NCBI GenBank assembly: GCA_031549385.1
Contig: JAVBPW010000001.1
Location: forward strand, 320,001-384,000
Direction: 5' to 3'
Length of the DNA stretch: 64,000 nucleotides
Source of the DNA: Alphaproteobacteria bacterium
Lineage (GTDB): Bacteria > Pseudomonadota > Alphaproteobacteria > Rs-D84 > SZUA-605
Below the pieces are notes generated by a model that saw only the letters and a list, made by a program, of their open reading frames with translations, had not been told where the DNA came from and did no database searches. This document shows positions 1 to 64,000 of this stretch, one piece after another. Made by a program: the position numbers and the translations under genes. How positions within the stretch are numbered: the first letter of the stretch is position 1; every line of letters starts with the position of its first letter.

Positions 1-623
1 ACTGTATAGTCTGCAAATTTTACTAGGTGAGCTGATTGCATTATTTTCTTTTGATTTTCTCTTACGTAATCTTGAATTATTTCACCTTTTGCAACTAGTT
101 TATCTACTATTTCTTCATCACCTCTGATTATCTTTCCCCATATTTCATATTTTGGTTTTTTGTATTCTGGGTTTGAAAATAAAGCATAATTAAATTGTTT
201 GTTTTCTTCTGATAATTTCCAAATATCATAATCAGCTATTAATTGTAGGCCTTTTGGAAATGGTAAATATGGATAGAAATAATCCCAACAATTTTTAATT
301 GCTGCTTGTTCTAAATTCAAATGTGCATTTATTTTTAATGCTGCAAAATCTGCTTTTGCAGATGCATGGTGATCTATCCATACAAAGTTTTGTTTATACT
401 TTGATAATAGCTTTTTCATATCTTCAATTGGAAATACTACATCAACCATGTATACAATTCCATCGTTGTCAAAAGTTTCATAAGGAGGAAGTTTTGCCCC
501 ATAGTTCCAGCCATAAACTTGTACTTTATCACCTAGCTCTTTATGATAGTGATTTACTACTGCGGCGGATCCTATACCGTCAAAGTCTGCGTTGTGATAA
601 ATACAATATACTTGTCTTGCCAT
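1..623 (-). CDS. DHH-family phosphoesterase (runs off the window start; not in the ORF track)
   Basis: Manual translation from ATG at 623: MARQVYCIYHNADFDGIGSAAV...VYMVDV...WIDHHASAK...IADYDIW. Contains the DxDG, D and DHH motifs and lies directly downstream of rlmE. Confidence 0.85.
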   Translation of the reverse strand, partial: MARQVYCIYHNADFDGIGSAAVVNHYHKELGDKVQVYGWNYGAKLPPYETFDNDGIVYMVDVVFPIEDMKKLLSKYKQNFVWIDHHASAKADFAALKINAHLNLEQAAIKNCWDYFYPYLPFPKGLQLIADYDIWKLSEENKQFNYALFSNPEYKKPKYEIWGKIIRGDEEIVDKLVAKGEIIQDYVRENQKKIMQSAHLVKFADYT

Positions 624-625
624 TA

Positions 626-1285
626 CTATTTTTCTCCTTTAAATCCTGATGCTACTAAAAAAATTTCTACACTATCAGAACGTGACGATTTTGGTTTGAA
701 GTGTTCTACCTTTTTAAATGATTTTTTCATTTCAGTCAATAATTCGTTTTCTGCTCCACCTCGGAATACTTTTGCAATCAATGTTCCACCTTCTTTTAAA
801 TTTATTTTTGCAAATTCAAAAACTTCTTCAAGAAGGGCTATTATTCTTATATGGTCTACTGATTTCATTCCGCTTGTGTTTGGTGCCATGTCTGACATTA
901 TTATGTCTACCTTTCCAAATTGTGATGATAACCATTTTTGTGTTTGCTCATCGGTGAAATCTGCTTGTCTGAAAATTAATCCTTCTATTGGTTCAATATC
1001 AAGAAGGTCAATGCCAACTACATTTCCTTTTCCTACATATGGAATTACTACTTGGCTCCACCCACCTGGGGCTGCACCTAAATCTATTACTTTTTTACCA
1101 CGAGAAAAAAATTTGTACTTATCTTGGATTTCTTGAATCTTATAACAAGCACGACAACGCAAGCCTTCATCCTTTGCTTTTTTTGTAAATTCATCTTTTA
1201 ATTGTCTTTTTAACCAAAGAGTTGAGGATTTTTTTCTGCCTCTGGAACTTTTGACTATTTCTTTCTTTGTGTTAGTACCACGCAT
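626..1285 (-). CDS. rlmE: 23S rRNA (uridine-2'-O)-methyltransferase RlmE/FtsJ
   Basis: VIDLGAAPGGWSQ, SDMAPN, KPKSSRSDSVE motifs. Confidence 0.95.
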   Translation of the reverse strand: MRGTNTKKEIVKSSRGRKKSSTLWLKRQLKDEFTKKAKDEGLRCRACYKIQEIQDKYKFFSRGKKVIDLGAAPGGWSQVVIPYVGKGNVVGIDLLDIEPIEGLIFRQADFTDEQTQKWLSSQFGKVDIIMSDMAPNTSGMKSVDHIRIIALLEEVFEFAKINLKEGGTLIAKVFRGGAENELLTEMKKSFKKVEHFKPKSSRSDSVEIFLVASGFKGEK

Positions 1286-1358
1286 TGTTTTTTCTTTCTT
1301 TTTTTATTATTAGGATTATTATATGAATTAATTGAAATAATGGCAATATAAAAAGAAA

Positions 1359-2015
1359 ATGCAGAAAATTAACCTTAATAAAGAACTCTTTTTTAATCTG
1401 GAAAAGCAAATTTTTGAACAAAATTTGAACCATGACTCTGAACCCTTTGATGTTATTAAAGAACGTTTAAGTAATAGACCTATATTTAGTGTTGATGAGT
1501 TTTTTTGGAATGCTTCATATGTTATTTTAGCTTCTGGATTTTCCCAAAAGACTGCTAAAAGAAAGCATTTAGAAATTATGGATTATTTTAAAAATAACCC
1601 TAAAAAGCCGGCGTTTGATGAGCTTATTAAGATTTTTGGAAATATTAATAAGATTAAAGCTATTATGAAAATGTGGGATAATAAACAGGTTTATAGAGAT
1701 GAATACTATAAACTTAATAATATTGATGAAAGAGTTGAATATTTATCTAAACTCCCTCATATAGGAAAAATTACTGCGAATCACTTTGCTCGTAATTTAG
1801 GTGAAAATATTGTTAAGTATGATGTTTGGATTCAAAGATTTGGAATTAGAGTTTTAGGAGAAGAAAAAGATTTTGAATTAGTTGGAACTCCTCTTAGTCC
1901 TAAAATAAAACAATATTGTGATAATTGTTTTGAAAAGTTGGAAAAAGAAACTGGATATCCTAAAGGTTATATTGATCTTATTTTATGGAAAGCTTCTCAA
2001 GAAAAACTAATTTAG
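1359..2015 (+). CDS. Helix-hairpin-helix DNA glycosylase-like protein
   Basis: LSKLPHIGKITANHFARNLG..KYDVWI resembles the HhH motif plus catalytic Asp of OGG/EndoIII-type glycosylases. Confidence 0.6.
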   Translation: MQKINLNKELFFNLEKQIFEQNLNHDSEPFDVIKERLSNRPIFSVDEFFWNASYVILASGFSQKTAKRKHLEIMDYFKNNPKKPAFDELIKIFGNINKIKAIMKMWDNKQVYRDEYYKLNNIDERVEYLSKLPHIGKITANHFARNLGENIVKYDVWIQRFGIRVLGEEKDFELVGTPLSPKIKQYCDNCFEKLEKETGYPKGYIDLILWKASQEKLI

Positions 2016-2410
2016 AATTCTTCGTCGTAAAATTCTTCATCATCTAAAGGTTCATCGTCTAATAATAATTCGCCGTCGTCAAATACAGGAAAGTCTTTAT
2101 CATCTGCTTTTACTGGTTCTTGGAATGGAAGAACTTTCTTTTCTTCTTTAGCTGGCACAGGGGTAGTTGTGGTTGTTGATAAAGAAGTTGTTGGTTTTGC
2201 AGATCTTGCTGCTGGAGCTGCACCAAATAAAGCGTTATATTCATCGTTATTATATGCTGGAGATATTTCATCCATTTTTCTGTGTTTGTTTTCTAATAAA
2301 ATTTTTTGAGTTTCTCTGGCATTGTGTGTTGTATGGAATGTTTGCTCAGCTGCAGACGGTGCTGAGGATATGCAAATTAAAGCAAAAAAAAGCAAATTTT
2401 TTTCCATCAA
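2012..2410 (-). CDS. Hypothetical exported protein with acidic tail
   Basis: Signal-peptide-like N-terminus, Thr/Pro linker, D/E-rich C-terminus. Confidence 0.6.
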   Translation of the reverse strand: MMEKNLLFFALICISSAPSAAEQTFHTTHNARETQKILLENKHRKMDEISPAYNNDEYNALFGAAPAARSAKPTTSLSTTTTTPVPAKEEKKVLPFQEPVKADDKDFPVFDDGELLLDDEPLDDEEFYDEEF

Positions 2411-2465
2411 TTGATTTTACCATATTTTTCAAGTCCTTGCAAGGTAGGGGGATTTTGCTTTTTTG

Positions 2466-2493
2466 TTGAATTTTGTTTTTCCTTGATTATAAT
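2466..2493 (+). promoter_or_regulatory. sigma70-type promoter of the aspS leader
   Basis: TTGAAT(2466-71), 16 nt spacer, TATAAT(2488-93). Confidence 0.65.
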
Positions 2494-2502
2494 GGTGTTC
2501 CA

Positions 2503-2670
2503 GACGATGATGCTGCAAACACAGCGGAGTTGAAGGAAGAACAAAGCTTTAAGCTTTTATTAGAACCTTCCGGGTTTGCCCGATATAGCTTATCAAAGAC
2601 CAAAGTAAGGTGGCACCGCGAATCTTTCGCCCTTATAGTTATAAAATTTTAAAGAAGTTATGTAAGGAGC
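2503..2670 (+). promoter_or_regulatory. T-box riboswitch, probably translational, with ultrashort stem I
   Basis: Antiterminator-type fold AAGG-TGGCACC-GCGAA-tct-TTCGC-CCTT (2607-2634); stem II GAAGG..CCTTC; stem IIA CGGG-TTTG-CCCG; upstream of an aminoacyl-tRNA synthetase gene. Confidence 0.8.
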
Positions 2671-2675
2671 TTGTT

Positions 2676-4436
2676 ATGAACAAATATAGAAGCCATACTT
2701 GTGGGCAGTTAAATGAAACTAATATTGGTCAAAAGGTTAAACTATCTGGTTGGGTTAATCGTAAACGTGATCATGGAAATTTAGTTTTTATCGATTTAAG
2801 AGATCATTATGGAATTACTCAATGTGTTATTCAAAATAGTGATAAGAATTTTGGTGTTGTTGAAACTTTAAAACCTGAATATGTTGTTTGTATTGAAGGT
2901 AATGTTGTTGCTCGTGATGCTTCTGTTATTAATGATAAAATTCCAACAGGAAAAATTGAAATTGTTATTGAAGATATTAGTATTCTTTCAACTTCTGAAA
3001 CTCTTCCTTTCCAAGTTTCTGTTGAAGAAAAAACTGCTGAAGATTTACGTTTGAAATATAGATATCTTGATTTAAGACGTGAAAAACTTCAACGTAATAT
3101 GAAGATTAGAGATTTAGTAATTAGATCTATGAGAAAAAGAATGTGGGATTTGGGGTTTAATGAATTTCAAACTCCTATATTGACTTCTACATCACCTGAA
3201 GGGGCTCGTGATTTTTTGGTACCTTCTCGTATGCATGAAGGAAAATTTTATGCTCTTCCTCAAGCGCCACAACAATATAAACAACTTTCACAAATCGCTG
3301 GGTTTGATAATTATTTTCAAATTGCACCTTGTTTCAGAGATGAAGATACAAGAGCTGATCGTGTGTTTGAATTTTATCAATTAGATATTGAAATGTCATT
3401 TGTTGAACAAGAAGATATTTTTGCTGTTGGAGAATCTGTTATCCCAGAAATATTTAAAGAATTTGCAAATGGAAGAACTGTTGATCCTAATATCCCAAGG
3501 ATATCTTATGATGAAGTTTTGGAAAAATATGGAACAGATAAGCCTGATTTGAGAAATCCTATTATAATTAAAGATGCTTCTGAAATATTTAAAGATTCTG
3601 GTTTTGGAGTATTTGCTTCTGCTGTTGAAAAGGGACAAGTTGTTAAGGCTATTATTGCTCCAGCATCTTCTGATAAACCTCGTTCATGGTTTGATAAACT
3701 TGGGGAATTTGCTATTGAGATTGGTCTTAAAGGACTTGCTTATATGGTGTTTACTGAAAATGAAGTTAAAGGACCAGTTGCTAAGAATTTAGATCAAGAG
3801 CGAATCAATAAAATTAAAGAACTTTGTGGTGCTTCAACCGGAGATAGTATATTCTTTGTTTGTGAAAATTTAGAAGCTGCACAAAAAGCTGCTGGTAAAG
3901 TTAGAATTAGATTAGGTGAAGATTTAAATTTAATTGATAAAAATGATTTTAAATTTTGTTGGGTAGTAGATTTTCCATTCTTTGAACTTGATAGTGAAAC
4001 TGGTACAGTTGGATTTTGCCATAACCCGTTTGGTTTAAATCAAGGTGGAATTGAAGCTTTAAAAACACAAGACCCATTGACTATTAAAGCTTATCAATAT
4101 GATATGGTTTGTAATGGAGCAGAAATTTGTTCAGGTGGACTTAGAAATTTTGATCAAGAGGCTATGAAAATAGCATTTGCTATTGCAGGATATGATGAAG
4201 AAACTGTTAAAACAAAATTTTCTGCACTATGGTTAGCTTTCCAATATGGTCCTCCTCCAACAGCTGGATGTGCATATGGTGTTGATAGAATCGTTATGAT
4301 GCTTTCTGATGAACCTAATTTAAGAGAAGTTATTTTGTTCCCTATTAATCAAAAAGGACAGGATTTGATGATGAATGCTCCGATTGAGGCGACAGAAAAG
4401 CAATTACGTGAATTGCACATTAAGTTAAGAAGATAG
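2676..4436 (+). CDS. aspS: Aspartate-tRNA ligase, likely non-discriminating Asp/Asn type
   Basis: [38 protein letters not shown]; start ATG 2676 follows SD TAAGGAG. Confidence 0.96.
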
Positions 4437-4437
4437 A

Positions 4438-4468
4438 AATGATGCTCCGAGATGGAGCATTATTTTTA
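4438..4468 (+). terminator. Intrinsic terminator after aspS
   Basis: AATGATGCTCC-gagat-GGAGCATTATT followed by T tract. Confidence 0.75.
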
Positions 4469-4565
4469 TAAAAATATGGGAATATTTTTCTATTGTAACT
4501 TATTTTAATAAGTTTATTATCAAATTTGATAAATAATAAATTAAATTTATAAAAAATATATTACC

Positions 4566-4847
4566 ATGAGTAATAAGAATAAACATGTTATAGAAGAGCC
4601 GGTTATTTCTACACCTGTTGTGAATCAAATTCAAAAAGTTATTGATGATTTTTTGGGTGAAGATACTAAGTATGATGATTCAAAAGGGACTAGAGAATAT
4701 TCTTCTGACGGGACAAAAGCTGTTCGTTATGATAGTGATGACAATGGAATTCATTTACATTTGGAAAAATTAGATGAACAAGGCCATGTTATTTATCCAG
4801 ATACAGTTGTTCCAATATGTATTCCTAGTAATGAGCCGGAAGATTGA
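4566..4847 (+). CDS. Hypothetical protein (93 aa)
   Basis: Open frame with A-rich leader and no recognisable family; SSDGTKAVRYD..IHLHLE segment. Confidence 0.6.
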   Translation: MSNKNKHVIEEPVISTPVVNQIQKVIDDFLGEDTKYDDSKGTREYSSDGTKAVRYDSDDNGIHLHLEKLDEQGHVIYPDTVVPICIPSNEPED

Positions 4848-4888
4848 TTTTGGGAGAGGTTATCCTCTCCTTTATTAAAGGAGATATT

Positions 4889-5221
4889 ATGATAGAGAAG
4901 ACTTATTTTATTGAAGAATCAAAAAGATTTTATCCTTATAAAGATGATGAAAACTATTTTGTTACCATTAGAAAAGAAAAAGAGAAAAAATATGATGGTT
5001 TTGAATATGTCTATAAATTAATAGAGTATGTTGATGGTAAAGATAATGGGGATTTTTTAGTAGCTGTAAAAAAATCTGGAGATAAAGTTTTTACTTTTGA
5101 TAAAAATAATATGTTTGGAAAAAATAAAGATGAATTAATTGATGGTATAATTGAATTTATGAAATACTTTCATCAATATGATCTTAAAAAAGAAGATATA
5201 GAAGATTTTGTAGAATTTTAA
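4889..5221 (+). CDS. Hypothetical acidic/aromatic protein (110 aa)
   Basis: ATG at 4889 follows SD AAGGAG. Confidence 0.65.
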   Translation: MIEKTYFIEESKRFYPYKDDENYFVTIRKEKEKKYDGFEYVYKLIEYVDGKDNGDFLVAVKKSGDKVFTFDKNNMFGKNKDELIDGIIEFMKYFHQYDLKKEDIEDFVEF

Positions 5222-5742
5222 TTTTTTTCAAAGTGTTGGTAGTCTTTCATAGAACCCCATGAACCGCCCCAGGAAAATCCTCTTTTGATAAATGCTTTAT
5301 GACATATATCATTTTTCTTTATGCAATGATTACATGGTTCTTGTCTTTTTATATTTTTTGCATTTTTAGGTAAGACTTTATTTCCTTTTATATATGGATT
5401 GTATAAAGGATTTATGTCTATGGCCAAACCAAGTGCGTGTTTTGACTTTTGATTTGAATTAGGTTTATTTCTATTGTTATATCCACTTGTATTATTATCT
5501 TCCATAGATTTTTCATCATCGTAATTGTATTTTGAAAGCGGGTTGATTTTTTCTATTTGATATTTTGCTTGGTAGAGTTCTTCAAATATTTCTTTTATAT
5601 TTTTTTTAATTGAACAATTTACTTCTAATGTTCCTTCATGTGACTTATTGTCGAATCCATAATATTTAACTGAAAATGAACAAATTTCATTTGCATAAGT
5701 TGGGAAAATTAATAGAGAAAATATTATTAATAATAGACGCAT
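5218..5742 (-). CDS. M15-family metallopeptidase (peptidoglycan peptidase)
   Basis: SKHALGLAIDINP and WGGSW...DYQHFE zinc motifs; signal peptide. Confidence 0.88.
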   Translation of the reverse strand: MRLLLIIFSLLIFPTYANEICSFSVKYYGFDNKSHEGTLEVNCSIKKNIKEIFEELYQAKYQIEKINPLSKYNYDDEKSMEDNNTSGYNNRNKPNSNQKSKHALGLAIDINPLYNPYIKGNKVLPKNAKNIKRQEPCNHCIKKNDICHKAFIKRGFSWGGSWGSMKDYQHFEKN

Positions 5743-5743
5743 T

Positions 5744-8700
5744 TTAATCCATTATAACTGTGATTTTTTCTTTTTTTAACTTTGTTACTAGTTCGTGTGT
5801 GATTTGGTATTTCTTTGGCAATGATAATGATGCTATACCTGCTGATGTTGCTATTTTAGCAGTTATATGTGCATTACCCGGTTTTGCTTCTGAGAGTATT
5901 TCATTTAACTTTGTTACTTGGTCTGTATCTTTTAATTGTAAGATGAAGTGAAATGTATTTACTAGGAAATAGTTTTCTAAGAAATCTATTGCTTTTGCAA
6001 AGATTGTATACGAATCACCGTCTTTTTTAAGTTGGCCAGTTATTATTACAGGAGTGTCTTTCTTTAACATATCTCTGTTTATTAAATTTTCAAATACAAG
6101 AGCAGAAAAAGTTCCTTCCATGTCTGATAGAGATAAAATAGCCATTGGCTTTTTAGTTTCTTTTGTTTCTTTGAAGAATACTGTGTCTATTACTGCTGCA
6201 ACTGTTATGTTTCCATTTTCATGTGTCGTTTTGAAAAATGATGAATTTAAAACTTTTCTTTTTTGTAATAATTCTTCGTAAGAAAAAATAGGGTGTGAGG
6301 TTATGTAGAAGCCTATTGCTTCGTACTCTTTTTTTATTTGATCTGACAAAGTCATCTTGTTTGCTTTTTTAAAACTTGCCATTAAATTATTATCATGCGA
6401 ATCACTTATTTCACCAAATAAACTTACTTGATCTGCTTCTTGTTCTTGTGCTTTTATTCGAGCATGGTTTATCATTACATCTACATTATTTAAAAGTAAG
6501 GCACGGTTTTGTTCAAGCGAATCCATTGCTCCGGCTTTGATTAAATTTTCTAACATTCTTTTGTTGATTGATTTGTAGTCTATTCTGTTTATTAAATCAG
6601 AAATATCTTTGAAGTCGCCGTTTTTTGTTCTTTCTTCTACTATTTGACGCATTGCTTCTGGGCCTACATTTTTTATTGCTCCAAGGGCATAGCGAATCGA
6701 ACCTTCTTCTACTTTAAATTCTGAATTTGATTTATTTATGTCTGGGGGAAATACTTCCAAATTATTTTTTTTACAATCTTTAAAAAACATTGAAAGTTTA
6801 TCAGTGTCTTCTTCATAATTCATTGTAGCTGCCATAAAATATGGACGAAAATGAGTTTTTAAATATGCTGTTTGGTAAGCTATGTAAGCGTAACAGGCTG
6901 CGTGTGATTTGTTAAATCCGTATGAAGCAAATTTTTCCATTAAGTTCCAAATACTTTCAGCTTCTTCTTTTGGAATGTTGTTGTTTATTGCACCTTCAAT
7001 GAATTCTATTTTTAATTCTGCCATAAGTTTTGCTATTTTTTTACCCATAGCTTTTCTTACAGTGTCAGCTTTACCTTTTGAGAAGTTTGCAAGTATTTGA
7101 GAAATTTGCATAACTTGTTCTTGGTAAACTATTACTCCGTATGTTGGTGATAAAATTCCTTCTAATGATGGATGTGGATATTCTATTTTTTCAACACCAT
7201 GTTTACGATTAATAAACATTGGAATGTTTTCTATAGGGCCTGGACGATACAATGCATTCATAGCAATTAATTCTTCAAACTTTGTTGGTTGAAGTTTTTG
7301 TAAGTATTCTTGCATGCCTCGGCTTTCAAACTGGAATATACCTACTGTATCTCCACGAGCAAATAATTCATATACTTTTGGGTCTTCAAGATTTAACTTG
7401 TTTATATCTGGAGCTTTTAAACCATCTTTTTCTATGAGCTCAATTGTTTGTTTCATTATTGATAATGTTTTTAAACCTAAAAAGTCGTATTTTACTAAGC
7501 CTGTATCTTCTACTGAATAAACGTCAAACTGAGTGTTTGGCATTTGAGAACGATCATCTTTATATAATGGAATTAATTCTGTTAATGGACGATCACCAAT
7601 TACTATTCCACATGCATGTGTTCCTGTTTGTCTGTATAGACCTTCAAGTTGTTCTGCATAGTTTAAAAGTAATGCAATATTTTCATCATTTTGTTTTAAG
7701 TCTTTTAATTCTTGGCTTTGTTCAATTGCTTGCTTCAATGTTACTGATTGATTTGCTTCTGCTGGTATTAGTTTTGCTATTCTGTCTACCACAGGATGAG
7801 GTATTCTCATTACACGACCTACGTCGCGAATCGCTGACTTGGCTTGAAGTTCACCAAAGCTTATTATTTGTGCTACTTTATCTTGGCCATATTTTTCTTT
7901 TACGTAATTAATTACTTCTTCACGCCCGTCTTTGCAAAAGTCTATATCAAAATCAGGCATTGATATACGATCTGGGTTTAAAAATCTTTCAAACAATAAT
8001 CCATATTGTAGTGGATTTAAATCTGTGATTTCTAATCCCCATGCTACTATTGATCCTGCACCTGAACCTCGACCTGGACCAACTGGAATATTTCTGTTCT
8101 TTGCCCATTTTATAAAGTCTGACACTATTAAAAAATATCCTGGAAAACCCATGTTGTTTATAACTGATAATTCAAAGTCTAATCTTTCCCAATATTGTTT
8201 TTGATCTTCCTCTGATAGTTTTAAATCTTCTAATCTTTTCTTTAATCCATCACGAGATTGTTGTTCCAAAATTTCCTTTTCAGAATACTTTGTTGTATCA
8301 TATGCGTGAGGAAGTAAAGGAGGGCGGTTTGGTACTGCGAATCCACAACGTTGAGCTATTGTTACTGTGTTTTGAATTGCTTCTGGTAAGTCTTCGAAAA
8401 GAGTTTCCATTTGTTCTTGTGATTTAAAATAATGATGAGTTGTTTCTTTACGGCGGTCTATTTCATCTGTGAATGTTGCTTGAGATATACATAAGAACGC
8501 ATCATGTGCTAAATACATTTCTTCTTTATCAAAATAACATTCGTTTGTGGCAACTAGTGGAATGTTTAAATCAGTTGCTATTTTTATGAAATGTGGTTCA
8601 AGTTGTTCTTCTGGTTCCAAAAAATGTCTTTGAATTTCTACATAAAATCTGTTTGTGAAAATTTCATTTAACTTTTTTGCTATTACATTTGTATTTTCAA

Positions 8701-9166
8701 AATTATTGTTTGATAGATTTTTTCCTATTACCCCTTTTATTCCACCTGAAAGACAAATTAAACCTTCATTGAATTCTTGTAATGTTTCCCAAGATGCTGA
8801 TGGAGTAAATCCAGATGCTGAGTTTGTGTAAACTTGAGATAATATTTTTGTTATATTTAGATAACCTTTTTCATTTTGAACTAATAAAACTATTTGACCT
8901 AGTTCAGGTTCAAGCTTTTTTCCAAAGCTATCAAAGCGTTCTTCAAGTTCAATAGGTATATTAATTTGAGTTCCAATTATAGGCTGAATGCCGGCTTTTA
9001 GAGTAGTTTTTGAAAATTCTGGCCAGCCAAAACCATTATTTGTATCTGTTATGGCTACAGCTGGCATTTTGTTTTCTTTGGCTAGACTTACAAGATTGTC
9101 TATTTTTATAGCACCTTCAGCTAATGAATAGCTGCTATGATTTCTGAGGTGTATAAACTTCGGCAT
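5744..9166 (-). CDS. dnaE: DNA polymerase III alpha subunit
   Basis: PHP domain HLRNHSSYS; GPGRGSGAGS; PDFDIDF; YGFNKSHA. Confidence 0.97.
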   Translation of the reverse strand: MPKFIHLRNHSSYSLAEGAIKIDNLVSLAKENKMPAVAITDTNNGFGWPEFSKTTLKAGIQPIIGTQINIPIELEERFDSFGKKLEPELGQIVLLVQNEKGYLNITKILSQVYTNSASGFTPSASWETLQEFNEGLICLSGGIKGVIGKNLSNNNFENTNVIAKKLNEIFTNRFYVEIQRHFLEPEEQLEPHFIKIATDLNIPLVATNECYFDKEEMYLAHDAFLCISQATFTDEIDRRKETTHHYFKSQEQMETLFEDLPEAIQNTVTIAQRCGFAVPNRPPLLPHAYDTTKYSEKEILEQQSRDGLKKRLEDLKLSEEDQKQYWERLDFELSVINNMGFPGYFLIVSDFIKWAKNRNIPVGPGRGSGAGSIVAWGLEITDLNPLQYGLLFERFLNPDRISMPDFDIDFCKDGREEVINYVKEKYGQDKVAQIISFGELQAKSAIRDVGRVMRIPHPVVDRIAKLIPAEANQSVTLKQAIEQSQELKDLKQNDENIALLLNYAEQLEGLYRQTGTHACGIVIGDRPLTELIPLYKDDRSQMPNTQFDVYSVEDTGLVKYDFLGLKTLSIMKQTIELIEKDGLKAPDINKLNLEDPKVYELFARGDTVGIFQFESRGMQEYLQKLQPTKFEELIAMNALYRPGPIENIPMFINRKHGVEKIEYPHPSLEGILSPTYGVIVYQEQVMQISQILANFSKGKADTVRKAMGKKIAKLMAELKIEFIEGAINNNIPKEEAESIWNLMEKFASYGFNKSHAACYAYIAYQTAYLKTHFRPYFMAATMNYEEDTDKLSMFFKDCKKNNLEVFPPDINKSNSEFKVEEGSIRYALGAIKNVGPEAMRQIVEERTKNGDFKDISDLINRIDYKSINKRMLENLIKAGAMDSLEQNRALLLNNVDVMINHARIKAQEQEADQVSLFGEISDSHDNNLMASFKKANKMTLSDQIKKEYEAIGFYITSHPIFSYEELLQKRKVLNSSFFKTTHENGNITVAAVIDTVFFKETKETKKPMAILSLSDMEGTFSALVFENLINRDMLKKDTPVIITGQLKKDGDSYTIFAKAIDFLENYFLVNTFHFILQLKDTDQVTKLNEILSEAKPGNAHITAKIATSAGIASLSLPKKYQITHELVTKLKKEKITVIMD

Positions 9167-9178
9167 CTTTTCTCCAAA

Positions 9179-29549: not shown

Positions 29550-31232
29550 TTAATCTAATAAGCTTAATCTTTTTATTATTCTTTCTTTGCCCATTATTTT
29601 CATTAATAGGTACATGTTTGGTGTTTGATCACGACCTGTTAAAAGTATTCTAAATACTCTTGCTACATCACTTACATTACCTTTGAATTTTTCTGGTGCT
29701 TCTTTGTATAATTTCATATTAGCGCAATATCCATATTTTTCTGAGAGGTCTTGAATCTTTTTCCACCAATCATCTTGAGTGTCTTTTTCATCATATATAT
29801 TTTTATAGTCATTTAAAATTCCAGTTAAATCAGAATCTGAAAATGTTGAAAGCAATGTTCTTACATTTGCTTTCTTTAAATCGAAGTATTCATCAAAGAA
29901 ATATATAATTTCATTTTTAATGTCAGAATATTTTGTTATATCTTTACGGGAATTTTTTCCAATGTTACGTTCTATATTTAAAATGTCTTCTATATATTTT
30001 GGTTCTTTTTTCATTAAACCAAATAGTTCGCTATCATATTTTTTTGACCATTCAAAAGCTTTAGCAAATAAGTCTTTTGCCGGCATTTGAGCAATTATTT
30101 CCTTTGAAATGCTGTCTAGTTTTATTAAATCAAATAATGCACCTGAGTTGTTTAATTTCTTTGCTGAGAATTGAAACTCTCTCCATTCGGTTGTTGGTTG
30201 GGTTCTTCTCCAATCTTCAAAATTTGAATTTGCTATGTTTAGTAAATATTCTATTACTGCAACTGATGGATAACCTTGTTCGTGATAATATTCTACGTTT
30301 GCTTCAGGATCTTTTCTTTTTGAAAGTTTACGGCGGTTTCCATTTTCTAATTTATCTATTGTTGCTATGTGACCATACTTTGGTGGTTTTTGTCCTATTG
30401 CTTTGAATAGTTGTAAATGCAATGGAACTGATGACAACCATTCTGCTCCACGAATTACATGAGTTGTTCCCATTAATGTATCGTCTACTATATGTGCCAT
30501 GTGGTATGTTGGAAGATTATCTGATTTTAATATTGGAACATCTATATCATAACCGGGGAATTCTATGTTACCACGAATCATGTCTGTATATTTTACTTTG
30601 TCCTCAAATTTGTTTTGTGATTTGAAACGAATTATAAATGATTTACCTTCGTTTAATTTTTTTTCTATTTCTTCAACTGATAAATTTCTGCATTTTGCAA
30701 ATTCACCATAGTAACCTGTTCGTAATCCATTTTTTTCTTGGAATGAATGTTGCTCTTCTAATTCTCCTGGTGTACAAAAACATGGATAAGCTAAATCATT
30801 TTCTAATAAATATTTTATGAATGATTTATATATATCTGCTCTTTGACTTTGATAGTATGGTCCATATTTTCCTATTTCTTCTAAACAAGTTTCATTTGTG
30901 TCTTTTGCACAAGCATAGGCTATTGGACCTTCGTCAAAAATTATATCAAAACTTTTTAGCATTGCAGGGATTAATTCTGCAGTTCCTTTAATTTCTCTTT
31001 TTTGATCAGTATCTTCTATTCTTAAAAATAAAATACCATTTGATTGGTGAGATAATCTTTCTGAAATTAATACTTGATACAATGAGCCCAGATGAACATA
31101 ACCTGTAGGAGATGGGGCAAAACGAGAAACTTTACAGCCCTCTGGTAAATTACGAGATGGGTATTTTATCTTTTGTTCTTCAATAGATAAAATGTTTTTT
31201 CCTAATAATTTTTCGATAAGTTCAAGTTTCAT
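29550..31232 (-). CDS. gltX: Glutamate-tRNA ligase (long form)
   Basis: RFAPSPTGYVHLGS, LRIEDTDQKR, KLSKRKD. Confidence 0.95.
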   Translation of the reverse strand: MKLELIEKLLGKNILSIEEQKIKYPSRNLPEGCKVSRFAPSPTGYVHLGSLYQVLISERLSHQSNGILFLRIEDTDQKREIKGTAELIPAMLKSFDIIFDEGPIAYACAKDTNETCLEEIGKYGPYYQSQRADIYKSFIKYLLENDLAYPCFCTPGELEEQHSFQEKNGLRTGYYGEFAKCRNLSVEEIEKKLNEGKSFIIRFKSQNKFEDKVKYTDMIRGNIEFPGYDIDVPILKSDNLPTYHMAHIVDDTLMGTTHVIRGAEWLSSVPLHLQLFKAIGQKPPKYGHIATIDKLENGNRRKLSKRKDPEANVEYYHEQGYPSVAVIEYLLNIANSNFEDWRRTQPTTEWREFQFSAKKLNNSGALFDLIKLDSISKEIIAQMPAKDLFAKAFEWSKKYDSELFGLMKKEPKYIEDILNIERNIGKNSRKDITKYSDIKNEIIYFFDEYFDLKKANVRTLLSTFSDSDLTGILNDYKNIYDEKDTQDDWWKKIQDLSEKYGYCANMKLYKEAPEKFKGNVSDVARVFRILLTGRDQTPNMYLLMKIMGKERIIKRLSLLD

Positions 31233-31394
31233 GTTATTTGCCTTAAATTAAAGTTACTAGAATTATAATGAACTTGTAGGTTATATCAATAAAAAAATGC
31301 CTTTGGGAAATATTATCCCCTTGCTTTTTTATTTTTTTTCATCTACACTACGTTGCGTAAAATTTGTTAACAAAGCTATTTAAGGAGAATTATA

Positions 31395-32582
31395 ATGGCA
31401 AAAGAAAAATTTGAAAGATCAAAACCTCACGTTAACGTGGGTACTGTTGGACACGTAGATCACGGTAAAACTACTACTACAGCTGCTATCGTTAAATACT
31501 TTGGTGTTGGTGCAGATAAAAGTAAAGGTGTTAATCAAATCGATAACACTCCAGAAGAAAGAGCTCGTGGTATTACTATTAATACTTCACACGTTGAATA
31601 TGAAACAGCAAATCGTCACTATGCTCACGTAGATTGCCCAGGACACGCTGACTATGTTAAAAACATGATCACTGGTGCTGCTCAAATGGATGGAGCTATC
31701 TTAGTAGTTTCTGCTTCTGATGGTCCTATGCCTCAAACACGTGAACATGTATTGCTATGCCGTCAAGTAGGTGTGCAAAAAATCGTTGTATTCATGAATA
31801 AAGTTGATCAAGTTAACGATCCTGAATTGTTAGACTTAGTTGAAATGGAAATAAGAGAATTGTTAAGCTCATACGAATTTGATGGCGACAATGCTCCTGT
31901 TATCCGTGGTTCAGCTTTGGCTGCTGTTGAAGGAAGAGATCCAGATATTGGTGAAAATGCTATCAAAAGATTATTAGAAGCTATTGATACATACTTCCCA
32001 ACACCAGAACGTCCAGTTGATAAACCATTCTTGATGCCAGTTGAAGACGTGTTTTCAATCACAGGTCGTGGTACAGTGGTAACTGGAAGAGTTGAAACAG
32101 GTGTTATCAAAGTTAATGATGAAGTTGAAATCGTTGGTATTAGACCTACACAAAAAACAGTTGTTACAGGTGTTGAAATGTTTAGAAAACTTTTAGACCG
32201 TGGTGAAGCTGGAGATAATTGTGGATTATTACTTCGTGGAACAAAAAAAGAAGATGTAGAACGTGGTCAAGTTTTGGCTAAAACAGGTTCCATCACTCCA
32301 CATAAGAAATTTGAATGTGAATGCTATATTTTGACAAAAGATGAAGGTGGACGTCATACTCCATTCTTCTCAAACTATCGTCCACAATTCTATTTCAGAA
32401 CAACTGACGTTACAGGAACAATCAAATTGCCAGATGGTGTTGAAATGGTTATGCCAGGAGACAATATCAAAATGACAATTGAATTGATTAATCCTATCGC
32501 TATGGCAGAAGGTCTACGTTTAGCTATCCGTGAAGGTGGAAGAACAGTAGGTGCTGGAGTTGTTACAAAAATTATTGAATAA
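31395..32582 (+). CDS. tuf: Elongation factor Tu
   Basis: [27 protein letters not shown]. Confidence 0.99.
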
Positions 32583-32603
32583 TTGTTTGTAAGACTAATA
32601 GTT

Positions 32604-32633
32604 AAAATGAGCCTGAAATATGGCTCATTTTTT
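32604..32633 (+). terminator. Intrinsic terminator after tuf
   Basis: AAAATGAGCC...GGCTCATTTTTT. Confidence 0.75.
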
Positions 32634-32763
32634 GTTGTTTGAAATACAAATTTTACAATATAAATAAAATTGACATTTTATTAATTATTTGTCAATTAAT
32701 TATTGACAAATGGTATTTTGTATGCTATATTATAATAGTATTAATAATAAACCTAAATAATAT

Positions 32764-33264
32764 ATGAAAAAGTTAGTTTTTTTGACCTTAATGGTCGTTG
32801 TGTTAGTGTTCGGAGTTAGTTGTAATCGTAATCAGATTGCGCAAAAGCAGGTTGCTTACCGTATAGTTGTTACTGGTGGTGATAAACCAGAAGTGTTCGA
32901 ACGGGTATTTCAAGAACCAGATGGTGCGTATCGGGATTATTTTGCTCAGAAAGCTCAAAACTTTTTGACCAAAGTGGAAAGAGACTATCTTTCTTTTATC
33001 GGATGTAAGCCGTTTGGAAGATTGGTTGTTTTTGAACTTTATCTGTTGGTTAATGGTGAAGAAGTTTGGATGCAAACTGAACGCCAATGGGTTTCGCCAT
33101 GTTCTGATTGTGGACAAAATCAGGCGGAAGTAAAACCAACACCAAAGCCAAATAGGCCGGTGCAGGTTAAGCCTAATCCTGGTAATCAACATCCTGTTGA
33201 AACTTACCCTTGCCCTCCGCAACAAGAAAGAACTATTCCTTTACCTGATAATAAATATTATTAG
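32764..33264 (+). CDS. Hypothetical lipoprotein with Pro-rich tail (stand-alone unit)
   Basis: Lipobox GVSC; TTGACA(32704)-17-TATATT; AAACCTAAA leader; terminator 33282-33307. Confidence 0.75.
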   Translation: MKKLVFLTLMVVVLVFGVSCNRNQIAQKQVAYRIVVTGGDKPEVFERVFQEPDGAYRDYFAQKAQNFLTKVERDYLSFIGCKPFGRLVVFELYLLVNGEEVWMQTERQWVSPCSDCGQNQAEVKPTPKPNRPVQVKPNPGNQHPVETYPCPPQQERTIPLPDNKYY

Positions 33265-33395
33265 AAGGTAAGGAGCTTATGAGCAGACCATCGGGTCTGC
33301 TTTTTTTATTTTCTAATCTTTGTTGACAAAATATTTTTTAATGGTTAGAATTAAGGTTCTATTTATAAATAAACTTAATTAAAAACCTAAAGAGT

Positions 33396-33662
33396 ATGAG
33401 CAAAATGGAAATTACCGCCCTTTCAATTGGCGGAGGAGATGTAGAAATCTTAAATGGAGTTCAGGTAGCTGTTTTCGGTGTAAATACATTTGAAAAAAAG
33501 CTGCCGGGTGGTGAAGATGCTGTAATGTATCAATTTGCGGAAGCAAACAAGAAGATGATTGATTATTATCATCGAAACCAACTTGCTGGTGAGTACCAGC
33601 TTGAACTTATATCGGCAAAAGGTGAGCCGGTTGTAATTAAGAACTCATTTCTAAAGAATTAG
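33396..33662 (+). CDS. Hypothetical protein (stand-alone unit)
   Basis: TTGACA(33323)-17-TAGAAT; AAAACCTAAA leader; terminator 33684-33718. Confidence 0.7.
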   Translation: MSKMEITALSIGGGDVEILNGVQVAVFGVNTFEKKLPGGEDAVMYQFAEANKKMIDYYHRNQLAGEYQLELISAKGEPVVIKNSFLKN

Positions 33663-33769
33663 TTTCTGTGTTTCAAATGGTGGTAGGTCGGAAGTCTTTG
33701 TATTTCCGGCCTATTTTTATTATTTTACAAAAGTACTTGACAAAATGAAAATAGATTACTATGTTATGC

Positions 33770-33930
33770 ATAGGTTTAGTATAAAAATTATAAATTACTT
33801 ACTACAAACAAAATTATAAAAATATTTTTTAGGTTTGATTATTATCGGGGTCCACGGGGACCCTTCTTTGACAAAACAGTTCATGTTTGTTAAGTTTATG
33901 TTAGGGGTTGCACGTGCAGCCCTTTTTTTA
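33770..33930 (+). ncRNA. Putative small RNA(s) carrying anti-leader sequence
   Basis: TTGACA(33737)-17-TATGTT; no ORF; two GC hairpins (33847-63, 33903-23) followed by pyrimidine/T tracts. Confidence 0.5.
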
Positions 33931-34106
33931 TTACTTGGATTGATTCCAACCTCTTGTTTTTTGAGTCGTAATTTAACATTTTAATTGCTTTTTTTTCAAG
34001 AATCGTTTATTTTTAAGAAATGCGAAAAAAAACCTTGATTTTTGGTGACTTTTCGTTTAACTTACTTTGGCGATTAAAAAAATCGCTTGGTTTTGTTTGT
34101 TAATTT

Positions 34107-34182
34107 AGGGGTGTAGCTCAGTTGGTAGAGCGTTGGTCTCCAAAACCAAATGTCGGGGGTTCGAATCCTCTCGCCCCTGCCA
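34107..34182 (+). tRNA. tRNA-Trp(CCA)
   Basis: AGGGGTGTAGCTCAG...CCA anticodon...GCCA; canonical position before secE. Confidence 0.97.
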
Positions 34183-34207
34183 AAAACATATGGAGTATGT
34201 GGTCAAA

Positions 34208-34414
34208 ATGAGTGATAAAAAGCGAATTTCTATAGTTGAATTTTTTTCCCAAGTAAAAGCTGAAGTTAAGAAAATTACATGGCCTTCTAGACAACAAGTT
34301 ATAATGTCTACAATATTGATTTTTGTAGTGTCTGTTATTGCTGCGTTGTTCTTCTTTGTAGTTGATCAACTTATTGTTTGGGTTATGAAAAATCTTTACA
34401 GTTTAGTGGGGTAA
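34208..34414 (+). CDS. secE: Preprotein translocase subunit SecE
   Basis: EVKKITWPSR plus one TM helix; precedes nusG. Confidence 0.93.
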   Translation: MSDKKRISIVEFFSQVKAEVKKITWPSRQQVIMSTILIFVVSVIAALFFFVVDQLIVWVMKNLYSLVG

Positions 34415-34418
34415 GAAA

Positions 34419-34958
34419 ATGGCTGAAAATATGGATTTTAAATGGTATGTTGCTCATGTTCAATCTGGATCAGAAGGAACTGTTGTAAAAGCTATTAATG
34501 AAAAAATAACACGTAAAGGTATGGAAAGTTTTTTTGATAAAATTTTAGTGCCTACTCATGAAGTGACTGAAGTTAAACTTGGTAAAAGAGTTAATACAGA
34601 AAAAAAATTCTTTCCAGGTTATGTTTTAATTAAAATGATTATGAATGATGAAACTTGGCATTTAGTTAAAGACTTGCCTAGAGTTTCTGGATTTTTAGGG
34701 GCTAATAATAAGCCTGTTGCTATTTCTGAAAAAGAAGCGATGAAATTGTTGAATGCTATCGAAGACCACAAGACAGGTTCTGTTTCTATGCTTACTTATG
34801 AAATTGGTGACGAAGTTAAAGTTATCGAAGGTCCTTTTGCTTCTTTTGTTGGAAGAGTTGAAGAAGTTGATAACGATAAACAAAGATTGAAAGTTTCTGT
34901 TTCTATATTTGGAAGACCGACTGAGGTTGAATTGGACTTCCTTCAAGTAGAAAAGTAG
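34419..34958 (+). CDS. nusG: Transcription termination/antitermination factor NusG
   Basis: WYVAHV, FFPGYVL, KOW motif, VSIFGRPT. Confidence 0.97.
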   Translation: MAENMDFKWYVAHVQSGSEGTVVKAINEKITRKGMESFFDKILVPTHEVTEVKLGKRVNTEKKFFPGYVLIKMIMNDETWHLVKDLPRVSGFLGANNKPVAISEKEAMKLLNAIEDHKTGSVSMLTYEIGDEVKVIEGPFASFVGRVEEVDNDKQRLKVSVSIFGRPTEVELDFLQVEK

Positions 34959-35082
34959 AAAAGCTTTGAAAATTTGCTGCAAAGTTGCAAAAGCAAATTT
35001 TTTATTTGGTCGACGTATGTTTAATACGCCTCCTGCATAAAAAATTAACTTTTACAATTTTCGCTAAACTTTGAAAGCTTTT
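34959..35082. repeat. RPE-like palindromic element
   Basis: Imperfect terminal inverted repeats AAAAGCTTTGAAAATTTGC / GCTAAACTTTGAAAGCTTTT; central ACGTAT-gttta-ATACGC. Confidence 0.6.
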
Positions 35083-35148
35083 TTATAGACATATTTTTGA
35101 TATGAAAAAAATTAAAAGATTTTGGATAATGAAATGTTATCTGAAAAA

Positions 35149-35175
35149 GCGGAAGAAGTTGCCACTTCACACCGC
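35149..35175 (+). promoter_or_regulatory. Probable L1-binding leader of rplK-rplA
   Basis: GCGGAAG-AAG..CTTC-ACACCGC resembles the GUGGGAG...ACCAC L1 operator. Confidence 0.45.
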
Positions 35176-35265
35176 GAGCTCCGGAGGCTAAAAAATAGTC
35201 TTGGAAATAAAATCTGGCATGCGCTGGGTATTAACAATAAAAAGTCGAAAGACAAGGAGTAAAAA

Positions 35266-35700
35266 ATGGCAGCAAAAGAAGTAATAAAAAATATTAAATT
35301 GCAGATCCCTGCTGGGGCTGCAAATCCATCTCCTCCTGTAGGTCCTGCTTTAGGACAAGCTGGTGTGAATATTATGGAATTTTGTAAAGCATTTAATGAC
35401 AAAACATCATCTTTGGAAAAAGGTATGGTTGTTCCTGTTGTGATTGAGGTTTATAAAGATAAATCTTTCTCATTTGTAACTAAACTTCCTCCTGTTTCTT
35501 ATATGATTAAGAAAGCATTAAATTTAGGCAAAGGATCTAAGACTGCTGGTCGTGGAGAATCTGTTGCTAAAATTACAAAAAAACAAATAACTGATATAGC
35601 AACTGCTAAGATGCCTGACCTTAATTGCGTTGAAGTTTCTTCAGCTTATAATATCGTTGCAGGACAATGCGTTTCTATGGGCATTGCAATAGAGGAGTAA
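35266..35700 (+). CDS. rplK: 50S ribosomal protein L11
   Basis: [26 protein letters not shown]. Confidence 0.98.
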
Positions 35701-35704
35701 GAAG

Positions 35705-36394
35705 ATGGCTAAAATATCAAAAAGAATGAAAAAAGTTTATGAAGGACTTGATAGAAATAAAATTTATCCAGTGGATGAAGCTATCAATATTTTATTAGAA
35801 AGAAAATCTACAAAATTTGATGAAACTGTAGAAATTAGTGCAACTCTTGGAATTGATACTAAAAAATCAGATCAAATTGTACGTGGAATGCTTACTCTTC
35901 CAAATGGAACAGGAAAGTCTTATAAAGTAGCTGTGTTTGCTAAAGGCGATAAAGCACAAGATGCTGTTAAGGCTGGAGCTGATCTTGTTGGTGATGAAGA
36001 TTTAGCAGAAAAAATATTAAAAGGTGAATTAGGTTTCGATCGTGTTATTGCTACTCCTGATTTGATGACAGTTGTTGGAAAAGTTTCTAAAATTTTAGGA
36101 CCTAAAGGTTTAATGCCAAATCCAAAATTAGGAACTGTTACTTTAAATATTGCTGAAGCTGTTAAGTCTGCTAAAGCTGGACAAATTGAATACCGTGCTG
36201 ACAAACAAAATATGGTGAATACTGGTATTGGTAAAGTTAGCATGAAAGATAAAAAAATAAAAGAAAACTTGCTTGCATTAGTTGATGCTTTGAAAAAAGC
36301 TAAACCTGCTACTTCAAAAGGAACTTACTTGAAACAAGTTGTTTTAAGTACTTCTATGGGTGCTGGTCTTAAATTAGATACTAGAGATTTGTAA
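35705..36394 (+). CDS. rplA: 50S ribosomal protein L1
   Basis: KFDETVE, LGPKGLMPNPKLGTV. Confidence 0.98.
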   Translation: MAKISKRMKKVYEGLDRNKIYPVDEAINILLERKSTKFDETVEISATLGIDTKKSDQIVRGMLTLPNGTGKSYKVAVFAKGDKAQDAVKAGADLVGDEDLAEKILKGELGFDRVIATPDLMTVVGKVSKILGPKGLMPNPKLGTVTLNIAEAVKSAKAGQIEYRADKQNMVNTGIGKVSMKDKKIKENLLALVDALKKAKPATSKGTYLKQVVLSTSMGAGLKLDTRDL

Positions 36395-36444
36395 GTAAAA
36401 AAAGAATTTGATTAAACTTTTTATGAAGTTCAATCAAAACGATA

Positions 36445-36527
36445 CCCTGTCGAAGATTGCCGGTGGTGGTAATAAATTGAAAGCAATTTTAAATTATTAT
36501 TAACCTTAATGAAGCCTGCATGAGACT
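36445..36527 (+). promoter_or_regulatory. L10 leader (rplJL autoregulatory RNA)
   Basis: CTGTCGAAGATTGCCGG...TTAA...CCTGCATGAGAC pattern upstream of rplJ. Confidence 0.7.
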
Positions 36528-36651
36528 GATGTCAAATGAATGAAAATTCAAATGATGAAAAGGATAAAACTAAAAAGTTATTCGGCGGGGATTATTAACC
36601 CGGGTTTTTATGAAAATGAAAACTTGATATTAACTTAAAGCGGAGAAAACT

Positions 36652-37131
36652 ATGAACCGAAAAGAAAAGGAAACTTGGATTTCTGATGTTGCTCTTGATT
36701 TAAAAAATTCTGAAACTGTTTATGTTGCAGACTATAAAGGTTTGACAGTAAAAGATTTAGAAATTTTGAGAAAAAAATTAAGAGAAACTAACGGAAAACT
36801 TAAGGTTGTAAAAAATAGGCTCATGCGTTTGGCTCTTAAGGGTACAAACTTCGAATCTACTGCAGATAATTTTAAAGGTACAACTTTAATTGCATTTGCT
36901 GGAGATAGTATTTCTATGGCAAAAGTTTTAGATAATTTTTGCAAAGAAAACGAATCTTTGAAAATCCTTTGTGGTGTTATGGGAAATGAATTTTTTGATG
37001 CTAAAGGCGTTAAAGAATTAGCATCTCTTCCAACACTTGATGAAGCTCGTGCAAAAATACTTGCAGTGTTACAAACACCTGCTGGCAACGTTGCTAGAGT
37101 TTTAAAAGCTTACGCTGATAAAGCCGCATAA
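36652..37131 (+). CDS. rplJ: 50S ribosomal protein L10
   Basis: DYKGLTV, KVVKNRL, LASLPTLDE. Confidence 0.97.
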   Translation: MNRKEKETWISDVALDLKNSETVYVADYKGLTVKDLEILRKKLRETNGKLKVVKNRLMRLALKGTNFESTADNFKGTTLIAFAGDSISMAKVLDNFCKENESLKILCGVMGNEFFDAKGVKELASLPTLDEARAKILAVLQTPAGNVARVLKAYADKAA

Positions 37132-37164
37132 TTAACCGAATAATTAAAAAAAGGAGTCAAAATA

Positions 37165-37533
37165 ATGGCTGATATTAAAAAAATAGTAGAAGATTTATCT
37201 AAGTTAACAGTGATGGAAGCTGCTGAACTATCTAAAGCTTTAGAAGAAGCTTGGGGTGTTAGTGCTGCTGCTCCTGTTGTTGCTGTTGCTGCTGCTGGAG
37301 CTGCTCCGGCTGCTGCTGAAAAATCTGAATTTACAGTTGTTCTTGCAAGTGCAGGTCAAGAAAAAATTAACGTTATCAAAGAAGTGAAAACTATCACAGG
37401 TCTTGGTTTGAAAGAAGCTAAAGATTTAGTTGATGGTGCTCCAAAAACTATCAAAGAAAACGTTCCTGCAGCTGAAGCAGAAGCTATGAAAAAAACATTA
37501 GAAGCTGCTGGTGCTACTGTAGAACTTAAATAA
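37165..37533 (+). CDS. rplL: 50S ribosomal protein L7/L12
   Basis: [27 protein letters not shown]. Confidence 0.98.
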
Positions 37534-37597
37534 AATAATTTTAGTGAAGAAGGGGATTCTTTCCTCTTCTTTGCTGAATAACAACCGGGAAAATTAT

Positions 37598-37990
37598 ATG
37601 AAACAAAACTATAATAATAACCAAAACTATAATAATAGAAATTTTCAACAAAATCATAATAAAAAGCATTACAGTGGCGTAATTAATAAAATCGTCGCTC
37701 TTGTTTTTTTCTTACTTTTAGCTTGGGCTGTTTATGATGTTGCGGGATTGATTCAACCTACTTTAGTTTCTCGAAAAGCAGATATTTTATCTTGCGAAAA
37801 GAAATATGAAGCAGCTTGCAGAATGAATGAAGTTTTTTATAACTGCAAAGAAGAAAAAATGGCAACTCGTGAACAACAATTCAAAGACAAAAAATTATTA
37901 GTAAGAAGCGACATAAAACAAGAATTGTTTTTTCTTATCATTATGTTGATCACTTTATTTGCGTTTATTAGAATTAATAGAAAAAAATAA
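37598..37990 (+). CDS. Hypothetical two-TM protein with N/Q-rich N-terminus
   Basis: QNYNNNQNYNN repeat; two hydrophobic helices; sits between rplL and rpoB. Confidence 0.6.
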   Translation: MKQNYNNNQNYNNRNFQQNHNKKHYSGVINKIVALVFFLLLAWAVYDVAGLIQPTLVSRKADILSCEKKYEAACRMNEVFYNCKEEKMATREQQFKDKKLLVRSDIKQELFFLIIMLITLFAFIRINRKK

Positions 37991-38002
37991 TAAGGGGTTA
38001 AA

Positions 38003-41000
38003 ATGAAAACTTTTAGATACAATTTTGGTAAAACAAAATCTCCTATTGATATACCTGATTTATTGGAAATCCAATTAGAATCTTATGAAAAATTTTTACA
38101 AATGGATGTTAAACCTGAAGAAAGAAAAGATGAAGGTTTACAAGGTATTTTTAAAGAACAATTTCCTATCATTGACCAATCTTCAAATGCTGAATTGGAT
38201 TTTGTGAAATATGAAATTGCTAAACCTGAATATTCTATGGAAGAATGTATCAGACGTGATATGACATATAGCGGAAAACTTAGAGTGTTATTCCGTTTAA
38301 TTGTTTGGGACGTTGATGAAAATACTGGTGCTAAAACTATCCGTGATATTAAAGAACAAGATGTGTTTATGGGTGCTATTCCACTTATGACAAAAAGAGC
38401 TACTTTCATATTCAATGGAATTGAAAGAGTTGTAGTTTCACAATTACAACGTGCACAAGGTGTATTCTTTTCTAATGGTAAAGCTCATATTTCTGGTAAG
38501 GTTATTTATAATGCAAGAATTATTCCTTATCATGGTTCATGGTTAGATTTTGAATTTGATCATAAAGATATTTTATATGTGCGAATCGATAGACGTCGTA
38601 AACTTCCAGTGACTACTTTGCTTTATGCATTGCCTGGTAAAGAAGATGGTGATAATGCTGATGTTCGTGATGTTACTTTAAAAGGTATGAGCAAAAAAGA
38701 AATTTTAAAGAAATTCTATTTGATTAGACCTATTGAAAAAAGTGGTGAAAATTGGAAGACACCTTTCAAATCATCTCACTTTAATAAAACTTATAAATTA
38801 GTTCATCCTATTATTGATGCTGATACAAATAAAGTGTTAGTTGAAAAAGGTATGAGAATTAATGGAATTAAAGCTCAAAGATTAGAAAAAGAAGGATTGA
38901 AAAATTATATTCTAACATCTGAAGAATTAGTAGGATTTTATGTTTATGATGATATCGTTGATCCAAAAACAAATGAAGTAATCTTAAGTTCAGGTGATGA
39001 AATCACTGAAGAAGCTATGGCAAAAATTAATGCTGCTAAGATTTCAAAAATTACTACATTATATGTTGATCACGTTAACGTTGGTTCACATATTTTAGAT
39101 ACTTTGAATTTAGATAAAAATAATACAAGAGAAAAAGCATTGGCTGCTATTTATCAAGTAATGCGCCCAGGGGAACCTGCTACTATTGATGCTTCATCTG
39201 ATTTGTTTTATAAAATGTTCTTCGATCCATTAAGATTTGATCTTTCTGGAACTGGACGTTTCAAAATGAATAGAAGACTTGGTATTTCTTCTGAAGAAGC
39301 TCCTGAAGATTTAGGAACTTTGAGAAAAGAAGATATTCTTGTTACATTAAAAGAATTAATCAATATTAAAGATGGAAAAGCTGAAGTTGATGATATCGAT
39401 CACTTAGGTAATAGAAGAATCCGTTCAGTTGGTGAATTATTAGAAAATCAATACAGAATGACTTTTGTTAGAATGGAACGTCAAGTACGTGAAAAAATTG
39501 GTTCAATTAATATTGATACAGTTCAGCCACAAGATGTTATTAATGCAAGACCTGTTATTTCTATGTTGAAAGAATTCTTTGGTTCTGGTCAATTATCACA
39601 ATTGTTAGATCAAGATAATCCTCTTTCAGAATTAGATAATAAAAGAAGAATTTCAGCACTTGGACCATCAGGATTAACTTCTGATAGAGCAGGGTATGAA
39701 GTTCGTGACGTGCATCCAACTCATTATGGAAGAATTTGTCCTATTCAAACACCTGAAGGAGCTAATATTGGTTTGATTTCTTCTTTGGCTACTTATGCTA
39801 AAGTTAACCAATATGGTTTCTTAGAAACACCTTACAGAAAAGTTGCTAATGGTGTTGTTACTGATGAAGTTATTTATCTTTCTGCATTAGATGAAGGTAA
39901 ATATACTATTGCTCAGGCTAATGAAATTCTTACAGATAAAAATACTTTCAAAAATGACATGATTAATGTTAGACGTAATGGCGACTTTACTATGGTGCCA
40001 AAAAATGAAGCTGATTTGATGGACGTTTCTACATCTCAAATTGTTTCTGTGTCTACATCACTTATTCCTTTCTTGGAAAATGATGACGCTAACCGTGCTT
40101 TGATGGGATCAAACATGCAGAAGCAAGCTGTGCCTTTACTTCGTCCAGAATCTCCAATTATTGGAACTGGAATGGAAGCAAAAGCTGCGATTGATTCTAA
40201 AGCTGTTATGGTTGCTAAAAACAATGGTATTGTACAATCTGTTGATGGTAACCAAATCGTTATTAAAGTATTAGACTCAAAGAAAAAAGTTAAAGGTGTT
40301 GATATTTATACTTTAGATAAGTTTATTAAAACAACTAAAGAAACTTGTATAAATCAAAGACCTATGGTTAATGTTGGTCAAGAAGTTAAAGTTGGCGATG
40401 TGCTTGTAGATGGATATGCTACAGAACGTGGAGAACTTGCTTTGGGACGTAACATACTTGTAGCTTTCATGCCTTGGAATGGATACAATTTTGAAGACTC
40501 TATCTTAATCTCAGAAAGAATTGTGCGTGATGATGTGTTTACTTCTATTCATATTAAGGAATTTGAAGTTTCTGCTCGTGATACAAAATTAGGACAAGAA
40601 GAATTCACTCGTGATATTCCAAATGTTTCTGAAGAAGCTTTGAAGAACTTAGACGAATCTGGAATTATCTATATTGGTGCTAAAGTTAAAGCAGGGGATA
40701 TTCTTGTTGGTCGTGTAACTCCAAAAGGTGAAGGATTAGAAACTCCTGAAGAAAAATTATTGCGCACTATCTTTGGTGAAAAAGCTATGGATGTTCGTGA
40801 TGCATCTTTACGTATGCCTACTGGAACAGAAGGTACTGTTGTGGATGTTAGAGTATTCTCACGTAAGGGAGTAAAACAAGATGAACGTTCTTTGATTATT
40901 GAACAACAAGAAATCGAAAATTTAAAAGCTCAAAAAGAAGCTCAATTTAAAATTTATAAGGGTTCTTTTGTTGAACAAATGCAAGGTATTGTTGTTGGAA

Positions 41001-42133
41001 AAACTTTAGCAACTAATGTAAAAGGTTTTGGAAAGAAAGGTGATAAAGTTTCTAAAGAAGATTTAGAAAATGCTTCTGTTGCTTCTTTGAAAGCTTTGGT
41101 TGTTGATGATCCAAAAGTTCAAGAACAAATTAAAACAGTTATGGATGTTTATGAAAAACAATTAAAAGAAATTGAAGATATCTATAATAACCAAGTTGAA
41201 AAATTACGCCGTGGTGACGAATTAATGCCAGGAGTTTTAAAGTCTATTAAAGTTTCTGTTGCAATTAAAAGAAAATTACAACCAGGTGATAAACTTGCAG
41301 GACGTCACGGAAATAAGGGTGTGGTTTCTAAAGTAGTGCCACTTGAAGATATGCCTTATCAAGAAAATGGACAACCTATTGATATCATTCTTACACCACT
41401 TGGTGTGCCTTCACGTATGAACATCGGACAAATTTTGGAAACTCATTTAGGTTGGGCTTGCAAAGGTATTGGTGAACAAATTGGTGAAATTTATGCACAA
41501 TATTGTGATAAGAAAGCTTCTATCAATGAAGTTAGAGATGTTGTAAAAAGTTCTTATTCTTTGGAAGATCAAAATAAAATTGATGATCTATCTGATTCTG
41601 AATTTAAAGAACTTGCTTCTTATATTTCAAAGAAAGGTATTTCTATTGCTACTCCTGTGTTCGATGGAGCTAAACAAAATGATATTGAAAAATGGTTAGA
41701 AAAAGCTGGATTGGATAAATCAGGACAAGTTCAATTGTTTGATGGAAAAACTGGTGAACCATATGAAAGAAAAACAACTGTTGGATATTTGTATATCTTG
41801 AAGCTTCACCACTTAGTGGATGAAAAGATTCACGCTCGTTCAGTTGGATCATACTCTTTAGTTAACCAACAACCTCTTGGTGGAAAGGCTAACTTCGGAG
41901 GACAAAGATTCGGAGAAATGGAAGTGTGGGCATTAGAAGCTCATGGAGCATCACATATATTACAAGAAATTTTAACTGTTAAGTCTGACGACGTTGCTGG
42001 AAGAACTCGAGTTTATGAAACTATTGTTCGCGATGACAATAACTTTGAATCTGGTGTGCCAGAATCATTTAATGTGCTCGTTAAAGAAATGCAATCACTA
42101 GGTCTTAACGTTGAATTGAAAAAAGCTAATTAA
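38003..42133 (+). CDS. rpoB: RNA polymerase beta subunit
   Basis: [34 protein letters not shown]. Confidence 0.99.
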
Positions 42134-42147
42134 AGGGGATAAGAAAG

Positions 42148-45100
42148 ATGAAAAATAATTTAAAACTATTCTCAAATGTTACAAAAGAAGAAATGTTTAA
42201 CAAGGTTAAAATATCTATTGCTTCCCCTGATCAAATTAGATCTTGGTCTTTTGGTGAAGTGAAGAAACCTGAAACAATTAATTACAGAACATTTAAACCA
42301 GAAAGAGATGGATTATTCTGTGCAAAAATATTTGGACCTATGAAGGATTACGAATGTTTATGTGGAAAATATCGCAGAATAAAATATCGTGGAGTAATCT
42401 GTGAAAAATGTGGTGTGGAAGTTACTATTAAAAAAGTTCGTCGTGAACGTATGGGACATATCGAACTTGGTACTCCTATTGCTCATATTTGGTTCTTTAA
42501 ATCACTTCCTTCACATTTAGGTGTGTTGCTTGATCTTCCTATGAAGAAAATGGAATCAGTGATTTATTTTGATAACTATATTGTTATTGAACCAGGTTTA
42601 ACATCACTTAAACTTTATGATACTATTTCTGAAGAACAATATCAAAGTGCTTTAGAAGAATACGGCGAAGATTCATTTAAAGTAGGAATCGGAGCTGAAG
42701 CTTTTAAAGAAATTTTAGCAAGTCTTGATTTGGAAGAAGAAAGAAAAAATTTAAGAGTTGCTTTGAAAGAAACTAAATCAGAAACTGTTAGAAAAAAAAT
42801 TGTTAAAAGATTAAAATTAATCGAAAACTTTATCGAATCTAAAGCAAGACCAGAATGGATGGTTATGAATGTACTTCCTGTTATACCACCAGATCTTCGT
42901 CCTTTAGTTCCACTTGATGGTGGAAGATTTGCTACTTCTGATTTGAATGATCTTTATCGTCGTGTTATCAACAGAAATAACAGATTGAAAAAACTGATTG
43001 ATATTAAAGCACCAGAAATTATCGTACGTAACGAAAAAAGAATGTTACAAGAAGCAGTTGATGCTTTGTTTGATAATACTATGGGAAGTCGTCCTGTTAT
43101 GACACATAACAAGAGACCATATAAATCATTGGCTGATAACTTAAAAGGAAAACAAGGACGTTTCAGACAAAACTTACTTGGAAAACGTGTGGATTATTCT
43201 GGAAGATCTGTTATCGTGGCTGGTCCTGAATTGAAATTACATCAATGTGGATTGCCTAAGACTATGGCTTTAGAATTATTTAAACCATTCGTATTTTCTA
43301 AATTAGTTTCTCGCGGTCATGCTAATACTATTAAGACTGCAAAGAAAATGGTTGAAAAACAATTACCAGAAGTTTGGGATATTTTAGAAGAAGTGATTTT
43401 CGAACACCCAGTGTTATTAAATCGTGCTCCTACATTACATAAACTTTCTATTCAGGCTTTTGAACCATTACTTATTGAAGGTAAAGCTATCCAATTGCAC
43501 CCGCTTGTATGTAAAGCGTTTAATGCTGACTTCGACGGTGACCAAATGGCTGTTCACGTTCCTTTGTCTGTTGAAGCTCGATTAGAAGCTCGTGTTTTAA
43601 TGATGGCATCTAATAATATTATTTCATCTTCAAATGGAAAACCTATTATTACTCCTACACAAGACATGGTTCTTGGGGTTTATTGGTTGTCACTTGAAAA
43701 AGATGGTGAAGTTGGTGAAGGAAAAATATTCTCTTCAATTGATGAAATCAAAATGGCTTTAGAATATAAACAAGTTACTTTGCATACTAAAATTAAAGCA
43801 AGAAGATTTGATGGCGAAAAAAATACTGTAGTTGATGCTACTGTTGGAAGAATGTTAATTGATGAAGTGTTTCCAAAACATCCAGGATTGTCATTTTCTT
43901 TAATCAACAGAGTTATAAGAAATAAAGAACTTGCAGAATTAATTTCAGTTATCTATGACGTTGCTGGATCTAAAGATGCTGTTATCTTTGCTGATAAAAT
44001 CAAAAATCTTGGATTTAAACATGCAACACACGCTGGAATTTCTATTGGTAAAGACGATATCTTGGTTCCAGATGCAAAATCAAAATTGTTGAAAGATGCT
44101 TATGATCAAATTGCAGAATTTGAAGCTCAATATCAAGAAGGTTTGATTACTACTGGTGAAAAACATAATAAGAGTATTAGTGTTTGGATGGCATGTACTG
44201 ATTCTATTACAAAAGAAATGATGAAAGTTCTTTCTGCTGATAAAAACTTTAACTCTATTTATATTATGGCTACATCTGGTGCTCGTGGATCTACAAAGCA
44301 AATGAGTCAGTTAGGTGCGATGCGTGGAGTATTGTCTAAACCTAATGGAGATATTATCGAAACCCCTGTTACTTCAAACTATAAAGAAGGTTTGACTGTG
44401 GCTGAATACTTTAATTCAACTCATGGTGCTCGTAAGGGATTAATCGATACTGCTCTTAAGACAGCTGAAGCTGGATACTTTGCAAGAAAGCTTGTAGACG
44501 TTGCTCAAGATTCTATTATCACAATTGATGATTGTGGAACTGATAAAGGTCTTAGACTTTCTGCTGTTGTTGAAGGTAGCACAATCATACAATCACTTGG
44601 CGCAAGAGTAGTTGGAAGAGTTACATTAGAAGATGTTATTGATACAAAAACAAAAGAAGTTTTAGTAAAGAAAGATTCTTTAATTACTGAAATTGATGCT
44701 AAGAGAATCGATACTGCTTCTGTTAATGATATCCTTGTTAGATCTTCTATTACATGTGAAGCTAAGAGAGGAATCTGTGCAAAATGTTATGGAAAAGATA
44801 CTGTAACTAAAAACCTTATTAACTTAGGCGAAGCTGTTGGAGTTTTGGCTGCTCAATCTATTGCAGAACCTGGAACTCAGCTTACACTTAGAACATTCCA
44901 CGTTGGTGGTACTGCTCAAGTTGCTTCTGAAGTTTCTTCTGTTGAATCTTCTATTAATGGTGTTATCAAATTTAAAAATAATAACATTATTGGTGGTGAT
45001 GATAATAGAATCGTTATTTCAAGAAATATGGAAGTTTACTTGCTTGATGATTTAGGTCAAACTAAAGCAAGTTTCAAAATTCCTTATGGTTCTAAGATGT

Positions 45101-46272
45101 ATGTAAAAGATGGAGATAAGATTTCTATTGGTCAAAAGATAGCTGATTGGGATCCTTATATTTTACCTATTATCAATGAAGTTGAAGGTAGTGTTAAATT
45201 TAGAGATTTAGTAGAACATGTTTCTTATAAAGAAGATATAGATTCAAATTCAGGTGTTACTGTAAAATCTATTATCGATTGGAGATTCTCTGCTAAGGGA
45301 CAAAATTTAAAACCTCATATCGAAATTGTTGATGCTAGTGGTCATGTTCTTACATTAGACTCTGGTATGGAAGCTACTTATATGCTTTCAATTGGAACTG
45401 TGCTTTCTGCTAAAGATGGTGCTAAAGTGAAAGTTGGAGATGTGCTTGCTTACTTACCTCGTCAAACATCTAAGAACGTTGATATCACAGGAGGTCTTCC
45501 AAGAGTTACTGAATTGTTCGAAGCAAGACGTCCTAAGAATGCAACTATTATGGTAGAAAAAGATGGTGTTGTAGAATTTGGTGGAAATTATAGAACTCGA
45601 TTATTGGTTAGAATTAAACCAGACGATGGAACAGAGCCTATTGAATATTCTGTACCAAAGGGATTACAACTTAACGTACAATCTGGTGACTATGTAAAAA
45701 AAGGTGAATATCTTTTCAATGGTAACCCAGCTCCTGCTGATATTCTTAGAATATTAGGAGTAGAAGCTTTGGCTGATTACTTGATTAAAGAAATTCAATC
45801 TGTGTTCCGTCTTCAAGGTGTGGAAATTAACGATAAGCACTTCGAAGTTATAATCAGACAAATGTTGAAAAAACAACAAATCGCTGACGCTGGGGATACT
45901 ACATTCTTAGTTGGTGAAGAAGTTGATGAATTTGAATTGAACAGAGAAAATGAAAAAGTAATGGAAATCGGTGGCAGAATTGCTGTTGCTGAAAATGTTT
46001 TACTTGGTATTACTAATGCTTCTTTGAAATCACGTTCATTTATTTCTGCTGCGTCTTTCCAACACACAACTCAAGTGTTAACCCAAGCTGCTGTGTCAGG
46101 TAAAGAAGATAACTTAGAAGGATTGAAGGAAAATGTAATCGTTGGAAGATTAATTCCTGCTGGAACAGGTGCATACATCAACCGTGTTGTTGAAGTTGCA
46201 GAAGAACTTGATGGTGCTTCTGTTGAACCTGAAGAAAAGGAAGAACAATCACAATTGTTACCAGGAATGTAA
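42148..46272 (+). CDS. rpoC: RNA polymerase beta' subunit
   Basis: Zinc finger, [19 protein letters not shown]. Confidence 0.99.
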
Positions 46273-46290
46273 AATAGGAGAATAAAACGC

Positions 46291-47226
46291 ATGTATTTCG
46301 AATATTATTTAATAGGTTTTGTAATTTTAGTTATGCTGATGTCAGCTTATAAAAAAAATAATCTTAAGGGCCTATTAAATAGTATCGGAGCCATTGCTTT
46401 TGCAGTGTGTTTAGCTCTTGGAGTTAGATCATTTTGGTTCGAACCTTTTAATATTCCTTCTGGATCTATGATTCCTACTTTGGAAATTGGAGATCATCTT
46501 TTTATTTCTAAATATTCTTATGGATATACTCGTTTTTCTTTTCCGTTATCACCTTCTTTCTTTAAAGGAATTTGGTTTGATAAACCTATTAAAAGAGGGG
46601 ACATAGTTGTGTTTAGAAATCCTGATAATTTGAAAGTTGATTTTATTAAGCGTGTTGTTGCATTGCCTGGTGAAAAAGTTCAAATGAAAGGTGGAACCCT
46701 TTATATAAATGGTAAGAAAGTTGAAAAGAATTACGTTGGTGAATATGTTATGGCTGATTTAGCTAGACAATGGGAAGGTCGACCACTTCCTACTAAGGCA
46801 GGAAACAGAATCGTTAAAGTTGTTAAAAATGATTTGTATTTAGATGGTCAAAAATTTGATAATTATACTATTAATTATTCTGAACTTTATAATTGTATGG
46901 GAACTTGTGAACCATTTGTTTTGAAAAAATATAAAGAAACATTACCTAATGGAGTTAGCTATTTTGTTATTGAAAAAAGTGACATGGAAGCTTTAGATAA
47001 TACTCCTGAAGTTGTTATACCTGAAGGACAATATTTTATGATGGGTGATGATAGAGATTTTTCTGGCGATAGCCGTGTTTTTGGACCTGTGAATAAAGAA
47101 AATGTTATTGGTAAAGCTAGATTTATTTTCTTTTCTCATAACCACAGAAAACCATTTTTATCTTGGATAGTTTGGCCTTTTGGTCAACTTAGATTTGATA
47201 GATTTTTCGATAAAATCCAAGACTAG
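46291..47226 (+). CDS. lepB: Signal peptidase I
   Basis: IPSGSMIPTL, FIKRVVALPG, MGDDRDFSGDSR. Confidence 0.95.
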   Translation: MYFEYYLIGFVILVMLMSAYKKNNLKGLLNSIGAIAFAVCLALGVRSFWFEPFNIPSGSMIPTLEIGDHLFISKYSYGYTRFSFPLSPSFFKGIWFDKPIKRGDIVVFRNPDNLKVDFIKRVVALPGEKVQMKGGTLYINGKKVEKNYVGEYVMADLARQWEGRPLPTKAGNRIVKVVKNDLYLDGQKFDNYTINYSELYNCMGTCEPFVLKKYKETLPNGVSYFVIEKSDMEALDNTPEVVIPEGQYFMMGDDRDFSGDSRVFGPVNKENVIGKARFIFFSHNHRKPFLSWIVWPFGQLRFDRFFDKIQD

Positions 47227-47272
47227 AATTTTTAATAAAAACATTTTAAATAAATAATCAAACATAAATACT

Positions 47273-47569
47273 ATGGCTGATAATAGAAATAGGTATAAGT
47301 TTCAATTCAATGCTGGTAAAAGTGAGTTGGGACGACCAATAGTAGAGCAACAGGTAATTGATGGTGACTTGGTTTTATCAGACAACTGGTCACAAGAAAA
47401 CTTTGCTAGAGAAATTTTCCAAGACTTGATGGATGATTATAAAAAGTCATCTACAGCTAATGGTGACAGATCATTTAAGATTAAGTTTACTTTTAAACTT
47501 TTTGATACTTTACAACAAGAGGCTGTGAAAGAATATCAGAGGTATTGTTTTGTTTCAAGTTTAAAGTAA
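47273..47569 (+). CDS. Hypothetical ORFan (98 aa)
   Basis: SD-less leader ATAATCAAACATAAATACT-ATG; terminator AAAAGCGGC..GCCGCTTTTT. Confidence 0.6.
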   Translation: MADNRNRYKFQFNAGKSELGRPIVEQQVIDGDLVLSDNWSQENFAREIFQDLMDDYKKSSTANGDRSFKIKFTFKLFDTLQQEAVKEYQRYCFVSSLK

Positions 47570-47617
47570 ATCTGATGTTAAAGGTATTAAAAAAGCGGCA
47601 TTTAGCCGCTTTTTTGT

Positions 47618-49015
47618 TTATTTCTTTTTAGAATCTTTCTTGGTTTCTTCTTTCTTTTCTTCTATTTTCTTTTCATTAGATTTTTCTTTAGCATCAATTT
47701 CTTTCTTTTCTTTTGCTAAAAAATCTTTTGGTTTTTCGTATACTGTTAAACCTTGTAAAATATCCATAGCTCTTTCAAGTTGGTAGTCTTTTACTTTTTC
47801 TTCTTTCTTATCATCTTTCTTTTTTGTTTCTTTTTTATCTAATGATTTTGCAAGAGAGTTTTCAGTAAACAATTCTTTTGATTCTATTTCTTCTACCTTT
47901 GCTTGTTTTACTTCAATATCTGGAATGATTCCTGTTCCTTGGATTGATTTTCCAGATGGTGTGAAATAACGTGCTGTTGTTATCTTTATAGCTGTTGAAT
48001 TACCAATTGAAAACATTGTTTGCACAGATCCTTTACCAAATGATTTTGTTCCAACTATTACTGCTCTTTTGTGGTCTTGTAATGCACCAGCTACAATTTC
48101 ACTTGCTGAAGCTGATCCACCGTTGATTAATACTACGATTGGTTTGTCTTCTGTTAAATCACCTTCTGTTGCAAAGCTTGATGATGAGTTTTTTGAATCA
48201 CGTCCACGTGTTGATACTATTTCGCCACTTTGTAAAAATGCGTCTGATACCAAGATAGCTTGTGGAAGTAATCCGCCAGGGTTGTTTCTTAAATCAACTA
48301 TATAACCTTTTATATTGCCTTTAGAGTCTTTATTTAACTTTCTGATACCTTTCTTTAAGTCATCAAATGTTTTTTCTGAGAATGTTGATACTCTGATATA
48401 ACCTAATGTTTTATCTCTTTTCAATTCTGTCTTTACAGCGTCTGCTCTTATTACAGCTCTTTTTAATGTTAAATTGAATGGTTCTTTGTTTTCACGGAAG
48501 ATTGTTAATTTAACTTTTGTTCCTGGTTTTCCTTTCATTTTTTTAACGGCATCATTTAAATTTAAACCTATTACTTGTTCGTCATCAATATGTGTTATTA
48601 AGTCGCCAGGTTCAATTCCAGCTTTTGAAGCAGGAGAATCATCCATTGGAGATATAACTTTTACAGCTTTTGTGTCTTTATCTAATGTGATTTGAATTCC
48701 AAGTCCACCAAATTCACCTGATGTGTCTTCTGTGATTTCTTTGTATTCTTCTTTATTTAAAAAGTGTGAGTGAGGGTCAAGAGAAGATAACATTCCATTC
48801 ATTGCTTCTTCAAGCATTTGTCTTTCATCTGTTTCTTCTACATAATTGTTTCTTGCCATTTCAAAAATTTCACCAAATAATTCCATCATTTGATAAATTT
48901 CTGTTTTTGATAAGTGTTCTACTTTTTTTTCAGCTTTTTTTGTTTGGCAGAATCCTGTTGTTGATATAGCAATTATTGTTAGTGATAATATGATATTTTT
49001 TAATAATTTTAACAT
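47618..49015 (-). CDS. ctpA: Carboxy-terminal processing protease (S41, PDZ domain)
   Basis: LDPHSH, GLGIQI, DLRNNPGG, SASASEIVAGALQD, GKGSVQ. Confidence 0.93.
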   Translation of the reverse strand: MLKLLKNIILSLTIIAISTTGFCQTKKAEKKVEHLSKTEIYQMMELFGEIFEMARNNYVEETDERQMLEEAMNGMLSSLDPHSHFLNKEEYKEITEDTSGEFGGLGIQITLDKDTKAVKVISPMDDSPASKAGIEPGDLITHIDDEQVIGLNLNDAVKKMKGKPGTKVKLTIFRENKEPFNLTLKRAVIRADAVKTELKRDKTLGYIRVSTFSEKTFDDLKKGIRKLNKDSKGNIKGYIVDLRNNPGGLLPQAILVSDAFLQSGEIVSTRGRDSKNSSSSFATEGDLTEDKPIVVLINGGSASASEIVAGALQDHKRAVIVGTKSFGKGSVQTMFSIGNSTAIKITTARYFTPSGKSIQGTGIIPDIEVKQAKVEEIESKELFTENSLAKSLDKKETKKKDDKKEEKVKDYQLERAMDILQGLTVYEKPKDFLAKEKKEIDAKEKSNEKKIEEKKEETKKDSKKK

Positions 49016-49062
49016 TTTTTCCCTCTTAGATTTTAACTTCAATTATTATAAAAGTATTGTTG

Positions 49063-50187
49063 TTAATTTACAATAAAATAATTACCTGGATTTAATGGTT
49101 TGTTCTTATACCTTATTTCTAGATATACTGTTCTGCTTTGGCCTACTTCTCCTACTGGAGTTCCTTTAGCTACATTTTGTCCTTCTTGTACATAAATAGC
49201 TCCTAAATTTGCTATGATTGTATGGAAGTTTTGATTGTGTTCAATAATGATTAATTTGTTATATCCTTTAAAGTAATCTGCGAAAATTACTACACCTTGG
49301 TGAGTTGATGTTACTGTTGCATCTGAACCTGTTCTTATTTTCCAACCGTCAGATTTAATTTTGTTTTCATTTGCTTCACCAAAAACTTGTATTATTGTTC
49401 CATCTGCTGGAAGTGGCGCTTTTGGTAGCCTTGGAGCAGTACCTGTATATTTTTCATATTTGTCTTGGGCTGTTTTTTTTGCTAATGCTTTTTTCAAAAA
49501 TTCTTCTAAGTTTCTTGACTGTTGAGCAAGCTTTTGAATGTTTGATTCCACTTGTTTCTTTTCACTTTTTATATCGTTTAATTTTTGAGTTTGCTCATTT
49601 ATGGTGGATTTCATAGATGATTGTTTTTGTGTTAAATCTTTTTTATTTCTGTCTATGTTGGTTTTTGTTTCTGAAATTTGTTCTTGATTTTTTTCTACCT
49701 TTTCAATTAAGTCATAATAAACTTTAAATTTTTCTTCTGATAAGATAATTGAGTTTTCTAATGTTATTGCTGATGTTAATTGATTTGATATGTCTGATGA
49801 AGTTTCAAGCAAAATAGGTTGTGGGGTTAATGCAAACATTTGTAAGATTGCTATTGCTTCTGACATTTCCTTTTGCATTTCTTTCATTTCTTGTTCATAT
49901 GTGTCTCTTTGCTTGTTTAAAAAAGTTAATTGAGAATCGAGATTGTTGATTTTCTTTTCAGATTCTCTTATTGAAGATGCTATTGTTATTAGTTTTTGCT
50001 CGTTAATAGATACTACTTTCTGGATTTCTTTGTCTTTTTGATCAAGTTTGCTTTTTTCTTGTTTTTGACGAGCTAACTCTTGTTTGAGCTTTACTAAATC
50101 TTGTTGTGTTTTTTCTTCCTGGGCAAAAACGAAGGATATATTACATAGAATTAGTGTCAAAATTAAAAAAAAGTGTTTTACTTTCAT
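49063..50187 (-). CDS. EnvC-like murein hydrolase activator (coiled coil plus degenerate M23)
   Basis: Long coiled coil; C-terminal LytM-like domain lacking zinc ligands; adjacent to ctpA. Confidence 0.85.
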   Translation of the reverse strand: MKVKHFFLILTLILCNISFVFAQEEKTQQDLVKLKQELARQKQEKSKLDQKDKEIQKVVSINEQKLITIASSIRESEKKINNLDSQLTFLNKQRDTYEQEMKEMQKEMSEAIAILQMFALTPQPILLETSSDISNQLTSAITLENSIILSEEKFKVYYDLIEKVEKNQEQISETKTNIDRNKKDLTQKQSSMKSTINEQTQKLNDIKSEKKQVESNIQKLAQQSRNLEEFLKKALAKKTAQDKYEKYTGTAPRLPKAPLPADGTIIQVFGEANENKIKSDGWKIRTGSDATVTSTHQGVVIFADYFKGYNKLIIIEHNQNFHTIIANLGAIYVQEGQNVAKGTPVGEVGQSRTVYLEIRYKNKPLNPGNYFIVN

Positions 50188-50229
50188 GAATTATAATTCT
50201 ATCATTATTGTAAGAAAAGGCAAGTAGCA

Positions 50230-51345
50230 ATGACTAAAAAAATGAATGTCATTTTAGATGACAAAATTATAGCCGGTATCTTTGCTTTGTTTCCAGGTAA
50301 GATTTATTTGGTTGGCGGAGCTCTTCGCAATTTTTTCCTTAAAAAAAATATTGGTGACTTTGACTTTGCGGTGGGAATTCCTTTTGCAGAAGTTTGTAAT
50401 ATATTAGATCAAAAGAAAGTAGTGTACCGAATCGTTTCTTCTGAATATGGAGTTGTTAGAGTTTTTGTTAAAAATAGAGAATTTGAAATTACTTCATTTC
50501 GAATCGATACTCAAACTTTTGGGAGAAGTGCAACTTGTACTTTTACTCCTGATATTTATCAAGATGCTAAACGTCGTGATTTTACTGTGAATGCTATTTA
50601 TATGGATGGGGAAGGAAACTTTATTGATCCTTATAATGGAATTACAGATATAAAAAATAAAATACTAAAGTTTATTGGTGATCCTTTAATCAGAGTTTCT
50701 GAAGATGTTTTGAGAATCTTGAGATATTTTAGGTTTTTACCTTACTTTCCTGTCATAGATAAGAAATCTTTTGATGTTTGCCATAACAGTATTTACTTAG
50801 TTGAAACACTATCTGCGAATCGAATTAGAGATGAATTAGAAAAAGCTTTAGATAGTTCTATGTGTTTTGAGATTATTGAATATTATTATAAATATAAAGT
50901 GTTTAAATTTGTTCCTGATGCACTTGAAAATTATAAAAAACTTTTAAAACAAGAAAAAATTCAAGGACAAACTTCTTGGATTAGAGCTTTGTTTGTTTTG
51001 TTTAAAGATTATTCCTTTGTTGGTTTGAAAAAAGAAGAACTGAAACATTTACAAAATCTTAAGTCTGCATTTGCTGAAAACTTAACTCCTAGAGTTTGTT
51101 GGTTTTATTATGGTAAAAATATAACCTATGATCTTTGTTTGATGCAAAATAAATTAGATGAATTCTGTCAAATAGATGATGTTATTTTTCCTGTTTCTTT
51201 CAATGAAGCAGAGGCTCTTTTGAAAAAAGATTTGCCTAAAGTTATTATTAGAAAATACAATTCTATGAAAGAAAAATGGATAGAGTCAGATTGTATGTTG
51301 AATAAAAAGGAACTCTTGAAGATTTTAGTTGAGTTTTCATTTTAA
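50230..51345 (+). CDS. cca: CCA tRNA nucleotidyltransferase / poly(A) polymerase family
   Basis: VGGALRN, DFDF, DAKRRDFTVNA, EDVLRILRYFRF. Confidence 0.88.
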   Translation: MTKKMNVILDDKIIAGIFALFPGKIYLVGGALRNFFLKKNIGDFDFAVGIPFAEVCNILDQKKVVYRIVSSEYGVVRVFVKNREFEITSFRIDTQTFGRSATCTFTPDIYQDAKRRDFTVNAIYMDGEGNFIDPYNGITDIKNKILKFIGDPLIRVSEDVLRILRYFRFLPYFPVIDKKSFDVCHNSIYLVETLSANRIRDELEKALDSSMCFEIIEYYYKYKVFKFVPDALENYKKLLKQEKIQGQTSWIRALFVLFKDYSFVGLKKEELKHLQNLKSAFAENLTPRVCWFYYGKNITYDLCLMQNKLDEFCQIDDVIFPVSFNEAEALLKKDLPKVIIRKYNSMKEKWIESDCMLNKKELLKILVEFSF

Positions 51346-51396
51346 GTTATTAAAATATTTAAATGAAAATATTTAAGTGTTTTTAAGGAGAGAAAT

Positions 51397-51558
51397 ATGA
51401 GAAAATTATTAACATTATTGGCAGTGGTTGTTTTGGTATCATCTTGTGGTGGTGGAATCTATCAAAGAGATCCTGTTTCTGTTGGGCCTGATAATTCTGA
51501 ATTGAAAATATCACCTTGTGCTTGTCTTAAAGTAAAACAAACAACTCCTTTTGTTTAA
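51397..51558 (+). CDS. Small lipoprotein, VirB7-like (not in ORF track)
   Basis: MRKLLTLLAVVVLVSSCGGG...LKISPCAC; SD AAGGAG; lipobox plus SPC motif; precedes VirB8-like genes. Confidence 0.65.
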   Translation: MRKLLTLLAVVVLVSSCGGGIYQRDPVSVGPDNSELKISPCACLKVKQTTPFV

Positions 51559-51575
51559 TAGTTTCTTAAAACATT

Positions 51576-52376
51576 ATGAAAAATGAAGATCAAGTTGTTT
51601 TTCCGTTTAAGGTAGATGTTCCATCCTTCCCTGAAAGAAGATGGGTTAGAGCTTGTCGTATCTTTGTTTATATAATATGCATTAATTTAGTTTTTTCTTT
51701 AGCATTTGCTTTTTTATTATTGCTATATAGCGATAAAAAAACTACTTTTCCTGCTTTTTTATATTTTTCTAATAAATATAGCAAGTTTGAAAAACTTGAA
51801 TTTAAAGATATGGCTTTGAAAAAAGATATGAGTATTTCTCAAAGAGCTTTACTTGAAGAGCAATTTATTAAAACATATTTGGAAGCTCGATATAATGTTA
51901 ATGACTTTATGGCTGATAATCTTTATAAGTGGTGTAATTGTATTGTAGATGAAAATGGAAAAAGAATTATTAGAAACTCTTATCTTAAAAGAGAAAATAT
52001 AAGGTGTTCTTTATGTATGATGTCTGAAGCAGATGTTTATACTAATTTTATAAAAAAAGAAAGAGATGGACTTGTTAATAATTTGAAAACATATGGACCT
52101 TCACGAATCCAAGTTAATAATATAAAGAAGGTTATGGAAGTTTCTTCTAAAAATTCTGGTTCATTCCCTTATAATATTTATATGGTTGAAATGAAAACAT
52201 ACTATGCTGATAGAACTTTTATTAATCAAAGAGTTTTTTTGGGAGTTGCTTCTGTTCAAGCTGTTAATGAAAAAAGACTTAAAGAAGAAGAAAAAATACA
52301 TTTTGAAGCACAACCTTATTTGTTTAAAGTAGTGTCTTTTAGTGTTAGTGACTTTACAGGAGGTAAGAAAAAATGA
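51576..52376 (+). CDS. VirB8-like bitopic membrane protein
   Basis: Single N-terminal TM; EQFIKTYLEARY helix; C-terminal PYLFKVVSFSV similar to NPLGF.V..Y. Confidence 0.55.
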   Translation: MKNEDQVVFPFKVDVPSFPERRWVRACRIFVYIICINLVFSLAFAFLLLLYSDKKTTFPAFLYFSNKYSKFEKLEFKDMALKKDMSISQRALLEEQFIKTYLEARYNVNDFMADNLYKWCNCIVDENGKRIIRNSYLKRENIRCSLCMMSEADVYTNFIKKERDGLVNNLKTYGPSRIQVNNIKKVMEVSSKNSGSFPYNIYMVEMKTYYADRTFINQRVFLGVASVQAVNEKRLKEEEKIHFEAQPYLFKVVSFSVSDFTGGKKK

Positions 52377-53056
52377 AAACAAATCTTACTTTTTTGAGTA
52401 TAGTTGCTTTTGTTAGTATTGTTGTAAATGCATTACTCGCTTTCTTTATTTTTAATCTTTCATCATCTGATACTTTTGAAAAGACACCTATGTTCGTTCA
52501 AGACTTTAATAATTCAAATGATAGTATTATTTTTATTGATTATAACTATGATAATTTAACTGAAGAAGATAAATATTTCTTATCATCACAACTTGTTAAA
52601 CAGTATATTGTTGATAGATATACTTTTATACCAGATCAGAACTATTTTGACTCAAAACTCGGTGTTTGGTATGAAAAAGGTGGTCGTGGGGCTGATTTGG
52701 GAGATCCTAGATTCCCTCTTGGAATTATAAATACTTTTGATTTTAATAAGGGAAAAAGTAACTCTGTTTGGATAAGGTTTAAAGATCCTAAAGTTGGTCA
52801 ATATAATGAATTTGAAGATATGCTAAAAGATGGTGTTACTCAACAAGTTGAAATTGTTAGAGAACCTCGACTTGAAAAAGAATATTGGGTTGTTGTTATA
52901 AATATTTATAGAAAAGAATTAGGTAAACCAACTACTGTTACAAGAAAAATTGTTCAATTAAGGGTGCAACTTGAGGGAGTACTTAATCCAGCTGCGTTGG
53001 AAGAAAGACCAGAGTTCTACTTCAAATTTATTGTACAAGATTTTAAAGATGAATAA
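52373..53056 (+). CDS. Second VirB8-like bitopic membrane protein
   Basis: Single TM; QLVKQYIVDRY helix; C-terminal PEFYFKFIVQDF. Confidence 0.55.
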   Translation: MKTNLTFLSIVAFVSIVVNALLAFFIFNLSSSDTFEKTPMFVQDFNNSNDSIIFIDYNYDNLTEEDKYFLSSQLVKQYIVDRYTFIPDQNYFDSKLGVWYEKGGRGADLGDPRFPLGIINTFDFNKGKSNSVWIRFKDPKVGQYNEFEDMLKDGVTQQVEIVREPRLEKEYWVVVINIYRKELGKPTTVTRKIVQLRVQLEGVLNPAALEERPEFYFKFIVQDFKDE

Positions 53057-53176
53057 AATTTATCTAATTGGCTGCAAGACAAAATTATTAAAAATTCATT
53101 CACAATCACATAGCTTCAGTATGCTCATGTGAATTAATTTTGAATACTTTCGTTTTCGCTCAATTATCTGAAATTT
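53057..53176. repeat. RPE-like palindromic element
   Basis: TAATTGGCTGCAA...CAATCACATA-gcttcag-TATGCTCA...CGCTCAATTA long imperfect hairpin. Confidence 0.6.
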
Positions 53177-53189
53177 TAAAAGGAATATA

Positions 53190-53792
53190 ATGAAAAATAT
53201 TTTAATCTTTGATATTGATGGGACTAATAGTATTATTGTTTATGATGAAAAATCTTGCATAATTATAGATCCTGTTGGGGATGTTAATTTTTGGATTAAA
53301 AAAATTAATGAATTAAAAATTCCTTTGAAAGCTATTTATGTTACTCATGGTCATTATGATCATATTGAAACCGTTGCTGATTTAGTTGAACATTTTAATG
53401 TTCCTTGGTTTATGCATGAAGGTGATGTTCAATTAAGTATAATAGGAGTTGCTTTTAGACCTTATAAAGTTCCTAAAAATCCGAATCCAATTAATGAAGG
53501 TAAAATTAATTTCACAGATACTATAAAAGGGGAGATTTTTTATACTCCTGGACATAGTGGTGGAAGTTGCTGTTTTTATTTTCCTGAATATAATTTTATT
53601 ATTACTGGGGATACTTTATTTAAGGGGACTATTGGGGCTACTCATTTTCCTTTTTCGAATCCAAAAGATATGGAAGAAAGTTTGGTTCAAATTAAAAACT
53701 GGAAGATTCCTTTAGATACAGTTGTTATTCCTGGACATGGAGATATTACTACTTTTGGTGATGAACTTGAGAGAAACCCCTTTTTAAAATAA
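53190..53792 (+). CDS. MBL-fold metallo-hydrolase (glyoxalase II-like)
   Basis: THGHYDH, TPGHSGG, TGDTLF, PGHG. Confidence 0.92.
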   Translation: MKNILIFDIDGTNSIIVYDEKSCIIIDPVGDVNFWIKKINELKIPLKAIYVTHGHYDHIETVADLVEHFNVPWFMHEGDVQLSIIGVAFRPYKVPKNPNPINEGKINFTDTIKGEIFYTPGHSGGSCCFYFPEYNFIITGDTLFKGTIGATHFPFSNPKDMEESLVQIKNWKIPLDTVVIPGHGDITTFGDELERNPFLK

Positions 53793-53871
53793 GGTTTGAT
53801 TTTTCTGTAATTTTTATTATCATTTAATGTAAATATAAATCTTAAATTTAAAAATAAAAAATAATCCTTAT

Positions 53872-54735
53872 ATGAGTATAGATTTTGGAAAGCTGATAAC
53901 AGCTATGGTTACGCCATTTGATTTAGATGGCGATATTGATACGTTTTCAGTTGAAAGACTGGTGAAACATTTATGCGAAACATCAGATTCTATTCTGATA
54001 AATGGCACTACAGGAGAATCGCCTGTTCTTGAAAAAGGGGAGCTTTTGGATCTTATCCATCGTGTTAAGTATGACATAGAGCCTTGTGTAAATTTAATTG
54101 TAGGTGTTGGTGGAAATTCTACCAAATATGTTTTGGATCTTTTGAAAAAGGTTGATGATATTGGAGTAGACGGGATTTTATCCGTTGTTCCGTATTACAA
54201 CAAACCTTCACAAGAAGGATTGATTTACCATTTCAGATCCATAGCGGATAACACTAATTCACCTGTAATACTTTACAATATTCCTTCCAGGACTGGTGTT
54301 AATATGCTGCCTGAAACTGTGCAAACATTGGCTAAGGTTCCTAACATTGTAGGAATTAAACAAAGTTATTCTGATTTGAACTTTGTTTCTGAAATGAGGC
54401 TATTATGTCCTGAAGACTTTGTTATATATTCAGGAGATGATAGTTTAACACTGCCTATGATGGCGCTTGGTGCGAAGGGGGCTATATCCGTTGCTTCTAA
54501 CCTTGTTGGAGGCAGAGTTAAAAAGATGATTGAAGAAAGGAGTTTAAAAATGCATTTAGAGCTTTTTCCTTTGTTTCAAGAATTGTTTAAGGCACCGAAT
54601 CCGGTACCTATAAAACATGCATTGTTTCGTAGAGGAATTATTGATTGTTCAAGAGTGAGAATGCCTTTAACACAATTAAATCCTGCACAAAAGAAAAGCT
54701 TGGAAGATGAATTAAAATTTCATCCTAAAGAATAA
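53872..54735 (+). CDS. dapA: 4-hydroxy-tetrahydrodipicolinate synthase
   Basis: TAMVTPF, GTTGES, VPYYNKP, LYNIPSRTG, GIKQS. Confidence 0.95.
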   Translation: MSIDFGKLITAMVTPFDLDGDIDTFSVERLVKHLCETSDSILINGTTGESPVLEKGELLDLIHRVKYDIEPCVNLIVGVGGNSTKYVLDLLKKVDDIGVDGILSVVPYYNKPSQEGLIYHFRSIADNTNSPVILYNIPSRTGVNMLPETVQTLAKVPNIVGIKQSYSDLNFVSEMRLLCPEDFVIYSGDDSLTLPMMALGAKGAISVASNLVGGRVKKMIEERSLKMHLELFPLFQELFKAPNPVPIKHALFRRGIIDCSRVRMPLTQLNPAQKKSLEDELKFHPKE

Positions 54736-54749
54736 TCCCTTAATAGGGA

Positions 54750-55019
54750 TTATTTTTTTATGTATCCAATTACTTCTTCTGTTAAGGATTTTATTTCTAC
54801 TAATTTTAATTGAGAGGTTTGACCTTTTAAAATTGATATTTCTTTTTTAGGTACATCAAAAGTTTCTGATAAGAACTTTATTAGCTCTTCGTTTGCTTTG
54901 CCTTTTTCTGGTACTGCTTTTATCTGTAGTTTGAAAACAAAGTTATCAAACATATCTTTGTTTATATCTATGATTTTATTTTTTTTGGCGTTTGGTGATA
55001 CTTTTATATAGAATTTCAT
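54750..55019 (-). CDS. DUF167/YggU-family protein
   Basis: KVSPNAKK, AVPEKGKANEELI, GQTSQLK; start ATG 55019 follows SD GAGG. Confidence 0.88.
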   Translation of the reverse strand: MKFYIKVSPNAKKNKIIDINKDMFDNFVFKLQIKAVPEKGKANEELIKFLSETFDVPKKEISILKGQTSQLKLVEIKSLTEEVIGYIKK

Positions 55020-55042
55020 TTTTGTATCCTCATAATTTTTAG

Positions 55043-55324
55043 GCGAAATATTATAAGCCGGATTCTGTACATTTGCATGCGACAATCATTTATCTTGAAT
55101 TACTGTTACCAGTAATTTCTTTGCGACCTACCACGAAGCAGTTGGGATTCCTGTAGCTTCTTATTTGGTCTTGCTCCAAGCAGAGTTTACCGCGTTTCAC
55201 CCTAACTTAATAGGCTCGTCTCTGTGGCACTTGTCCTCAGCTTGCGCTGGGTGGGTGTTACCCACTGCTTTATCCCATTGGAGTCCGGACTTTCCTCACC
55301 ATAGTGCGATTGTCCATATTTCGC
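55043..55324 (-). ncRNA. rnpB: RNase P RNA (compact)
   Basis: GAGGAAAGTCCGGACTC, GTGCCACAGA, GGTAAACTC, GGAGCAAG, ACAGAATCCGGCTTAT conserved blocks. Confidence 0.95.
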
Positions 55325-55362
55325 TATACTAACATAATATAAGATTAACATTTTTTCAAGGA

Positions 55363-56031
55363 TTAGTTATTTAATATACATCCAAACAATACTGAAAAGA
55401 AAAACATTATCGTTCCGTTAAGTACAAATAAATGCCAAATTGCATGTGAGAATTTTAGTTTTCTCCATAGGTAGAATATTATTCCTATTGTATAGCTTGC
55501 GCCACCTATGAACATGAAAGTTAGAGATTCTGGATTTAATACTATAAATAATCTTCTTAATATGAAAATTAAAAACCATCCCATGCCTAAATATAATAAT
55601 ACTGTCCATTTTGGTTGATGGTCTTTGTATAATAATTTTATTATTGTTCCTGCTATGGCTATTGCCCAGATGCAGCCAAATGTTACCCAACCTGTAACAC
55701 TTCTCATTACTGTTAGAGTATATGGTGTGTAAGAACCAGCTATTAAATAATAAATTGAAAGATTATCAAAAATTTCAAAAAACTTTTCACCTTTTTTACC
55801 TGTTGTTACATGGCAAAAAGTAGAAGCAAAATAAAGAGTTATCATCGATGTTCCAAATATTGCTGATGATACTATTGCCCATGGATCGCCTTTAATAGCT
55901 GCAAAGACTACTAAGAGAACTAGGCCTGCTATTGAGAGGCCTATTCCAACACCATGTGTTAAGATGTTTAGTATTTCTTCTGCTTTTGTATTTTGTCGTT
56001 CCCAACGAGATATTGCTTTTTTTTCTGCCAT
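55363..56031 (-). CDS. Hemolysin III / PAQR-family membrane protein
   Basis: EEILNILTHG, IAGSYTP, YLGMGW, HAIWHLFV. Confidence 0.92.
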   Translation of the reverse strand: MAEKKAISRWERQNTKAEEILNILTHGVGIGLSIAGLVLLVVFAAIKGDPWAIVSSAIFGTSMITLYFASTFCHVTTGKKGEKFFEIFDNLSIYYLIAGSYTPYTLTVMRSVTGWVTFGCIWAIAIAGTIIKLLYKDHQPKWTVLLYLGMGWFLIFILRRLFIVLNPESLTFMFIGGASYTIGIIFYLWRKLKFSHAIWHLFVLNGTIMFFFSVLFGCILNN

Positions 56032-56042
56032 TCTTTAATCCT

Positions 56043-56843
56043 TTATTCTGGTAATACAAATGTTGTTACGAATCGAAACCCATAATCTGGTTCATCATCA
56101 CGACTGTCTACAAAATATCTGAAACCTAATGTAAAGTTAACTGGAAGTTTTCCGAATCTTACAACTTTTCCTGCAGTGAAATTTAATGGTAGAGAATCAA
56201 CTCTGTGTTCCCAGTCGTATTGGTATTCTGTGTTGAATCCTAATGAATATGCACCTGGTAATTGTCGAACGATAATTGGTTGTATAAATGTTGTATTTAC
56301 ATTATCTCTGTTTTCATTTCCTGCAAATGACCAAATATGATTTGCAATTACTCCAAATGTCCATTTATCTGATTGTTTTATAAGTATTGCAGATGGACCA
56401 GCACCCCATTTTTCTGTTCCTAATCTGTCCTCACTTGCTGTTGGAAGCAAGAATGCTCCACCAACTCCCCAAATGAAATATTTACTTTTTGTTGGAGAAA
56501 CAAAAAATGTTTGTGTTGTATCGCCTATACCTTTTGTTGTGTCTTTTTGACCGTCTAAATTATTACTTTGTTGCTCAATTAATGGAAATATTGTTCTTGA
56601 AATAATATTCCAATCTGCATTTAAATTTATAGGAATAATTGGTTGAATGTTTAATGTATAATTTTGGTCTTTATCACGTTCTCCACCACCTATACTATAA
56701 TTTAATTGAAAAGGTATACTTATTAAGCTTGCAAGAGGGTTATTTAACATCTTGTTGATTTCATCATTTGATAGTTCAGCAAATGCAGAATTTGTTATTA
56801 ATGTTGATGCTAATAGCAGTGATAAAATTTTGATTTTTTTCAT
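56043..56843 (-). CDS. Putative outer-membrane beta-barrel ('neuromedin U'/transporter-like family)
   Basis: Signal peptide; NNPLASLISIPFQ, LNIQPIIP, LGTEKWGAGP; C-terminal beta strand. Confidence 0.7.
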   Translation of the reverse strand: MKKIKILSLLLASTLITNSAFAELSNDEINKMLNNPLASLISIPFQLNYSIGGGERDKDQNYTLNIQPIIPINLNADWNIISRTIFPLIEQQSNNLDGQKDTTKGIGDTTQTFFVSPTKSKYFIWGVGGAFLLPTASEDRLGTEKWGAGPSAILIKQSDKWTFGVIANHIWSFAGNENRDNVNTTFIQPIIVRQLPGAYSLGFNTEYQYDWEHRVDSLPLNFTAGKVVRFGKLPVNFTLGFRYFVDSRDDEPDYGFRFVTTFVLPE

Positions 56844-56903
56844 TATGAATTCTCCTTCTTTTATTTCATTATATGATGAGTAAAATAAAAAGCTATAGGA
56901 AAA

Positions 56904-57452
56904 TTATTCTAATTCTTTCTTTATAAGTTTTAAAGATTCCCATGTTGGACGCTTTTTTGTTTCATCTCTTAATAATGCTGATGGGTGGTAAATTGCCATT
57001 ATCTTATAACTATCTTTATTGAACCACTTTCCTTGATCTGATGTTATTCTGAAAGTAGGAGAAATTAATGCTTTGGCTGCTATGCGACCTAAACAAATTA
57101 TTATTTGTGGTTTGATTAGATTTATTTGCGAATCTAAATATTCTTTGCATGCTGATTGTTCTTCATCTGATGGATCACGATTTTGAGGAGGACGACATTT
57201 TACTATGTTGCATATATAACAATTTGTTAAATTTAAACCTATTGCTGCTAACATCTTATCAAGAAGTTGTCCGGCTTTGCCTACAAATGGAAGACCTTGC
57301 ATATCTTCATCATGTCCTGGACCTTCGCCTATAAACATTATTTTTGTTTCTTTTGAACCTTTGCCAATTACTACATTGTGGCGAGTCTTATGTAACTCAC
57401 ATTTTGTGCAATTTAAACATTGATGCTCAAGAGTTTTCCAGTCGTTTATCAT
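56904..57452 (-). CDS. Uracil-DNA glycosylase family 4 (4Fe-4S)
   Basis: CxxC, GEGPG, PFVGKAG, KCRPPQNR, YHPSALLR. Confidence 0.93.
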   Translation of the reverse strand: MINDWKTLEHQCLNCTKCELHKTRHNVVIGKGSKETKIMFIGEGPGHDEDMQGLPFVGKAGQLLDKMLAAIGLNLTNCYICNIVKCRPPQNRDPSDEEQSACKEYLDSQINLIKPQIIICLGRIAAKALISPTFRITSDQGKWFNKDSYKIMAIYHPSALLRDETKKRPTWESLKLIKKELE

Positions 57453-57495
57453 ATCTAAATGATATTTATTTTAATGATGTTTTTCAAGAAATTTA

Positions 57496-57579
57496 TGGTG
57501 CGGATAAGAAGATTTGAACTTCCACGGGTCGCCCCACAGCCACCTCAAGGCTGCGTGTCTACCATTCCACCATATCCGC
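57496..57579 (-). tRNA. tRNA-Leu(GAG)
   Basis: Cloverleaf with long variable arm, GAG anticodon, CCA end. Confidence 0.95.
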
Positions 57580-57582
57580 ACT

Positions 57583-57720
57583 GAAAAAACATAATTCTAT
57601 GGATACTTATTCGCAAAAATGAAAAATTTTTAATTTCACCGTATTCATATACGCCATTATCAAAAATTTTCCTATTTTCACAAATATCTATCTCATATAA
57701 TTAAGTTTTAAAATATTTGT
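57583..57720. repeat. Degenerate palindromic element between the two tRNA-Leu genes
   Basis: Central CGTAT-tcat-ATACG hairpin flanked by AAAATTTT arms; similar to the 34959 core. Confidence 0.35.
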
Positions 57721-57733
57721 GAGGTAATTAAAA

Positions 57734-57819
57734 TGGTGCGGGTGGCCGGACTTGAACCGGCACGGCCTTGCGGCCAACGGATTTTAAGTCCGTAGCGTCT
57801 ACCATTCCGCCACACCCGC
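57734..57819 (-). tRNA. tRNA-Leu(TAA)
   Basis: Cloverleaf with long variable arm, TAA anticodon, CCA end. Confidence 0.95.
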
Positions 57820-57896
57820 TTAAAATCAGGTATTTAGTATATGTTCTTGATTACAAGAAATCAAGAATAAAATGTCTTTCTTTAAATTTTTTTGAA

Positions 57897-58337
57897 TTAC
57901 ATAGGGCCGCCAGATGGCATTGTTGAGAATCGACCTATATTATTAAATAATTCTTCAACAGGATTTAGCTCAACTGCATTTTCAATTGGAGTTGATGATT
58001 TGTCGAAGTGTATATTTCTTTTATCTTTCAATGTTAAAGTTTGTCTGTTTTGGATTTTACCATCTTTGAAAGTTAAAAGATTTAGTTCATATTTTTCATA
58101 GTATGGATTTAAGAATGCTGTTTGACGCATTACTGAACCAAAATATATCCATGTTTCGTCTTTTCCAAACATTGTTGTTGCTGATGGAGTCCCTAGTTCT
58201 TTTAATACATCTGTTTTTGAATTTACTTTTTCAAATGCAACTTTTTCATCATCTGTAAAAATTTTACCTTTGTTTAGAACTTTTGTTCCACAACCTGACA
58301 TAAATAAAACTAAAGATAGAATAAATAACTTTTTCAT
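57897..58337 (-). CDS. bamE: Outer membrane assembly lipoprotein BamE
   Basis: Lipobox MSGC; VLKELGTPS...ETWIY; LFNNIGRF tail typical of alphaproteobacterial BamE. Confidence 0.85.
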   Translation of the reverse strand: MKKLFILSLVLFMSGCGTKVLNKGKIFTDDEKVAFEKVNSKTDVLKELGTPSATTMFGKDETWIYFGSVMRQTAFLNPYYEKYELNLLTFKDGKIQNRQTLTLKDKRNIHFDKSSTPIENAVELNPVEELFNNIGRFSTMPSGGPM

Positions 58338-59482
58338 TATGCGTTCTTACCCCAACGATGGTGTATCCATAACCATTGGTCTGGATTTTCTCTTACCCAA
58401 CTTTCAATAAGATCGTTTACTTTTTGCATACCTTCGTTTATTTCTTTTTCAGAACTGCCTTTGAAATACATTGGTTTGTGTAAAACTATTTTATGTTTTA
58501 TCCCCTTTACTCTTACTATTTGAACAGGAAGAATAGGGCAGTCAAAATGATTTGCTAATTTTACAGCAACAGTTGATGTCATTGCTTTTTTACCAAAGAA
58601 TGTTAGTGGTTTTCCTTGTGTAAAATATTGGTCTGGGGCAATTGCAACTGGAAGACCTCTTTTTAAGAAATCCAAAGATTTTTTAATTCCCATTTTACTT
58701 TTTGGAAGAAATTCTACGTCTATACCTTTTCCTGATACACCTTTTCCAAATCCTTTTTGTAATAAATCTAATGTTACTGGATTATTTGGAAAACGATAGA
58801 TAACTCCAACTGGAAATCCTTTTTTTGTAAATGGTAGTGAAATCATACCAAGAGAATTAAAATGTGCAAATACAGCTACGAATCTATGATTTGGTAGATT
58901 TGTTAGATATTTTTCATTTTCAACTTGTAAGTATTTTTCATTTCTGTAGAAGAATCTTAAATGTGGAATTTCAAATACCATTCTTCCGAAATTTTTCCAC
59001 ATGCCTTTTACTATTTTTTGTTGTTCTTCTTTTTTCATTTTAGGAAAAGCTATATTAACATTTTTATAAGCTAATTTATTTCTTTTATATAATATTTTTC
59101 CTGCAATCATTCCTAAACATGACCCAATTGAAGATGCAAATTTTACTGGGATTAATTTTATTACTAACATAAATGAATAGCCTAAGAATGCTTCAATAGG
59201 ATGAATTATCCAAGTCTTTATAAATCCATAATTTCTTTGTGGAATACCTTCATGCTTTGGTTGCTTTAAAAAGAATGTTACTATTAAAAATATAAATAGG
59301 ACAGGTATTGATATCATGTAAAAGCTTTGGAATATACATGCTATTATTCCGAGCAATAAAAGAAAGTGACTCAATATACTTTGTTTAGCAAAAGCCACGT
59401 AGGCAGGTAAAAAGAAAAGTAATCCTAGTAATATAGGATAGTTTTCGGCGAAATAACTTATTTCATATATGATTTGTTCCAT
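58337..59482 (-). CDS. Lipid A acyltransferase (LpxL/HtrB family) with an extra N-terminal membrane domain
   Basis: NVNIAFP, NFGR..FE, AHF, PDQ, FFGK.A, NPDQWLWIHHRW. Confidence 0.85.
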   Translation of the reverse strand: MEQIIYEISYFAENYPILLGLLFFLPAYVAFAKQSILSHFLLLLGIIACIFQSFYMISIPVLFIFLIVTFFLKQPKHEGIPQRNYGFIKTWIIHPIEAFLGYSFMLVIKLIPVKFASSIGSCLGMIAGKILYKRNKLAYKNVNIAFPKMKKEEQQKIVKGMWKNFGRMVFEIPHLRFFYRNEKYLQVENEKYLTNLPNHRFVAVFAHFNSLGMISLPFTKKGFPVGVIYRFPNNPVTLDLLQKGFGKGVSGKGIDVEFLPKSKMGIKKSLDFLKRGLPVAIAPDQYFTQGKPLTFFGKKAMTSTVAVKLANHFDCPILPVQIVRVKGIKHKIVLHKPMYFKGSSEKEINEGMQKVNDLIESWVRENPDQWLWIHHRWGKNA

Positions 59483-59587
59483 AGTTAGTTATTGTATAAA
59501 AACTTTTGTTTTCTTTCAAGGATTTTTTTCGGCTTGATAAATGTCTCAAATTTTGGTATAATATTTATATAATTATAGGAGAAAAAG

Positions 59588-59854
59588 ATGAAAAAATTAC
59601 TTTTTGCTTTGGTTGTTACTGTATCAACAGTATCATTTGCTGAAATGGAACCAAATTATTATGATATTTCAGAAGCATATGGATCATTACAAAGATTACG
59701 TGCTCAATGTGGAGATTCTAAACCAGGTTGTGCTGGGGTTTGCTCACAAGGGATTAATTATTCAATGAGCCAAATGAGTAGCGGGGCTAATGTTTCTCCT
59801 GAAGTTGCAGCACAATTAAAACAATATTGGTGGTCTTGCTTAAATTCACTATAA
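59588..59854 (+). CDS. Small secreted four-Cys protein
   Basis: Signal peptide, SD AGGAGA, TTGATA-17-TATAAT promoter, own terminator. Confidence 0.7.
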   Translation: MKKLLFALVVTVSTVSFAEMEPNYYDISEAYGSLQRLRAQCGDSKPGCAGVCSQGINYSMSQMSSGANVSPEVAAQLKQYWWSCLNSL

Positions 59855-59924
59855 TTTAAGTAGGTTTATAAAGTTAGACGGTCTTTTTTAAAAGGCTGTT
59901 TTTTGTTGAAATTTAAATAGTGGG

Positions 59925-60361
59925 TTTTATAATCAGGTGTGATATTAAAATTTCAAACCTAAAATTATATATGTTATGCTTAGATTGTTAAATATAGGAT
60001 CTTTGATCCAAGCAGCCTTGATTGTTTGCTTTTTTGTTTTTTTAAACAATCCTGAGATTGTTTTTTTTAAAAATGAATTTGTACAATGGGGAATATTTTT
60101 ATTTTTTCTGTTTTTCCTCATTTTTTATTTCAAAAAAGCTAATCATGAAGTTGATGATGATACGTATTTGGGATTGTATTTTTTTGTTCTTGTTGTATGG
60201 TTTGTTATTATGGGGTCATTTGCAACAAATAGTGGTGGAATTGATTATTTTGATTATCCTTATCACTGATTTTTTAAAAGGCTGGGTTTCCAGCTTTTTT
60301 TATTGTAATTTTGCCATTAGTTTTTATAATCAAGTGTGATATTAAAATTTCAAACTTAAAA
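59925..60361 (+). repeat. 40-bp direct repeat (promoter -10 plus leader), copies at 59925-59964 and 60322-60361
   Basis: TTTTATAATCARGTGTGATATTAAAATTTCAAACYTAAAA, 38 of 40 identical. Confidence 0.9.
59976..60269 (+). CDS. Three-TM hypothetical protein (paralog 1)
   Basis: 97 aa, Phe-rich; own promoter and terminator. Confidence 0.7.
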   Translation: MLRLLNIGSLIQAALIVCFFVFLNNPEIVFFKNEFVQWGIFLFFLFFLIFYFKKANHEVDDDTYLGLYFFVLVVWFVIMGSFATNSGGIDYFDYPYH

Positions 60362-60369
60362 CTTAAAAT

Positions 60370-60663
60370 ATGAATAAATATCTCTTAATGCTGGGTTGTT
60401 TTACCCTTATAGCATTTATTGTTATTTTCTTTTATTTCATTAATGTAGATTCAGGTATTTTTAAAGGTAATTTTTTTTTACATGCGTCTGCAATATGTTT
60501 TTTCTTTTTCATCGTTGTATATATTCGAATTACTAGGAATTTGTTCAATGATGGAATGTGGGTTGGAATCTATATATTGCTTTTGGTTATATGGTTTGTT
60601 TTAATTGTATCATATAACGGAGTGGAAACAATTATGATTGAAGTAAAAGAATTGTTCAAATAA
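60370..60663 (+). CDS. Three-TM hypothetical protein (paralog 2)
   Basis: 97 aa; shares FK.....C/IF.FF and G.Y...LV.WFV pattern with 59976-60269. Confidence 0.7.
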   Translation: MNKYLLMLGCFTLIAFIVIFFYFINVDSGIFKGNFFLHASAICFFFFIVVYIRITRNLFNDGMWVGIYILLLVIWFVLIVSYNGVETIMIEVKELFK

Positions 60664-60708
60664 AAAGGCTGGAATTTCCAGCCTATTTTTTATTTAAATC
60701 AGCTATTA

Positions 60709-60981
60709 TTAGTTTACAGCGTCTTTTAAAGCTTTACCAGCTTTGAATTTTGGTTGTACTGATGCAGCAATTTTAATTGTAGCACCTGTTTGTGGGTTAC
60801 GTCCTGTTGTAGCTTTTCTTTTTACTGTTGTAAATGTTCCAAATCCTACTAAACGTACTTCTTCTTTCTTTTTCAAAGCTTTTGTTACAACTTCGATAAA
60901 TGCATCTAATGCTCTTGCTGCATCAGCTTGTGACATATCGATTTTTTCTGCAATAGCTTGTACTAATTCTTTTTTATTCAT
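60709..60981 (-). CDS. hup: DNA-binding protein HU
   Basis: [29 protein letters not shown]. Confidence 0.97.
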
Positions 60982-61074
60982 ATTCCCTTCTCCTTTAATT
61001 AAAGTTATTTTTGCTGTTTTTTAACCAGCATACACGAAATATACCGGATTCTTGGGGTAAAGTCAATAAAATTG

Positions 61075-61521
61075 TTATTTAATATTTTTTAAATAAACTC
61101 GAGGCACTTGGTGGGCGTCAGGTGTAGATGGAGAGCATCTTACTAAACGAGTGTTTGGGTCACGTGTGTCTTTATAATATTTGCCATCAGTTCCGTTTCC
61201 ACCAGCCATTACGTTTAAAAGTAGACCTGCTGCTATTAGGGGTCCAAATCTCCATGCATTCTTGTTTAATACTTCCCAGTTAAGTTCTTTGTTCATAAAC
61301 ATTTGTATCATATCCCATATAAAAAATATGAGCAAAAATAAAAAAAGAAATATAGCATATCTGTTGTATAGGTATGCTCCTATTGAAAATAGAGTTTGAA
61401 TATCATTTATTATATTTGTTCCAATTGCTGAATTGTTTACTGCACAATAATAGTTACTTGTTGTTTGTGCAAATGATAATCCCGGAAATAATAAACTTAT
61501 AAAAAATAATAATTTCTTCAT
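61075..61521 (-). CDS. Pilin-like (VirB2/TrbC-type) membrane protein
   Basis: Signal peptide ending in SFA, two hydrophobic helices separated by a KELNW loop, C-terminal extension. Confidence 0.4.
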   Translation of the reverse strand: MKKLLFFISLLFPGLSFAQTTSNYYCAVNNSAIGTNIINDIQTLFSIGAYLYNRYAIFLFLFLLIFFIWDMIQMFMNKELNWEVLNKNAWRFGPLIAAGLLLNVMAGGNGTDGKYYKDTRDPNTRLVRCSPSTPDAHQVPRVYLKNIK

Positions 61522-61543
61522 GTGATTGATTGTAACATTATTC

Positions 61544-62281
61544 TTAATCATAGTCAACTTTTACAAAATATAAACCTTGCGCTGGGGCTGTTATTCCTGC
61601 TTTAGTTCTGTCTTTTGATTCTAATACTTCTTTTACCCATGAAGGTTCTTGTTTTGATAAACCTACATCAACTAATGTTCCTACTATGTTTCTTACCATG
61701 TGGTGCAGAAATGATTTTGCAGAAATGTCTATGTAAATGTATTCTCCATTTTTTGTGATGTTTATATAATCTATTGTTTTTACTGGTGATAGGGCAGTAC
61801 ATTGTGATGAGCGAAATGATGAGAAATCATGATTTCCTAATAAGTAATTTGCTGCTTTTTGCATTTGGTCTATATTTAAATCTTGAGAAATACGCCAAAC
61901 TCTGTTTTTATCTAATGCTTCTTTTGGAGTGCGATTAAGAATTATATATTGATAATATCTTTTCTTTGAAGAAAAACGAGCGTGAAAGTCTTCTGATACT
62001 TCTTCACAGTTTATTACTGAAATATCGTCTTTTACTAAATGAGCATTGATTGCCATCATTAATTTATATGGTTCAAATTGTTTTTCTATATCAAAGTGAG
62101 CTACTTGGCCTTTTGCATGAACACCTGTGTCTGTTCTGCCGCTGCCAAAAACTTGTGTTTCTTGACCTGTTATGTTGAAAATAGCAGTTTCTATGGTGCC
62201 TGCTATGGTTCTTAGGCCGTCTTGCTTTTGCCAACCATAGTAGTTTGTACCATCGTATTCTATTGTTATCTTGTATCTCAT
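61544..62281 (-). CDS. truA: tRNA pseudouridine(38-40) synthase
   Basis: EYDGTNYYGWQ, GRTDTGVHA, FHARFS, FLHHMVRNIVG. Confidence 0.96.
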   Translation of the reverse strand: MRYKITIEYDGTNYYGWQKQDGLRTIAGTIETAIFNITGQETQVFGSGRTDTGVHAKGQVAHFDIEKQFEPYKLMMAINAHLVKDDISVINCEEVSEDFHARFSSKKRYYQYIILNRTPKEALDKNRVWRISQDLNIDQMQKAANYLLGNHDFSSFRSSQCTALSPVKTIDYINITKNGEYIYIDISAKSFLHHMVRNIVGTLVDVGLSKQEPSWVKEVLESKDRTKAGITAPAQGLYFVKVDYD

Positions 62282-62376
62282 GAAGGTCATAATGACAAAA
62301 AAGTCCTTAAAAAGCAAGAAAATAAGAAAAATTTGGTTGTTGTTGACTCGGTGGTGATTTTGTGATATAATGTGAT

Positions 62377-62417
62377 TCGTTAAAAAGATGTATTTGGGCC
62401 ATTAAGGCTCATTTTTT
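62377..62417 (+). ncRNA. Putative ~40-nt RNA, array unit A
   Basis: TTGACT(62343)-17-TATAAT; terminator TGGGCC-attaa-GGCTCA plus T6. Confidence 0.5.
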
Positions 62418-62452
62418 ATTGACTTAGTTAAAGTTTTGAAGTATAATGATTT

Positions 62453-62523
62453 TTAGCATAGCAAAAGCAGTAAGTTCATATATATATATAAATAGGTTTG
62501 ACCTCCGTACGCGGGGGTTTTTT
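62453..62523 (+). ncRNA. Putative ~70-nt RNA, array unit B
   Basis: TTGACT(62419)-17-TATAAT; terminator ACCTCCG-TACG-CGGGGGT plus T tract. Confidence 0.55.
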
Positions 62524-62604
62524 ATTGCCTATTGACAAGTGTTTGTTATTGTGATATATTCTAAGGACAGTTAAATAAATAATAAACCAAAAAACAAACC
62601 GCGT

Positions 62605-62727
62605 ATGTTTATACGAGCGCCCCTGTGGGCAGAATTCCAAAACCAAAAATGTAGCAGTCGCGCCAATATGCAAGCTACAAACAAGACGAACAGAAGTATT
62701 TCGACGTCACCGGTGAATTCGATTTAA
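62605..62727 (+). CDS. 40-aa small ORF, array unit C
   Basis: TTGACA(62532)-17-TATATT; A-rich leader; MFIRAPLWAEFQNQKCSSRANMQATNKTNRSISTSPVNSI; terminator CCCAGCC..GGCTGGG plus T tract. Confidence 0.4.
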   Translation: MFIRAPLWAEFQNQKCSSRANMQATNKTNRSISTSPVNSI

Positions 62728-62813
62728 TCTACCCAGCCATGAGATAGGCTGGGATTTTTTTATTAAAATTTTAAGGGTATTGACTCGTTACCTGATTCGT
62801 GATAGAATCTTAT

Positions 62814-62990
62814 TTACATTTAATTAGTAAACTAAACCTAAAAATAAACGTATGAAATAAAAAGCGGCTGGGCCGCAGAGAAAAAATTAAAAAATAAATA
62901 ATAAAAAACTTAAAACAAGTGCGGATTAGCACCAATTGAGCTTAAGCTCCAATAAAAACATAGAGGCGCCATTAGTGCGCCTTTCTTTTT
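62814..62990 (+). ncRNA. Multi-hairpin RNA with a Met-Lys-stop minigene, array unit D
   Basis: TTGACT(62780)-17-TAGAAT; three short hairpins in A-rich linkers; terminator AGGCGC..GCGCCT followed by TTCTTTT. Confidence 0.5.
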
Positions 62991-63074
62991 GGCTAAATTT
63001 TGACTTTTACATAAGTAACTTGACAAAAGTAAATAATCCCTTATATTGTTGGTATAAACTTAAAAAATATACAT

Positions 63075-63251
63075 ATGGACAAAAAAATTTATGGGGCAAC
63101 AATAGACCCCGATGGTGCAAAATGTTGCACCGAAACTGAAAGACCTCGTAATGAAGGTGTAGTAGCAAAGACATTGGAAGATGTTTTGCACTTTGAAGGA
63201 AAGGTTCCTGACCACTATCTGTGGTTAAGTATTTACAGGGTAAAGCAGTAG
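63075..63251 (+). CDS. 58-aa small ORF, array unit E
   Basis: TTGACA(63020)-16-TATATT; TAAACTTAAAAAA leader; MDKKIYGATIDPDGAKCCTETERPRNEGVVAKTLEDVLHFEGKVPDHYLWLSIYRVKQ; terminator 63276-63307. Confidence 0.55.
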   Translation: MDKKIYGATIDPDGAKCCTETERPRNEGVVAKTLEDVLHFEGKVPDHYLWLSIYRVKQ

Positions 63252-63344
63252 TGGAGTGTGAGTTTTAACTCTGTTTAAGGTGTCTTTTTTAGGCACCTTA
63301 TTTTTTTGCCTTGAATGGTTTTGGTATTTATGATATAGTGTTGT

Positions 63345-63523
63345 AACTTTTTACGATTAAACTAGCCCTTTGGGCTGCTTAAAGATCCTTATGGGATCGA
63401 TTACTTGCCAGCAATGGTAAGACTACGAATTTTATTTAAAATTAAATTTAATTAATCAATGAGAAAACAATTTTAATTGTTTTATTTATTGGCAAAGAAA
63501 GAGGCTCTTTTGGAGCCTCTTTT
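63345..63523 (+). ncRNA. Multi-hairpin RNA, array unit F
   Basis: TTGAAT(63311)-17-TATAGT; three GC hairpins; ends at a terminator shared with dnaN. Confidence 0.45.
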
Positions 63524-63527
63524 GATT

Positions 63528-64000
63528 TTATCTTCTTAATGGCATTAACACATATAAGAAATTGTTATTCTTTGGCTCTTGAATGATACATGGAGCAAGT
63601 CCAGTTGAGAATAAGAATTCAACTTCATCTGTTTTTATTTGTGATGCTGCTTCAAGAAGGAATTTTACTTTGAATGTTGATTCTAATGCTACATCACTGT
63701 TAAATTCTACTTCAATTTCTTCTGTACCACTTCCAAGTTCACTTGCACTTGCAGATAGTGTTAGTTTGTTTGTTTTTACAGACATCTTAATATCTTTGAA
63801 TTTATCGTTTGATACTGATGAGATTCTGTCTACACCTGCTGTGAATAACTTGCAGTTTACTTTTAATACGTTCTTGTTTCCTTTTGGAATTACAACACCA
63901 TAGTCTGGAAATTTTCCGTCAATTAACTTTGATGTCATTACTAAATTCTTAAATGAAAATCTTGTTTTTGTTTCTGATACTTCAATTGTTATATCTTCTT
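63528..64000 (-). CDS. dnaN: DNA polymerase III beta clamp (C-terminal part; start outside the window)
   Basis: SKLIDGKFPDY..VIP and terminal YVLMPLR. Confidence 0.95.
   Translation of the reverse strand, partial: EDITIEVSETKTRFSFKNLVMTSKLIDGKFPDYGVVIPKGNKNVLKVNCKLFTAGVDRISSVSNDKFKDIKMSVKTNKLTLSASASELGSGTEEIEVEFNSDVALESTFKVKFLLEAASQIKTDEVEFLFSTGLAPCIIQEPKNNNFLYVLMPLRR

Follow-up and report, generated by a model that had tools for sequence, protein, structure and literature searches.

The 5' leader of aspS in a reduced alphaproteobacterial genome has the fold of a T-box riboswitch with a very short stem I. We consider it likely, with a probability of roughly 0.6 for the statement as a whole, that this element reads uncharged tRNA-Asn and controls aspS, which encodes an aspartyl-tRNA synthetase (AspRS), at the level of translation. 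The leader occupies positions 2500-2678 of the window, the whole 64,000-nt stretch of DNA that was analysed, and consists of a K-turn, a short helix, a 6-nt terminal loop, stem II, stem IIA and the T-box, in this order. A sequence-only reading of the window had proposed such an element; all the parts that it listed were found in place, in a region that the Rfam T-box model matches from end to end. Judged from its own sequence and from those of its relatives, the leader is very probably a real T-box riboswitch.

Architecture of the aspS leader

The elements of the leader are given in window coordinates.

2504..2530, + strand: ultrashort stem I (Rfam alignment; covariation of the stem I helices)
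2504-2505/2529-2530, + strand: stem I K-turn, with bulge GAU 2506-2508 and tandem G.A 2509-2510/2527-2528 (sequence, Rfam alignment)
2511-2515/2522-2526, + strand: stem I helix, UGCUG/CAGCG (Rfam alignment)
2516-2521, + strand: stem I terminal loop CAAACA, which holds AAC 2518-2520
2518..2520, + strand: AAC specifier (Asn), with A2521 as the conserved purine after it; aligned as NAC-A in class-A leaders
2532..2570, + strand: stem II (Rfam alignment, covariation)
2532-2536/2566-2570, + strand: stem II basal helix, GAAGG/CCUUC
2537-2542 (AAGAAC) and 2558-2565, + strand: purine-rich internal loops of stem II, S-turn-like
2543-2547/2553-2557, + strand: stem II distal helix
2571..2589, + strand: stem IIA with the F-box-like CCCGAUAUAGC (Rfam alignment, leader alignment)
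2571-2574/2579-2582, + strand: stem IIA helix, CGGG/CCCG, loop UUUG
2590..2606, + strand: short purine-rich linker with 3' end AAAGU, without a convincing stem III
2607..2634, + strand: T-box discriminator (antisequestrator), made up of helix A1, a 7-nt bulge and helix A2 (Rfam alignment, core conservation)
2607-2610/2631-2634, + strand: helix A1, AAGG/CCUU
2611-2617, + strand: T-box bulge UGGCACC, 7 nt
2618-2622/2626-2630, + strand: helix A2, GCGAA/UUCGC

The base of stem I is a probable K-turn, as suggested by its C-stem, 3-nt bulge and tandem G.A pairs in the sequence and the Rfam alignment. The distal stem I platform for the tRNA elbow is absent, with 2 bases in place of 72 Rfam model positions, and the specifier sits in the terminal loop, not in an internal loop. 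Stem II and stem IIA are both present and covary, and the internal loops of stem II resemble an S-turn by sequence. Next to stem IIA lies the F-box-like CCCGAUAUAGC, which has an A in place of the U in the relatives' CCCGUUAYAGC; an F-box role for the motif at this place is described in passages of PMC7583486. No stable hairpin that could serve as stem III was found in the 24-nt linker of this leader, while relatives with longer linkers have a hairpin there. The purine run AAAG 5' of helix A1 is kept in the leader alignment. At 2607-2620, AAGGUGGCACCGCG agrees with the conserved T-box sequence AGGGUGGNACCGCG as given in an excerpt of PMC11297988, with helices A1 and A2 on either side of the 7-nt bulge.

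The stem IIA hairpin CGGG-UUUG-CCCG was borne out, whereas a pairing of its UUUG loop with a downstream CAAA, which had been proposed along with it, was rejected since 12 other class-A leaders gave no consistent support for such a pseudoknot. Leaders of bacterial aspS genes either lack a 4-nt stretch complementary to this loop or have it at varying positions, and in archaeal-type leaders it falls inside a probable stem III.

Conservation and covariation of the T-box fold

Rfam model RF00230 aligns to 2498-2637 (+ strand) over model positions 1-219 with a score of 45.8 bits (E 3.7e-9 in the local search; E 2.4e-9 over the 931-kb genome, where it is the sole match). The gathering cut-off of RF00230 is 93 bits, and the score of the leader lies below it because the distal stem I is missing. 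At the gathering threshold Rfam reports no T-box in the window, and the match surfaces only with E-value reporting.

Among 21 related class-A leaders, 91.3% of cells are paired, versus 36-55% when the partners are slid, and both-side compensatory changes occur in 25 of the 30 base pairs, which 0 of 500 shuffles match; the fitting of alignment A2 to the model structure favours these pairing counts, in which the misaligned L136 and several archaeal-type leaders truncated in helix A2 were kept. Compensatory changes were observed in 6 of 7 pairs of the stem I helices and in 5 of 5 pairs of the basal and distal helices of stem II (alignment A2), and the C-stem pair of the K-turn covaries as well (CG 13, GC 4, AU 3). 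The 12-nt core GGUGGCACCGCG is unchanged in all six leaders that were aligned first. The genome-wide E-value and the covariation rule out a chance resemblance to a T-box. The Rfam alignment and the covariation likewise uphold the T-box identity, the ultrashort stem I and the AAC specifier of the sequence-only reading, which had also listed the discriminator AAGG-UGGCACC-GCGAA/UUCGC-CCUU at 2607-2634, stem II with its GAAGG..CCUUC helix and purine-rich loops, and the K-turn-like base of stem I.

A T-box match at E<=1 was obtained in 22 of 41 relatives, and 18 of the 24 matches, including the one studied here, lie directly before a bacterial-type aspS. R1, a model made in this analysis, was matched by leaders of AspRS genes in 114 genomes out of a sample of 151 from the same order. 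Since the members all score below the Rfam cut-off, standard annotation misses these alphaproteobacterial T-box leaders. The alphaproteobacterial host that had been named fits the class A RNase P RNA and the presence of the same leader in the relatives L025, L026 and L035. Classical transcriptional T-boxes with U-tract terminators were found before tyrS in the relatives L002, L004 and L005.

We regard it as very improbable that the leader is a decaying relic without regulation, left after a reduced genome lost stem III and the distal stem I. The small size of the genome, the sub-threshold Rfam score, the missing stem III and the variant F-box would suit such a relic, but the shared reduced architecture is kept across families with the compensatory changes described above, the core GGUGGCACCGCG is invariant, the specifier keeps NAC-A, and functional T-boxes with a short stem I are known, as parts of PMC7583486 describe.

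The downstream gene and aminoacylation gene content

2676..4436, + strand: aspS, bacterial-type aspartyl-tRNA synthetase, 586 aa (NF001750, 788.8 bits)

aspS is the sole AspRS gene of the genome (931 kb, 97% complete). Homologues have N-termini that align to ATG 2676, which supports this start; GTG 2610, which lies inside the T-box and opens a 608-aa ORF, was rejected as the gene start for this reason. In this 97% complete genome no AsnRS scored over the cut-off, and neither an archaeal-type AspRS nor AsnB was found. Both gatB (540 bits) and gatA (596 bits) are present, as is a tRNA-Asn gene. Since there is no AsnRS, the single AspRS would have to charge both tRNA-Asp and tRNA-Asn. Based on the lack of AsnRS and of an archaeal-type AspRS together with the presence of gatA and gatB, we infer that the aspS product is a non-discriminating AspRS. 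It had been suggested that this enzyme is non-discriminating and supplies Asp-tRNA(Asn), with gatCAB and a missing asnS as the points to check in the genome; the gene content supports the suggestion, with gatA and gatB as the gat genes detected.

Specifier and choice of tRNA

20948..21024, - strand: tRNA-Asp(GUC) gene with a G-CCA end, the rival ligand
C1:15280-15354, outside the window: tRNA-Asn(GUU) gene

The assignment of AAC at 2518-2520 as an Asn specifier agrees with the Rfam alignment, with the aligned NAC-A of the relatives and with the G73 end of tRNA-Asn. In AAC-A (2518-2521) the triplet is followed by a purine and has C in its third position, which fits the 'C rule' set out in passages of PMC7583486. 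The predicted fit of UGGC to the GCCA ends of tRNAs for Asp or Asn was confirmed: the tRNA-Asn and tRNA-Asp genes both end in GCCA (G73), and the bulge UGGC is complementary to both. The tRNAs for the three overlapping loop codons, tRNA-Lys, tRNA-Thr(UGU) and tRNA-Gln(UUG), have ACCA ends; among the codons readable in the CAAACA loop, only Asn has a G73 tRNA. The specifier, the UGGC/GCCA fit and the gene content thus point to tRNA-Asn as the probable ligand of the T-box.

In the leaders of 43 bacterial-type and 15 archaeal-type AspRS genes, the specifier is aligned as NAC-A throughout, and only its first base varies, between G and A. GAC is present in 33 of the 43 bacterial-type aspS leaders, in a tally in which L024 (an 18.4-bit partial match) was left unassigned, L132 and L138 are duplicates of L015 and L013, L122 and L127 have AAC with the downstream gene cut off by contig ends, and the AUUAACGAC loops of G035 and G139, which contain AAC as well as GAC, were entered as AAC on the basis of their position in the alignment. 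At least 21 GAC leaders adjoin a sole, necessarily non-discriminating AspRS; this status was assigned because a second class-IIb match was obtained in 19 of the 151 genomes and theirs are not among these, and the count leaves out L025, L026 and L035 (3 GAC rows, of which 2 belong to the shorter class B). Another 12 GAC leaders come from two-AspRS genomes. As read from the specifiers, these counts show that coupling to Asp is commoner than coupling to Asn for AspRS genes of this order. We rejected AAC as a tracker of a missing AsnRS, because an AsnRS over the cut-off occurs in 1 of the 151 order genomes, yet most sole-AspRS leaders have GAC.

The two-AspRS genomes (n = 12) are divided cleanly: the bacterial-type gene has GAC in 12 of 12, and AAC is present in every one of the 12 class-A leaders, 11 of which lie directly before the archaeal-type gene and 1 at a contig end. 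On the AspRS tree, the first specifier base switches between G and A at least five times, even between near-identical AspRS (G050 vs G114, G076 vs G130). These flips may mean that the position is loosely constrained, or that GAC also accepts tRNA-Asn via G.U.

Both the flips and the prevalence of GAC would also fit a real T-box whose effector is tRNA-Asp or both tRNAs, with the first base loosely read or with all R-A-C leaders reading one tRNA. The GCCA end is common to the two tRNAs, and U36 of tRNA-Asn could pair with either purine, as A-U or G.U. However, if AAC were read by the GUC anticodon, the first codon base would form an A.C mismatch, and the clean GAC/AAC split between paralogues is hard to explain if this base is neutral. 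We therefore consider an effector role of tRNA-Asp improbable and retain tRNA-Asn as the probable ligand.

Promoter and control of expression

2466..2493, + strand: sigma-70-like promoter, TTGAAT-16 nt-TATAAT, 10/12 matches, predicted start ~2500
2629..2670, + strand: candidate sequestrator, 2629-2637/2661-2670 with A2668 bulged, 9 bp (folding energies)

The predicted start at ~2500 lies a few bases 5' of stem I, and TATAAT/TATAAA-like boxes were seen by eye ~10-17 nt 5' of stem I in L023, L003, L007, L035 and L153. Among the RNA contigs of two RNA runs from one study, one identical 168-nt contig lies inside aspS (3027-3194), and the leader region 2300-2900 is uncovered.

No U-tract hairpin was found 3' of the T-box, as the sequence-only reading had noted; the sole terminator-like prediction is helix A2 itself. 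Instead of a terminator, that reading had proposed that the Shine-Dalgarno (SD) sequence is sequestered. We observed that GCCCUUAUA (2629-2637) can pair with UGUAAGGAGC (2661-2670), which covers the SD AAGGAG at 2664-2669 before ATG 2676. The isolated hairpin has a predicted energy of -6.7 kcal/mol, and over the whole segment the sequestrator (-11.0 to -11.3 kcal/mol) is near-isoenergetic with the antisequestrator (-12.0). The leader's own ribosome-binding site (RBS) pairs with the T-box 3' strand at -10.5 kcal/mol, a value that 31 of the other 492 RBS regions reach, as do 1.2% of the 85 that contain AAGGAG. Forcing the antisequestrator results in a modest rise of the predicted SD accessibility, from 0.05-0.43 to 0.15-0.57.

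Archaeal-type AspRS leaders of the same architecture have strong SD sequestrators in 9 of 9 cases tested (-14.1 to -19.6 kcal/mol, no U-tract). All six other class-A leaders of bacterial aspS genes have a weak sequestrator (-1.1 to -5.9 kcal/mol), and so does G014 (-4.9). Since it is weak in these closest leaders, masking of the SD by the T-box 3' strand is not conserved there. The proposed pairing thus exists in the leader studied here, near-isoenergetic with its alternative and weak in the nearest relatives, and the folding models incline us slightly towards control of translation rather than of transcription or RNA stability.

In the proposed mechanism, uncharged tRNA-Asn would be read by the AAC specifier of the aspS leader, and its free GCCA end would pair with the bulge UGGC and stabilise helices A1 and A2. 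These would hold CCUU 2631-2634 off the SD, so that aspS could be translated. Acylated tRNA-Asn, with either Asp or Asn attached, would be unable to dock; without docking, the T-box 3' strand would pair with UGUAAGGAGC and mask the ribosome-binding site. AspRS synthesis would in this way be tied to the charging state of tRNA-Asn.

The weak sequestrators of the bacterial aspS relatives could also reflect a real tRNA-Asn T-box that acts on transcription read-through, by a weak or factor-dependent (e.g. Rho) terminator, or on mRNA stability. The spacers of G002 and G118, which are long (138 and 172 nt) and contain other hairpins, and the U-tract terminators of the tyrS T-boxes mentioned above point in the same direction, as does the modest shift in SD accessibility. 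On the other hand, a short stem I accompanies translational T-boxes in the relevant passages of PMC7583486, and SD sequestrators are unmistakable in the homologous leaders of archaeal-type AspRS genes. Moreover, the leader has no G+C-rich U-tract hairpin downstream of its T-box, helix A2 aside, and 94% of other RBS regions pair less well with the T-box 3' strand than its own RBS does. We judge control outside translation to be unlikely, if a serious contender, and continue to favour control of translation.

Relation to known T-boxes

Canonical transcriptional T-boxes (RF00230), such as those of Bacillus subtilis tyrS and glyQS, share with the leader the K-turn, a specifier with a purine after it, the T-box sequence of 14 nt and the match of UGGN to the tRNA's NCCA end. 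Unlike them, the leader has no distal stem I (72 positions) and no terminator, has its specifier in the terminal loop, and scores under the gathering cut-off. An Asn-specific T-box linked to tRNA-dependent asparagine formation in Clostridium acetobutylicum was reportedly described by Saad et al. in J Biol Chem in 2012; it is said to be a full-length transcriptional T-box in a Firmicute with redundant routes to Asn. In both cases a T-box that is keyed, here probably, to tRNA-Asn would govern the indirect Asn-tRNA pathway, but the present element has a short stem I and precedes the only AspRS gene of a reduced Gram-negative genome.

T-boxes have been reported from Firmicutes, Actinobacteria, Chloroflexi and Deinococcus-Thermus, along with two delta-proteobacterial leuA cases (PMC2494555, PMC3766115). 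The leuA T-boxes of Geobacter and Pelobacter are the sole proteobacterial ones reported in PMC2494555 Table 3 and PMC3766115. They have a proteobacterial host in common with the leader, but they are typical T-boxes before a biosynthetic gene in delta-proteobacteria, whereas the leader is a short-stem-I form before an aminoacyl-tRNA synthetase gene in Alphaproteobacteria. Our literature search returned no T-box in Alphaproteobacteria and no short-stem-I aspS T-box; the supplementary taxon lists of PMC7778990 (TBDB) and PMC3766115 may contain some. As for other proteobacterial RNAs that sense tRNA, a Xanthomonas SAM-I riboswitch also senses uncharged initiator tRNA, according to an excerpt of PMC7270179.

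The closest likeness is to the T-boxes that control translation of ileS in Actinobacteria and whose stem I is intermediate or 'ultrashort' in length; they are attributed to Sherwood, Grundy and Henkin (2015) and are described in parts of PMC7583486, PMC7778990 and PMC11297988; a missing distal stem I platform is given as typical of translational T-boxes in a section of PMC7583486. As far as these sources describe them, the leader is like them in its stem I, which has no distal platform for the tRNA elbow, in the absence of a U-tract terminator, in a stem II that keeps an S-turn-like loop, in a stem IIA that keeps an F-box-like motif, and in a T-box 3' strand that may be able to mask the SD. 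It is unlike them in its alphaproteobacterial host, in the aspS gene and Asn or Asp specifier, in the lack of an evident stem III at this locus, and in that SD masking is not conserved in the nearest leaders. According to a part of PMC7778990, the class II model of TBDB was run on Actinobacteria only, so alphaproteobacterial leaders would be missing from TBDB.

Thermus and Deinococcus have a discriminating bacterial-type and a non-discriminating archaeal-type AspRS with GatCAB, as outlined in part in PMC4206432. The two-AspRS relatives appear to divide labour in a similar manner, here via the specifiers GAC (bacterial-type) and AAC (archaeal-type); unlike Thermus and Deinococcus, the genome studied here has the bacterial-type AspRS only.

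Implications

In conclusion, we believe on balance that this small-genome alphaproteobacterial lineage has its own mini T-box family on AspRS genes, in which one purine re-targets the leader between tRNA-Asp and tRNA-Asn, with the repeated flips and the split between paralogues described above, and that here the sole AspRS is slaved to tRNA-Asn charging. If this is true, tRNA-Asn charging feeds the sole route to Asn-tRNA in this genome, and the leaders would form a natural set of specifier exchanges on a shared scaffold and would make up the first T-box regulon to be described from Alphaproteobacteria. As its core of ~130 nt lacks the distal stem I and stem III, the element may offer a small natural start for work on the structure and engineering of RNAs that sense tRNA. 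A conserved alphaproteobacterial T-box family would widen the known range of T-boxes, and the toggling between Asp and Asn on a fixed scaffold would be a natural experiment on the evolution of T-box specificity, which would also show how cells regulate a non-discriminating synthetase that serves two tRNAs.

A short-stem-I T-box candidate upstream of aspS

We observed that all elements listed for the aspS leader by the sequence-only reading are in place within 2500-2680 (+), and a search with the Rfam T-box model RF00230 bore out the T-box assignment. Run on 2380-2720 with E-value reporting, the model matched 2498-2637 over its full length (model positions 1-219; 45.8 bits, E 3.7e-9). This score lies below the 93-bit cut-off because the leader has just two bases where the model has the 72 positions of the distal stem I; at the curated threshold no T-box is called in the window, where five tRNAs and RNase P RNA are the sole matches. 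The alignment runs in order through a K-turn (CGAUGA ... GGAG), stem II with GAA-type internal loops, stem IIA and the T-box core AAGGUGGCACCGCG, whose closing strand is also aligned, and shows the candidate to be of the short-stem-I type. Across all 931 kb of the genome (8 contigs, 97% complete), the leader is the sole RF00230 match (E 2.4e-9). Folded as a single sequence it shows no exceptional stability (z = -0.74), so the evidence comes from the model match and the comparison across relatives; together these put the probability of a real T-box at about 0.93.

Features of the window
2434-2450 (+): terminator-like hairpin with T-rich tail, between the aspS promoter and an ORF running divergently upstream (2012-2410, minus strand)
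Ending seven bases upstream of 2500: predicted sigma-70-like promoter, 10/12 matches
2518-2520 (+): AAC specifier
2676 (+): ATG start of aspS, encoding a 586-aa bacterial-type AspRS (NF001750, 788.8 bits)
55038-55325 (-): class A RNase P RNA, 205 bits, shorter than the model and with several helices reduced

The GTG start at 2610 from the ORF list lies inside the T-box and finds no support when homologous N-termini are compared. The class A RNase P RNA presumably speaks against the window being a mis-binned Firmicute.

Covariation and spread among relatives

The proposed fold also held up when leaders of relatives were compared. We aligned 21 class-A leaders (those with stems I, II, IIA and T-box) to R1, a model built from six same-architecture leaders (alignment A1) and a hand-drawn structure. 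Standard pairs occupied 91.3% of cells, against 36-55% with 3' partners slid by 1-3 columns, and 25 of 30 pairs had changed on both sides, values matched in 0/500 shuffles of an alignment that was fitted to the structure, drew six rows from the training set of R1 and includes many close kin. Stem I, stem IIA and the two helices of stem II all added to the signal; the alignment misplaces one row (L136) and shows a truncated helix A2 in several archaeal-type leaders, which carry a large insertion at that point.

The own genome and 40 relatives were searched with RF00230; 22 of these 41 had a match at E<=1, and none reached the cut-off. Eighteen of the 24 matches, own included, lie directly upstream of bacterial-type aspS (56-61% identical to own), two precede a ~440-aa paralogue, and one is weak and partial. 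The other three, L002 (G001), L004 (G010) and L005 (G006), are full-length T-boxes with hairpin and U-tract terminators upstream of archaeal/eukaryal-type tyrS, assigned by NCBIfam NF006330 (391-396 bits) for L002 and L004 and from N-terminal similarity only for L005. L002 scores 90.4 bits, just below the Rfam cut-off; the whole-genome RF00230 search found no such T-box in the own genome.

With R1, the leader was found in 114/151 genomes sampled from the own order (families f1 1/1, f2 1/4, f3 1/19, f4 0/1, f5 108/122, f6 2/3). Across the class, at one genome per genus, R1 matched 3/151 (own, one same-order genome and G255 from another order) and RF00230 2/151. In the species collection, three of the 80 aspS loci nearest to the own one carry the leader (L025, L026, L035), all titled Alphaproteobacteria; the AspRS tree places L025 and L026 inside f5 and pairs L035 with G255.

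Class-B aspS leaders (e.g. L012, L013, L140-L152) are ~100 nt long and lack stems II and IIA. GAC and AAC stand in tandem in their conserved 9-nt loop, most often ACUGACAAC; further downstream, ahead of the RBS AAGGGAC, comes a conserved GGGUGCC, the complement of GGCACC in the T-box. Their sequences suggest a different expression platform. Several genomes have a tRNA-Thr(GGU) gene immediately upstream.

Specifier and tRNA ligand

The terminal loop of the own stem I is C-A-AAC-A. The proposed AAC specifier occupies a position that class-A leaders keep as NAC-A, where the first base is always G or A; the same pattern recurs in class-B leaders, typically as ACU-GAC-AAC. Its third-position C agrees with the 'C rule' of PMC7583486. 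The loop could instead be read as a CAA, AAA or ACA codon, but tRNA-Gln(UUG), both tRNA-Lys and tRNA-Thr(UGU) of this genome end in ACCA. The GCCA ends of its tRNA-Asn and tRNA-Asp genes match the T-box UGGC, and we consider the own T-box probably specific for Asn.

Specifiers in 43 bacterial-type and 15 archaeal-type AspRS leaders
Gene and class; leaders; AAC; GAC
Bacterial-type aspS, all; 43; 10; 33
Bacterial-type aspS, class A; 7; 5; 2
Bacterial-type aspS, class B; 36; 5; 31
Archaeal-type AspRS; 15; 12; 3

The archaeal-type paralogue exceeds the NF003483 cut-off ('aspartate--tRNA(Asn) ligase') in 6/6 scanned proteins (403-460 bits). In 12 two-AspRS genomes, GAC precedes the bacterial gene in all 12 and a class-A leader carries AAC in all 12, directly before the archaeal-type gene in 11 and at a contig end in one. 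G076 has AAC on both leaders, its archaeal-type gene being cut off by the contig end. Where GAC and AAC coexist in one genome, they are thus distributed as an Asp/Asn division of labour would predict. Mapped on a tree built from the first ~200 residues of the 43 bacterial AspRS, the specifier requires seven changes, five forced by well-supported branches, and two G/A flips fall between near-identical proteins. Together with the tally, this makes the first specifier base a recurrent two-state character.

Gene content of the own genome

The sequence-only reading had linked the Asn specifier to GatCAB in the absence of asnS, and the genome agrees: gatB (540 bits, adjoining a tRNA-Asn gene) and gatA (596 bits) were found and AsnRS was not, the asnS model picking up nothing beyond AspRS (105 bits) and LysRS (93 bits), the identity of the latter being borne out at 616 bits. 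Genome searches also returned no archaeal-type AspRS and no AsnB-type asparagine synthetase, so the single AspRS must make Asp-tRNA-Asn for GatCAB. An Asn T-box is reportedly known on the tRNA-dependent amidation pathway of Clostridium acetobutylicum (cited in PMC4206432). AsnRS exceeded the cut-off in just 1/151 genomes of the order; since it is rare throughout, AAC is not a consequence of AsnRS loss. That sole asnS (G011:C77:2024-3088) lies at the end of a contig, and its genome has 3% contamination; the gene may be foreign or a rare retention.

The tRNA-Asn gene (C1:15280-15354, minus strand) and gatB (C1:15494-16921, plus strand) are divergent neighbours ~140 nt apart. Elsewhere, ARAGORN labelled C2:66723-66796 (-), with anticodon CUA, as tRNA-Pyl. 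About 25 nt away, C2:66626-66697 (-) is an odd tRNA whose two-base anticodon ARAGORN left undetermined. Both calls lack an encoded CCA end; they may reflect a suppressor tRNA or be spurious.

Expression platform

Translational control without a U-tract terminator, as the sequence-only reading proposed, gained moderate support. No G+C-rich hairpin with U-tract follows the own T-box, the sole terminator-like prediction being helix A2 itself, and the T-box 3' strand GCCCUUAUA is predicted to pair with UGUAAGGAGC, covering the SD; but SD pairing is weak (-1.1 to -5.9 kcal/mol) in the six other bacterial-aspS class-A leaders. The isolated sequestrator hairpin reaches -6.7 kcal/mol. Folding 2603-2690 gave -11.0 to -11.3 kcal/mol for the sequestrator versus -12.0 for the antisequestrator (T-box helices A1 and A2), nearly isoenergetic, and the minimum-energy structure of the 196-nt fold contains the sequestrator. 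With the antisequestrator forced, the SD is predicted to be unpaired with a probability of 0.15-0.57, up from 0.05-0.43. At -10.5 kcal/mol, the pairing of the own RBS region with the 3' strand of the T-box is equalled or bettered by 31/492 other putative RBS regions and by 1.2% of the 85 with AAGGAG. From these predictions, the odds that the own T-box acts on translation are about even to slightly better.

Archaeal-type AspRS leaders have long SD sequestrators in 9/9 cases (-14.1 to -19.6 kcal/mol), with outer pairs differing compensatorily between lineages; given their strength, the family includes clear translational T-boxes. In L115-L128, leaders of this type, helix A2 carries an inserted hairpin of ~30-45 nt, followed by the long sequestrator.

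Comparison with known T-boxes

According to PMC7583486, which also covers stem II, the discriminator and the pseudoknot that bears the F-box, stem I is intermediate or ultrashort in most translational T-boxes and lacks the elbow-binding motif. The TBDB translational model was applied to Actinobacteria only (PMC7778990). Wels 2008 listed T-boxes in 2/125 Proteobacteria, Geobacter and Pelobacter leuA (PMC2494555), and Sun 2013 gave the range as Firmicutes, Actinobacteria, Chloroflexi and Thermus/Deinococcus plus Geobacter (PMC3766115). Our literature search found no account of alphaproteobacterial T-boxes or short-stem-I aspS T-boxes. The kind of T-box is known already; the host group, the gene and the specifier logic are new. 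AAC is one of two wirings in use for non-discriminating AspRS, and the Asp/Asn toggle is informative on evolution.

Follow-up and report, generated by a model that had tools for sequence, protein, structure and literature searches.

What does a transcription unit without a gene do in the middle of a cassette array? Between the gene for EF-Tu (tuf, 31395-32582) and those for tRNA-Trp, secE, nusG and rplK, a stretch of DNA runs from a promoter to a terminator with no open reading frame (ORF) in between. The first-pass annotation had proposed that it encodes a small RNA (sRNA) antisense to a leader shared by other genes that lack a Shine-Dalgarno (SD) sequence. Unless a contig is named, all positions refer to the window, i.e. 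the whole 64-kb stretch of DNA that was analysed.

The gene-less unit and its setting

The genome to which the window belongs comprises 931 kb in 8 contigs, has 30% G+C and is 97% complete; the sequencing runs that contain the organism are invertebrate-gut samples. Its closest NusG proteins, 53-55% identical, come from uncultured proteobacterial, Pelagibacteraceae and Sphingomonadales genomes. NusG-anchored scans for close kin, one of metagenomes (nearest NusG at most 56% identical) and one of genomes, returned none.

In this genome, the spacer between tuf and tRNA-Trp is made up of four tandem modules, all on the plus strand. In one same-family genome compared, the same spacer is ~280 nt long, gene-free and devoid of cassettes, with modules 1-4 (32583-33934) all missing, so orphan cassettes seem to have been added into intergenic gaps between core genes. 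The cassette array between tuf and tRNA-Trp is a lineage-specific insertion. Its parts are the following.

32703..33302, plus strand: cassette 1, with a promoter at 32703, the leader AAACCTAAA at 32749, a gene and a terminator at 33281
32764..33264, plus strand: gene of cassette 1, encoding a 166-aa, lipoprotein-like orphan
33323..33715, plus strand: cassette 2, with a promoter at 33323, leader motifs at 33371 and 33383 and a terminator at 33682
33396..33662, plus strand: gene of cassette 2, encoding an 88-aa orphan
33737..33765, plus strand: promoter P3 (TTGACA, 17 nt, TATGTT), agreeing with the consensus at 10 of 12 positions
33771..33780, plus strand: weaker anti-leader-like word TAGGTTTAGT at the predicted 5' end, exact complement of 62831-40
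33821..33846, plus strand: anti-leader stretch, the reverse complement of the extended leader consensus
33847..33870, plus strand: terminator T3, a 7-bp hairpin with one G-U pair, the loop ACGG and a weak U tract (UUCUUU)
33868..33897, plus strand: promoter P4 (TTGACA, 17 nt, TAAGTT), of the class type, read by eye
33903..33934, plus strand: terminator T4, strong, with a 9-bp stem followed by a T7 run, ~40 nt beyond T3

Promoterless cassettes behind one common promoter, as in an integron-type array, were not found here. Rather, 33 of the 73 leader-class genes described below have a promoter of their own (at least 10 of 12 positions) within 75 nt, and each leader-class gene in the window has its own terminator. 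Four tyrosine recombinases are encoded in the genome.

The third module, from P3 to T3, is the unit in question. P3 has the extended TTGACAAA form typical of cassette genes and begins with TTGACAAAA; its -10 box, TATGTT, is mediocre to weak, and transcription is predicted to start at about 33771-33773. As in a generic sRNA gene, the unit possesses a promoter of its own but no ORF ahead of the terminator: in the interval that opens just past the -10 box, the longest frame beginning with ATG counts 17 codons and starts before the predicted start site. T3 was recovered by folding and a custom scanner, the standard terminator scan having listed none at this place. P4, which is missing from the promoter-scan list, leads directly into T4 and forms an empty cassette shell. 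The word TTGACAAAA is repeated at 33737 and 33868, and TTAAGTTT lies inside the -10 box of P4. Read-through transcripts, of ~160 nt, likely end at T4. The body of the unit is AU-rich and weakly structured (z = -1.4), with the seed partly paired to CAAAC at 33805-09 in the unit fold; the fold of the 163-nt read-through form reached z = -3.2.

Homology searches returned no related RNA. At Rfam gathering scores there was no match in the 64-kb window, and in E-value mode the best match within 33650-34110 attained 21.8 bits against a threshold of 45. Neither blastn nor tblastx found a paralogue of the unit in the genome. A DNA search of 40 same-order relatives yielded nothing related to it; the matches fell in the tRNA-Trp part of the query, except for two short low-complexity matches, one of which (in relative G010) is a gene start.

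A metatranscriptome from the study of the likely source sample contains the organism. These RNA-library data are contigs, which cannot show strand, ends or level; they span 32762-33178 of cassette 1 and 33420-33687 of cassette 2 without a single difference. Over the unit, mean word depth in the RNA library was 0.22 (33717-33817) and 2.08 (33818-33918), with the DNA run flat at ~20. Small RNAs are often lost from RNA libraries, and we give these depths no weight in either direction.

A genome-wide class of SD-less leaders

The common SD-less leader that the first-pass annotation had described in the cassette genes turned out to be real, genome-wide and larger than that reading had seen, and it is the bigger discovery. 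AAAC[T/C]TAAA stands ~18 nt before the ATG of about 86 SD-less, mostly orphan genes, amounting to about one gene in ten of the 0.93-Mb genome. At positions -25 to -1 of 918 crude ORFs, AAGGAG is the usual word (114 occurrences versus 3.8 expected), and ACTTAA is enriched as well (68 versus 7.8). AAC[CT]TAA is found no more than 40 nt upstream of 78 of the 918 ORFs, with a peak 18-22 nt before the ATG. Including small ORFs brought the number of motif-ORF pairs to 102, with the core [T/C]A-AAC-[T 85 / C 17]-TAA-A and a modal motif-to-ATG distance of 18 nt (25 of 102 pairs). Among the 98 unique starts in these pairs, 12 have an SD-like word at positions -18 to -3 and 86 have none. Within the window, the leader word occurs at 11998, 32749, 33371/33383, 47260, 59955, 60352 and 63056 on the plus strand and at 27525 on the minus strand.

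Noncoding DNA harbours 88 copies of the 9-mer, 66 of them sense leaders before an ORF; the other 22 are at the level of mirror-word controls (39 in total). Spacing is tighter to the ATG (sd 3.5) than to the -10 box (sd 7.3), the latter distance being bimodal (7-9 and 18-22 nt), which speaks for an element acting at the RNA level. Nineteen of 33 class promoters start with TTGACAAAT or TTGACAAAA. The enhancer of T7 gene 10 may offer an analogy to such a leader.

The genes behind the leader are for the most part orphans. No Pfam family was recognized in 59 of 63 class genes tested, the four exceptions being an OMP decarboxylase fusion, a weak SAICAR match, a dCTP deaminase and a KdsA-type enzyme, and a paralogue inside the class was lacking for 74 of 86. 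A phage origin of the leader class was considered and rejected, with 0 of 60 class proteins matching PHROGs.

We further find the leader signal to be private to this genome and absent from 440 related ones. The 9-mer pattern gave 46 matches here versus 13 for a reversed control, and 0-15 matches in each of 40 same-order genomes, comparable to a scrambled word. A longer pattern gave 31 matches versus 1 for its control; none of 400 genomes across the class exceeded 7, and controls were similar in the highest scorers checked.

Searching 16S rRNA for a complement of the leader returned none (best, 8 of 10 positions with G-U allowed), and its 3' end carries an ordinary anti-SD. With no complement in 16S rRNA, the leader needs some other trans factor.

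The closest parallel to the leader itself is the SAS/ESAS of Cluster K mycobacteriophages, an asymmetric conserved word just before the starts of genes of mostly unknown function (PMC3203893). As described there, SAS occurs in one orientation and is absent from other genomes, with a single opposite-orientation copy in four phages, and its binding partner, RNA or protein, is left open by the authors (PMC3203893). The leader shares with SAS a fixed short distance to the start, a single orientation, restriction to a subset of genes and privacy to its host genome. Yet SAS, 3-7 bp from the start, includes the core of an SD, whereas the leader, about 9 nt before the ATG, lacks an SD (there is no SD-like word in 86 of 98 leader-linked ORFs). 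Moreover, SAS belongs to phage genomes, and is not known to have an antisense RNA unit; the present leader resides in a bacterial chromosome, each gene having its own promoter and terminator.

Several further elements carry the leader word. At 59906-60700, two genes for 97-aa membrane proteins form a tandem paralogue pair in which promoter and leader are duplicated, one with the C and the other with the T variant. At C5:88222-88278, the promoter spacer of one leader-class gene contains the leader word in inverted form, which makes an inverted pair with that gene's own leader ~35 nt downstream, and a similar pair precedes the gene at C2:17798. On the minus strand at 27807-27830, the leader word is followed by an 11-codon ORF that runs into a terminator hairpin, i.e. 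a truncated cassette.

A second tandem array, of about six plus-strand modules, occupies 62330-63530 between truA and dnaN. It contains an empty shell (the promoter at 62343 fused to a terminator), the ORF-less unit B, a 58-aa cassette at 63075, a G+C-richer unit with a possible 40-aa ORF (62532-62760) and an unexplained 200-nt unit (63306-63525). An ORF-less promoter-to-terminator unit at 62780-62984 bears two sense copies of the leader word: the one at 62834 is followed only by ATG AAA TAA, and the one at 62906 by no ATG-started ORF. This unit may represent a cassette in decay or else a sponge soaking up the binding partner of the leader. Elsewhere in the window, RNase P RNA (class A; 55038-55325, minus strand) appears in a reduced form, since the full 367-position model is spanned in only 288 nt.

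Complementarity between the unit and the leader class

All complementary matches listed in the first-pass annotation sit where it had placed them. TCAAACCTAAAA (59953-64), 12 nt upstream of the start codon at 59976, is complemented exactly by TTTTAGGTTTGA (33827-38); reverse-complemented, 33828-43 agrees with the leader of the gene at 47273 at 15 of 16 positions; and TAGGTTT at 62493-99 directly precedes the terminator hairpin of unit B. The leaders concerned are these.

11985..12012, plus strand: leader of a 95-aa membrane-protein gene, the second perfect 12-nt complement of the unit
47251..47275, plus strand: leader of a 98-aa orphan gene, variant AAACATAAA, matching the unit at 15 of 16 positions
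59953..59978, plus strand: leader and start of a 97-aa membrane-protein gene, the 12-nt target named originally

The gene at 59976 has a tandem paralogue at 60370, with the T variant of the leader at 60352; as the two are paralogous, part of what had been called a shared leader is simple paralogy. The two perfect 12-mers each hit the leader of an SD-less gene, at 59953 and at 11985. Counted as such, two perfect 12-mer complements on the plus strand of the window are nothing unusual: 300 dinucleotide shuffles gave 3.2 ± 2.5, and 209 of them reached 2. The original caveat that AT-rich, low-complexity matches arise easily by chance thus holds for bare k-mers; against the leader class as a whole, it does not.

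For the class-wide comparison, the 77 nt before the T3 hairpin served as the query and 73 class leaders as targets; the leader profile was likewise built from 73. Mean duplex energy was -13.45 kcal/mol with the 73 leaders versus -8.23 with 150 SD-type leaders. Two hundred shuffles of the unit averaged -8.84 ± 0.98 kcal/mol and 150 random noncoding 77-mers -8.11 (sd 1.51), and not one of either set (0/200 and 0/150) reached the energy of the unit. Across the 73 leaders, the positions at which the best duplex most often formed were all inside 33821-33846. Among 22 ORF-less promoter-to-terminator bodies the unit ranks first, the next reaching -11.01. A G/U-rich stretch directly before a terminator at C6:6569-6869 (plus strand) forms the second-best class duplex (-11.0 kcal/mol); the limits of that unit are doubtful, because an earlier terminator lies inside it.

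The minus strand of 33821-33846 scores 19.7 bits on the 27-nt leader profile, which is the top of 122 ORF-less matches of at least 9 bits genome-wide and exceeds the median of ORF-linked matches (15.4; n = 126). An order-3 Markov model, trained on noncoding DNA with the leaders included, predicts about 0.10 matches of at least 19.7 bits in all noncoding DNA, a rough value drawn from 3 matches in 6 Mb simulated; we observed 17, namely 16 leaders and the site in the unit. Having named complementarity no better than background as its own possible undoing, the initial proposal survives, at the level of the whole class, comparison with shuffles, noncoding 77-mers and the Markov expectation. The complementarity of the unit to the leader class is non-random and no simple low-complexity accident, and the unit is the only RNA-like element that mirrors the leader, in its own transcription unit.

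How the resemblance arose is a separate matter. It might be chance in AT-rich DNA, including a decayed plus-strand start of a cassette gene in which, with a 1-nt shift, the signal-peptide codons K-I-F-L-G-L-I-I-I happen to mirror the A-rich leader. Besides the raw k-mer matches at chance level, a degenerate sense word, ACTTA, precedes ATT/ATA at 33813-18 by 17-20 nt; relative G010 contains a 38-nt stretch resembling 33805-33843 (33 of 38 positions, one gap), which is the lipoprotein gene start MKNIFLGLIVLLFAGC; and at 18.8 bits, the runner-up among ORF-less profile matches lies antisense to a genuine gene start, MFFKFVLI. All four array modules are plus-oriented, so this reading needs no rearrangement. 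It has to contend, however, with the expectation of about 0.10 given above, obtained with leaders in the training set, and with the duplex energy that 0 of 150 random noncoding segments reach. Furthermore, 0 of 813 gene N-termini attain 13.1 bits in antisense (maximum, 13.0), although one attains 18.8 bits once 3 upstream bases are added, and the G010 protein has no homologue here beyond the signal peptide. We consider a chance origin unlikely. The G010 look-alike had also been a candidate for a homologous RNA and was rejected as a lipoprotein gene start.

Alternatively, the unit may be an inert relic, left when a cassette body was inverted, or inserted backwards, between promoter and terminator and then nearly all deleted; any plus-strand RNA would be a by-product without a selected role. 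ORF-less or truncated cassettes are indeed frequent, as seen in P4 fused to T4, in the 62343 promoter fused to a terminator, and in sense leaders followed by MK and a stop at 62834 or by 11 codons at 27821. With empty and decayed cassettes so common nearby, a gene-less module need not have a function. Inversion of a leader plus its ORF would also put the inverted leader beside a terminator, as in the unit at 33770-33870 and in unit B, and the minus strand of the former has ATA exactly at the modal +18 start-codon position. At least two events must nevertheless have spared 25 nt of near-consensus leader, at a score matched by just 16 true leaders of the 73 that built the profile, while promoter and ORF vanished and working plus-strand signals replaced them. 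The matching C occurs in just 17 of 102 leaders, which means that an A would be the likelier outcome of inverting a leader at random; both antisense copies stem from this minority variant. Convincing flanking inverted repeats were looked for and not found, and inverted leader copies are nearly absent from noncoding DNA, one other having been seen (C5:88222). On balance, we regard a relic as somewhat unlikely.

A reading from the minus strand, which the first-pass annotation had itself named as a danger to its proposal, would invoke either a 29-aa ORF (ATG at 33884) or an inverted leader serving a minus-strand transcript. A leader-like word, AAACTTAA, at 33897 lies 12 nt before the ATG of this 29-codon frame, and a weak promoter (9 of 12) is found at 33999-33970. 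But the motif before the ORF scores below 9 bits, the ORF would cross hairpin T3 and the anti-leader, and both hairpins have T runs on the plus strand only; as both terminators point the opposite way, the ORF is unlikely. The strong motif at 33836 is followed by no ORF, with ATA at +18 and a stop 9 codons later, and it has no suitably placed promoter, hairpin T3 lying where one would be expected. We rate minus-strand use as most improbable.

Barely more probable is that the leader is a DNA site for a lineage-specific protein, the inverted copy being one more operator and no RNA seed. Inverted copies do occur in or just before the promoters of two leader-class genes (C5:88222 and C2:17706), each forming an inverted pair with the gene's own leader. 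The strict orientation of the sense copies (66 of 88 noncoding copies before an ORF, the rest background) and a spacing tighter to the ATG than to the -10 box make a DNA operator unlikely, and no candidate protein was identified. Taken together, readings other than antisense RNA, relic and chance are quite improbable.

The idea that non-coding units collectively regulate the SD-less mRNAs was not borne out. Genome-wide, we count 31 ORF-less promoter-to-terminator units, some of them tRNAs, and TTA[AG]GTTT occurs in the unit at 33770-33870 only. The second unit put forward for such a layer is the following.

62419..62525, plus strand: unit B, with an 11 of 12 promoter, a ~50-nt body and TAGGTTTGA abutting the terminator

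With the class it pairs no better than background (-9.2 or -7.45 kcal/mol, according to where the unit is cut), and unit B is no class-wide anti-leader. Its minus strand shows a leader-like word with an ATG at +19 and 8 codons. A gene fossil (MNLLLLLC) was considered here but does not count as strong evidence: a similar pattern, M[NK]LLLL or MN followed by a hydrophobic run and C, turned up 12 times in six-frame translations, and the coding look is weak because MN or MK plus a leucine run is common. The suggested enrichment of TAGGTTT near terminators proved marginal, as TA[AG]GTTT was present in 10 of 297 terminator-upstream segments, a count that 7 of 300 shuffles also attained (mean 4.8 ± 2.2), and a mirror-image control word was present 6 times. 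The 9-mer before terminators counts 3 versus 0.24 (0 of 300 shuffles reach 3); two of the three are the units already proposed, and the third, at a contig end, is probable coding sequence.

A candidate antisense RNA against the leader class

With a probability of roughly 45%, we propose that the unit encodes a trans-antisense RNA against the leader class. The sequence shows the consensus matches of promoter and terminator, the leader class and the non-random complementarity; we infer transcription, the strand that is read, duplex formation in vivo and the sign of the effect. The original sRNA candidate stands insofar as it lies between a plus-strand promoter and terminators and is complementary to the class in its 3' part; none of the best duplexes falls at the 5' word (33771..33780).

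The gene-less promoter-to-terminator unit at 33737-33870 (to 33934 with read-through) would yield an AU-rich RNA of ~100-160 nt. A 22-26-nt stretch (33821-33846) just 5' of the terminator hairpin, the predicted seed, is the reverse complement of the private leader, which reads (a)ataaucAAAC[U/C]UAAAaaau. In this way, the predicted RNA may pair in trans with about -26 to -4 of some 70-85 orphan-gene mRNAs. Since an SD would normally sit in the paired region, the duplex should keep the 30S subunit from binding or else be open to attack by RNase, and the outcome would be that expression of the entire class is lowered at once. Opposite the variable U/C of the leader, the unit has a G (33832), which would pair with the C variant as G-C and with the more frequent U variant as G-U. 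Against this reading, only one unit qualifies as a class-wide anti-leader, and one RNA facing about 80 mRNAs would have to be abundant.

GcvB, among the closest known systems, depends on Hfq, is conserved in enterobacteria and acts on targets that keep their SD. Here, in contrast, no Hfq was found, nothing appears at Rfam gathering scores, the targets have no SD, and the pairing stretch measures 22-26 nt and abuts the terminator. Hfq (PF17209) and ProQ (PF04352) gave 0 matches in the 97%-complete genome, with control genomes matched, and a CsrA gene was not found there either; the chaperone and the curated RNA family model of an Hfq-dependent, GcvB-type RNA are thus both missing from what we recovered. 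According to the published description, GcvB (Rfam RF00022) silences translation-enhancing ACA or C-A-rich elements upstream of the SD (PMC3879156). The likeness lies in one G/U-rich stretch pairing with a C/A-containing element just upstream of the start in many mRNAs, and in a block of initiation for a whole gene set, which in the present case is a prediction.

The C-rich anti-SD sRNAs of Firmicutes (RsaE/RoxS) use short repeated motifs against a common element of the initiation region. sX13 of Xanthomonas is likewise described as carrying short repeated motifs that target an element shared by numerous mRNAs in their initiation region (PMC3771888). Unlike the unit, sX13 and RsaE/RoxS are portrayed as conserved RNA families with hairpin-loop seeds and G-rich or SD targets.

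A wider and more doubtful proposition is that of a private expression code, with ~80 orphan genes under a dedicated master antisense RNA (33770-33870). Each gene would carry a consensus promoter, the SD-less AAAC[U/C]UAAA leader 18 nt before the AUG and a terminator, and one small RNA would switch a recently gained or fast-evolving gene set on or off together. The sponge in such a scheme might be the ORF-less unit at 62780-62984 with its two sense leader copies.

These findings touch on two open questions, namely what marks SD-less mRNAs for translation and what holds newly gained orphan genes in check. If the pairing is false, the leader class still needs a trans factor other than 16S rRNA, and that factor would be worth finding. 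If the pairing is true, the unit would represent a compact, testable example in which a single RNA controls orphan genes class-wide, in an organism without Hfq or ProQ.

Follow-up and report, generated by a model that had tools for sequence, protein, structure and literature searches.

The spacer between truA (tRNA pseudouridine synthase) and dnaN (beta clamp) comprises 1,246 bp and holds six promoter-to-terminator units within about 1.2 kb, all of them on the plus strand (Table 1). It belongs to the analysed window, by which the whole stretch of 64,000 nucleotides on contig C7 is meant, and originates from a single metagenome-assembled genome of an uncultured alphaproteobacterium from an invertebrate gut. 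The genome is symbiont-like, with a size of 931 kb, a GC content of 30% and a completeness of 97%. Both border genes named in a preliminary description of the window were confirmed by Pfam, and the spacer comprises no ORF of at least 80 aa. The full dnaN ORF (C7:383528-384640) is convergent with the six units. An independent Logan contig from the DNA run spans positions 57763-64000 of the window unbroken, with an even depth and one differing base. Since this contig is independent, contiguous and evenly covered, the spacer does not result from a misassembly.

A comparison with the truA loci of relatives showed dnaN within 1.5 kb upstream of truA in 0 of 29 cases. Directly upstream of truA, the relatives carry a gene of about 310 aa and never dnaN; from their sizes only, the genes upstream of the relatives' truA may be def and fmt. 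Judging from this gene order, the spacer is a lineage-specific rearrangement point, i.e. a synteny breakpoint. In the collections searched, the closest relatives by TruA identity reached 57% at best, with 48% for metagenome contigs and 49% for genome contigs.

Two further explanations for the locus were rejected. An oriC at the spacer is contradicted by the GC skew, which shows no turn here and has its cumulative minimum near C7:80 kb; the spacer has no dnaA next to it and contains a single DnaA-box-like 9-mer (one mismatch). An alternative genetic code was dismissed, as ORFs of at least 150 aa already cover 86% of the genome with table 11.

Table 1. Border genes and predicted units of the truA–dnaN spacer (window positions; promoters with match to the sigma-70 consensus; each terminator is a hairpin plus T-tract).
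Feature	Position	Strand	Promoter	Leader	Content	Terminator stem
truA, left border	61544-62281	-			PF01416, E 1.8e-46	
Unit A	62343-62418	+	62343-62371, TTGACT-17-TATAAT, 11/12, TG-extended		predicted transcript of ~40 nt; only a 5-codon ORF (MYLGH)	62395-62411, with T6
Unit B	62419-62526	+	62419-62447, TTGACT-17-TATAAT, 11/12		predicted transcript of ~70 nt; (AT)n run, no ATG	62500-62519
Unit C	62532-62762	+	62532-62560, TTGACA-17-TATATT, 11/12	62583-62594	40-aa ORF 62605-62727, stops 5 nt before the terminator stem	62732-62753
Unit D	62780-62993	+	62780-62808, TTGACT-17-TAGAAT, 10/12	62833-62844	ATG AAA TAA 62852-62860	62962-62984, bidirectional
Unit E	63020-63310	+	63020-63047, TTGACA-16-TATATT, 11/12	63055-63066, canonical	58-aa ORF 63075-63251	63276-63300
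Unit F	63311-63531	+	63311-63339, TTGAAT-17-TATAGT, 9/12, TG-extended		predicted RNA of ~185 nt; hairpins 63363-63377, 63384-63398, 63404-63421, 63456-63492	63497-63523
dnaN 3' part, right border	63528-64000	-			PF02768, E 3.4e-27	

Promoters, terminators and leader motif

The six promoters and six plus-strand terminators listed in the preliminary description were recovered at their positions and exceed the number expected from shuffled sequence. The designation of all six promoters as near-consensus holds for five of them, which match at least 10 of 12 positions, while promoter F reaches only 9/12. Promoters and terminators alternate strictly on one strand, and the terminator tails run into the next -35 box. 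The plus strand showed 5 promoters of at least 10/12 and 4 of at least 11/12, compared to means of 0.40 (sd 0.64) and 0.04 after dinucleotide shuffling of the 1,246-bp spacer, and neither observed count was reached in any of 2000 shuffles. For terminator-like sites, a 3-kb scan gave 10 compared to 1.5 +/- 1.1 in shuffles. On the minus strand of the spacer no promoter of at least 10/12 was found, the best one (63026) matching 9/12. Genome-wide, 73 of the 118 promoters of at least 11/12 are intergenic, although intergenic sequence makes up 10% of the genome, which indicates that near-consensus promoters act as real signals in this genome. The spacer holds 4 of these 73 strongest intergenic promoters (about 5%) in 1.2 kb.

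Units C, D and E additionally share a leader with the motif TAAACYTAAAAA, located 10 nt, 7 nt and 8 nt before the ATG, respectively. This motif has 181 matches in the genome, 80 of them in the intergenic 10%, and 56 of these 80 precede an ORF of at least 30 aa with a distance peak at 7-12 nt before the start codon. The leader of this genome is also written as TAAACTTAAAAAAT, and as AAACUUAAAAAAU at the predicted mRNA start of unit E. An enrichment of the leader was observed in this genome and in none of the 40 relatives searched. The leader may be the more general finding, since the genes marked by it form a class of mostly small ones, and before many of them it may replace the Shine-Dalgarno site.

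The combination of promoter, cargo and terminator is a common gene format in this genome. Both signals are present in strong form at 58 of 881 ORFs (a census in which the genes are longest-ORF proxies and not gene-finder calls), and 42 promoter-plus-terminator mini-units were counted genome-wide, many of them holding ORFs of 45-79 aa or tRNAs. Three such modules, intact and with ORFs of 88-97 aa, lie at 59.5-60.7 kb of the window, 2.5 kb upstream of the spacer. The same architecture had been reported for 27.6, 32.7 and 59.5 kb; at 27.6 kb a single mini-unit of 91 nt is indeed present, whereas the modules at 32.7 and 59.5 kb carry ORFs of 88-166 aa. A series of six such units is unique to this spacer within the genome, and a comparable same-strand alternation of promoters and terminators is absent from its nine other long ORF-free spacers. 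A comparison of 43 mini-units genome-wide showed only the leader in common, plus one unrelated 104-nt pair on contig C4.

The preliminary description had regarded the spacer as a candidate for an undescribed system that arose by duplication and divergence. Its wording as a modular array of small RNA and microprotein units describes the anatomy fairly. The strings shared by promoters A and D and by leaders C and D are present as well, although C and D differ by a 3-nt indel and not by two variable positions. Yet these strings represent the genome-wide promoter consensus and the TAAACYTAAAAA leader, and outside of promoter, leader and terminator-tail strings no alignment between unit bodies was obtained, so that duplication is not supported. 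With a format as common as this one and six cargoes that share nothing, there is no warrant for claiming a new system. In appearance the units correspond to ordinary orphan genes for small proteins and small RNAs, of which some have probably decayed.

Predicted cargoes of the six units

The two ORFs of 40 and 58 aa named before exist, and they differ clearly in their coding properties. Unit E showed a coding score of +0.24 in frame, while the five remaining frames scored between -0.46 and -0.76. By composition it is an outlier, with a GC of 0.41 and a GC3 of 0.34, the 95th percentiles of genes being 0.355 and 0.237. It shows all features of the small-protein genes with this leader, i.e. a promoter, the TAAACYTAAAAA motif at 7-12 nt from the start codon, a terminator-closed ORF and genic codon usage. 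Since a canonical leader is combined with gene-like codon usage, unit E is predicted to encode what is probably a real small protein. Its format is indistinguishable from that of monocistronic small-protein genes of the same genome (C5:31591-31862, 58 aa; the 97-aa pair at window positions 59976-60663), which comprise the same promoter consensus, leader and terminator type. An AlphaFold single-sequence model of unit E was uninformative (mean pLDDT 45.8).

The body of unit C forms a GC island (43-48%), one of about 49 intergenic islands in the genome, the majority of them being tRNA, rRNA, RNase P or tmRNA. Its fold showed a z of -2.57. The in-frame coding score of -0.37, which real genes exceed from their 5th percentile on, is no better than in other frames, the GC3 amounts to 0.50 compared to a genome mean of 0.17, and a variant in the contig of the DNA run (62708 C>A) introduces a TAA stop at codon 35. 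Leader spacing and the order of ORF and terminator are both as in the genes of this format, and despite the poor coding score the neat ORF end and the correctly spaced leader argue for translation of the predicted peptide.

Units A, B, D and F differ from the small-protein genes of this genome in that they contain no plausible ORF. The folds of unit A (z -1.94) and unit B (z -0.95) are inconspicuous. Unit D has an intact leader and ATG, but its frame ends at a stop after two codons; the body is A/T-rich with four small hairpins and a fold z of -1.55, which was matched by 14 of 200 shuffles. In contrast, unit F reached an MFE of -52.8 kcal/mol compared to -30.9 +/- 3.9 for shuffled sequence (z -5.67), a value equalled by 0 of 200 shuffles. 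The 12-bp terminator of unit F also closes dnaN from the opposite side.

Homologues of the E and C ORFs were found neither by a word-index search nor at a meaningful E in the 40 relatives, and the best score of an ORF homologue search in the protein atlas (0.81) was at chance level. The best of three HMMER matches of unit E, a 2368-aa autotransporter with 21 FN3 stretches (E 3.1e-13), was rejected as an artefact of repeat summation, since the score was summed over about ten near-identical repeats with pairwise scores of 24-26 bits each; Pfam fn3 gave no match to unit E. No Pfam family, toxin families included, matched the unit cargoes. Beyond chance level, no paralogues of the units were found in the own genome in any frame at E <=0.5. 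Known RNA families likewise do not account for the units: the spacer showed no Rfam 15 match at gathering level, alphaproteobacterial sRNAs included (best sub-threshold match rseX with 28.6 bits compared to a gathering value of 50), nothing credible at E <=10, and no tRNA or tmRNA in a dedicated scan. The tmRNA, SRP RNA and RNase P RNA genes are located elsewhere in the genome, while 6S RNA was not found anywhere in it.

Possible nature of the array

Based on the signals, we infer that the sigma-70 holoenzyme would start at each near-consensus promoter and that each transcript would end 40-260 nt further on at a hairpin plus T-tract. The terminators may insulate the units mutually and block plus-strand transcription that would run antisense into the convergent dnaN. 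Unit E would be a translated 58-aa protein gene, its mRNA beginning with AAACUUAAAAAAU, the short leader of this genome, at a distance of 8 nt from the AUG. Unit C could be a gene for a 40-aa protein with foreign-like composition, but a structured small RNA which keeps leader and ORF is more likely. Another structured small RNA is the candidate for unit F, unit D resembles a small-gene module that has been disabled, and units A and B may be very short transcripts or vestigial promoter-terminator stubs. Contigs of the RNA library X2 cover the bins 62350-62683 and 62684-63017 with summed word depths of 19.5 and 7.8, and exact X2 contigs also cover neighbouring genes of this organism. This cover is a weak sign of spacer transcription, as DNA carry-over or fragments of other organisms are possible sources; no X2 contig lies on bin 63018-63351 (unit E) or bin 62016-62349, X3, the second RNA library of the same study, showed no contig on the spacer, and no RNA run was listed among the sequencing runs that contain the sequence. 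Altogether, we favour, with slightly better than even confidence, the reading that the spacer holds six independent, co-oriented and tightly packed monocistronic mini-genes with the ordinary signals of this genome, which carry lineage-specific orphan cargoes differing in kind and state and form no coordinated system.

The state of units A to D raises the question of decay, i.e. of lineage-specific small genes that eroded after the rearrangement, their signals surviving and their cargoes dead or dying. Unit D, which keeps promoter, leader, ATG and terminator around a frame with stops after codon 2, would be such a decayed gene, so that the possibility of decayed genes raised earlier applies in part. 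The nearly empty units A and B, the non-genic codon usage and premature-stop variant of the unit C ORF in the sample's own DNA contig, the synteny breakpoint and the intact modules of the same format at 59.5-60.7 kb fit this picture. Yet the spacer contains no remnant of the genes flanking truA in relatives (including def/fmt) in any frame by tblastn, the queries being all ORFs of at least 60 aa from the truA loci of the 29 relatives and the sole match being the truA N-terminus in the margin, and paralogues from the own genome left no remnant either. Furthermore, signals are scarce in the other long spacers without ORFs (likely remains of pseudogenes), the retention of four promoters at 11/12 is hard to reconcile with neutral decay, and unit E scores as coding. 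Decay of the whole array is considered unlikely, although it is the strongest of the alternatives.

The same four promoters, kept in a deletion-prone genome of 0.93 Mb, could also mean that all six units are functional. Most or all units would then be maintained regulatory sRNAs or microproteins, for example in host interaction or stress control, clustered here by tolerance of the locus to insertions or by co-regulation. The exceptionally strong and strictly alternating signals, the share of the strongest intergenic promoters within 1.2 kb, the compact packing of 1.2 kb retained in a reduced genome and the strong structure of unit F agree with such a set, for which the S. aureus cluster discussed below offers a documented case (PMC5496865). 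Against it stands that Hfq was not found in this 97%-complete genome and that, among 881 translation-start regions, antisense matches of units A, C, D, E and F were no longer than those of shuffles; only unit B exceeded the shuffle maximum (15 nt compared to 13), and this match falls in its (AT)n run. In addition, unit D stops right after its start codon, units A and B are nearly without cargo, shuffles fold almost as well as A, B and D, with no convincing difference, and the units form no family. We regard the functional set as improbable, ranking it just behind decay.

A further reading is a maintained lineage-specific locus of separately transcribed small RNAs and microproteins in this host-associated alphaproteobacterium without Hfq, built at the rearrangement scar from the genome's own promoter-leader and terminator parts, at which small genes are born, tried and lost. 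Unit E would then be alive, unit C in transition and unit D dead. This is a doubtful reading that we place just after the functional set.

Compared to the GC content of the genome (30%), the bodies of units C, E and F are enriched with 40-48%, and the GC3 of C and E exceeds the 95th percentile of genes, as would be expected for a horizontally transferred remnant of a phage, a plasmid or an integron-like cassette array. Structured RNA would equally give such GC islands, and none of the units matched any of 50,697 phage and 72,556 plasmid records at E <=1e-3. No integrase is adjacent, the nearest tyrosine recombinase (PF00589) being located at C7:405800 about 22 kb away, and no repeats flank the units. 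While integron cassettes are typically promoterless, every unit here has its own promoter, and promoters and leaders correspond to the dialect of this genome, the leader not being enriched in the 40 relatives. A foreign island is very improbable.

Toxin-antitoxin loci can resemble tandem small ORFs combined with small RNAs, and this general likeness had led to the proposal of a type I or type III toxin-antitoxin-like set. The proposal is not supported by the sequence. For type I, a hydrophobic membrane toxin is missing, as the translations of C and E are polar or charged, hydrophilic and without a stretch long enough for a membrane helix, and an antisense or divergent antitoxin would need a minus-strand promoter, for which the 9/12 site is the best one in the spacer. 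For a type III (ToxIN-like) set, tandem repeats of an RNA antitoxin would be expected, but those in the spacer are limited to A-rich 7-8-mers and the two terminator arms, and no protein gene with the size of the endoribonuclease lies in the spacer. Together with the lack of any Pfam toxin family, this makes such a set the least probable of all readings. Regular identical repeats of the CRISPR type were not found either; the apparent repeat families are promoter boxes with irregular spacing.

Comparison with known small-gene arrays

The preferred reading of six independent mini-genes can be compared with arrays of tandem homologous sRNA genes that have their own promoter and terminator, such as LhrC1-4 in Listeria, AbcR1/2 in Alphaproteobacteria and PrrF1/2 in Pseudomonas. 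These arrays consist of paralogues with shared seed sequences. The spacer resembles them by its head-to-tail order of small genes with individual promoters and intrinsic terminators, but differs from them in that its cargoes do not align and match no Rfam family.

A closer anatomical counterpart is the condensed cluster srn_9342-9346 of S. aureus Newman, for which five sRNA genes within 650 nt, one of them coding for a 33-aa secreted peptide, were mapped experimentally (PMC5496865). The function of the cluster is given as unknown and its distribution across strains as patchy (PMC5496865). Both loci comprise contiguous, separately started small transcripts in a compact intergenic region and a small peptide, which for the spacer are predictions from the sequence. 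The S. aureus cluster includes two antisense partners and toxin-antitoxin-like features (PMC5496865), whereas all six units of the spacer lie on one strand with no antisense promoter seen. Provided that its units are expressed, the spacer, with six strong promoters and as many terminators within 1.2 kb, would stand out among reduced genomes as a natural example of insulated mini-genes in unusually dense and clean form. It would also open the way to orphan small RNAs and proteins of this organism and possibly give a snapshot of small-gene turnover.

The spread of promoters has been described in the literature as promoter propagation or as putatively mobile promoters. Similar to these, a promoter-plus-leader stretch of about 65 nt recurs here before non-homologous genes, and promoter and leader of unit E are similar to those at five further gene starts of this genome. 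Unlike mobile promoters, only the functional boxes are conserved, while the spacers between -35 and -10 differ completely. Since the boxes alone are conserved, shared constraint fits these gene starts better than recent copying.

Six promoter-terminator units between truA and dnaN

The 1,246-bp spacer between truA and dnaN contains no ORF of at least 80 aa and ranks among the six longest ORF-free regions genome-wide, three of the five others being rRNA. A motif scan, scoring matches out of 12 to the sigma-70 consensus, gave all six promoters named in the preliminary description, four at 11/12, one at 10/12 and that of unit F at just 9/12. The closing terminators were likewise recovered as six plus-strand hairpin-plus-T sites, each located downstream of a -10 box and ahead of the -35 box that follows (see table).

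Dinucleotide shuffling of the spacer (2000 replicates) gave a mean of 0.40 plus-strand promoters at 10/12 or better, compared with 5 observed, and of 0.04 at 11/12 or better, compared with 4 observed; neither observed count was attained in any shuffle. The same scan at 10/12 or better showed no minus-strand promoter in the real spacer. Since 73 of the 118 genome-wide promoters of at least 11/12 are intergenic, while intergenic DNA makes up 10% of the genome, such matches act as real signals here. Nothing similar to the strict same-strand alternation of promoters and terminators was found in nine other long ORF-free spacers. Altogether, the feature is real, strongly non-random and unique within its genome.

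Features in and around the truA-dnaN spacer and elsewhere in the genome (window positions unless a contig, C1 to C7, is given; units by promoter start)
Feature	Position	Strand	Content
Unit A	62343	+	predicted transcript ~40 nt
Unit B	62419	+	predicted transcript ~70 nt
Unit C	62532	+	leader; 40-aa ORF, stop 5 nt ahead of terminator
Unit D	62780	+	leader + ATG, next codons AAA TAA
Unit E	63020	+	canonical promoter + leader; 58-aa ORF; 10-bp terminator
Unit F	63311	+	five perfect hairpins in succession
truA	61544-62281	minus	Pfam match
dnaN	from 63528	minus	Pfam match
Orphan ORF downstream of truA	61075-61557	minus	160 aa
Three successive promoter-ORF-terminator modules	59534-60684	+	ORFs of 88, 97 and 97 aa
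Leader sites in window	32748, 53843, 62583, 62833, 63055		TAAACYTAAAAA
alpha_tmRNA	C7:155577-155929		two-piece, 166.8 bits
SRP RNA	C2:47903-47991		33.9 bits
Similar mini-units	C4:83403-83498, C4:96354-96450	minus	no ORF
GC islands at mini-units	C1:1641-1800, C1:44221-44380, C4:12721-12900, C7:52161-52460, C7:166441-166620, C7:322501-322620 (window 2501-2620)		45-51% GC

Shared strings and a leader motif

Promoter and leader at five further gene starts resemble those of unit E, with a common layout of CTTGACAAA, a variable 17-nt spacer, TATATT or TATAAT, (G)TATAAACTTAAAAAATA and an ATG few bases later. With at most one mismatch, the leader TAAACYTAAAAA occurs 181 times in the genome, 80 of these being intergenic, and at 56 of the 80 the ATG of an ORF of at least 30 aa follows within 30 nt, most commonly at 7-12 nt. 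In units C, D and E, it lies 10, 7 and 8 nt ahead of an ATG. Genes with the leader are mostly small. Since the motif often lies 5-7 nt downstream of the -10 box, it probably represents the extreme 5' end of the mRNA. A Shine-Dalgarno-like site was found in ~60% of genes and the leader in ~12%, and the latter may be a Shine-Dalgarno-independent translation signal. A leader 14-mer is enriched in this genome (40 matches versus 14 for the reversed control), an enrichment absent from the 40 relatives searched. This genome-specific motif is a side observation that deserves separate study.

The likeness of promoters A and D and of leaders C and D had been taken as a sign of duplication and divergence. 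This is not supported, since the promoter boxes and the leader recur genome-wide, and the similarities reflect the expression dialect of the genome. Outside these boxes, the units aligned neither with one another nor with any other mini-unit of the genome.

Cargoes of the six units

The codon-usage log-odds of unit E were +0.24 in frame versus -0.46 to -0.76 in the five other frames, a value that falls among those of real gene segments (their 5th percentile is 0.10). Its GC3 is 0.34, which is GC-rich relative to the genome. Unit E would most likely encode a real small protein. An exhaustive HMMER search with it yielded three hits, all long repeat proteins. The top hit, an FN3-repeat autotransporter, owes its E-value to the summing of about 10 near-identical weak matches and was treated as an artefact. 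Unit F showed a fold z of -5.67, equalled by 0 of 200 shuffles, and is likely a structured RNA. Its promoter is the weakest of the six, and its final hairpin is a bidirectional terminator common to dnaN.

The in-frame codon score of unit C (-0.37) lies under the 5th percentile of real genes and not above its other frames. GC3 in this ORF reaches 0.50, compared to a genome mean of 0.17. The body is among ~49 intergenic GC islands, the majority of which are known structured RNAs, with a fold z of -2.57. The sole difference in 6.2 kb between window and the Logan contig, an independent assembly of the DNA run, is 62708 C>A, which turns codon 35 of the ORF into a TAA stop and also disrupts a predicted G-C pair. 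Unit C is described as ambiguous. A-rich sequence containing four small hairpins makes up the remainder of unit D. The fold of the unit (z -1.55) is indistinguishable from shuffles. Units A and B would scarcely extend beyond a terminator each.

The six cargoes are mutually unrelated orphans of uneven quality. We lean towards a compact run of independent mini-genes, with E as a likely protein gene, F as a likely structured RNA, C ambiguous, D a disabled module and A and B stubs. Pure debris from eroded small genes appears doubtful, and we regard a fully functional sRNA/microprotein battery as rather unlikely.

The spacer contained no Rfam match and no Pfam family. No homologues of E or C were found in the word-indexed protein set, no spacer or cargo matches in 40 same-order genomes and no paralogues of the cargoes within the own genome. 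The closest available relatives reach only 45-57% TruA identity, and public metagenome and genome contigs no more (48-49%). Toxin-antitoxin modules, one possibility raised in the preliminary description, are highly improbable. A foreign island is very unlikely; the spacer showed no phage or plasmid matches and no repeat array, and no integrase lies within ~22 kb. The favoured mini-genes belong with known orphan small-RNA and small-protein genes. In the literature consulted, a condensed cluster of five sRNAs in S. aureus Newman (PMC5496865) comes nearest to the truA-dnaN units; it contains antisense pairs, which these units lack.

Surroundings, expression and mini-units elsewhere

The genome (931 kb, 8 contigs, 30% GC, standard genetic code), in which the window corresponds to C7:320001-384000, contains a two-piece alpha_tmRNA overlooked by ARAGORN. 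As this type is a mark of alphaproteobacteria, the organism is assigned to them. Neither 6S RNA nor an Hfq gene was found anywhere in the 97%-complete genome; the SRP RNA scored marginally below the Rfam cut-off.

The Logan contig covers 57763-64000 at even depth and runs through the truA-dnaN junction, which is therefore not an assembly artefact. In none of 29 relatives' loci does dnaN lie within 1.5 kb of truA, and the spacer thus lies at a lineage-specific rearrangement point. Most relatives carry a ~310-aa same-strand ORF directly upstream of truA, with a ~190-aa ORF ahead of it; by size only, these would be fmt and def. A reading of the spacer as replication origin was rejected. All six units share the leading-strand direction and are convergent with dnaN, and their terminators, chiefly the last, would hold plus-strand transcription back from it.

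For truA, no minus-strand promoter of at least 9/12 was observed at 62282-62340. The best candidate by eye, TTGCTT-17-CATTAT (8/12), ends few bases ahead of the ATG and would result in a nearly leaderless mRNA. The orphan ORF immediately downstream of truA comprises a signal-peptide-like N-terminus and hydrophobic segments, has no Pfam family and resembles, as an impression only, type IV secretion pilins.

The sole run containing the window DNA is an invertebrate-gut metagenome, with no RNA run among such runs. The same study also includes two metatranscriptome libraries, which were compared as contigs. Contigs of one (X2) matched several neighbouring genes of this organism exactly; spacer pieces were not among the matches listed. 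The summed X2 depth of 19.5 on the bin of units A-C and 7.8 on that of units C-D gives a weak hint of expression, to which 90-95% matches from other organisms or DNA carry-over could contribute.

Based on a census with longest-ORF proxies as genes, 42 mini-units were counted genome-wide (promoter of at least 10/12 and terminator within 320 nt, without an ORF of at least 80 aa inside). Many contain tRNAs or 45-79-aa ORFs, examples of the latter being a ferredoxin-like one of 58 aa and small membrane proteins. Of 881 ORFs, 58 combine a strong promoter with a terminator. Accordingly, the six-unit architecture is the normal gene format of the genome taken down to small cargo, built from ordinary parts; the peculiarity of the spacer is six consecutive units, nearly cargo-free. 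The reported recurrence at 27.6, 32.7 and 59.5 kb stands as to the presence of modules, but those at 32.7 and 59.5 kb carry orphan ORFs of 88-166 aa and that at 27.6 kb is a lone 91-nt unit. The two 97-aa ORFs at 59.5 kb are paralogous membrane proteins without a Pfam family.

Two mini-units on C4, 13 kb apart, show 90% identity over 104 nt and are possibly a duplicated small RNA gene. The intergenic GC islands at mini-units on C1, C4 and C7 are candidates for small RNA genes.
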